DNA from: Girardia tigrina
Lineage: Eukaryota
Length of the DNA: 57,990 nt
Reading direction: 5' to 3'
Assembly: GCA_001938485.1 (NCBI GenBank)
Contig: MQRK01240826.1
Span: 1-57,990, forward strand
Position numbers and translations under genes: made by a program. The notes beneath the pieces were generated by a model. It saw nothing but the letters and a program-made list of their open reading frames with translations. It did no database searches and was not told where the DNA came from. Shown here one piece after another: positions 1 through 57,990 of the stretch (positions within the stretch are counted from its first letter, which is position 1; each line of letters opens with the position of its first letter).

Positions 1-769
1 GAAAATAATTATATATATATATACATATATCATAACGCAACATATTTACATATATATATTCATATATACATATATATATATAATTATATAGATAAATTTA
101 GATAAAATTATTTTTTTTTAATTCATTCTGAAACAACTTATCTAAAATATAAATTAGATTGAATCAAATTGTTTTAGGATCATTTTCTAAAGTGACATTT
201 ACAAATATATACGCATTTTTTGTGACTAATTACAATGAATCATATTTGTATTAATAATAATCAAGATATATGTATAAATAAATAAATAAATACATTAATA
301 AATAAACAAATACGAAATAACCAAAAGTTGAAATAATAAACAAATAATATAATAAATAAATAATATAATAGATAAATAATATAATAAATAAATAAGTAAA
401 TAAATACATTAAAGATTAAATAATTTATTAAAATATTTTTTAAAAAAATCTAATTTAAAGCATTGAAAATCCGGTTTAAGCATCCTAATGATTACTTATA
501 TAAATGTGAGTATTAATTTTAAGAATATGTCTGGACTCAAACAGTCATTTTTCCAATATTAGTTTTCTATTCTATTACCTCTTTATCTAGTTAAACTTCA
601 TTTACTAAGTGATAACTAGTAAATCAAAAAATTAATTTTTTATATCCATTCTTTATGTAGACAGAACTCTACTTTGCCAACAAAGTTTTAAAGTTTAAAA
701 ACTTTTAATTAAAAAAACACAATAAAAATTAATATAAACTACTTATAATTGCAATTATTTATATCTTGC

Positions 770-1208
770 AATTAATATATCGGAAGTTCTCCAATTCCGA
801 TTATCTAGCGTTACCACCACGAAAAGATCTTCGATTTAGATTCATTGCTTTGATAACAGACTTTTATGTGATCCATCGTCGAAAAACAGTTTCATTAATA
901 TTATATAGTCTTGCAGCTTCCCCTATGTTTCCTAACTGACGAGCTAATTCAATAATTTCTTTTTTCTTTACTGAACTAAAATATCTTCATTGTTTCTTTT
1001 CTTTTTATTCAGAATCGTTATCCATTTTAATCCAAGATTCAAAACAGTACAATAAACAATGTAAACAATATAAACAATTAAAACAAAATGGTTATTGTCA
1101 CTGTGACATTTGTTTTTTAATGATAGGTTGTTGATTTTAAAATCATGTGTCATCAACGCAAATGGTGCAGCTAATACGCGCTGCAGCTTATGCTTGGGAT
1201 TTTACAAT
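770..1208 (-). mobile_element. pogo-like DNA transposon 5' remnant (TIR + Brinker/CENPB-type HTH N-terminus, decayed)
   Basis: Minus strand reads KKEIIELARQLGNIGEAARLYNINETVFRRWIT*...RRSFRGGNAR*SELE, a pogo N-terminal HTH pattern. A pogo-like end TA|TTGTAAAATCCCAAGCATAAGCTGCAGCGCG lies at ~1176-1210. Confidence 0.6.
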
Positions 1209-1307
1209 AATTAATAATTATTATTCGAGAAATTTAATGTTAAGCGTGAAAATATGTCATAAAAGAAGGTACTTTTAAAAGAAATTGTAGATTTACAACG
1301 AGAATTA

Positions 1308-2626
1308 AGGTGTGTCCACTAAAAAAGTGCACAAGTTTTAAAACCACCATAACTTTTTAATGTAATATTATTTAATTTCGTAAATATGGAATTTAAATAT
1401 TTGTTTTAATAGGTTAGAAATAGTAAAGCAGGTATTTAAAATTTTTGGTTTAATATATTTTATTTTAGAGACAATTATAATGATTTCAAAACGACATGAA
1501 GATATAATCAATTTTTTCAAAACGCACAGTAAAAGTGAGACTGTGACAAAGTTTACTGGCATTCATTTTTCCAGAAGANNNNNNNNNNNNNNNNNNNNNN
1601 NNNNNNNNNNNNNNNNNNNNNNNNNNNNNNNNNNNAGGAAGTGGAAGGAAACCTGTTAAAATGACGTCAGACAAAAGGAAGAGACTTCTGCAGCGTGCAA
1701 CTTTGACTGTTGGACAAAGTGTGAGAAAGTTAGGTAGAGAAATGAATGTTTCAAATTCTTACGTGCATAAGATGCTCAAGACTAATAACATAGTGGTTTC
1801 TAAAGAGGAAAGAAACCCAAAAGGTTACTCCGACACAGATTATTCGCCAGAAAGCCAGGTTGCAAAATCTCGCTAAAATTGTTGTGGAAAAGACCTAAAC
1901 CGACTTTGTACTTGATGATGAGTCGTATTTTACACTCATCGGAGCAATGACATAGGGTTATTATGTGGACCAAAAGAATGTCGGGGATGTACCTGATAAT
2001 ATTCGCCTTAAATTTCGAGAGAAATTCACAATAAAAGTTTTGGTTTGGGCAACTGTTTCCAGACGAGGCACTTCAAACCTGTACACCAGGAAATGGAAAT
2101 CTGTAGCTTCTAATTCGGATATTTATATCTCCGAGTGCTTAACGAAGCGTTTGCTTCCTTATCTGAATGAGAAATACCCAGTTGGTCACTTCATCTTCTG
2201 GCCAGATCTTGCTTCTTGTCACTACGCCAAAGCAAGTCTGAAGTGCTTAGAGGACAACAAAATTCCATTTATCAAAAAAGATTCGAATCCACCTTATGCT
2301 CCCCAAATACGCCCAATTGAAAAGTTTTGGGCTCATTTAAAGGAGAAGGTGTATGAAAAGGGTTGGACTGCCGATTCTGAAGACCAGTTGATTCACAGAA
2401 TCAAAACTAAAGCAAAGCAGTTTAACAATTTATATATTAACATTATTTGCAAATTTTAGACATAGAATAATGCTTGCTAACTCTTATGGCCTTAATAGTT
2501 TGATATAATAAAATAGTTATTGTGTTATTATGATCTAGTCTTTGTTCAGATTTCCATCAATTTGAAGGTCTAATTAAAAAGTTATGATGGTTTTAAAACT
2601 TGTGCACTTTTTTGGTGGACACACCT
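1308..2626 (+). mobile_element. IS630-Tc1-mariner element, DD37E (ITmD37E-like), near full length, transposase disrupted
   Basis: ~55-bp TIRs AGGTGTGTCCAC...CATAACTTTTTAAT at both ends, flanked by TA. Motifs VLDDESYF, FWPDLASCHY and NPPYAPQIRPIE with 37 residues between D and E. Frameshifts/stops and an N-gap inside. Confidence 0.9.
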
Positions 2627-3484
2627 TATGTATTAGTATTAGTATTTGAACAATGTCATTTAATTAAATATTTTAAACTCAAATTCTATATAATGACAAT
2701 TTAGAAAAACTTCTGTCAGCTTAACTTGTTGTCATGCCAAAATTATACACATTTTTGACATATTTATTGTAGGAGAATATCAAATATTTAATATATTTAA
2801 CACAGGGGAATCAACAAAATATATGACTGTCCGGATTTTGTCCGGGTTTTTTTTCAATTATTGTCCTCCTACCGGTTTTATTCATCCAATCACCCTAGAA
2901 TAAACGAATTAAAAATATATACCATTTGTATTTCAATTTCATTTTTTAGCATTTCAATTTCATTTTTTTGCAAATCAAATTCAATTTTCAGTCAAAATAA
3001 AAAACACCCAAACAAAACAAAAAAAACAATTAATTCTGTATACCATTTTTTATTAACTTTTATTTTTTTCTTAAATCGGATTAAATTTCAATAAAAATAA
3101 AAACACACAAGAACACTAACAAAAACAACGAGAAAAATTTAATGATGCATATATTCGAGACCTGCTGCACTATTTGTCATGTTGTAAACAATATAAGAAA
3201 AATATCTTGAACAATCTGCCTCACTAAATTGACCAATCTCATCAAAAATAAGATCTTCCAACAACAAACTTTCTCCATTTCCTATTCACACTCTGAGACC
3301 CGTCTTTACTTTGGAAAACGCATTCTCAATCGGACTGACCATATAAGAGTAGGGTGACAAAAAAAAAGAAATATCCAAAATCACTTGTTATGGCTGCAAG
3401 ACAATTTTGACTGTGAACCCTAGCATTATCAAGAATAAATGTTGCATTTTGCACTCTTTCAATATCTCTTAAATGTGTACAAAA

Positions 3485-6309
3485 CTCTGTATCAACCCTG
3501 AAAAGTGAAAGTTCCTTGTAAATAAGACAAAATATTTAGGATATGCCGTGAGTAAAGATGTCATTGAGACAGATAAAACGAAAATTGAAGCAATAGAAAA
3601 ATTTCAAAGTCCTTCATCCATTAAACATTTAAGAAATTTCTTGGGGTTAACAAAATATTATAGAAAATTTTTGAAGGATTGTGCAAAATATTCAAAGATA
3701 CTGGAAGGGCTGTGTGGAAAAAATAAAGATAAAAAATTGACATGGACAAAGGAATGTGATGAAGCATTTCAGACATTACAAGATAAAATGACAAAAACAT
3801 ACCATATCCAGATTTCGAAAAGGAGTTAATACTGGATACAAATGCCAGTTTTGATAAATTATGGGTGGTACTTGCACAAAATGATGCATACGGAAGGGAA
3901 AGAGTAATTGCTTATGGATCCAACAAGAAGAACAAAAACGAACTGGAATACTGTATTACGGGAAAGGAATTATTAGCATTCTATTACTTTACCCAACACT
4001 TCAAACATTTCTTTTACGGAAAGAAGTTTCTACTTAGAACGGACCATAAGACCATCGCATTCATGATGAAAACAAAAAACCCAATAACTCCACAATTCCC
4101 AACTTGGATAAAATTCCTTAGTGGACTAGACATGAGAATGGAATACTGCAAGGGCGAAAAACACACTAATGCAGACACTATGTCGAGAAATACATGTAAA
4201 CTATGTGTACAATGTCAGACAATACATGATGACGCTAAAAAAGGACAAGTTAAAACTAGAATCATTGCATTAACTGAAGATTCAGAAGAGTTCATTTGAC
4301 AGACGAATGATAAAGAAATAGAACAGATTAAAGAAAATATTAGAATGAGAAACACAAAAGAATGTCTACTGAAAAACAATATCATGACGATAATGGATAA
4401 CAAATATATGAACCCTCTGAAGCAGAGAACAGACTTTATAGAAGATATGCATCAAATATTATGCCACGCAGGAAGTAAGAAAGTTTACAATTACGTAAAA
4501 GATGACTTCGATATGTGTTGGGAGCGTTGTTGAGTTCATATAATTTTTGAATTTCAATCTTATCAAATTAATAATTTAACAATTAAATTCCGCAAATATT
4601 GTTATAGATATGTCAAAATAAGATTTTCAGAAATTTAATGTAAAAATTAATTTATGTAAGACATAAAATAAATTTTACGGTAGGTTTATTAAAAGATTTA
4701 TTATAAAGTAAAAAAAAGTTAATTTCAAATTTGATGAAAATATTTAATTAAAATAAAATAAAAAGTAATATAAAGTTTAATATTTTATTTGCGAAATGAA
4801 AAGAAACTAAACTATTTTTTGTAACTTTTATTTTACACGATTAAATCGAAGTAAATTAAAATGTAATTATAATTTTATTTTTTGGAAATTGTAATTGAAA
4901 TATAAATATAATAGTAAAACAATTAAATCGACTTAAATGAAAATGTGATTTTAATTTTATTTTAGGAAACGTAATTATTAATGGAAATATAATTTTATTT
5001 TTTATGTAAAAAAGGGATAATTTAAAAGTTGTTAAATTAAACGAAATTGCGATTTTAAATTCTATTTTCAAAATATTATTTTATTAAATCCAAAGTAATT
5101 TTTAAAACTATTATGAAAACGAAATGAAGAATGCTATTGTATAGAATTGGGAAATTTAATTGAGAAACAGGTAAATTTAAAGGTACAATAAAATTGAAAT
5201 TTAATAAAAGACGCAACAAAATCTTTGTGACAAAATTTTAATAAATTCACTTTATAATTTTTTATTAAAAAAAGTATATTATTTTAATTAGTAAAAAATA
5301 CAATAACCGTATTTATATTTATATCAACTCTTATTTATAATGGTTTGTGTAAAAAGAAAGTGCAAAGTTCCTCGAAAATATTTGTTTCAAAAAACTCAAA
5401 TTGTGGTAGAAATTAAGTTTTGTGTTAATGACAACGTCTTTTGATCAAGAACCAAATAATATTTATGAAATTAGACAACAGATAAAGAAAATCGCACAAA
5501 GTTGCTCAAACTTCCAGAAAAGGAAGATGCTGACAGCAAAAACAAAAGAGAAACACATTAAACAATCTGCCGACGAACAATTTCAAAAAATTAATATGGA
5601 CTTTTGTGAACCATTCAGAAGGACTATGATTGGATATCAATACATTTTAGCAGTAATCGATCAGTTTAGTAGGTACATCAGCGTGACCGCAGTGGCACAC
5701 CAAGACGAGAACACTACACGAAATGTACTATTGGATAAATGGATTTGGAAATTCGTACCACCAAAGGAGAAACACGTTGATAGAGGGAAAACTTTTGAAT
5801 CAAAACTCTTTAAAGAAACAACGAAAAGATTTAAGACGGAGATAGTCTATTCAAGTCTTTATCATCACAATACTAACGGGATCATTGAAAGACAATTCAG
5901 AACAATAAGAGACGCCATTGATATACGATTAAAGTATGAAATTCATAGAGATTGGATAGAAATGTTGACAGAAATAGTATTCATGTTAAACGGTACAATT
6001 CAAGGAACAACTTGATTATTTCCAGCGGAGATAATCTTCGGAAGAAAACTAAAACATTGGTGGAAAACTAAAACAGAAGGAAAAAATCGAGAAAAAGCAA
6101 ATTAAAATATAATTGAAACAAAATGAATATTTCAGGTCGGAGATAAAGTCTTGATAAAGAAAGTTAACCCATCAAAAAATGATGAACGTTATATGGGACC
6201 AGTTAAAATTATAAAGCAAAGACACGAAGAAGTTATGAGATACAACTAGAGGACGGCAGGATCTTGATCATACATGTAGAATGGCTATAGCCATTTACAC
6301 CGAGGGGGA
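3485..6309 (+). mobile_element. Gypsy LTR retrotransposon pol remnant (RT C-terminus, RNase H, integrase), 5'-truncated, many stops
   Basis: LRNFLGLTKYYRKF (RT thumb); ELLAF...FLLRTDHK...HTNADTMSR (RNase H); HQILCH and YHHNTNGIIERQFRTI (integrase). PPT GAGGGGGA at 6302-6309 directly precedes TG. Confidence 0.9.
4516..5463 (+). mobile_element. AT-rich ~950-bp insertion, probable solo LTR, splitting the integrase zinc-binding region
   Basis: The pol frame breaks after ...VKDDFDM and resumes at YEIRQQIKKI. The insert starts TGTTGGG and TATG lies on both sides, but the 3' end is not a clean CA. Confidence 0.5.
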
Positions 6310-7000
6310 TGTGAGGAATATTTTAAATTGTTTGAATGTGTAAATGTATTGAGGATGTATGCTGATTTAAGTATGTTGAATTTAGAATGGTGATTCTCCC
6401 ACACAGATGGAAATTGGTATTTTTTATTAAAATTAAAGGATTGACTATTCAAACATAATTAAAATAATCATTTTATAAGTTCATATTTTTAATTTCACAA
6501 TTAAAATTAACCCATTACCATACCAGTGATCTCATATGAGATCACTTAAAAATCACACATTTCGTGACTATCTGTCAGTATTTACACATATCTAACCTTT
6601 TTGCTATATCTATTAGAAATATTTCTCTGATATTCAAATGAGGTTTGCTAATTTTTCACTGTAGATTTAACAAAATATAAGTTGAAAATTATTAAAAATA
6701 TTTTAGTTTATAGAATTATGGGAGGTAATGGGTTAAGGTTAATATTTTTTTTAGTAAAGTTTAAATTAGATGCATTTTTAATAATTTGATAATATTTTAT
6801 TATTTTGTGATTTATTAAGAAATGGTAAAAATTATTATTCTTAACTAATATTTTTTAGAAGTTGTACAAAAATTGTACAAAATGACTTAGAAAAAATGTT
6901 CGAATAATCATGATTAAAAATAGAAATAAGAAAACCAATTAGAACGATGGCAAACGGTGAAAGACCTTCTGAGGGTTGTAATGACTCTAAATGTAATTGC
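6310..7000 (+). mobile_element. 3' LTR of the Gypsy element (3' end truncated, MITE inserted)
   Basis: Starts TGTGAGGAATATTTTAAA right after the PPT. Homologous along its length to the reverse complement of 12765-13258. Confidence 0.75.
6511..6732. mobile_element. piggyBac-type MITE
   Basis: TTAA|CCCATTACC ... GGTAATGGG|TTAA. Confidence 0.8.
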
Positions 7001-7699
7001 AATTAAAATTCCAATGGGACTTGTCTAAATGTTCTTAATATTTGTAATGATGGCAATTGCGGTTTGATAATAATACCAAGGATTAGTGTGGCCCATTTTG
7101 TGCTTAATCCTAGATCTTCAACAAGACGAATAAGGGTCAGTCGTCCTGATATCGTCCTGTTCTTTTTGTTGTTTCTTAAAGTTGTATCTTCCGTATTAAG
7201 ATTCATGGGTAAAACAACAAACGTGATTTTTAAATTGAACTTTTATGCTTTTTTGCAGCTTCTAAAAAATTGAAATTGATTTACAAAAAATTGAAATTGA
7301 AATGCAAATGCTATATACAGAAATCGACTAAATTGAAGAATCCACAGAAAAGCGATTTAGCAACATAATTCCGGGACAACAGTTTCATTCCTGAAGAATC
7401 TTTTAAGATGCCAAACAAACAAACAAATGCAGTTTATGAAAACACACCAACAATAATTTTTTTCATTAAACACAAAATGTAAAAATACTTTTAAAACTAA
7501 AATGCAAATATTTGGAGTCTCTACCGACCATTGTGGTAATAAACGGTAATTTTTCTCTGGTAGTTAGAAGATTATAAATATCATCAAATTTATAATATTA
7601 GAATTGATAAACTGAAGATGTTGCTTGAATGTGGGCCTCCCATCTCTTTCAATGGTATTGAGCGGTAGGCTCTTTAGAGGGTACACCACAACTAAAAAG

Positions 7700-8240
7700 C
7701 ACTAGCAGCCCATCGATAGGCCTCCTACAAGGTCGTCAGCTTTCCGCTTACAATGTCTCTTCGAACCCCCAGTAAAAAACGACAAACCATGTTCGGATAT
7801 TCCATGATTTAGCATTCCTTTGGCCTTTCCTGTGGACTTTGAACAGCCAGCGAAAGGACAGTTGAAATTTCCTTTTTCAGATAAATATGTTAAATGGAAA
7901 TTTAGAAGTTCTAAGAAGATTGTTTCCGAGAAATTCGTTGAAACATTCGTATCGACGGTCCTTACCTGAATACAGCTTGTAACTATTATATTGTCTTCCT
8001 TCTTCCTGGTATCGCCGATCAATTTTTTCCTACCACACAAATCGCCATCACACAGTCACCTGCTTTTCTTCTTTGATACTTCTGTTGGATTTGATTGGAT
8101 TGATTTGCTTCTTCCGTGTGATCTGTCTTGTAGTGTCTGGTCAGCCACCCCATAGATGCATAGCTCCTGGAGAAGTACTGACATGGATAAGGTTTCTGCT
8201 TGAATGTACCAAATTGCTGCGTCCCAATTTCCAACGTTTT
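7700..8240 (-). pseudogene. Fragmented ORF with two C2H2-like zinc fingers, probably TE cargo related to the Ginger element at 43 kb
   Basis: KPYPCQYFSRSYASMGWLTRHYKTDH and NFHLTYLSEKGNFNCPFAGCSKSTGKAKGMLNHGISEH. The second aligns by eye with NFRIDNITDKGMFYCQFPHCTKCVYTSKSLQNHW (43820-44104). Confidence 0.5.
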
Positions 8241-8329
8241 GAATATAAATACAATGTGATGCGGCTATTTGCGAACAAAACGATGTTCGTGGGATAAATT
8301 GAATAGACAAAAGAAAAATTTAAATTTAC

Positions 8330-9371
8330 TTTATTAAAGTTCTATATAGATGAACATATACATAAACGATGACATCATTCAATAAACTCGCAATCAGCGA
8401 AAGAATACAGCTTCTTAACTTTCTCGAAACCAACTTATTGCATCCACTAAAACAGCTTGAAGAGCTGAAATAGTGTTGTGAGAGTGACAATGGGTGTCCC
8501 ACTAAACTACACTTCACACATAAAAATCGAACGGATTGACATCTGGTGAGCTGATTGGGCAAACATTAGATGTAACATGGTCGTGAATATCTTCAGCCAT
8601 CCATTCTTGGGTTGTTCTGGCTGTGTGAGATGACTTTAAGTCTTGTTAAAAAACCATATAGTCTTCCACATGCTACTGTTGCTATCCAAGACTTGACAAC
8701 TGTGAACTACATCTCGGTGTAAGTAACGGCATAGACACTGGAATATGAAGTAAAGAAATATGGAAGACTCACATCCAACTTTTACACATCCAACAGTCAT
8801 TTTTGCAATTCACCTTCTGGTTCTGAATAAAATTCTTCTCTCTGACAAAAACCAGTTCATTCTTGAATCTTCAAGATGTTTGAGCTTGTTAGGAAGGTGC
8901 TTGACTCTGGTTATATCATTATCATACATTGGTTCTTTCTGACAGGAACTGTCCTCTCTGCATCACGTATAATTTGTTACAGAGGTTCTCATAAATCACA
9001 CTTCGGATGGTAGTATCATCAACCTGCAGTTCTCTGGCCAGTACCCTCATCCACTTTCTAGGGTCCTTTTTGATTGCAGCTTGGACTCGGCTTATAAAAT
9101 CTGACTGATTCTTCTTGGAAAGTTCATCCACATATTCTTCTTAGCTCTCATTTCACTTCGATTTTTGAATACAAATGATCAAGTGACTCTCAAAAATGTT
9201 GAAAATTTCTAAATCGGTGTGAAGTCATTGAGACAATAACGGCATGACACTTCATTTCTTTTGTAAGGGTAGGTCTTGCAATGTCTACCTATAATAGAAA
9301 AAAATGTTACTATAAAACACGGGAAAGTGTGGTGCTTAAATTGTGGGTTCTCAAATAGCTGCTGCACGTTG
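8330..9371 (-). mobile_element. maT/DD37D-type Tc1/mariner element, decayed
   Basis: FISRVQAAIKKDPRKWMRVLARELQVD...YVMQRGQFLSE; WFLS.EKNF; QD..SSHTARTTQEWMAE...SSPDVNPFDFYV. A TIR-like TA|CAACGTGCAGCAG lies at the right end. Confidence 0.8.
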
Positions 9372-10293
9372 TACGTCGGATGTTTGGAATGAATCTATAT
9401 ACTTTAGTACCATTAAAGATTTGAAGTCAGTAAAAGTTGGCAACCTAAATGTCGAGCATGGACCTGAAACCAACAAACGATGTACCGATCATGTATGAAG
9501 AAAACAAAATTTCCTGCTTAAATTTGCACTGTAGAATATCACCGAGAAAAGAATTTGTAGATAATTTCTCGCCAGCGGTGCGCACTCTGAACTTGTTGCT
9601 TGAATTTAAATGATTCTAAAAATAAAATGCTTTTCATTTATCCATAAGAGAAATTTATTAAACTGATTTTATTGATTGAAAATTGTGTCATTCTCACATA
9701 TTATCTAAAAAATCTGTTACAAAAAACTTCAATAGGGTTCGTTATCATTCTTATCAATAACTGTCTGCATCCCAAAAACAATAAATCTCCCCAGTCATGT
9801 TTTGTATTTTGCAAACTGGCTGAAAAATTATTAAATTTTTAACTTCGAAGTTAAATTGACTTTTGCTAAGATGTGTGAAGAAAGCAAGCATGATGGATTG
9901 CGGTGTAGCAACCGATATTCAGTTTTATGTTTCATTAAGTGCTGACAATATATTCTCGTTCCGCTACCAATTGTCGATTGATAATGTCAAAACCACTTTT
10001 ACTTTAAAATGTTTTATGTAAAACACAGCTGCCGCCAAAATTATATATTTTCAAATTTTGTGACATATGTATTTATACAGATACAAGGCAATATAAATAA
10101 CGTAATAAAGAATCGCACCAATTACAAACAAATCACCTGGGGGAAGCAGTCTAATATTCGTGATGTCCACCTTTAGCCTTGCCAGAGCCGTAGTGAGGGC
10201 GGTCCGAGCGGTGCGGCCGCACCGGGTGCATGGGCGCCAAAATCGCAAAATGACCAATTTTGACTATCAGATCTCTGTAGGCTAATCACTTTA

Positions 10294-11537
10294 TTAGGTG
10301 TACAAGTATGAAATGCGGATTTCAGAAAACGGATTGTGCACAATGCAAAAAGTAGGTCAATGGTTAGGCAATGATGTCATAATATTGAGTAATTATGTAG
10401 TGTCTCNNNNNNNNNNNNNNNNNNNNNNNNNNNNNNNNNNNNNNNNNNNNNNNNNNNNNNNNNNNNNNNNNNNNNNNNNNNNNNNNNNNNNNNNNNNNNN
10501 NNNNNNNNNNNNNNNNNNNNNNNNNNNNNNNNNNNNNNNNNNNNNNNNNNNNNNNNNNNNNNNNNNNNNNNNNNNNNNNNNNNNNNNNNNNNNNNNNNNN
10601 NNNNNNNNNNNNNNNNNNNNNNNNNNNNNNNNNNNNNNNNNNNNNNNNNNNNNNNNNNNNNNNNNNNNNNNNNNNNNNNNNNNNNNNNNNNNNNNNNNNN
10701 NNNNNNNNNNNNNNNNNNNNNNNNNNNNNNNNNNNNNNNNNNNNNNNNNNNNNNNNNNNNNNNNNNNNNNNNNNNNNNNNNNNNNNNNNNNNNNNNNNNN
10801 NNNNNNNNNNNNNNNNNNNNNNNNNNNNNNNNNNNNNNNNNNNNNNNNNNNNNNNNNNNNNNNNNNNNNNNNNNNNNNNNNNNNNNNNNNNNNNNNNNNN
10901 NNNNNNNNNNNNNNNNNNNNNNNNNNNNNNNNNNNNNNNNNNNNNNNNNNNNNNNNNNNNNNNNNNNNNNNNNNNNNNNNNNNNNNNNNNNNNNNNNNNN
11001 NNNNNNNNNNNNNNNNNNNNNNNNNNNNNNNNNNNNNNNNNNNNNNNNNNNNNNNNNNNNNNNNNNNNNNNNNNNNNNNNNNNNNNNNNNNGGTCGATTT
11101 AAACCGTTCGCTGCTTCAAAAAGACCTGAATACCTCAAAAGGCAACACAAGGTTATTCTTCTCCATGACAACGCTTCGTCACATACATCAAAACCGGTTC
11201 GCGCCATGTTTGAGGAAATGAATTTGGAAGTTTTACCTCATGCGGCTTATTCACCAGACTTGGCTCCTTCAGATTACCATTTGTTTGCATCGATGGGTCA
11301 CGCACTTGCTCAGCAGCGCTTTGATTCTTACGAAAATGTGCAAAAATGGGTCGATGAATGGTTCATGGAAAAAAAGGAAGACTTTTACTGTCGAGGTATC
11401 CACAATTTGAGATATAGATGAGACAAATGTATCATTAGTAATGGAGCATATTTTGAATAAAGCTTTTTTTATCGTTCTTTTGTTTTTAACGTATTTCTTT
11501 TTAAAATTTAATCCGCATTTCATACTTGTACACATAA
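10294..11537 (+). mobile_element. mariner, mauritiana (Mos1-like) subfamily; centre lost in an N-gap
   Basis: TA-flanked TIRs TTAGGTGTACAAGTATGAAATGCGGATT at both ends. C-terminus reads RQHKVILLHDNASSH...EVLPHAAYSPDLAPSDYHLFASMGHALAQQRFDSYE. Confidence 0.92.
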
Positions 11538-12764
11538 TATAATAATAATTATAGTAGTCTTTTTTTTTGTTTAATGGCAAAGCATCCATGAATTTATCTG
11601 AATAAATTGATGTTTTCTTATAGCTAGGCAATGCAAGGCTTAAGCATCAATGCTACGTCATAGAGCATGTGAATACGAACGTCCAAAGTCAATTTAATTC
11701 TTTTAAGGCATAATTTGTAGTAGTGAATCTTTTTCGCGCTGGGGGCGCCAGATTTGAACTTCGCACAGGGCGCAATTTTTCCTTACTACGACCGGTGGCG
11801 GTTCTTTGCGGCACGTTCTCTGTCAAATTTCTACATTCCTGAAGTGTGATGATCGAGTTCCACAATTTCTTGATTCTAGAGTCTTGAATAAACCGTTCTT
11901 TGATCACAGACAGATTTATGTCACGAATGAAAATATGGTCAGAAAAAATCTTTTTATTTACGGTTTTGTATTGTGGTCTCTAAAATAAGTCTTGTTTTAC
12001 ACAAAAATAGAAATTTCTTTTAAGCATCAAATTACGTGTTTTGACATTCAAAAATTTTTTAAGAAAATGAGCTACAAATTGTAAAATTCAAAATTCACAC
12101 AAAGAATAAACAGTTTCGTTATGACTGATACGAATCAACAAATTTAAAAGACCCATTTGATCTTTTTCTGTACTCTACCAATTTTAGATGTCTGTTATTT
12201 TCAGACTTTTGTATACTTTTAAAATCATATTTTCCCTGATATTTCATATAATTTATTCATATTCTATAACTGATACTAATTTAGTGCATAAAGAGCATGA
12301 CAATGATACTAAGATTTTTTGACCTGCAAAGTTTTTTTCGAGTTTTTCTAAAAAAATATATTAAGTCTTCTCAAAATACAAAAGCTCATTAACAAAAAAC
12401 ACAGGGGTACTAAAAATAAATAAAAGTGGCATTTTGTCATAACCCTAATGAGGATAGTTTACATCAATTATATTATACTGAAATTATAATTATTTATTTT
12501 TTAAAATATAAAGTTTTTTTAATCTTGTTACAAGAAGTACTGACTGAAATATGTTTAAAGAACTAAAAAGAAGATTTGATTTAACAATCTCGAATGAAAG
12601 ACAATATGTTTTTCTACTTTTTGCTTCTTGTGTAACAATTGAGATATGATTTTCTGTCTTTCTTTTGTTTCAAAACTTAAGAATATAAAAATAATGATTG
12701 AAATGATGCATGTATTGCATGTATGACTCTGTATTCATTGTGGCTATTAGGGACACCAACATGG

Positions 12765-13258
12765 GTTTTCACACATTTATTTTCATCACAGTTTGAATTT
12801 TCTTTTGGACATCTCTCAGCGAAACTCTCGTCATTCGACATCGTTCTAAATTGATAATTTTTTATTAATGTTTGTTAATAAACAATTATTCGAACAAAAT
12901 TTCATTTTAATTGATTTTCAGATTGTATATCAAAAATTCTACTTTTATAATTTCGTTAATAATTTTATTTAAAAATTAATTTCATTTTAAAATGATTTTA
13001 TTTAAAGAAAATATTTATTTAATCAATTTAAAATTAAATTAAAGAATTATTTGCTTTATTAAAATTTTTAATATTCAAATTTTAAACGATTTAATATTTT
13101 AAAGTTTTTTTAAATATCTTATGTTGTAATATAAAATGCAAACTATGCTCGAATAACTATTCATCGTGAGCATTGATAATACCAATTTTCCATCTGGGTT
13201 GGAGAAACACATTTCCAAATACTAAATTCAACATACCAAATTTAAAATATTCCTCAAA
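12765..13258 (-). mobile_element. Solo LTR of the same family as the LTR at 6310
   Basis: Reverse complement shares GAGGAATATTTTAAATT, GTATGTTGAATTTAG, CAGATGGAAA..GGTATT, TGTTCGAATAAT and TTAGAACGATG with 6310-6990. ATGG flanks both sides; termini are degenerate. Confidence 0.7.
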
Positions 13259-15179
13259 ATGGCTGTATCAACAGTTTGGTTTTATATTTGCTGAAAGGAT
13301 ATGACGAGTTTTTAGTTTTGAGGAACATGAGTAAACTGTGAGTTCTTCCTAAATCCTAAACGGAACTTATTGGGCCATCTCTAAATAATACAGTGTTTTC
13401 ATGCAGCCACTTTCACCTTGGTGCCAATTTAAAACAATTATAAATAAAAAAAATAATTAATTACACTTTTAGTATTGATTTATATTGCAAATAGAATAGA
13501 TTAATTCCTACATTTTATTCTAGAACTTTTGAACTAATAAATGTAATAAATTAGTAATAAAAGTATGTTATAAATAATATGTAAAATATGTAATAAAAGT
13601 ATCATTGATACTATTGGAATAGTAACATGAACTCTCATTAAAAACTACAATTATTACAATTAGGATAAAAATAGTATCACTAACATGTTATTGAAACAAT
13701 GAGTAATGTTACTGTAGGTCTAATGATATTGTTAAGAGTTATCCGTTATATCATAAGAAATAAATAATCAAAACGATGCGATATTATTGATTATTTTTCT
13801 TTGTAAATAAAACCAAAACATAAAAACAAATTAGGAAAGTTAATATGAAAAATTTCAACACCATCTTTTGATAAATTAGAACGAACACCTTTTACATTTA
13901 CACCTTTAATTGAATGAAAATAAAACCGTTTGGTAAAAATCATTTATTAGAAAATTGCATTGATTAAAGGTCATATATAAATGAAGTCATACCAAATTTT
14001 AATTTTCTACTTTTTTTCATGATTTTTCCACAATCTTTTGACACTCTCTTCAGACAAAAAAAACAACCAAATCACATTACCTGACATTTACTAAACTTCT
14101 AAATTTCTTCTGTAACAAGTGGTTACATTTTGTGTGTTCCAATTTGTAATATATTCCCTCAGATAAATCTCATTTTTTTTAAAAAAAAAGTTTTTTATTA
14201 CAAAATTTAACTTTTTTTGTTGTCATATTTTTAATTATTTTTTCTTCTTTTTCTCTTACTGATTGCTAATTATACATTTTATTAAAACTATTTCGATTTC
14301 AGAGCCATATACAGATCCAGTTTATCATCTTTTACGATGTGGGGCTAACCCCGGTTAATTTTTATTTATTTTTTGAATGATTTGTTGGAGAGTTGAAAAC
14401 AAAATATTGTAAATTGTATCAGATGTTTATTTAATAAACAAATTTTTATTTAAGATCACAATCCGCAAATGTGCATGTGCGACTGTCATGGGAAACGAGA
14501 TCATCATCATGATAGTTTATGAAAAAAATATGTATTTTATACTAATATTTCCAGCCTTTTTGTCAATAAATAGATTTTGATTTTTTTGATGTATTATGTA
14601 TTAATTTTCAAGAAATAAAATTCATTTTTTTTCAGGAACGAAAAGATATAATTGATAATAATCTATGAAAGAAATTGTAGAAAAACATGTGAATTTCTTT
14701 AGAAAATATAAATAAATAAATAATATATCTTAATCAAATATTTATTTAATTACATTGGATAACAGCCAAAAAAACATCAGGGGTCTCTCAGTCGATTTAG
14801 ACTAATTTTGGTGTTCTGAGTCCGAATATCGCATTGATTTTGTTCTATCAGGTCAACCATTTTAGATACAGCTATAGGCCTACCTGAGTGGTGGCTAGCC
14901 ACCCACTCTTGTTTCTTGTCATCAAAAAATTGGGTTAACCTTTTTGCATCATAAATAAACGACCAAAGAAGGAATGTAAGGAAGTGTACTAAAAGGTTTT
15001 ATTGTTTACAGAAATATTGATTCAACATCAATTTCACTATGGATTTCTAAAACAATACAAATTATGCAAATTATGATGCGGTATTATCACAATTGGCACT
15101 TTTACTAATAGGCAAATCTAGACAACTGCCTATGGGCGCCAACCAAAAAAAGGCGCCTAATTTTCTTATGGAAATTTTA

Positions 15180-15350
15180 TCACATATAAGTAACTGCTCT
15201 TCGGAACGCAGTTTTTCATTTTTGAAAAGATTATGATCAAATATAAAAGAATAACGCTTAAATATTATCATTAGAAACAGGGTTTACGTTAAATTTAAAT
15301 TATTCTGATATAATTGATGACTTTGCTGAAACAAAATAAAGACGGAAATT
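15180..15350 (+). mobile_element. hAT transposase C-terminal (dimerisation domain) fragment
   Basis: ISNCSSERSFSFLKRL motif. Confidence 0.55.
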
Positions 15351-15469
15351 TTAATATGTTAAAGAATTTAAAGGAAAAGCAAATTTTCTTTCAAATAAAT
15401 AAACAAAAACCACCAACAAATAATTAGTTTTTCCATTCTTTCTATTAGCTTACTTCTATATATGTATAT

Positions 15470-17704
15470 ATGTTTATGACCAGCAAGATTATACAAAACA
15501 AGATCATAAACATTGCTGCGAAATTCATTCATGACTATTTTCGTAAGTATCTAAAAGCTTGTTCACATTTTTTACTAATTTCAGATGAAAGAAACTCCCA
15601 TGACCGCGAAATTATTTCAGTTTATATTCGTCTGCTTGACAAATTTCAAGAAAAGCTTTAAAATATGGAAGTAGTAATGCGAATGCTGGAGACCGAGAGG
15701 ATTACAGGAGAGTTTATTGCCCTGGCTATCAGAAATGCACTGGAAGAAGAACGAATTAACATCAAGGATTGTAAAGGGTAAACATATGAAATAGAAATAT
15801 TATGAATTCTTGCAATCAACTGTTTTCTTTTTCGATAAATCACCAAAGCGCCAACGCTTTCTCCTCAGGGATATTTCTGCTCAAGCACCAGAGTTAAATA
15901 AGGCAAAGTTGAAGAACCTTTGCAAAACACGATAACTTTAGTGTCACATCACATATAATACCAATGAAGAACTTTATATCTACATTGTTCGCGCTCTTGA
16001 TGAAATCATTACACTTCTGATGCCCACGATCTGTATGATAATATCAAAGCAGAAGCATGGAATTTGGATAAATAAACTAGTTCTTAAGTCAATATATTAC
16101 TACATATATTTAAAAACTACGACAACATTGTCAATTTTGTTGTGACAAAGGAAGGTTTGGAGCCAATGCAACCAATTGTATCATGTATTCAAGGTGAGTT
16201 AATGTAGGTTTATCTGGCTTTTCAAAATGTTTCACAAATTTCTTCTTTTTATTCCACATTCTGTGCAAATGCTGACGACTGGTTTTCCACAATTTATCAC
16301 AAAGTCAAAGAAAGTGCGCAGTCTGTTAATTCTACTGAAAAAGCTCCAAGGTTTTGTAATTGTCAAATTCATCATTTAAATGCGCCTGCTATCTCACCTT
16401 TTGCGTACTACAAGGCAATGTAGCCATTTCATTCCTCGATGTGAGAAGTGGTTGCAACATCAATATCATAATTCATTTTTTAACCCCAAAATTTATTTAC
16501 AACAATTCACATATTTCAACAAATTTTTCAGTTGATTTAATTATCTCGCCACAAATTAATCTATTAAATTTTTTCGATTCAATTTTTAAAATCTTGGAAA
16601 TTATTAAATAATTTTCACATTATAACTAAAAATTTATTTTAAAATTTATTTAAAATTGTTTCATAACTTCTATTAGAATATATAAATTGTTATGACTGTA
16701 AAAATATTTTTATTTATAAATAAATATTTAATATTTAATGATTTTCTTTTCATTTTTAATTTTAAGATATTTAATAGATATTTTTTATTTTTAAATAGAT
16801 ATTTAATTTTTTATGATTTTATTTTATTATATCATTTTTAATTTTTAAAATATTTAAAAAACACATTAAAAACATATTTTATTTTTAAATACGTATTTGT
16901 TTTTTTTAATAGTTGTTTTATTATATCATTTTTAATTTTAAAATATTTAATAAGCATATTAACATTAAAATATTTTACCTTTTAAGTTAAAAAATAATAA
17001 ATTATTCTGGCGAGATGCAAATTTAAATTAACGCGTCATACTCGACATAGTTTCATTTGAATTAGTAGCACGTTTTACAGAAGGTAAAGGAGCACATTAT
17101 GGCTATGTACTTTTATTCCGGAAATTATTGTCACTAAAGACTACGATGAGTTGGAAATATTATCAAAACAACAGGTGGCTAAGTGGTATGATATTCTTCC
17201 AAACCCAACTACTCTTAATAATGAATTGCTACGATGGAAACATTTGTGTGTGGAGAAAAAAATTTCTGGAATGGCAATCACTGAACTTCTTCAACAATAC
17301 GTTGACTCTATATTCTTCCCAAATATTCGTGAGCTATACCTCATTCTTGGGAGTTATGAGGCAGAGCGTTCATTCTCTTGTGTACGTCGCATTCGCTCAT
17401 GTCTACGAACAACGATGGAAACTGAAAGACTGTCTGATTTTTGTGTGATTGGAATGTACTATATTTTGCATCAAACTTGTATCTCAACGGAACAAATTGC
17501 AAATATGTTCATTGCGTTTCATCTATGTAGTTTCTATTAAACATGTGCTTCTATGAATAGATTGTGTGATTTGGAGTTTTTTCATCTATGAATTATAGAA
17601 TATACTCTTAATTTCTAAAAATAAATGTTAAAATATTTTAACGTGAAAGAAAACTTGTTTCAAATCGTAGTCAACCCCCCTCTAAATTCCTGGATCCACC
17701 ACTA
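15470..17704 (+). mobile_element. hAT transposon (P52rIPK/ZMYM1-like), decayed, with a solo LTR insert
   Basis: TSKIIQNKII...FLLISDE; FLDIVSFELVARF restored by removing the insert; FFPNIREL...EAERSFSCVRRIRSCLRTTMETERLS. Right TIR CCTGGATCCACCACTA. Confidence 0.85.
16440..17040. mobile_element. Solo LTR (601 bp) with 5-bp TSD
   Basis: CTCGA|TGTGA...TCATA|CTCGA. Excision restores the hAT reading frame. Confidence 0.75.
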
Positions 17705-17739
17705 TATATATATTTCGAAAATATAATTTGATTAAAGCT

Positions 17740-18520
17740 TTTTTTTATACAACTATTGGACATGTTTCGATGTTTATAAATAAACATCATCATCAGCAAT
17801 TTTCTATTGAATTGCTTGAATAATACAATTTTTCACAATTTTAATAAATATAATTTACTTTAAAAGGTGACGAAAAAATTAAACATTTTTATCTATGAAA
17901 ATATTATTGGGTAATAATGGCAAAAATATTTTAATTAAAAATTTTAAGTATGGAAATAACCTTACTTTGCCCATTCTGAATGTTAATTGATGGGTTGTAG
18001 TGTCTTATTAGTAGAGATTCACAAAACTGTCGTTCGTAATGTGAATCAAAACCATTTTGTAGAACAGTAAACTCATCTTTTGAAATGGATGAGGTTCTAT
18101 CCTTACAACATAACCAATGATCAAGAACCTTACTCGATCGACTCATTTGCGAGTGCTCACTAATCCGGGTTTTGAGATGACGATNNNNNNNNNNNNNNNN
18201 NNNNNNNNNNNNNNNNNNNNNNNNNNNNNNNNNNNNNNNNNNNNNNNNNNNNNNNNNNNNNNNNNNNNNNNNNNNNNNNNNNNNNNNNNNNNNNNNNNNN
18301 NNNNNNNNNNNNNNNNNNNNNNNNNNNNNNNNNNNNNNNNNNNNNNNNNNNNNNNNNNNNNNNNNNNNNNNNATCCTTCAGAATATGGAATTTTAATGAT
18401 TTGTTTGTATTCTTCAGTATTTTCTTCTTTTAATTGTTTTTTAACTCGTGCATCTGTACATAATTTGTCTAATGTTACCCTAATGTTGTGTAACATTATT
18501 ATTATTCTTTATCCGACGAA
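17740..18520 (-). mobile_element. Penelope-like element 3' part (GIY-YIG endonuclease C-terminus + 3' region with hammerhead)
   Basis: QIIKIPYSEG; HLKTRISEH; KVLDHWLCC...ERQFCESLLIRHYNPSINIQ. Contains an N-gap; the hammerhead lies downstream. Confidence 0.85.
17755..17800 (-). ncRNA. Minimal type I hammerhead ribozyme, intact
   Basis: AUUG-CUGAUGA-U-GAUGUUUA(uuua)UAAACAUC-GAAA-CAUG-UC/CAAU: stem I, full core, 8-bp stem II, palindromic stem III and GUC cleavage site. Confidence 0.9.
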
Positions 18521-18593
18521 TAAGATCTCTGGCATATGGTCAAATTATATTCGAAGAAAAAGTAACATATCATTTAATAATTACTTTAAATGA

Positions 18594-18633
18594 TATATAT
18601 ATTTAATATATATATCTATAAATATATATATCT

Positions 18634-18679
<46 letters not shown>
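18594..18679. repeat. (TA)n microsatellite
   Basis: Direct TA run, imperfect in its 5' half. Confidence 0.9.
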
Positions 18680-18680
<1 letters not shown>

Positions 18681-18793
18681 TAAAATTGATATTTCGATAT
18701 TTAAAAATTTTTAGAAGTAACTTTGAAAGGTTTTGAATCAAATATGAGACTGTTAATTATGAATAAATTTAAATAACATTGGCAAGTAATCTA

Positions 18794-19260
18794 TGATGGC
18801 GATAACCTGATCGAGCTGTAGCAGTCTGAAACCCCTTGTTGTAAATAATCCCTTACTCCGGCAGGGTCGCGGAGATTATCTGTGAACGACCGCGGATCAA
18901 TTCGAACGAGTGGCCATCAGCCGGCAGCTGAACAAAGTTTACTCAACGAGTCTTTCTGGAGGGACTCTCCATTCCGAGTTGTCAAGCATGTCGCGATAAG
19001 CATCGTTGCGGATAGCAATTGACCCGGTCAGCCGTTCAGTTTGTGTTCTGGTAGGCCAACAAGCGCGCCGGAACGAATTCATTGTGTGGCTATCCCTCAG
19101 GCAGGGAACCGGTGGGTTCCGTCGTGTCAGTTTCGCACTCGATGACACGTCATCGGATGATTGAGACGACTTTCGATTTATCGGTGATCTCTTCTCATGA
19201 TTATTCATGTACGTCGAGATCAACATTATAGGTAGAAAGAGGGACGTCGGTTGTCCTACA
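18794..19260. mobile_element. Candidate solo LTR (GC-richer island)
   Basis: TG...CA bounded, non-coding, sharp composition shift. Flanks TCTA/TCTT (one mismatch). Confidence 0.35.
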
Positions 19261-19299
19261 TCTTTATCTTCATATTCCAAAAGTTTACATTTACTGTAT

Positions 19300-20363
19300 T
19301 GTTTAAATAAAAAAGTTTTTGTATTTCATTTTTTAATTGTTAAAAAATTTCTGTTTTTTTTCGATAGACTATCCAGTAGCACTACATTCTCAAATAAAAA
19401 TTTAGCGGAAGAGAAGATTCTTTCCGATTCCACAGACGTAGGAGGAATTGTCAGTAAATATTGAAATACACTCTCTAAATGGGGCCCTTGTTTGCCTGAT
19501 TGGACTGCAATATTAATCTCATAATTAATCAAACTTAAATAGGATACCTGCTCTATTTTATGTATTGTAACTGAATTTGAAAAAAACAGCCATAATAACT
19601 TCTTGTAGTCGGGACTCTATTATAAGATGGTCATTTGATGGTAATGAATTTCTTTTAAACTCCGAGGAATGTGAGTATTCCCTTTCAAACTTTTTACTTC
19701 CCCATATTCTTCTTACCATGATTTAAGAAGGATCAGTCGTTTTCTTTTTTTGCTAAATGTGCTTGCGGGTTGTCCAGATATTGAAGGACAACTGATGCTT
19801 CATTGTACCACTGTTCTAAAATTCGCTTCTGAAGAGATTTGAGAAGCTCTTCACTAAGAAAATGAGATTGTGCTTGCAGGTTCTGTTAAAGAAAATTTAT
19901 TGTGGCTTCTGCAGTTAAAAGCGTTGTGTCATTTCTGCAGATAACTGTCACTGCTATCTAAAATGATTTCAGCGCAGAAACGATTTTCTTCATGATTTCA
20001 AAATCATCATCAGTCAATGACAGCTTTTTGAATAGTTGACTTTACAATTAGCAGTCCAACATGTTAACTTAACTAACCCAACGTGTTCTGCAGTCTAGAA
20101 TCAGAGACATATTGCTGGTCATGGCATTCTCTCGTCGTTTGTAATTGAGTAAAATATCGTACTTCTGCGGTTATCATTGAAATAATTTGACGAAGAATTA
20201 AAAATATTTTTTTAGAATTTTTTGATAAAAAAATATTTTTAAATCTTACAAAGATAGAAAGTAATTTTTCATAAAAAATTGTAAAAGCCATATTAACGAA
20301 ACCATTAATCCCGGGATTTCGGGACACCCATTTGGGTCAGGGATCCCGGGATTGAAACCCCTA
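19300..20363 (-). mobile_element. hAT transposon remnant
   Basis: QYLLTIPPTSVESERIFSSA dimerisation motif. Terminus TAGGGGTTTCAATCCCGGGATCCC with CCCGGGAT subterminal repeats. Confidence 0.8.
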
Positions 20364-21076
20364 CCGCCAATGTAGAAATCAGAAACTCCTCAAAATATTC
20401 TAAAATAAAATACTATTGATGACTAGAAAATACATATAAAAAACAAAATTATCGAAAAGTAACTAAATTTTCATTATTTTTATTTAAAACAATTAAAGCA
20501 AAAATATATAAATAATGTCTAAATACATCTTAAATAAGTCCTAAGATAAAGATCAAGATAAAAAATCAACTGGAATTATTTTTGTCTGAAAAAAATAGTC
20601 AAATTCGTTAATCAAATAAAATATCGAAAGATTTTTGTTTTAATTAAATCTTCTTTAATATAACTTTAATAAGGAAAACAAAGTAAATATCACGACCATC
20701 CGCATGTGTCCCGGACGATGATAAATGTACTTACATCAAATCTAAATCACAAAGTTTTGATGTCAATTAAAATATAATTAAATAACTGTCCCAGTCACTC
20801 ATTCACTTTCCTCCGTCCAACAACGTATTTTGCTTTTTCGGGCTATTTTTCATTATGTCTGACGACCATTTTTCATTGATTTATTTTCAATTTTTTATTC
20901 ATTTATATTTACTAAATGTTGAAATAGTTTGGAAACTATCAATTGTGGTAAGAATATTTGCAGAGGAAATTGTTTCAATGAAACTTTACACTTACGTAAT
21001 TATTTTTCATTTAATTGATTTAATATAGAGAAAAAAACAAAGAAACATCTTTTAAGAATCATTTATTTTTTCAAAG

Positions 21077-21117
21077 TTACCGACATGTTTCGTTCTTATC
21101 AGAACATCATCAGGTGG
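21077..21117 (-). ncRNA. Minimal hammerhead ribozyme (core intact, stem I poor)
   Basis: CUGAUGA-U-GUUC(ugauaa)GAAC-GAAA-CAUG-UC, followed by AATAAA. Confidence 0.7.
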
Positions 21118-21189
21118 ATCGTTCATTGATAGACCAAATTTCTAAAATTACCAAAATGAAACCGAAAAAGGAGTCTGTATCAAAAAATG

Positions 21190-23530
21190 TGCAAACAAAG
21201 TCCGTAAGTCTCGCCGGTCGAACGACCACTCGTTGAGGCCTTGGTGTCTTTGCAAATTCGGTCTGGATCTGGTGTCGTTTGGAGACATCCGGTAACTCTT
21301 TCCATGGCTGCTCGTCTTCGTGATCTGAGCTGTCACTGAAGTTGCCTGTGTTCATCCCCACGGAGGCTACTCGCGAATCCGATAGTCCCTTCATTTGTTT
21401 TGTTTACCTGCCCTCAGGTATGCGTCTGACATGTGGCACGTGGAATGGAATCCCGTCAATCTTAACTTTATGTGATTGGCAGAATCGGCACACGATTATT
21501 CGTCTCCACTGATTCGTGCATGTTGCATTCGTCGGTTTCACGAACACGGCGTCTCTTACTCGTAGTTCCTTTGTATGCACAACTCCAAGGTTATACCCGA
21601 AAACAGCGAATTACAAAACAGCGAATTACAAAACAGCGAATGTGAAAACAGCGAATCATCAATACAGCGAATTCCAAAACATCGATTCATCAATACAGCG
21701 AATCATCAAAACAGCGATTCGTCAAAACAGCGATTCATCAATCAGCGAATTCTGCAAAACAGCGTATTAACAACATCACAATTTGAATGCAAACATTTAT
21801 TTACAACACAAACAGATTCTTCACAACAATTTTCAGTGGTCATCTTTCTTTGATTAATATAGTTTTTGATTAAATATTTAAATATGAAAAAATTAATGAA
21901 TGGGGAAATTTTAATATTACATTTTAATTTCTCATAATTTTTATTGGATAAAAAGACATTATGTAATTTTTAAAATAAACATTAATTTTTCAAAATATTA
22001 AATTTAATAAGTTAAAATCGTTTACTGAAAATATTATTAAAATTCATAATTATCAAACTTTAATTAATTAGTACTTTAATTCAATATCATTAAATTAATT
22101 TCATTAGATTCAAATAATTAATCAAATAGCATATCAATCCCGTCTGAGTAGGAGAGTCACAAATCTAAACAGCATAAAAACAACAAACTTACAACATTCA
22201 CAATTATCCCTCACACAGCGAATGAAATTTTTCATTTAAAAATGAGATTTTTGTCATTTAAATTGGAGAATATTTATATTAATAAGATATTTTTAAGATA
22301 TATTAATAAGATTTTTTAAATTAATGCTGGGCAAGTTATTAACAAAAAAAAATAAAAAGTATAATTCAATAAGTGAACGTATTTCAAAATTGCAACAGTG
22401 TTTTGGTGATTGTGAAATCGGTGTGCAGGAGTTTATTCGTGGAATTTCTTTCAGTTTAAGCACACCAATTGCATTTTGTCAAAGTATTTAAAGTTGGAAT
22501 TTCCCTAAAATAAAATTTTATATCTAATTGACTTTTTTTCTATTTGGATAGTACATCGCTGTTATGAGATTTGCTGTTATATAAATCGCTGTTTTGATGA
22601 TTCGCTGTTTTGAGAATCACTGTTATGGGATTCGCTGTTATGGGATTCGCTGTTTTCAGATTCGCTGTTATGTAACTCGCTGTTTTGTAATTCGCTGTTA
22701 TGAGGATATGTCAACTCCAATATCCTTTGGGAGCTGGTCCGCGAAATCAACTGTTAGCGGCAGTCACTGCGTTGTGCAAACACTGTGGACGCCCTAATCA
22801 CATTCGCTGATTTCAAAGTGGCGTTGTACCACTCTACCAAATCATGGCATAGGTTCTCATTTCGCGCTGTCATGCACTTGATAGTCCAATGACAGCGGTC
22901 AACAATGCCGTTTCCGCTGAGCCAATATACGCACCGAAACTGCATCTTGATTCTCATTTCTGGCTGCAATTTACCTATTTGTACTCCACGATGCGTTGTA
23001 AAGTTATTCAGCAGATTACGCGACTGCAGTGGATCCACTGAGCGACTCTGGCGGCACCTCCGTCCTCCACTTTCCCACCGCGGTATATGAGCGGCATAGA
23101 ACTTGGCAAAAATAGTCTTTTCCATGTGTGTTAGCGCTGGTTTCTTCATAACACTTGCCGCTGCTCTATCCGCCCGAAATTTTAGGTGTTAACTCTATCT
23201 GGAACCGTAAGCCTTCGAGTTAACTGATCGCGTCTATATCAATAAATATCTCGGTCCTAAATCAGACAACTTCTGATAACCCGTAGAACGCGGCCTTCAA
23301 TTCGCTTTCTACCGTACTCGATCACCATCTGCTGTAGAGCCATCAATCATCTTTCCGATTCATATACGTAGTCCAGTATTTCCGGTAGAACTACTGCGTT
23401 CGCCATGACTGTTGTGAAAAAGCCCGTGTTGACCATCACTTCATGGTTCTCCCACATATAGTGGAGAATAAATGACATGTGCACGTCAGCGTACCCAGGT
23501 CCCAACATCGTGTAGTAGTTGGGAATCAAT
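21190..23530 (-). mobile_element. Mag-clade Gypsy internal remnant (integrase and C-terminal tail), split by a MULE
   Basis: IKMQFRCVYWLSGNGIVDRCHWTIK...VEWYNAT; KVKIDGIPFHVPHVRR; RPQRVVVRPARLTDFV terminal motif. Confidence 0.75.
21589..22712 (+). mobile_element. Non-autonomous MULE (Mutator-like) element
   Basis: TSD AACTCCAA (8 bp, extendable to 9). Inverted arrays of ~15-bp AAAACAGCGAAT repeats at both ends. Internal MULE C-terminal remnant KKYNSISERISKLQQCF...QEFIRGISFSL. Confidence 0.85.
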
Positions 23531-24212
23531 ATTACTTTCTCTCCAGGTGGGTTTTTCGCTGCAAAAAAACCTTCTTAATTTTTTTTACTTTAATCTACAA
23601 AACAACCCATTTATCATATTTCTTTTACATAGACGAGATTCCGAATATTCTTGGAAAAAATATTTGTAGAAACTTATAACTCTAAAGTCAAAAGACTTTG
23701 AAAAGTGAATTATCCTCTAAAATCTATTAAATCTACTTCAATTAATTTTGTTATAATTGTTGTTGTGTATAATGTGTTATGTGTGAGTGTGTGTTGTTGT
23801 TCTTATGTTAAGTTGTGTTATGATCTTTTGTGTAGTGGGTTCAATCTTTTTTTTCTGACACCAATTTGTTACGCAAACGAGCTAATCAAACAAATATGTT
23901 TCCTTAACTTGTTTACACAACACGTGAAATTATATACTCTCGAAATTCAACGGCTCGAGTGTATATAACTAAATTATATACAAATAAATAATTAAGTTAA
24001 CGGAAAGATAAAAAAAGAAAATAGAATAATGATTACCACCAAAGTATATTTAACAAGAAAAGAGTGATGGAGGAACAAATAACAAAATAACTTTACTTCA
24101 CAGAAATCACCACCAAAAATTATAGTCGTTTACGAATAAAATCTTCAGATGTAAAAAAAACAGTTGTAGTGGGGGATAGAATCTCCGGAGTGTCGTTAAT
24201 GTATTAATTTGT

Positions 24213-25424
24213 TGTTGGATATTAGATATTTTAATTATTTGAAATATTTAATATTTGCTTTTTTGATAAATATTTTTGTAGTGAATTAAAAAAAATCAAA
24301 ATAATTTTTTTTTAATAACAAAAAAACGATCAAAAAAATAAAATTGTGAACGGAGTGATCGAAATGCAAAAAAAAATAAAAATTCAAGTGAAAAAAAATT
24401 AGCAGATTATTATCAAAAATACACTTGTTTAAATAAGCTCAAATTTACAAAACTCGAACAACAAATTCAAAAAATTGGTAAACTCTAATCATGTCCGACT
24501 GCGAAACCGAGACATTCGCCTTTCTGGCCGAAATCGCCCAGTTGATGAGTCTAATCATCAACACGTTCTACTCTAACAAAGAGATTAATTTAATTTTAAT
24601 TGTCTCAGAATTCTCAAGTTTGTTCTGTGAACGTGGGTCTCCCAAGGAACTAATTATCGATAATTATATCACATTTCATTCGGCAGAATTCAACAAACTG
24701 ATGGAAAAATGGAACGTTCGAGTCATGTATCGTGCCATCAATCGACCCAACTGCAATGGAATAATAGAAAGGAATCATAGAACAATCAAAAGAATTGCGT
24801 CCAGATCAAATATCAGCATTTTGGAAGCCTAATGGTGGTATAATAACACGCCATCTGAAGGAAAAGAAACACCAAGCTCGGCACTATATAGCTATTTGCC
24901 CATAGGGTTAGATATAATTGAAAGAAGTGAAAAGGAGCCATTCTGTGGAAATCCAGATGTTGAGAATCAATTCGTGTGGGTAAAACCGGAAAACAGTACA
25001 CCATGTACACAGCAATGGGCCAAGGGTGTTGTCGTAAAAAGAATAGATCAAAGGAAATATCTAGTAAATTGCAACGGATTTTGCGGTCCAAGACATATCG
25101 CAGACATTCGACCTAGAAAGCCTGACTTGGTTGAAAATTCCAAGTCATACTATATGAATATGGAGGAAACTGCATCACTACCAGACAATCAGACACAAGA
25201 AGAATAATCATTGAACAGTCGGCCTAGTAGAGAAAGACGAAGACCGCCTTATCTAAATGATTACATTGTGGATTCAGATTCTTCTGTGGACGAATCTGGT
25301 GGGAGTGTTGGATATTAGATATTTTAATTATTTGAAATATTTAATATTTGCTTTTTTGATAAATATTTTGTTTGAATATTATCAATTAAACATTGATTTG
25401 AAAAAATACTTTTCGCGTGTTACA
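24213..25424 (+). mobile_element. Chimeric Mag-type retroelement: partial LTR - Hsp90 mRNA 5' end - integrase 3' half - PPT - 119-bp LTR
   Basis: 24213-24279 is nearly identical to the start of the LTR at 25306. PPT TGGTGGGAG; LTR TGTTGG...GTTACA; flanks TTTGT/TTTAT. Integrase motifs [14 protein letters not shown]...[12 protein letters not shown]...WWYNNTP, WVKP, RHIADIRP and RPSRERRRPPYLNDY. Confidence 0.8.
24491..24586 (+). pseudogene. HSP90: Captured cytosolic Hsp90 N-terminal fragment (32 codons), in frame with the integrase
   Basis: [32 protein letters not shown] matches the Hsp90 signature [26 protein letters not shown]. It is preceded by a 211-nt A-rich leader. Confidence 0.93.
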
Positions 25425-26101
25425 TTTATAATCGAGTTTCGCAAAGTTCACTCCCAAAAAAATTGTTGTTGCTAACGGATTAAATCTTTGAACGAGAAAA
25501 ACGGTTGTAGTTGGTGGATAGAATCTCCGGTGTGTCGTTAAAGTATTAATTGTTTAATTGTATTTTCAAATTCTAATAATCAATGTTAATTTCGATTCAT
25601 TATTTTCCATATCTACTATATGATTTAACGTTGCCAAGCGTTAAATTCTCTCGCCCTCACAACAATAACAAAAAGAGTCTTAAAGAATAATATTGAGAAT
25701 AAAACATATAATAACAAAATCCGAATGACAACAAAACAAAAAAACCATTTGGATGTAGACAAAAAATATAGATAAAAGCTTACAAAAAAACAAATATATA
25801 TGCCACGTCACAAGACAAGGTACATCACACATACACACTAAAATCATTTTACTATTAAACGTAATTAAAGATAAAAAATGTTTACATAAAGGGAAATAAA
25901 AGCAAATGTACACACCAAAAAAATAAAATTAAATATATGAAATAAGTAGGGCACTACAATGAGGAGATCATAAAATTCCGATAATGGTGCGCTTTTATCT
26001 TCGGTACTGTGATGTAGCAATTGTGGTCACTAAAGTTACGAAACTTATAAACAATATTTATTCAATAAAATCAAAATTTAAAGATTTTGTAAAAAAATGT
26101 T

Positions 26102-26827
26102 TTATTTTCGATTTTTCTTTGAAAAATGTGTTTTTAAATGAGCTCTAATATTTGTGTAAATTATGCATGAATGTGCCACATAATTGAACTTAATTCTTTT
26201 TTCTTTTCCTTCCTTTTTTTCACAAATACGACAGAGAAATATTCCGTGATCTTTCCTATTTGATTCGTCATACCATTCTTCAATGAGAAAATCCTCTTCT
26301 TTCCTCAAAGTTTCTTTTGGATATATATCTTGAATGTTTCGAACGATTTTATCATACGTACTATCTGACGCATTATAAAAATAGGAACAGTGATTCTTTT
26401 GTTTCTTCACACATTCTTTGTTTGACTGACTTTGCGAAAAAATCAATTCGTTTGTAGATTTCTCTTCTTTGACCCTTGATTCAAGATCTAGGTTGTCCAA
26501 TGAAGAAGATAGTTGAATATTAAGAGTGTTTTCCATTGGAATGTATTTCATTAAAGCAGTGACCGCTTCAATTAAACGATTCCTAAAAGCTGGGGAAAAC
26601 GTAAACTTTTCAGGTTTGTGAGCAAAATCTTCTCCAATTATTGCTAGACACTTCTCAGAAGACATTCCAGGTAAAATATTACGCAAATATTCCTCGATTT
26701 TGGCAACCATTTGGTGATCGAAAATTTTAAAATCATTTAAATTATCAAAACCACAAATATCTAAAATTGGAAGAATCTTATCAGAATTTGTATTTTGTGC
26801 AAGAAGAGTTCTAAATTCGTTTATCAT
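26102..26827 (-). CDS. Uncharacterised 241-aa protein with a C-terminal atypical C2H2/BED-like finger
   Basis: Uninterrupted 726-bp ORF in very AT-rich DNA. A-rich start context (AAAAATG), AATAAA ~40 nt after the stop, motif CRIC-x~26-HLKTH. Confidence 0.6.
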   Translation of the reverse strand: MINEFRTLLAQNTNSDKILPILDICGFDNLNDFKIFDHQMVAKIEEYLRNILPGMSSEKCLAIIGEDFAHKPEKFTFSPAFRNRLIEAVTALMKYIPMENTLNIQLSSSLDNLDLESRVKEEKSTNELIFSQSQSNKECVKKQKNHCSYFYNASDSTYDKIVRNIQDIYPKETLRKEEDFLIEEWYDESNRKDHGIFLCRICEKKEGKEKRIKFNYVAHSCIIYTNIRAHLKTHFSKKNRK

Positions 26828-27970
26828 TTTTCTTGAATATTATATTAATTGTTATAATATTTAAACAAAGATTATCAAAAATATAAAATATGTTTTATTA
26901 TTTTATAAAATAAAATAACTTAAAATATTAATAACTTAAATATTAAGACTGAAACATCTTAAAATTAAACATTATTAAAAAGTATGTTAAAATCAAAAAA
27001 ATCATAATTTGTCAACATTATATTTAAATAAAAATATAACAAAAATAATAATATAAAAAAGAAATATAAAATTTATAAAAGTATTAAGAAAGTAAATTTG
27101 AAAAAAGTCTAAATAGTTAAATATTTTTTTTATAATTTTATAGGTTTTACTATTAAAAGATCGTTAAGTAGACATTTTTTAAATATAATTTTAATAAATA
27201 AAATATTAAATAAATCAGGTAATTAAATTATAATGCCATTAAAAAAATATTTAGTATTATTAACATTTTTTAATATTATATAAATTTATATATTTAACAT
27301 ATTTTCCATGTTAGTTGTGTTCATATTATAAATATAAAGTTATATATAATATTAACAAACGAATAATTGTAGATTTAACAATAATTAGTGCTATTTAATT
27401 TTTAGATATTTAATTAAATAATTTTATAAACTCTAATTATAAAAGTTTACACTTAATTTTAAATTTTATTTTTATTTATTTCTGTATTTATATTTTTTTA
27501 TAATTATATCTGTTAAAGTTTTTATAAGTATTTCGTACCAACTGAAGATGAAAAATATTTTAGATTTTTGCGAATTCACGAATGAATACTATTTTATATT
27601 TTAAAATATTCTTTATTACATACTTCAATTAGTACAATAAAATATTGTCCATTCTTGATTTATATTTTTAAGTCTCATCTTGAAAATAGCTACTTTTTTC
27701 TACATTTTTATTATTTTACTTCATTAAAATTTGAGATGATATTAATGTTTTATTAAAAATTTTATAATTTTTTAATAATTCAAAAATTAAAACAAAAGTC
27801 CAAAGGTTTTTACTTAATTAATTTTTTCAAAAAATCAGAAAAAAATGCTAATGATTTTTAACCACAACCATAATGAAGTTTGAAAATAATTAAAAAAACT
27901 TCATTATTCATTTTTAAATAGAAAAATCATATTTATAAAGTTTTTAGAAATATTATTTAATTTTTATTAA

Positions 27971-28198
27971 CCCGAATGGGGCCACCGTCCTTTTAAAAGA
28001 ACACTGCTCAAATATTTTTTTACATCAATTTGACGACTCAGCAACAGGCGGCATTAGGTGCAATAGTCTTTGGATTGGACACCCTATTACAAAAAGACCG
28101 TATGAAACAAAAAATATTTTTTTAATGGCGAACAAGTTATTTAGATTAATATCAAAAATTCATTTTTTCTAAAGGAAATAGTTTCGGCCCCATTAGGG
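27971..28198. mobile_element. piggyBac-type MITE
   Basis: TTAA|CCCGAATGGGGCC ... GGCCCCATTAGGG|TTAA. Confidence 0.85.
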
Positions 28199-29358
28199 TT
28201 AATAATATAAAATTTTTTAATCAAGTATTAAAAATCATTTTTTTGTAATAATTGAAAAATTTTTAATTAAGATATATAAAATATTTAAAAGCTAATTTAA
28301 TTATGTTACTTAATTAACAATGTTATAAAATTTCTTTTGGATTATTTAAAAAACTTTTTTCTGATTATTTCTTTTATTTTTAATAATTAGCCAAAATTGT
28401 AATGTTTGAAAAACGTTTCGAATATTTTTTATATTTTTCAGATATTTAAAATTCGCGAAATCATTTATATAATTTGAAATAAATTTTAAATTAAATAATT
28501 TTGGAAATGTGTTGAAAGGCTTTGCAAGTTGTTAATTTAATTACTTAACATAACCCATTGATTAAATAAGATACCGTATGTCCTCGAATATACAGCGCGC
28601 CGTTAATCAAAATATTAGGTTTTTGTGTTAATTTTTTTAATCGTTTTTATTTTAAATTGAGATCACGCGTCTTTGTAAAAATGGGGATTTACCGACAAAT
28701 GAAGACGCAGATATAGATATTGATTAATGTGGTAAAACTACTGAAACTAGTCGATGGAATACGATTTGAGATAATTTAACTTAACGAAACTTTTTAGAAA
28801 ATATTTTCTTTGTGAAAGTTTTTCATTTTATTTGTAAAATTATTATTTTATTTCTTAAAGATGGTATATTGAAATAAATAAAAATATTATACTAAACAAA
28901 TTAAGTGCAAAAAATAAAATTTTAAAAAATATTAAGACGGATTAAAGTTGTAAAAATTCTTTATAAATTACATTATTTTTTGTATAAAAAACGTAAAATG
29001 TATAAAAATGTATAATATAAAACCAAATAATATCAATATAAAAAAACGAATATTGGAAAGATATGCATTTTAAAAATATATATTATTCATTTTCTCAGAA
29101 TGAAATTAAACCGAATAATTATAAATAATTTAAAAAATATAATGGCAAAATTAAAATATTTTCAACTAAATAATAAGGGAACCTTAACTAAAATCTTTTT
29201 GGCAATTAAGCAAAAATTAGTTTTAACTTTATAAACAATTAAATATTTAAAATCATCTTAAATTTTAATTTAAAAATATAATATTAATAAAATTTTTATA
29301 CAAGAACAAAAATAAAATTTAAAAATTAATGAAAACCATTCTGACTTTGAAAATTTTA

Positions 29359-29562
29359 TTAAATCATACGTTCCGGTGAGGACGTTCTACGATTTTCGCA
29401 AAACGACTTATTAATCAGATAATCAACTCCAAACATACAACAGCCCAAAACTATTGCGATCAGAACCAACAAGGTACACCCCACGAAAGTCATCCTATTT
29501 TTTCTGAATTTTGAAATTTTTTTATTTGTTTTATAATACGTTTTTATACGTTTATATGACAT
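29359..29562 (-). CDS. Possible small single-pass membrane protein (67 aa)
   Basis: Basic N-terminus, then hydrophobic FVGCTLLVLIAIVLGCCMFGV. AATAAA overlaps the stop. No homology recognised. Confidence 0.3.
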   Translation of the reverse strand: MSYKRIKTYYKTNKKISKFRKNRMTFVGCTLLVLIAIVLGCCMFGVDYLINKSFCENRRTSSPERMI

Positions 29563-29918
29563 AATGGAATATGTTTCCCTAAATTTATTTCCGGTATTAT
29601 AATTTTTATTTAATTTTTAACATAAACAATAATAACATTGAAAATATATTAAAAAATATTTTAAATTCTCGTTTTTTATGACACATATTTCATATTTACA
29701 TATTAAACATTCTTATTTGATACATTTTTTATAAGTGCCAGTAATATCGTTATAGGGATATATTTTAGGTATCTCTACATCTCTATTTTTAAAGTTTTTA
29801 TTTTAAATTTTCCGTAAATATTGTAATTTCTATTGGAAAATAGCTTTGGTCGTTTGAAGCAAATGTTTGCCTCATTTTTGCACAGTGTTTATTACAATAA
29901 AAAAGACAAAAATGACCA

Positions 29919-30252
29919 TCTATATTATAAAAGCCCAAGTCACTCACTGCCTGCTTCACTAACGCTGACGTAATAATTGTTGACGTAATAATAGTATTAT
30001 TTGTTGAAAAATAAATGTAAATGTGAAAAAATATCNNNNNNNNNNNNNNNNNNNNNNNNNNNNNNNNNNNNNNNNNNNNNNNNNNNNNNNNNNNNNNNNN
30101 NNNATTATGAAAAATTCTGTTATTATTTCAAAAATTTACCTTACAGCATTAGTGAGGCAGTGAGGCAGGCAGTGAGTGACTTGGGCTTTTATAATATAAA
30201 AAAAATTGAACCCCCGGCAAGAAAGGGCCGCGAAGCGGGCCGAGCGCGCTAG
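29919..30252 (+). mobile_element. Non-autonomous Helitron
   Basis: A|TCTATATTATAAAA 5' end, CCGC-GAA-GCGG hairpin, CTAG|T 3' end, no TSD. Confidence 0.75.
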
Positions 30253-30811
30253 TATGTTAATAACGGGTTAGATAATTCATAAAAATTACAAACTATAATT
30301 TAGAATATATAAAATTAATTTAAATTATTTATATAATAAATAAGCCAATTTAATTTTACAAAAGGTAATAGCAGCTTATAACAAGAATACATTTTTAAGG
30401 ATTTTCGTATTGATCTGAATTCTCGATAGCTTGTATCGGCCATTGAAGTTATCATATGTGTAGAGTTTCAGCTCTGGTGTGACTTACGTCACTATTATCA
30501 GTCATAAATAGCACAATTATATTTTTTACAAAGAAATTGAAACGATTGTTCTACTTCCTTTATATAATTCATTCGGTATTATTTACTTAAATAATAATAA
30601 TTTAACTTTTAAATAATGATTTATTTTTTAAAAGCTCATAATTATTATTTTCAAAAATTATATATTTTATAAATTATAATTTATTTCAATTCTTTTACGA
30701 AAATTGTGACTAAAATAATTCCTATACAAAATTTATAATTTAAAAATTTTTTTGAAAAAAGATGGCAATTTTTTATTATAAACAAATAAACGCCATTTAA
30801 AAATATATTTA

Positions 30812-30853
30812 GGATAATATATTTCGACGGTTTAACCGTCATCATCAAATTAC
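30812..30853 (-). ncRNA. Hammerhead ribozyme, degenerate (C3U)
   Basis: UUGAUGA-U-GACGG(uuaaa)CCGUC-GAAA-UAUA-UU; inverted copy of 33496-33538. Confidence 0.6.
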
Positions 30854-30890
30854 TGATTATGTTCTTTTCTATTGCTTTTATATAAGAAAT

Positions 30891-33145
30891 TGATACGTCT
30901 CGAGGGGGGTGGACGATATTCTCAACCTCCGTAGAAATATATCAGAAAGGGAAGATATAATTTAGATAAATTAAACCTTCCACTAAAATTTATAAATGAT
31001 TAAATTAGATTATAAGATTCAATAACTAAATGACAACACGAGAAAATATTTTTTAAAGCAAATTTATTAAAATATACAATAATTACAAATAGGATTTTAC
31101 AAGAAACTCAAATGTCCTTAGTGTGTGATGTGAGACTTTAGTGGTGGTCACAGTACATCGACTGCAGACCACGAGTAGATGAGTTAATAATAATAAGGAT
31201 TATTAATTTAAATAATAATAGAAATAATAATTAATTATTGATTTTAGAATATTTAAAATTTAATAATAAAAACCTATAATCAATTTCCAAGAACCTCACC
31301 CTGTGTGAAAATCAATCTCCTCAATTAGACAATCTCGATTATCAACGATTTCTCTATTTCTTCCTCGAGCAATTCTTCTTGTTAAAATCAACAATTCTTC
31401 TTCGATGATTTAGAATTTTTCTCAAACTTCTTTAATAAAGTCGATAATGTGATCGATAGTTTTCGACAATAAAATGATTGTAAGTTTTCTTCTGTCTTCT
31501 TTGATATAATATAATTGAAGGTCTTCTAATTGATAGTAATCGATAGTCTCCTCAAAACAATTAAAATGATCGGGATTCTTCTTCTATAATAAAATCAGCA
31601 ACCTCCTTCTTGTCGGCGAATCGGCTAAGACCTTANNNNNNNNNNNNNNNNNNNNNNNNNNNNNNNNNNNNNNNNNNNNNNNNNNNNNAAAAACGTTTAA
31701 GAATTTTCTACTAAAAGGGTTCTCAAAAGCTCTTATTTTTATACTATTTTATGGATGCGTAGCCTGCGTGGCTAAAGAAAAGAAAGAGTGCGTGGCCTGC
31801 GCACAAAAGAAGTGGCCCTAACCTTTATAATATAATAAATATTTTAAACTTAACTTAACCTTAAATATTAATAATAATATTTTAAACTTAAANNNNNNNN
31901 NNNNNNNNNNNNNNNNNNNNNNNNNNNNNNNNNNNNNNNNNNATATCAGAAAGGGAAGATATAATTTAGATAAATTAAACCTTCCACTAAAATTTATAAA
32001 TGATTAAATTAGATTATAAGATTCAATAACTAAATGACAACACGAGAAAATATTTTTTAAAACAAATTTATTAAAATATACAATAATTACAAATAGGATT
32101 TTACAAAGAAACTCAAATGTCCTTAGTGTGTGATGTGAGACTTTAGTGGTGGTCACAGTACATCGACTGCAGACCACGAGTAGATGAGTTAATAATAATA
32201 AGGATTATTAATTTAAATAATAATAGAAATAATAATTAATTATTGATTTTAGAATATTTAAAATTTAATAATAAAAACCTATAATCAATTTCCAAGAATC
32301 TCACCCTGTGTGAAAATCAATCTCCTCAATTAGACAATCTCGATTATCAACGATTTCTCTATTTCTTCCTCGAGCAATTCTTCTTGTTAAAATCAACAAT
32401 TCTTCTTCGATGAGTTAGAAATTTTCTCAAACTTCTTTAATAAAGTGGATAATGTGATCAATAGTTTTCGACAATAAAATGATTGTAAGTTTTCTTCTGT
32501 CTTCTTCGATATAATATAATTGAAGGTTTTTTCTAATTGATAGTAATCGATAGTCTCCACAAAACAATTAAAATGATCGGGATTCTTCTTCTATAATAAA
32601 ATCAGCAACCTCCTTCTTGTCGGCGAATCGGCTAAGACCTTAAAAACGTTTAAGAATTTTCTACTACTATCTGTTAACAACCTTACCTTAAAAACGTTTA
32701 AGAATTTTCTACTAAAAGGGTTCTCAAAAGCTCTTATTTTTATACTATTTTATGGATGCGTAGCCTGCGTGGCTAAAGAAAAGAAAGAGTGCGTGGCCTG
32801 CGCACAAAAGAAGTGGCCCTAACCTTTATAATATAATAAATATTTTAAACTTAACTTAACCTTAAATATTAATAATAATATTTTAAACTTAAATTTAAAC
32901 TTAAAAGGTAACTTAACCTTAAAAATTAATAATATTTAACTTAATGATATAAATAATAATATTTTAAACTTGAAAATAAATTTAAATATATTATAATATT
33001 TATTAATAGAATATAAATAACATCGTCGTATTATTTATATATTTATTACAAAAAAATAAAACCAAAAATCAAAGCAATAACAAAATATCAAAATAAATTA
33101 AAGTCAAAATACTTATAAAGCAAATAATTATATCAATCCCCAACA
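30891..33145. mobile_element. Solo LTR with 4-bp TSD (apparent size inflated by a gap-flanking duplication)
   Basis: AAAT|TGATACG...CCCAACA|AAAT. The empty site ATAAGAAATGAATG is visible in the paralogous copy at ~33587. Confidence 0.8.
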
Positions 33146-33495
33146 AAATGAATGATTATGTAATCACTTACGTAAGTCTAATCGAAAACTCTTAACAAAT
33201 TAGTTGAGAGTGCTGTTTGAACTGCCAAAAAGGGGGGAAAGAGTAATATTGCTGAGCATAAAAAAATGTGTAAATGTAATATGAGCATAAATGATTTTAA
33301 GATTTTGTGCAAGCATTTTAAAAATTATTGGGAGAGAGTGTCATGTGAAGCATTGTTCATCAGATCATGTGATCCTAAAATCAATGTTCAAACAGCATTC
33401 TCAACTAATTTGTTAAGAGTTTTCGATTAGACTTACGTAAGTAATTACATAATCAGTCATTTCTTATATAAAAGCAATAGAAAAGAACATAATTA

Positions 33496-33538
33496 GTGAT
33501 CTGATGATGACGGTTAAACCGTCGAAATATATTATCAT
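33496..33538 (+). ncRNA. Minimal type I hammerhead ribozyme
   Basis: GUGAU-CUGAUGA-U-GACGG(uuaaa)CCGUC-GAAA-UAUA-UU/AUCAU; AUU cleavage triplet. Confidence 0.8.
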
Positions 33539-34324
33539 AAAATATATTTTTAAATGGCGTTTATTTGTTTATATTAAAATTTTTATATAAGAAATGAATG
33601 ATTATGTAATCACTTCCGTAAGTATAATCGAAAACTCTTAACAAATTAGTTGAGAATGCTGTTTGAACATTGATTTTCGGATCAAATGATCTGATGAACA
33701 ATGCTTCACATGACACTCTCTCCCAATAATTTTTAAAATGCTAGCACAAGCATTGCATTCTCAACTAATTTGTTAAAAATTTTTGTTCCTGAAATTTAAA
33801 TTTCTTTTACTTTTTTAAATTGTTTAATTTTTTGTCAGCAAAATGAAAATAAATTTCTTCATTTTTTCTCATTTCAATCCAAGATTCTTTCATGTTCTTG
33901 TCAAAATTTGTATCTTCTGTTACATAACTCTTGAATTACTTTATAAGGTCTTTCATATTTGTCTTTTTCCTCTACTCCAGTTTCCATCTTGACTAGCACT
34001 TCATATCCAATATAAACTTTCTACTGACTGATAGCTCTTCAGAAACGTTTTCCTGAATCATCTTTATATCTCGAGTATGTCATATTTCTTTGCATATTCT
34101 TTTACCAGATATAACTTTCACCATGATTTTGCCTCTTTTCTTCTGAAATGTTGAAATGTAGTGTACATTATAATTTCTGGTATCAGGTCTTCCCAATTTT
34201 TCTTTGTTTTGTGTCTAACTATTCCATTCGAGTTATGTTAATATGGGCTTCAGTAACACATTTTTATGTTCATTGATGTCTTTAATAATCTTTCACTTGA
34301 ATATCTTCGCACAGTTCATATGTA

Positions 34325-35300
34325 TAGGGTTGTCTCAAAGGTTTTGTCGCAAAAAACACCAAAAGAAACACCAAAATACAATAAAATATAAAATATTTTA
34401 TCAATCGTCCACGTCATGCAAATGCGACAAGTAGTCGTCATTGTGCTCAATATATCTCAGACAATGTCCAGGGAAGCTGCGTATCCCATTTTGAAAAAAA
34501 TCACGCGGTTTCTTGTCAAACCAATGTAGAAGATCTTCATTGATATCGTTCATTCCGGCATAATTCTTTCATCTAAACGCACATTTCATTGGAGAGAATA
34601 GATAGTCGTCAGATGGTGAGAGATCGAGGAAATATGGAAGATGTGGTAGTACGGTGAATCCAAACGCATTCAGCTTGTCCTTGGTCTTAGCAGCCGTATG
34701 CGAACGAGCATTATTGTACAGATAATGAACAATGTGGTTTCCTCCATTGAGTAACCGTCTGCGCCTCTGCTGAACGGCGATATTGAGACGATCCAGCTGA
34801 GTACATTAGACATCCGCATTGATTGTAGCATTTGGAGGTAAGACATCTAACAAGAGCAGTCCTTTACTGTCTCAAAAGACGGAGACGAGATGCCTTTTGT
34901 TTGTTATTCTTCGTGCCGGTGTTGAAAGTGGGTTTTCATCTGATTTTCTCCATGATCTATTGTTGAAAGCGCCTTCGTTGTCCCAGTACACCCATATCTC
35001 ATCGCAGGTGATGATTTGGGACAGGAAATCATTCCGGTGATAACTATCCAATAGCTGTTGACAAATTCTTTTGCGATTATCCTTGTCTGTTGCGTCAGAG
35101 CGTGTGGCACCCAGCATTTTTCCAGGTATCGGTATCCCATTGTAGTCAAGTGGCGCCACATCGAGGTTTTATCCTGATCAATTCCCTCTGCAATGTTCCT
35201 CGTTGTTGAACGCTTGTCTTCAGTCAGAAATTCGATTATCTTCTCGTCTATGTCAAGAGAGGGCCGCCCTTCGCGGACTTGATCGTCTGTGTTAAAGTTG
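34325..35300 (-). mobile_element. mariner element, 5'-truncated, decayed
   Basis: REGRP, WVPHAL, IITCDEIWV, NNARSH and PHLPYFLDLSPSDDYLF motifs. TIR-like end at ~34325. Confidence 0.85.
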
Positions 35301-35309
35301 TTTTCACGA

Positions 35310-35652
35310 AAAATGAAAATTCACCTTTTACATGTTCTCTTTGAAACCCTGCTTCATCCACCATATTCACCAGACCTCTCACCAACGGAATTCTACTTTT
35401 TCAGGCATTTGTACAACTTCATACGTGAAAAAATTTTCAAAAATCATAATGATGCTCAAAATGCCTTCCAAGAATTCGTCGCTTCGAGAACCGATGCATT
35501 TTATGCTGATGGAATAAAACAACTTGTTTCTCGTTGGCAAAAATGTATTGATGCTAACGGTTTATACTTTGATTAATAAACTTTTGTTTCTGTGAATTTG
35601 CACGTCTTTGAAGTTTGTGTCCCAAAACGCCATTATTTTTCGACCAACCTAA
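35310..35652 (+). mobile_element. mariner 3' fragment, cecropia-like subfamily
   Basis: HPPYSPDLSPTEFYFFRHL...LVSRWQKCIDANGLYFD*; TIR ...CGACCAACCTAA|TA. Confidence 0.85.
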
Positions 35653-36231
35653 TAAATCACCTACATAATTTTAATAAATATTACTTATTTTATAAGTTTA
35701 ATTTTATCTTTTTTTAAGGGTGTCCGAGAGGCAGTAAAATCAAAATACTCTCATATTTGTATAACATTTCTTACGCAAAACAATCATTAGAGGTATAAAT
35801 TTATATAATTAATTAATAAAATAAATGAGATAAATGTGAGTACAAATTAGTTTTCAATTAATAAAACCATTGAGTTATAGTTGGAAAATGTTTTCAAAAG
35901 TCAAAATGAAATAGTTTACATCTCGGTTTTCTTCACACGTACAATGCAAACTATGAGGGTTGTTACAAGGGTTATGAAGGCGAGCACTGATATGACTACC
36001 ACTATTATTCCTCCCGCATCCAAATTAATAAATCAATTATCTAGAAATATGAGAAAAATACATAAATTTTTTAAATATATATATGTATATATATAAAAAA
36101 TATTAAATAATCGACAATAATTAAAAAAAGTAAAAAATATTGAAAATAATTAAAATATGCATTAATTTTTTGAAAAAATTTAATTGGCAATGATAAATAT
36201 TTAATTATTATTTTTTTCAATTTGTAAATTT

Positions 36232-36900
36232 TTACGGTTTACTTGGGACATTCAAAAAATCCGTCATCATAATTGAATTTGGTGCATCACAACTGGAATA
36301 AGAATAAGAATAATAAGTTCGTGTAAAATATAAAAGAGAATAATCATAACTCCGAGGAGTTTGCAGGAACCTGCCTGTATACTTTAACGTTCTTGACTGA
36401 ATTTCCATAATAACGCGATGTAAGGCTATTGAATCCTGTTTCATCCAAAAAACGAGGTCCTCAGGGCTGTATTGCGAAATAGCACTTGCATGTATAGACC
36501 TCTTATCAATGTTATTCGGGGAATTACATTCCTCAGGGATTAAAGAAAGTCTTTTTTTGTAATATCAAGCTTCTTTAACTTTCTACAGATTGTAGAATTA
36601 GATTTCTTTACACCAAGTCTAGTATAAAATTCTTCACTTATCTCCGTCAGAGTCAGGTCGTTGTGACAAGCAACGATGTTTCTGACAACTTGGTCATCAT
36701 GACGTGGGGGAGGAGATGGAACGGGATTAGAAGAAGTAATTACGGGGTGTGGGTTATTTGAACCCCAGATAACCGATGACACCGTCCTGACGTTTATATC
36801 GACCATTAAAGAATTTCTTTTCATAGTCATGGACTCGTCTTGTGATAATCGAAGTATTAAATCCTTCTTTTCCTCTGTTAGCGCTTTCTTTTCTTTTCTT
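36232..36900 (-). mobile_element. IS630/Tc1-like (Gambol-type) transposase N-terminal remnant
   Basis: HTH NDLTLTEISEEF...KSNSTICRKLKKLDITKK, then a frameshifted LVF.DETGFN first catalytic Asp. Confidence 0.75.
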
Positions 36901-38502
36901 TTTTTATTTGGGGTAAATAAAAAAAATATTTTCAATTTTTGTGTGTAATATAGAAATACAATACCCTGTAAATCTACATTTGAATAGATTAATTTCAGAT
37001 TATAAGAATTAAAATATTAATCAACCATCTGATTAGGAGAGACACAATCCCAAATCAACACACAACATTTAAATATGTAAACACTACAAAAAAAATCAAT
37101 ACACCAAATATTCCTCACAGTACATGTTATGATATGATGTATAATTTGTTGATTAATTAGTAATGAGAAAGCACTAGTAGTTTTTTCACAACATTCTTTA
37201 TAATGTTTCTTTTTGCATTTTCTGTAGGTCCCATTTTTTTCTTGAAAATTTTGTTTTGGTTTCATTATGGAGAGAATACAGATTTGATTTCATTTCAAAT
37301 AGTTCCATCGTAAGCAATTTCAATTTGCTGATCTTCATTCTCATCGAAATATGACGGTAATCTTACAATTTTTCTTTTACATACTTTGCGTATGTTTTAT
37401 TCTTCACTATCACTGCCTAAGAATACATAAACTTTCCCTTTCTCAAACTGGACCTCTGAAATATTTCTTGATTTACAGTCAAGTTTGGATAAATCTTCGC
37501 ATATATTTGTTATATCTCCAATAAATTTCGTTCTTTTCGAATGTGTCAGCATTTTCAGGGTAAAATTTCTAACCGAAAAATTAATTACCTTAAATTATTT
37601 ATCTTTCTAATTGTAATACCTCTTTAGCAACATTTTTCTTTTGGTGTGTGAGATTTTTTATGTTGTTCTCTTTTTTTTTATTTTGTGAATTTTTTTTGTA
37701 GCTTGGTCCATGTCTTACCTAGATACGTTTAATGAATGGTAATCGACTTTGTAATTTGTATTTTTTTATTTTAATCATTTTTTAAATGTTATATAATCAA
37801 AGTTTACATAATTCTAGAAAAGAATTATGTAAGCAAAAATAATCAAAGACAGAAATTAAAGAAAGTAAAAGATAAATAAAAGAAATTACGAATTATATTT
37901 TTCCCTCTCCATTATGTTTTATAACCCTGACGATTATTTAATTATAAATTTCAATTAGCAATTTTGAATTTAATTTGAAGATCATTAAATTCATCTCAAA
38001 TTAAAATGAATTATTATTCCTGTCTGTGAATAATTACTTGGCTCGTAAATTATGTTGGCCGTATAATTATTATTTCCCTCAACAATTTTTGACTGTACTA
38101 TTGACTCTATACAATTATTTATCCGACTCAATTATTTTTTTCGACAATACTAACATTATTCGGTACTACCAAAGGCGGATCCAGGAGGGGGTAAAGGGGG
38201 AAATTAACCTCCCCTGCATCCGCCCTGGCCTCTAAACATACCTGAGTTATACGCAATGAAACAAAAAGTTCAAGCTCTGCAGAACCCTTTTGATGATTTG
38301 TCTGACGAAGATTTTCATGATTTTCAAACATTTAAAGTTGTGTATTTATCTAGTACAGGGTTTTTCATTTAAACTCGTCTTTTTTGAATTAAAATTCTTG
38401 TTTTTTTGCATTCAAATAACCCCCTGAAATCTAAAATTTAAACAAAAAGGCATTGTTGCGGGATTGAGGGCTTTGAAAAAGAAAACGAAAATTTTATTGG
38501 TT

Positions 38503-38541
38503 CCCAACGTTTCGAAGTTTAATTATAACTTTCTCAGGAGT
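38503..38541 (-). ncRNA. Hammerhead-like remnant, degenerate
   Basis: CUC-CUGAGA-AAGUU..AACUU-C-GAAACGUU/GGG followed by AATAAA; the core lacks one nucleotide. Confidence 0.35.
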
Positions 38542-39501
38542 TCAATAATCTGATGAGCTATAAGGCCATCTTCTACAGAACTTATTTTGTTTAAATACAT
38601 TATAAGAAAATACACGTAGAATTTTAGAATTCCGGGAATATTTCACATAAAAATAAAAAAATCCGTGAATACATAACATGTATCCATGATGTTTTCATGA
38701 CCGATCAAAATGACAGGTTCGTATATTTAGGTATAACACAAAGTTATCTCTAAAAATTAGAAACGTAAAAAAAATAATTCATAATCTTAGTCTATACACA
38801 AATTTAATAAAAATCATTGCATTATCGTAAAATATTAAAGAGGAAATGGTATAAATAAATGATGCAACCGGCCATTTTGACCGGTTCAGAGTTCTAGTGT
38901 TAATGTTACCATTGTCTTATTTAAAAGTACGATTTTTCATAAACCGAATGGTGTTTTTTATTTCAAATATAATGATAATAATTCAAAGATTATCAAATTC
39001 TTAATGAAATTTCTGAAAAACAGAAAGCACAATATTAATACCAGTAAAATAATTGTTAATTTTTTACATTATTTCAAATGAATTTAAATCCCAGAAAAAA
39101 TATCAAATAAACCAAAAAAATTAATACAAAAATTATTTAAACATATAAATTTTCCTAAGCTACATAAATGATTTTTCCTTGTTTTCTAAAAATAATTTAA
39201 ATTTCAATCTTTTTATTTTAAACCTAAAGTTTAGGTTAAAAAATTTGTATCGAATTTCTATTCAAATAAATGCATTTTATTCAATTTAATGCAAAATAAA
39301 TCACATTCAATCGAAACAATTTGTCCTAATTAAAAACTGCATTTCTTTTAATCGACTAACAAACATCAATTTATTTACTTTAACAGCGATTTTTTAAATG
39401 CGACTTTCGGAGTTTTTAATTTTCGTTATTTCAATTCAATTATTCCGTTTTTAATATTTTTTGGTGAAATAATGGCAAATTAAATAATTGAACGAGAACA
39501 A

Positions 39502-39549
39502 ATGATTTGCGATGTAATGCCGACGATTTCCGAAGATGCGAATTCTCAG
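39502..39549 (+). CDS. PPFIA: Liprin-alpha (PPFIA/SYD-2), first coding exon
   Basis: MICDVMPTISEDANSQ matches the conserved liprin-alpha start MMC(D/E)VMPTISED. Ends CAG|GT in phase 0. Confidence 0.9.
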
Positions 39550-40149
39550 GTTTTATTTCGCTTTGTCTTTAATTATTGAGATTTATTCCGATTGAAATAA
39601 GTTTTTTCGACATTTTCCGAATATTTTCATACGAATTTGAGATATTAATTTGATTACGTTTTATTATTAATTAAAAAATTGGGAATATTTATTTCATAAA
39701 CAAACGTTTGATTATTAAACGATGATTTTTTTGCTTTAATAACGATTGGAGTAAATTTATAGATGGCTTTGGATGGCATTTACTATTATATATACTGAGA
39801 TTTACACTTGCATTTTGGGTTTATAAGGAGGAGATTTCTCACTGAATGAATATAGACTATTTTGCAATATACCGAAACAAAGATTACCTATTTCCACTTA
39901 ATCCGTATTTATTTTCTGTTTAAAGTCCACATCATGGCGATTATCTTCTTCCAACTATTTTCACAATTATTACGATTATTCTTCATCATAACATTACTGA
40001 AAACTTAGATTTGTTCAAATATCAGGGGAAGTGAAAGTTTGCGGCTGTCAGATATGTCTGTTATGCAAAAGGATTGCGAAACAATGGATACTGAGATCAC
40101 AACTGGTCTTCCATATCTATTTTGATATGCCAAATTTGTTGATTTGAAT

Positions 40150-40930
40150 CTGGAGGTCGTGAGAAATTACGATAGCTTATTATGTATAATAATAGAAAGG
40201 TTTTACCCGGTAAAAAGTTATCCTAGTTTAATATTAAAGTTAAATATTCTTAGGGATAACCTGCATTCAAACAAACAAATAAAACACAATATTAAGGTTA
40301 CATTAAAACAAATTAGGTACGAAAACATGGGTTAAGAAAGGTTTAAATGAAAAGAACATTGAAGAGCACAAACAAATAATCGAAATACCATATTCTGAAG
40401 GATTAAAATCATTTAAAAAGAGTATTTACTAGAATATAAGTAGTGTCCAAGTGGTTTCAATAGCTTTCAAAGTTCAAAGCTTCCTCTCGAATTAGTGGAT
40501 TTCAACCTAATCTGATTTATAAATTTTATTGTCATGAGTGTAAAAACTCGTACATTGCCGAGATAAATCGTCATCTCAAAACCCGGATTAATGAACATTT
40601 ACAATTAAGTCGATCGATTGTTATAATTGGATAATAATATAACTATACCAAAACATTTTTTAGAACTTGAATGTTGAACATGCTTCGGAATTTTATATTC
40701 TATCATCAAAATAATTATAATTAAAATTATAATTATAATTTATCATTAAAATGTGTTAGTTTTATAAAAAGTTAGTTTTAAAGGATTGACATTTAGATTT
40801 ATTTTAATTAATCAAGATATTATTTGGTAATATTTATAATTAGATAGTATTCAAAACTTACACATATAAATTAAAACTGCTGATAATGGAATACGAAATT
40901 CCTAAACATGTGCAATAATCCATTTCTCAA
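40150..40930 (+). mobile_element. Penelope-like element 3' remnant in liprin intron 1
   Basis: KQIIEIPYSEG; FYCHECKNSYIAEINRHLKTRINEH (GIY-YIG with CCHH motif). Confidence 0.75.
40876..40916 (+). ncRNA. Hammerhead ribozyme, degenerate (three core substitutions)
   Basis: CUGAUAA-U-GGAAU(acgaa)AUUCC-UAAA-CAUG-UG/CAAU. Confidence 0.5.
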
Positions 40931-42729
40931 AAAGCTTTAACAAAGATATTTTTCAAAAACATCAAATTAATGCCCGATATATATAAAAAATAATTTTGTT
41001 AAAGTTTTTTTAAGACATTAATTTTTAAATATGTATCAAAATTTCGTTTTTGATCATCTGCAATTATAATAATTAAATAAATGAACGTATTTTAAAAATT
41101 AGAGATAAAAAATTTTGATATTATCATATTATTATATTATATGATTAATAATAAGTAAAAGAGATATAGTTAAACATTGCAATGTAAGTATGATTTACTT
41201 ATCAAAATGACAAATAAAATTTTTAACAGTATGATAGTTTTACTATGTCCTTTTGCATGTTTATAAAAGGGTTCTGATGTCTGATTAATAATGACGTGCA
41301 AAACTGTCTTTAAAAATTGAAAATTAATCCTTTACATCAGATGATCTTCTATTCTTACATGTCTCCAATTGATCATAGTCCTTACTCGTCTGACTTAGTT
41401 GTATGTGCTCGGTAATAGGATTACGGCAATGACGATATGACTCTCCAACGTATGAATTTTGACCTCTGCGAAATAAAAATGAATATCGTACCGAATCTCA
41501 TCACAAATTTAAAAACGTGATCAAAAAGATATAAGTGAAACCGCATTTATGTTCAACAGGTCCCTCCAACTATTATAATACAAATCAAACGAAACGAAAT
41601 TATAAATTATTTAAATACAAATTCAAAAAAACAAAAGAAAATTTTTAAAAGGATAATAAACAGCCACAAATAAAATAAAGGAATAATAAAGAAAGTTTCT
41701 GGGATTTCAACCTGTAAAGTCGTCTCGATTTTGTTATTTAGTGCTCAAGGTAATGTGTTTCATGTTCACGAGTAAGGTTTCCCTCTAATTCAAATTCGAT
41801 TTTCTACAGTGATCAAAAGTTTATTTCTTCTTTTTCTCTTCGTTATTATTTTAATATATTTTCATTTTGTTATTATAGTAAATATAATCGTTAGTTAAAA
41901 TCAGCTATTTATTCTTTATTTATTTATAATTAAATCAAAGGAAGTTAATAGAAAAATATCTATTAGCTTTCTTTTGCTATATCAATAAAGAACAAACGTC
42001 TGAAAACACTACTTTAAAGATAGCTGGACTGTGAATTTTAAGAGATAAAAAAACAGAAACTATATCGAAATAACATCCACTGGATATAATATAATATAAT
42101 AATGAAAACTAAAATAAAAAATTTGCTTATACAAAATTTATTTTGTGAAAATAATCTCATACATTTTGAAACTTTCAGATTATAATAAAATGAAAGTATT
42201 ATAAAATGAATATTATTTAAGTAGTGCACTAAAAAATGTCTGTTATTTGAACGTCTTCCTTAGTTTTATATTTAATTTATTCATCTAACTATTTTTTGTA
42301 TTTATAATTTATAATACTGATTTGCATTATTGTATCTTTAGAAAACATGAAATTATTAATTATTTCTAACAAAAGTTTTATGAATATAATAATTTATTTT
42401 CAAATTATTTGAAACTTTTAGTTTTAATAATTTGTTAATTTCGAAATGTTAACAACCAAAACTCATGTAAAAATTTTCTTTTATTCGTTTCATAATGAAG
42501 AGTGTTCTGAAATTCGACGAAACTAAACTTGTCCAAATTTACCTTCTGCTCGGTATAATGTTTGATACAAAATGACCTTAATCTAAATAAGTAAACGACC
42601 ACTATGAGGGGTCATTGGTACTGAGATTTTGGTTATGTTTTCACAAATCCTTTTATTGGCACTTGAAATAGTGCATAAAAACACCAAGGTATTAATATCA
42701 TAAGATAAAATGTTTCACATGTGTATTTA

Positions 42730-45350
42730 TTTAATCAGTCTGATAATATAGTTTACTTCATTTTGTTTCTCCTTTCCCAAGCATCACTTTCTAAGCTCCA
42801 ATAATGTGCACTATCGATTCGGAGTCCCTGCACAGAAATAATTTAAATTTCTTTATCATATCTAACTGCATTCATGGATGGCACTTTTTCACTTTCAGTT
42901 TCATCTTCAACCTGAGATTCAATCTCATCAGTTACTTCAACCTCGATGTCTTAATGGGTTTCTCTCATTTCATACAGTAAAAACTGAAAAATATTTTCCT
43001 CACTGCAATTCTCAAAAAGTTCAAAATGATCGTCAAATTCAAAGAAATCATTTACATACACTAAATATTGAATTTCCAAAGCGTTCCTAGCTGTATCAAA
43101 AATTTCTAGCATTGATTTATCTTATTGTAAACTTGTGTGCACAGTCTAATTCTTGATCTGCAAACCGGTGTGAAATAAAATTTCCCCCCCACTATAAAAT
43201 TTCCCTCCATCCACGAAATGTTTCAAAATATTTACTCCCATGTCACGAATTTTTTTTATGAAATTTACTCCCCCTCTGTAAAATTTTCATCCACACCCAA
43301 AGTTTTTTTGAAATATTTTCTCCTCTGTCACGAATTTTTTAATGAAACTTTCTGCCAACTATAAAATTTCCTTTTCATTCTCATTAAAATTTTATCTTCA
43401 GAATAGAAAACTACAGTCGACAAACAACAATGCACATAAAATTTAAATAATTTTTCTATTTACTAGTAATAACGGGCTCACAATGTTCATCACTGTGTGC
43501 AAGCAAGATGACATATTCTGATGCCTTATCAAGAGAAAATGATGCAGAATACCGCAGCCACTTTTTACCATCACAACCATATGAGGAGTGGACTAAAATA
43601 TCTGTTTTCAAAATTGATACTGTTTCTAAAATTTCATCATCTGTAACCCATACACCATCCATCCACATACTTGATTCATTTAAGTAGCTGTTCATATTTT
43701 TATTCATGTATTTTTTTGAAAGCTCTCTGCATACCGTGTTCATGTGTTGGATTTCGAAGAATCGTATGTTATGATTGAGAACCAGGAAGAATATCCAAAA
43801 TAGATTTAAAAAAACAATTTCAACTGGCACTCTTCTGTTTCCCTATTAGAAATGACCAGTGATTCTGGAGACTTTTGCTTGTATAAACGCACTTAGTGCA
43901 ATGGGGAAATTGGCAATAAAACATGCCCTTATCCGTTATATTATCAATCCGAAAATTCAGCACGATACTATGAATTACTCTTGGACAGTCCTCATCAGTT
44001 ACACTGACAGACACTGGCATATCATTTTCCGAGTTTTTAATTTCATAGTTCTTCAATCTTAAATAGGTTTTTATTTCTAACATTCTTGTGTCTTCCTGCA
44101 GCATAAAGAATGACTTTTAAAATCAAGACAAGAATAAAATATTTGAAAACGTCGTCATTCCAGAACCTCTTTCAATATTTTTACGCTTTTCTATCTCCAT
44201 ATACGGTAAAATTTTATTGGGGATGCAATTTATATTGAATGTAGATCATATAATCGGATAGGTTAAACTATATATTGGATATTTTGCCCATTTTTTATGG
44301 TTCTAAAATTAAATATGAATACATTTTCTCGATAACACTAAATTATCCGTAGAGTTAGGTGACTTTGGAAGTTTTAAAATTCATTATTGGCTTGATTGTT
44401 ATTATCCAAGTTCAAACGTTATTAAATAAATTTAGCGTTATGTGGAGGGAAATTTTTTAATGTGAGGGGAAATTTTATGCATAAAATTTTGTTGCTGGAT
44501 AGAAATTTTTAAAATATTTCGTGACATGGGAGTAGATATTTTAAAAAATTTCGTGGATGGAGGGAAATTTTATGCCACACCGCCTTTCATAAAGCATGTT
44601 TTTATTTTTTCATGATTCAATTTCTGTCATGTTTCGGAAATCCTGAACACTACATCCAAAATGGTGGTTACTTTCACCGATTCGCTATGCAAATTTGCAT
44701 GTAGACTTGAATTTTAATTTCCTAGTTTTCAGCACAACAGATTTGAGAAAAAGTTTGCTGTATTCACTTTTCAAGCAACAAATAACTTCTTGGTCCAGCG
44801 GTTGAATTTTAGAAGTTTTGTTTCGTGGCAAATTAAATCATCTTAACATTTGATAATACCAAACTTTGGTGTGCTGAGCATCTGCCAATGAACAAAAAAA
44901 TATTTTCCTTTCATCTTTATTGTATTATCGAGTTCCTTAAACCAAGTATAAAATATTGCACTTGTCATCCAACTCTTCTTGCTGTGTTTCAAGGTGATAT
45001 TATCTTACCATGTACACAGGTGCACCAATTTCATCTTCCAATCAACAACAGCATTTGCAGCGACGAATCCAGATTCGCCACAGATAGCTTTCATTTCGAT
45101 GTTGTATGATCTTTTGAAACTGTCTAACTATCTACTTGTTGGAACAAAATTACTTCTTTCAATTTCTTGGGTAAATAGATTGAAAAGATTAATAATTACA
45201 ATTTGTAAGTAATTACCGATAACTGTTTTCTTGGAACCTAATTATCGATTCCTGACCGAAAGAATCACAATGAAATTTTTAAGCATTTGTTAACTATCAG
45301 CGTCAGTTAAACAACGTAGTTTTTATATCAATAAGTGAATACATTTTTAC
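42730..45350 (-). mobile_element. Tigger/pogo transposase remnant, interrupted by the Ginger element
   Basis: *LDSFKRSYNIEMKAICGESG; SKKSWMTSAIFYTWF; TSKIQPLDQEVI; TCFMKAG restored across the insertion. Confidence 0.8.
43169..44579 (-). mobile_element. Ginger1-type DNA transposon derivative carrying zinc-finger and OTU-protease remnants
   Basis: CCGG|TGTG...CACA|CCGC. Long repetitive TIRs (ATAAAATTTCCCTCCATCCACGAAA...ACTCCCATGTCACGAA). OTU-like motifs NCFFKSI, GVWVTDDEI and HCEPV. Confidence 0.8.
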
Positions 45351-46354
45351 GAGGAAGGTACACGCAGTCCATGAACTTTTCTTTATCAACACCCGCGTCT
45401 ACACATTGCTTCATGTTACAGCAAGAATCTTCATCACGCATGCATGTACCATGAACTTAATAATTAGTTAGATGATTGTACAATTATCTAATTGAATGTT
45501 AATTAATGTACTCTTTAGTGCCGTACTAGTTGACACCTAACTGAATGACTGGTCTTCCTGGATGTGGTGCATAATTTCACATTGCTGTCATTTGTGCATT
45601 GATCAGTTGCAATTTGCATGGTTTCCCGTTTTCTCAACACGACATGTCTTCTTATGTTGACGAACCATCGCCAAGTGCTAAACATATAAAAAGCATAGCA
45701 TCATACTTTTTTGTCAGGCGTTCACATCCAAGTACCCAACATACATGATAATCAGGTGCCAGACTTATGAAAGATACGACATAATAGTTCAATATGTGCT
45801 TGATCGGTCCCGTTGAGATGTGTCCAACTTAGCCAGGTGCTCAACATAATAGGTTGCACTATTTTATGCAATCTATCAATAAACTCTTGTGTCGTAAAGC
45901 GAAGTATAACTATTTGGTAATTTTCGATATAATCTTACATATGCTAAAATCTTTTGAACCAAAATGCATACTTAAATACAGAAGTATTAGCTTTCTTAAA
46001 CTTGAATTTGGAGTTTCTTTAGGAATCATACCGTTATCATGCAGTAAAAAGAGATATTTAAGAAGAATTTCTTCAATATAAGTACATAATCTTCGAACAT
46101 AACCAAAACTTGTTCCGATTTATGTTATTAATTAAAATATTATTTTTATTGTATACTATACTGAAATATTATTTTTTTTGTTTAAATAGTTCTATTTTGA
46201 TAATTAAGTGTTGTATTTAGTCATTTTAAAATATTAAAAACATTTTATAGTGTAAATAAAAAAATAATATAATTATCACAATATTTTCAAATCCTAACAA
46301 TTTCTTTGATATTTTATTTTAACTTAAGAAATTAAATGTAAAAAATAAAAATAG

Positions 46355-46552
46355 GGTGAACGAGATTCCCAAATTAGCGGAGAAGGAGCAAACGTGGAAG
46401 AAATGCTTCTGAGTATGCTGGATGAACGAGATCGATTAATGGAAGGTTTAAGAGAAGTGCAAGAACATTTGATAGTAACTCAGGGGAAACTAGAAGAATG
46501 TGAAAAAGATAAATTATCTCTACAGAAGCAAATGGCTGATACCATGCCACAG
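46355..46552 (+). CDS. PPFIA: Liprin-alpha (PPFIA/SYD-2), second coding exon (LH1 coiled coil)
   Basis: AG|GERDSQISGEGANVEEMLLSMLDERDRLMEGLREVQ...LQKQMADTMPQ|GT. Carries the MLDERDRL signature; 198 nt, phase 0/0. Confidence 0.95.
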
Positions 46553-47330
46553 GTTTGTTGATTTAAGTTTTATAAATGATAATAGTAATAAATATTATAA
46601 TGTTGAAATTATTTAAACATAATTTGATATAAAATACATTTTATTTTTTGATGAAGAAAATTTTAATTAAGTTTTTTTAAATTAAGTTTGGATTTTGTTT
46701 CTATAGTTCAATAATATTTATGAACTTTAGATAGTATAAGAATGTATTGAAATATTATTTTGATCGAAAGGAATTATTATTTCTCTATTGGGAATAATAT
46801 ATCTTTTTTATTGATTGACACGGTGTTTCGAGACAAAATAATATTGTGATTTTTTAAGATTAAATATATATATGTAAATATTTTAGTTGAATGTTATTGG
46901 ATAATTTTTATTTCCTTTATTATTATTATGAAGTATTTTTTTATTAATTTTACATTGAATAATAATTGAATATATTTAATATTGACGCTGCTTTACTTTT
47001 CCCATTTTGTGTATTAATCAATGAGTTATAGTGTCTCCAATGGAAGAGACAAAAAAGTCATCTGCAAACATGAATTAGTAAACACGAACAGATGAGTAGA
47101 TCGGTTTCTGGTCTTTTCATACCTGGTCCATTTATACCCGGTCAGTTCATATTATGTCGTTTCTTAACCGGTCCATGCATACCCATGTCCTTTCCAAATG
47201 TTTGAATCCTTATATATAAGTATATTTTTCAATTAACTAGGATGAACTATGATGATAAATCAGATTTTAATGGATTCATATAAAACGAGTACAAACAAAT
47301 TTTATGCATTTTTTACATGTTCCGCTAGAT

Positions 47331-48805
47331 CAGTATTTCTCAAACCATGTACCGCGGCACACTAATGTGCCATGGAAGAATGTCAGATGTGCCGCGGGTT
47401 TTTCTTTAAATGTTGGTAACATTATAAAAGTCGGACTACTTATTTTATAGTCCGCTGTGATGACGTCACCGTTCGTAACGACCAGTAATAGTAGCGTCAA
47501 ACCAAAACATAAATTTAAGCCACCCTGACAGTCACACAACAGTCGTGGAATTGTTAGCGATAATAGTATTTGGTGTGTTTCATATAATTTTCTTCTGTTG
47601 TATGCTTATATTTTACAATCTCAATTTTAGATTCTAAAATTATCAATAAATTTTATTGAATAAACGATATTCATTTTTATCCATGGAAAAACATGTTAGC
47701 AAGCACAAAACTGTGAAAGCGTTAAATAAAAAGCATGGAACCAAACGAAAATACAAAGAAGATTACATCGAGAATGGTTTCATATCTTCTGGACCAGAAG
47801 AGGATCCATTGCCATTCTGTCTGATCTGCAATTCAACTCTGTCAAATGAGGCGCTTGTTCAAAGCAAATTGAAGAGACACTTGGAAACGAAACATCCAGC
47901 TGTGAAAGAACAACCGAAACAATACTTCGAAAACACCAGGGTTCAACAAAATAAACAAGCTAAGAAATTTACAAACTACCTAAAGCTGCAAAAAAAGGGA
48001 TTGATGATTACAATTACAAAAAAACTGTGTCAGTGTCTGCAGCGATGGCTGCCCGTCCATGCAGGGAACTAAAAAGGGATTCGTCACTCTCGTGCTTCAA
48101 GAAAATCCAAATGTGTTGGTTGTTCACTGCATGATCCACCGAGAAGCTCTTGCCTTCAAATCTTTACCGAAAGATATGATTTCTGTTCTGAATCAAGTGA
48201 TTACAATTGTAAACTTCATCAAATCTCGACCCCTTGCATCGCGACTTTTCTCTCAGTTATGTGAATCGATGGATTCAGAGTATAAATGCCTCCTATATCA
48301 CACTAACGTTTGTTAACTTTCCAGAGGAAATGTGTTAAAGCGTGTCGTCCAACTCAAGGCTGAACTAATTTCGTTCTTAGAGACTGAACAAAAAGACTTT
48401 GAATTTTATAATCATGACGAGATCTGGTGGATTTGGGTTACATTTCTTTCTGATTTATTTGAAAAATTAAATTCACTGAATTTAAGTCTTCAATGGCCAT
48501 CAGAAAACATCATTACTGCATCCTCAAAACTGAAGTCATTTGGTGAAAAGTTGTTGCTGTGGCAACGTAAGATCTTAAAAGGAGTCTTCGACTGCTTTCC
48601 TACTTACAACGAATGTTCTTCCAATAAGGAAATCACCTCCGACATTATGTACACATTGACACATCTGCTGTAAGCACTGTAACATTACTTTCCAACACTG
48701 GCAAGTAATGAATATGGATGGGTCAGCCATCCATTTGGAAACTACGAAACTACAAATCTTATAACTGAAGAAGAGCAGCTCAATGATATAAAAAATGATG
48801 CATTT
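47331..48805 (+). mobile_element. hAT Buster/Charlie-type element, internally deleted and 3'-truncated
   Basis: TIR CAGTATTTCTCAAACCATGTACCGCGGCACAC after an 8-mer with central TA. BED finger CLIC...KLKRHLETKH; HCMIHREAL; NFIKSRPLASRLF. Confidence 0.9.
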
Positions 48806-48807
48806 CT

Positions 48808-50287
48808 TCAGTCCCAGACGCGTTGAACCTGTGTACGCACGGTTTCTTTACTATGGATATCACGCTCAGCTAAGTGCTTTTTCATAATGGCCCATAGATT
48901 TTCTATGGTGTTAATATCTGGGCTGTTGTTGGGCCAAGGAAGCACGAAGACGCCAGCATCACGTAGAAAGCAATTTGCCAATCTAGATGTATGCGCTGGA
49001 GCCTTGTGCATAAAGATTCCTGATCCATCTGGATACCATTGAGTAAAATTTGGCATTATCGAGTCTCGTAGAAGTGCTGTATAGGTTTGGGTATTAACAG
49101 AGCCCTGAACGAAGCGTAGAGTAGCTGCACCATGCCACGAGAACATGCTTCATATCATGATTTGAGCAGGGTGTTTTGTAGCAGGAAATGTTGGAGAGGC
49201 CATACCAGGCCCCTTCCACTGTCGACGAAGACCATTTACATGGACTTGAAACATAGACTCATCACTGAATGCCACCTAATAATATAAAATAGAGAGAAGC
49301 ATGTTTTACATGAAGGTTTTTATGAAAACAATTATTTTTAAAAATGCTCTAAACACTTGATAATTATCTATTTTTAATTATTTTAGCTAAGAACTGTCAA
49401 AATAACAATATCAGTTGTGACTTACTTTTTTCCAGTCATAAATAGTCCAAAGACGATGAGTGAGAGCAAATTGGAGCCGTTGCTTCTTCATACGATATGT
49501 GAGCATTTTGCACTTTTCTGACTGAAACACACTTGACATTTACATCTTTAAGCCGTCGACGCAGTGTTCTGTCAGCTCCCACTGATTGCAATGGCTGGCG
49601 AAGCTGAGAGGTAGTTGCTATGGGATTCTTTCTTAGATTTCTCACCAAAACTCGTTCATCCAATGCTGTTGTAATCCTTTTGCGGTCACACTTTCCTTTC
49701 CTATATGACCCTGACGTCCCACTTGCCATTTGACACTGAACTCTTGAGAAGCTTGTCTTAGACAAACCACACCTTCCAGCGATATTTCTAACAGTATGAT
49801 CGTACGTGGATAGCAGTGCTTCTACTCTTCCTCTTGGGCATGGTGAAATATCTTTACGTATACCCATGAATGAGCTGCAAGACGTATTATTTCGTCTTAT
49901 ATGGGGGCATGTGGGCATCTGTTGAAAGGCTACTAATCAGAAAGAGGGTAGGAAGGTCATAAAAATAACTGCTTGTTACCACTGGAAATGTACTATCTGA
50001 CCTTGTATATACTGTCTGACCTCATCTACTGCACATTGTTGACTTCCTTCAGCACTTAAAGCAACGTGACATGACCTGCAATTATGTATCACATGTGATG
50101 CATCATCCATACAAGCCTGCAATTTGCCTATCATAGACGCCCAAGGTGTTGCTTCTAAATATTAACAGTCATAATATTGCTTTAATGCTTTCTTATATAC
50201 AATCAACTGCTTAGTGTTTCTTAGTTTTCAATAAATACATAAGAAACTGAAATTTCAAGCTTGTCCCTAATAATTTGCTGGGTACTG
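48808..50287 (-). mobile_element. Tc1-like (DD34E-type) element with a spliceosomal intron, 3'-truncated
   Basis: TA|CAGTACCCAGC terminus; YDWKK|gtaagt..ttag|VAFSDES (intron 49276-49425); WPNNSPDINTIENLW. Confidence 0.88.
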
Positions 50288-52589
50288 TATATATATATAT
50301 ATATTTAAAAGTCTAGGTATTACGTTGGGGAATACCATTTAGCATTTTAGAAGCTCAAATTAAATAAATTTTTCTTATAAAAATTAACAGTAAATTAATA
50401 TAACTAATGTATTAAAGCTAATAAAATTTGGATAATTTGTTCCTCGAAATCATTCAATCGTTTGTTAATAATGACAAAAGTGCAAATCAAAGCAACTCAT
50501 TATATGGTCATTAAAGGATGCCCAACGAATAATAATTTATTGAATGCTAGAAATCACAATTAACCATTGCCAAATTTTTTCAATGGTGAAATCTTTTTAA
50601 TGGATCTCAAGTCAATTAAATAAAATAATTTGTCTTTTCTTCCTTTAATTATAAATTTAAAATAATTTTCTTCATAATCGAATTGAATTAGAATTTTTAA
50701 AATGTTTAAATAAATTTCAGTGAATTCCATTTTATATCTCATTTACGAATATAATGTTTAAAATAAGCATATGATAAAAATCTTTTCAAGTTTTTAAACT
50801 AGATATTCTAAAGGTTCACCAAACTAACTTACTTTCTGGAGTGCCCAGAAGAAAATTATAGACAATGTTTAAGAAATTTATCAAAAATAGTCTAATGGGG
50901 TTATATTTCCACTGACTCTAAACTATTTTAATCAATTTTTTAACACCAAAAGACATTATAGCTAGCGACATGAAGAAATCATTACAGATTCATTTTGAGG
51001 AGAGCTACCGGCAACTAACTTTATTAGTAACATACATGTTTCCAATATTCTAATTATCTGTTTTCCCTGAGAAACCACTTTGAGGTATGCCCAACTGGCT
51101 AATGTAAAGTCCCATCATACTAGTGAACAATTGTTAATTTATGATTTTGAACATGTCACTTTGTAAATAACATTAACAGATTGAATTTCATCTTTGTGGT
51201 TGATCAGAGATTTTTCCCTTTGTAAGAAGGATGTCATTTTGTGACTCATATATACTGCTATTAATATTGAATTATTACTTCACAGCAAATATTTTAAACA
51301 AAATATAAAAACAGAATTTATTTATACTAATACTTTGAATCAAAATGGTTCAGTGCATTCATTGAAAATTAGATAAAAAATATTTTTATTTTGATAAAAT
51401 ACACTTTGACACATTTATTGTCAAAGATTCATTAATTTCGGTTGATTACAGTTAAATTCATTTGATTTTCAAGACGAGTGGATATAAAATGCATTTTTTC
51501 TCATTTAGTAATTTTTAGAAAAAAAGAAAAAAATCCTGTAAACTTCATTATTTGCAAAAAAATAACTTTTAAAAATTAAGTAGAATGATAATTAAATATT
51601 TTAACTTTGAATTTAAAAATATTAGTTTAATAAAAAAATTAATTGATTAAAAACAGATAACAGATAAAACAGTATTTTAAAAAATAATAATTTGTTTGAA
51701 TTTTGTTAAAACTTTTTTATTAAAATCTGTAAAATTTATTTGTTAAATTTTGAAATCAAATAAGGAGGTGAATAAAAAGTTAAATATCTAAAACAAAAAT
51801 ATTGAATATTAAATATACGCAAATTAATAGTTTTAAATATTTTATAAAATATTTAAAATTAAAAATTATTTTTATTTGATTTAAAATAAATTTAAAATTA
51901 TTGGGAAATAGAGATTTGCGGATTGATTACAAATTTTAAAAATAGTTGAAAATTTTGTTTGCATAATTGTTATTAATAAATATATAAATTGAGTTAAATG
52001 ACTTCTGATATTCGCCTGTTTAATAATGTTAAAATTATGAATGTAAAATATCCTTTATGGGTTTACTTAGACATTTTTAAAACTAAAATTTTCATGACTT
52101 TAATTGCTAAACTCAATTTAACTAATGTTAAAAATAACTTAAAATAATTTCAGAAAATTAATTTATTGTTTATTGTAAAAAAGTATATTATTTTAAAATA
52201 ATTTTTAAGTTACAAGGAAATTATAATATCAAATCTTTTTATAATATATAATGGGTTTCACAAGTGCTTCTTTTCCGTTTATATTTCTTTTTATCAATAA
52301 AATCTTGATAATTACTTTCTAATAATTTTGATTTATTTTTTTCAAGGAGATTTAATCGCTTAAATATATTGACATAGAATCAAAATTCAATATATAAATA
52401 TTTATGCTTAATGATAAAAAAGATGTTTTTATCTATAATTTATTTTCCTTTAAATTGTTTTGGCAAATGTCTTTTTTCAATAATTATTAATTTATGATAA
52501 TAATTTTGTAGGAAACAAAATCAAACTTCTTTTGCTATTAATATATATATATGAAATAAAAAACAGCCATTTTTTCAAATATTTATTCA

Positions 52590-52626
52590 TAAAAACTAGT
52601 TTTGACATATTGTCATCTTCAGTTGA
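52590..52626 (-). ncRNA. Hammerhead ribozyme, degenerate
   Basis: UCAA-CUGAAGA-U-GAC(aauau)GUC-AAAA-CUAG-UU; G12 is mutated. Confidence 0.5.
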
Positions 52627-54080
52627 CTAATTGAAATTTCAGATTTAAGTCCTTTTTATAAAGCGGTAGACTGTTGCGTAATATAACTAAATTTTAGGCT
52701 TTTTTTATTTACTTTAATTTAAAAAATTGACAAGAAAAAAATTTTAATTTTTGAAGTTCACAGTTCTTGGGACCACTGTATAATCCAGTATCAGTAGATT
52801 TTCGAAACACCTGTGTACTGTTGTTCATCGATATTCTGTTTATGAGAACGTCCAGAAATGAAATACTGTTAAATTTTTCAATTTCACAAGTGTATTTCAT
52901 GTTTGGATGTAATCCCTTCATAAATTTTAAAAACTCCTCAATATCAACATTATTTTGGAAAATTAGAAATATATCGTCTACATATCTCCTGTAGAGTAAG
53001 GGCAGAAAATTTACGCCATAAATTATGCTAGGGGAAGTGCTTTTGGTAAGGCACTGAAATCACTCTTAGAATTCAGTATAAAGGATGTGTCATTTATTTT
53101 CAATAATCAATGGTACATGCAAACTGATGGAGTCGCAATGGGGTCTCCCCTAGAACGTTAAGTATAACAGAATTATGGTAAATGGACTAGTGCATAAAGT
53201 ATAGAATTTATCTCCCTCATATGGGAATGTGGACGATGTTTAAACAACCTTCAAAATAGATTAGAAAAGAATAACTACAATAAAAATTATGTAAAAAAGG
53301 TAATTAGAGATGCCATTGACTCCATATTTAGGAAATCAAGTAATTAAAGTCATAACATAATAGAAGTTCCAAATAACACTGATAATCTGATAAATATCAC
53401 CTTAAAGATACCATTTTCTGGGGGATAAAAAAATTTCAAAATTCATTAATGAAAAGAACTCTTTCACTTTTTAAATTGAGGGTAATTTTTACCACAAATA
53501 AAGTTTCTGGTTTCTTTTCTAATAAATCAAAAACTCCATTGAGTGTGCAGGAAAATATAATATATCAGTTTAAATGTCACCAGTGCAAAGCCTTGTACAT
53601 TGGAGAGATAAACCGTCATCTTCAAACTAGAATTTCTGAACACACTCAATCGAGTCGAAACAGTTCCATTCTTAATCATATATTGAATTGTAGGGATCGA
53701 GAAAATATAGGGAGTGATAGAGAATTTAAAGTTTTATGTAAAAATTTTGACAATTATAAGGAGAGGATAAATCACTGAAGCATTGTTAATTAAGCATTAT
53801 AAACCATGCTTAAATGTTCAAAGTGATTCCTCAAATTATATTAAAATATTTTAATTCTTAGTTCTTTTTGTCTTTCGTTTCTTTTAAATTAAAAATAAAA
53901 AATGATTTAGTTATTTTTTTCTTTTTTTGAATAAAAATAAAATTTTGAATATTGATTTTTTAGAAGTTTTTTTCTTGTTAATTTTTTAAATTAAAGTAAT
54001 TATAAAAGCCTTAAATTGAGTAATATTACGTAACAGCCTACCGCTTTATAAAAAGGAATTAAATCTGAAATTTCAATTAG

Positions 54081-54117
54081 TCAACTGAAGATGACAATAT
54101 TGGAAAACTAGTTTTGA
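54081..54117 (+). ncRNA. Hammerhead ribozyme, degenerate
   Basis: UCAA-CUGAAGA-UGACAAUAUUG-GAAAA-CUAG-UU/UUGA; stem II is damaged. Confidence 0.5.
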
Positions 54118-54161
54118 TAAATAAATATTTGGAAAAATCAAAAAACGATCATCAGAATTTA

Positions 54162-54203
54162 TTGTGATTAATTTCGACGGATCAACCGTCATCATCAGAC
54201 TGA
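54162..54203 (-). ncRNA. Minimal hammerhead ribozyme (core intact)
   Basis: GU-CUGAUGA-U-GACGG(uugau)CCGUC-GAAA-UUAA-UC/AC-AAUAAA; AUC triplet, short stem I. Confidence 0.75.
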
Positions 54204-57200
54204 ATTAACAATGATATACTCGCGTTTATATACCAAAGCAATGTTTATGTAATCATTATGTCATTTAAATCATGAAAATACTTTCAATAAAGTTGAAGAT
54301 TTTAAAAATAGTCTATCATCATTTTTTAAATATTTGAAAAAATGGTTGTTTTTTTATTATTTTTTAACCTTTTATCGATTGCCATTGAAATTAATTTTAA
54401 AGTATATATATATATATATATATATTGTCTTAAGTTCAACTTAAACTAGTCAACATTAGAAAACTTAAAAGGCTTTTAAAAAAATCATAAGGTTTGATAT
54501 TTGTGGAGAAACTAATGTAAATTATTACTTGATACGTTCATTTCGTATCCAAAATATAGAAATTTTTATTAGGTTCGAGATTGAAATCAGAATTCATGAT
54601 AAAATATTTTTATTAATATAAACATATACCGATTTTAAATTGTGAATAATTATTTATTCGGAATTTTAAGGTTTTATATAAAATTGGAAAGTTATGTGTT
54701 TTTTTACAATTTTATCTTAAATTAAATTTTTTTATTAATGCTTTTTCAACGGATTTACAAAATTTTCGTTTTTTTTCATATTTTACAATTTCATTATCTG
54801 TGTTTTGATTTACTCATCCATTTTAATTTATTTGTGACATGATTCTTAATTTTTGAAAACTTTCGTTAAAGCTTAATTCTTGATTTTAAACTTAACTTTA
54901 ACAATTTATTCCTTTGATTTTCTTTTACGTTAAAACTTAGTTTTAATTATTTGTGAAATAACTAATTCTGGATTTTAAAACTTTACGTTAAAACTTCATT
55001 CTAGATTTTAAACTTTTCTTTAATAATTAATTTTTGATTTTGTTAAAAAAATCCAACTTTAATTATTTATTACAATTTAATTAGAAAACACTAGTTTTTT
55101 ATTTTAACTTAGATTTAAATTTTGTACACTGAATTTTAATTAGATACTGAATTTGAAATATCTTAGATGTTAAAAAAATTAAATATTGAAAAATTTCAAA
55201 TTGGCCAGAAATCCTTACAATAATAATAATATTGAGTTTTTATGTGTAAAGTTGCTTTTTTTCTAATGATAAATATTATTGTATAAAACTTGCTCGTTTT
55301 ATAATTTTTTTTATCTTGTTTGGTTTGTGTTTATTGAATTTGTTTAGTATTTTTAAATCAGTGAAGTTTCTTTTTTAGTACAATTTATGAAAATAAAAAG
55401 AACAATATTTTGATATTAATTATATCATCTGTATCTAATCATCATTGAATCTTTTATTCAAAAGAAGGCAAAGTAATTGTCTCAGTGGATATGAGTTTAT
55501 TCTCGGGATATATTTCAAAAGGGAGTCACCTTAAGAGTAAGGGTACTGGTAGAAGTGGTAGTGGCTTAATTTGGTCCTTGTTTATTTGAAAATCTTTAAT
55601 TTGTACATGTTATTTAGTTGTACAAAGTACCTTTTTAAGTTGAATTTTCATGATTAAATTTTATTTATCTTGCACAAAAACTTCAAAGGATTTACCAAGT
55701 AAATATTTGGTTTTAAAGTAGAATTTCAAAGTTTTTGAGTTTAAATTTGTGTTATATTTATGTTATATTTAGTTTTAAAACACAGTAATTTTGTAGAACA
55801 TACACCTATTATCCGTACAGTAAACTACTAATTTTGCACATTCCAAAAAACTCACTCAAATTTCAAATCAAAAATCAAAAATAAAAATGTCACTCAGATA
55901 GTTATATTTTAATATTAACAAATAATAAATATTTTAGTTAGTTAACTTATTTATTGTAATTTTGTAATACATCTGCTTGGAAACGCTGGTCCCAAAATAA
56001 GCTTATTTGCTACTTGTTTAATGTTAATACTATAAAGTTAATGTTTTATTTTATATAAGTTAATGTTATTTTCAGACACTAAAATAATAAAAAAAATAAA
56101 ATTTAAGTGTAGTTTAGTTCATGAATGCCGAAACAATTAATTTGTCTTTTAAACGAATTAAATGTTTTCTAAAACAACTTTGTATATAGTTATTTCCTTA
56201 ACCAAGTTTATTTCGGTTTGGAAACCTTGTTAAGAAGTCAGGTAAAATATTTGTCTGTTTTATGGTGTATACTTTGGAAATATTTTTCAGTAACCGTCTC
56301 TCAAACATGCCCTCCCAAAGAATGAAATGCTATTGAGGGTCATTGTTAGCTTTAACCTTATTACTATGGTTGAATTTTCCTTTTCTTAGAATATATTTTA
56401 TTTTATTTTTACAGAAGAACAACATTAAGTAGATTATTAATTTTTATTTTTTAATATGATAATATAAAATTTGCCATAATATATATGATTATTATCATTC
56501 TCCAGAAAACTGTATCGTATCTTCTATTTATTAATATTAATTCAATAAAACTGAACACATAATATATTATTTTTTAATCAAATTTTTAAAAACGTTTAGA
56601 AAATCTAAATTTTTTAATTTGTGTTTCTGTTGATTGGTCATATTAATAAATACTTACATCAAAATTGCAAATCACTAAAATTATTATTAATAAAATAAAA
56701 GAGCTTCATTTCTTTGATGATACTCGAATTCGACTAAAATATCCCTTAATTTTCAATTTGATTTATTTATTTAAATTAACACAGCAAATCTAAATTCTGA
56801 GAGATAAAAAAGTAAGATATGATAAATATTTATATTTTAGTAAATTATGTTGTCATTGTTGTATGGTATTTTTCATAAACAAATTATTACCAACAAAGTA
56901 AGCATCAATTTATATTAATGTGTTTATTTGATGAATATTAAAAAGAAGCTATTAAAATTTGTTGCATTTTCAATTTGTCTGTTAAGTACATTTTGATGAC
57001 CGATTGTCGCTGGCATTAATAGAGGAAATAAATATTCAAGTGCAATATCTCCAATTCGAATGGTCATTATAATTAGTTCATCTGTAATTTATTTGCATTT
57101 TCCATATGTACACATCACAGTGTACTAATCATCATTAAAGTAATGACATCTTTCTACATATATTATCTTAATGTAAACTATTTACTTGACACGTTCATTA

Positions 57201-57361
57201 ATATTTAATTAATTTACCCATTTATATACAATATATCCAAATATTGTATAAATAATTCACCTGTTTTTAAAAATGAAATCTTTTCCATTCTTTTTATTAG
57301 CTTACTTTGTATATATTTATATATTTATATATAGTTTTTTTAAAAAAATATTTTATTGATA

Positions 57362-57650
57362 TTTAAAAAACTTTAATATGATTAGATGAATCACCTTGCA
57401 CGTTTAAGCATGGTTTATGATGCTTTATTAACAATGCTTCGGCAATAATCCTTTCATAATTTGTGTCAAAATTATTTAAAATCACTTTAAAATCTTTATT
57501 GTAATCCATAAGATTACCTTTACATCTTTTAATATGGCTCAATATCGAACTATTTCTACTCAATTGAGTATGTTCAGCAATTCTAGTCCGGAGATGACGA
57601 CTTGTCCCTCAAATGTACAAGGCTTCGCACTTGTGACATTTAAATTGATT
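57362..57650 (-). mobile_element. Penelope-like GIY-YIG C-terminal fragment
   Basis: FKCHKCEALYI..TSRHLRTRIAEHTQLSRNSSILSHIKRC...ERIIAEALLIKHHKPCLNVQ; closely related to 53560-53835. Confidence 0.85.
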
Positions 57651-57990
57651 AAATTATTTGTGACATTTAAATTGATTATTAAAGTTTTTTAAATATCATA
57701 AAAATTATATATAGTTATATATTCTATATGGTTATATATGTGTATATCCATGGAATTTAGAAACCTATCAATTTTCTCCAAACTTTGCACACTTTCCTGA
57801 ACAATTTTAATGGAAAAAGATCTACTTTTAAATTATTAGTAGTTTATATTATTTTTTTTATTTTTTTTGTTTTTTATTATATTTTTAATTAAAACTTTGT
57901 TGGCAAAGTAGAGTTCTGTCTGCATAATGAAATTTATTTTTTTGATTTACTAATTTCCATTCTATTTATTAGCCTACTTTATATATATAT

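Follow-up and report, generated by a model that had tools for sequence, protein, structure and literature searches.

Contig MQRK01240826.1 of the Girardia tigrina assembly GCA_001938485.1 contains a short LTR element in which 32 codons of Hsp90 continue in frame into an integrase, and this raises the question of how a piece of a host gene came to lie there. The window analysed here is the whole stretch of 57,990 nt. A first-pass annotation had read the arrangement as the product of one event, in which a reverse transcriptase switched from integrase RNA to Hsp90 mRNA, ran to the cap at position 24280 and jumped back into the LTR. Many features that it described are present in the sequence, including the Hsp90 codons, a TATTTAA motif at 24245-24251, the purine tract, the complete right LTR and the flanks on both sides, as well as the lack of a PBS, gag and RT on the left. 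We found, however, that the locus combines two unrelated LTR retroelements, denoted family M and family H, in a hybrid that occurs once in the assembly (Table 1).

Table 1 Features of the hybrid locus in the window.
Feature	Position	Strand	Basis
Left target-site copy, TTTGT (TTTAT with one change)	24208..24212	+	Empty paralogous sites
Family M 5′ LTR, first 64 bp	24213..24276	+	100% identity to 25306-25369
Family H LTR 5′ end, own LTR sequence starting TGTAGTGAATT, not Hsp90	24277..24461	+	At least 84 exact 5′-end matches
Probable degraded Hsp90 exon 1, running into exon 2 with the 57-nt intron missing	24462..24484	+	15/22 identities
Hsp90 exon 2 start as in the H LTR: 6 nt of UTR and codons 1-32 (codons at 24491-24586)	24485..24586	+	94% identity to the gene
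11-nt filler at the deletion junction, AATT-like repeats	24587..24597	+	Absent from intact H and intact M
Family M integrase 3′ part and purine tract (25298-25305)	24598..25305	+	About 89-96% identity to other M copies
Family M 3′ LTR, complete, 119 bp	25306..25424	+	TG...CA ends; full 119-bp LTRs in two-LTR M copies
Right target-site copy, TTTAT	25425..25429	+	Sequence; empty paralogous sites
113-codon frame: 32 Hsp90 codons, filler, integrase fragment	24491..24832	+	Single copy

The origin of the inner piece was examined by searching the assembly with positions 24270-24600, which gave 457 first-look candidates, and the best 40 were scored. All 39 other full matches among these best 40 of 457 ended at query positions 316-317 (24585/6). 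The 12 H copies examined all begin with TGTA(G/A)TG and run on past 24586 with Hsp90 codons, and window positions 24277-24586 correspond to positions 1-310 of the ~1.12-kb H LTR. The foreign piece thus starts with TGT at 24277 and not at 24280, and the LTR repeat to its left is exactly 64 bp rather than about 67 bp. LTRs related to H that carry no Hsp90 begin with the same TGTAGTGAATT, so position 24280 belongs to an LTR end and is not an Hsp90 start site. The A-rich sequence taken for an Hsp90 leader is the LTR's own 5′ part up to about 24461; it has no match to the DNA upstream of the Hsp90 gene and, from 24280 to about 24461, is unrelated to the Hsp90 5′ UTR. Two bases of the window that are not in the gene are diagnostic of family H: the base at 24494 is found in 37 of 37 H copies and the base at 24574 in 29 of 37, and neither occurs in any of 18 copies of a second Hsp90-carrying lineage, denoted S. 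The inner piece is the beginning of a second element's LTR, rather than the result of a direct switch from M integrase RNA to Hsp90 mRNA.

The H unit has TG...CA ends and is flanked by perfect 5-bp target-site duplications (TSDs) in 26 of 30 complete copies; three others match at 4 of 5 positions and one is a 3′ LTR. By exact patterns, H has at least 84 5′ ends (window included) and at least 102 3′ ends, versus 3 in the control. A PBS, which we take to match tRNA-Leu, follows the unit in 3 of 30 loci and in L175, and two loci have in common a purine-tract flank before the unit. The internal region encodes gag (DUF7041), protease, RNase H and integrase (rve), and one locus (L179) has partial H copies at both ends of one internal region. 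The protease follows gag and the RNase H, of gypsy type, precedes the integrase, which is the Ty3/gypsy order; among the few homologues that have names, some are labelled Ty3-G and Gypsy. The TG...CA ends, TSDs, PBS and gag-pol region therefore establish that H is an LTR, which mostly survives as solo LTRs. We rejected the idea that H or S is a DNA transposon with terminal inverted repeats; each has a PBS, and in neither are the two ends inverted copies of one another.

LTRs that begin with the same TGTAGTGAATT and lack Hsp90 were found in sisters of H whose internal regions are 85-91% identical. One is 83% identical to H over its first 88 nt, another is identical over its first 19 nt, and others share the H tail. 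In four sisters (L177, L185, L186 and L187), the internal regions are 80-91% identical and the LTR middles are wholly different between shared ends, which suggests that LTR interiors may be replaced frequently in this group. The sister LTRs differ across the whole middle, and the pre-capture sequence at the breakpoints, against which microsimilarity at the switch points would be judged, was not found among them. At one locus (L161) no stop interrupts the Hsp90 frame in the H tail; this was given no weight, as the tail is GC-rich with few stops in the other frames too.

The outer element belongs to family M. A search with the right LTR gave 1590 first-look candidates, of which the best 40 were scored. 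The five two-LTR M copies examined have full 119-bp LTRs, confirming the LTR length in the window, and are 3.8-4.0 kb long where both ends are whole, with TG...CA ends and the order gag-PR-RT-RNase H-IN. Three of the five have perfect 5-bp TSDs and the other two have a damaged end. The RT motif is YIDD (L106). The RNase H of M is of the RVT_3 type, with DUF7047, and does not match the RT_RNaseH families matched by H. The element had been called Mag, a label that our data do not confirm; no named Mag protein was found among 99 homologues of the family M RNase H-integrase part. M has no TGG-type PBS, and the 12 nt past its LTR form the complement of the 5′ end of tRNA-Lys(UUU) (L104:4732-4743, also L107 and L038), which suggests that M may be primed by a tRNA fragment. 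Like M, the Kuafuorterviruses/Troyka are LTR elements with the order PR-RT-RNase H-IN and an RNase H unlike that of family H. However, as far as the accessible text of PMC11673190 and PMC12440569 describes them, they have IADD/VADD/LADD motifs, CG...CG ends, 3-bp TSDs and lengths of mostly 5-6 kb, so that M, with its YIDD motif, TG...CA ends, 5-bp TSDs and shorter length, lies outside that group.

We then compared the outer ends of the locus with five empty paralogous sites of the flanking repeat. These carry the target once, as TTTAT in four sites and TTAAT in one. TTTGT and TTTAT therefore form an ordinary TSD in which one base has changed, and the outer ends stem from the regular insertion of a complete M element. 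The flanking sequence is a dispersed repeat (24115-24209 and 25458-25551), with a neighbour unit of ~80% identity just downstream. Elsewhere in the window, a tandem repeat with a 15-bp period lies at 22556-22707.

The locus very probably arose by insertion of H into the 5′ LTR of a complete M element, followed by a deletion. M LTR positions 1-64 directly abut the exact TG end of H, so the left junction would have been made by the H integrase. End-joining repair would then have removed the rest of H, the end of the M LTR, the primer site, gag, RT and the start of the integrase, at least ~3.9 kb in all, leaving the 11-nt filler where H position 310 meets the middle of the integrase. AATT-like filler of this kind is often left by end-joining repair. 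What remains in the window agrees with such a loss: the 5′ LTR stops at 64 of 119 bp, the primer site is missing, and the integrase fragment lacks both the zinc finger and the part around the first catalytic Asp, while the upstream integrase is present in intact M copies. Only one end of the H insertion is retained and its second TSD copy is lost, so the insertion is read from one end. M LTR positions 64-66 are TGT, and a 3-nt microhomology plus one extra T offers a less simple account of the left junction. Nesting does occur in this genome, since a second H insertion, in the opposite direction, lies in an M integrase (L023/L049).

The insertion of one LTR element into another, followed by deletion, is a known process. 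The locus resembles it in the exact inner TG end, the intact outer ends with their TSD, the single copy and the filler; the mechanism is the same, and the locus differs only in that the Hsp90 cargo of the inner LTR makes it resemble a gene capture. The H piece of the window is 3.6% from its nearest sampled relative (median 5.6%, n=36) and the M piece 2.7% (median 3.8%, n=18). The H piece is thus further from its relatives than the M piece, though it is expected to be younger; sampling and subfamily structure can explain this difference.

A very unlikely alternative is that a template switch joined nucleic acids of M and H during reverse transcription, possibly onto the plus-strand DNA of H, whose first bases are the TG of the LTR, and that M integrase then integrated the product once. 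Such a switch would account for two outer M ends with a TSD and for the identical 64-bp repeats, and could have used the TGT at the left junction as microhomology. The filler is also compatible with it, as untemplated fillers of 2-26 bp are described at 3 of 29 Drosophila switch junctions in the accessible text of PMC5131818. However, the switch needs two distant lineages in one particle, M with RVT_3 and DUF7047 and H with RT_RNaseH, and the primer site of M, which matches the 5′ end of tRNA-Lys, is unlike the PBS of H. In addition, normal reverse transcription gives a complete 5′ LTR, and nested insertion already occurs elsewhere in the genome, as at L049.

We also considered that the assembly had falsely joined two high-copy repeats, for which we see similarly little chance. 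The assembly is fragmented (255,254 contigs), both parts are high-copy, and a search of the 1.43-Gb assembly that allowed up to 2 mismatches finds each inner junction once, the junctions being known from the assembly only and not seen in the independent contigs listed. Yet the stretch contains no N, the left junction falls exactly at the TG end of H, and the 11-nt filler is found in neither parent, whereas a misjoin needs shared sequence. One contig each in runs X1 and X2 joins 24206 to 25424 without an insert, but this insert-free form is explained by the five paralogous sites; a contig of X1 runs across the right junction, on the side of the M 3′ LTR, and shows 0 differences.

The direct capture at this locus, in which the M reverse transcriptase switched to Hsp90 mRNA, ran to its cap at 24280 and jumped into the M LTR, is hardly credible: Hsp90 codons without the 5′ intron do lie between M sequences, but 24277-24461 is LTR sequence that the Hsp90-free sisters share and that is not found 5′ of the gene, substitutions specific to H are present in the window, and the sole acceptor-type gene copy found has a promoter and exon 1 unlike the AGTGAATT leader.

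With the locus taken as an H insertion into M followed by a deletion, it is an ordinary relic of decay. The Hsp90-integrase switch had been placed at 24586/7, and it is indeed in frame and gives a 113-aa product; however, the filler intervenes and the match to intact M begins at 24598. The frame is stopped by a private TAA at 24830, where 7 of 7 other M copies counted have TTA, and base 24831 is T in nearly all of the depth of runs X1 and X2. As the frame ends at this private stop and the front of the integrase is missing, the in-frame join is likely a chance accident without function. A Pfam search with the 113-aa fusion found no family at the cut-off, and a functional fusion has no support from these data. 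A mobile, multi-copy chimera was rejected because each junction has a single genome match.

The remaining question is how Hsp90 sequence entered the H LTR. The Hsp90 gene (L093) is 92-94% identical to H in the coding part, and its stretch L093:2591-2692 is the one that aligns with window 24485-24586. It was the single acceptor-type Hsp90 gene copy found. Repeats that resemble heat-shock elements and a TATA box precede its short exon 1, which a 57-nt GT..AG intron just 5′ of the ATG separates from exon 2; transcription is predicted to start near L093:2510. The similarity between gene and H begins exactly at the splice acceptor. When the 23 nt before this point were scored against exon 1 and against the end of the intron, exon 1 gave the higher score in all 38 H copies, the one in the window among them, and the exon 1 remnant beats shuffles at p<0.05 in 15 of these 38 only (median p 0.11). 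For window 24462-24484, p was 0.017 against 300 shuffles, and other H copies retain exon 1 better. From the exon 1 remnant and the start of similarity at the acceptor, H thus appears to have captured the part of a spliced mRNA that extends from roughly the 5′ end to codon ~193, now at LTR positions ~186-791. The proposal of an Hsp90 mRNA capture therefore holds in that an intron-less 5′ end, without the 57-nt intron, was taken up by LTR elements, but the event was older and did not happen at this locus.

Purifying selection on the captured sequence was not detected when codons 1-142 of 28 H and 10 S copies were compared with the gene; these tallies leave out copies with N or short cover. Changes present in at least half of the H copies (6 synonymous, 13 non-synonymous) did not differ from singletons (39 and 107; p=0.78), and changes of intermediate frequency numbered 21 synonymous and 30 non-synonymous (p=0.076). 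Frameshifts were found in 7 of 28 H copies. Three small runs that are possibly RNA were compared with the gene and yielded contigs of the gene itself but no long contig of the H or S type, although contigs cannot show absence; runs X3 and X9 contain M and S sequence, and the RNA status of both is a guess. In X1, a probable DNA run, one contig skips the 54-nt GT..AG intron near the 3′ end of the gene (L093:4763-4816), hinting at a further spliced Hsp90 retrocopy.

Lineage S (L163-L174 and L240-L269; e.g. L166, L173 and L242) carries a similar cargo. A spliced junction between exon 1 and exon 2 that closely matches the gene was found in 84 other places, against 0 in the control, and 20 of the 84 were examined. 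Intron loss is thus clear in S and weaker in H. The S unit is ~2.0 kb with TG...CA ends, and perfect 5-bp TSDs flank five of seven copies, with a 4/5 match in one and none in one. An exact search with its last 22 nt gives 589 matches, Hsp90-free relatives included. A PBS, presumably matching initiator tRNA-Met, follows S in 9 of 30 loci picked for a TGG, and Hsp90 lies upstream in 2 of these 9. The Hsp90 piece in S ends near codon 180-185. Relative to the gene, H and S have six frequent synonymous changes in common and no frequent non-synonymous ones, and each has its own set besides. This pattern favours separate captures, after which the gene changed, and a shared origin is the less favoured alternative.

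In the ancestor of H, the reverse transcriptase may have switched near codon 193 onto abundant spliced Hsp90 mRNA, run off at or near its cap and returned to LTR sequence. Run-off at the cap and a jump into the LTR, which had been proposed for the window, is a plausible account of this older event in H and of that in S. As the cargo lies inside the LTR, it would be copied with every insertion and left in every solo LTR, and thereby multiplied. In mechanism, the ancestral events correspond to LTR-mediated retroposition, with the cargo at an unusual site. In the accessible text of PMC5131818, a partial intron-less host mRNA joined to an LTR element replaces part of the internal ORFs between the LTRs. 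H likewise combines partial intron-less host mRNA with LTR sequence and amplifies it with the element. Unlike the cases in the accessible text of PMC5131818, the H cargo is inside the LTR and gag-pol is still present, so that solo LTRs carry it. In each of H and S, the cargo is present in at least 84 copies. The hybrid in the window is itself secondary, a relic of nesting. The families behind the locus thus have host mRNA pieces inside their LTRs.

Host-like sequence inside LTRs is known from Cassandra TRIMs, whose LTRs contain 5S rRNA sequence, and from ONSEN, whose LTR contains heat-shock elements. As in H, this sequence is amplified together with the element, and ONSEN also links to heat-shock biology. 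In contrast to both, the cargo of H is the 5′ end of a spliced protein-coding mRNA, ~570-600 nt long, and the heat-shock-element promoter of the gene is not among the captured sequence. A literature search, which lacked most subscription journals and Repbase Reports, found no report of Hsp90 or another host gene captured inside LTRs.

Most simply, Hsp90 mRNA would be abundant, would often be co-packaged, and would ride along once inside an LTR. It is unlikely that H and S took the same capped 5′ end of Hsp90 because it helps them, as a transposon counter-defence made from host mRNA. If this were true, the cargo could provide a stress-resistant leader for element RNA, a decoy of the Hsp90 N-domain, or element piRNAs that also hit Hsp90. 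According to the accessible text of PMC3683924, PMC4231750 and PMC8147803, Hsp90 is required for piRNA loading and transposon repression. As the genome holds many transposon-borne Hsp90 fragments, it could be used to test directly whether small RNAs derived from transposons act back on Hsp90. In practical terms, apparent gene captures can be nested repeats, and the well over a hundred LTR-borne Hsp90 pseudo-fragments are likely to confuse gene annotation and read mapping.

Other host fragments were observed in related contexts. A search for PF00183 gave 776 first-look candidates, and at three loci (L096:4608-6314, L097:1582-3729 and L100) Hsp90 middle-domain fragments are in frame with ubiquitin and a DUF1759 gag or a coiled-coil protein. 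Of these, L096 has DUF1759, a gag domain that would place S in BEL/Pao; only a short stretch (59 nt, 80%) connects the DNA of L096 with sequence that follows an S-type PBS. Ubiquitin is also encoded in the sequence behind the PBS at L240. At L227:468-2790 (the same as L217), an S-type TG...CA unit with a 5-bp TSD has an intron-less actin-family fragment in place of Hsp90 (Pfam Actin, 2.6e-35), which resembles Arp6.
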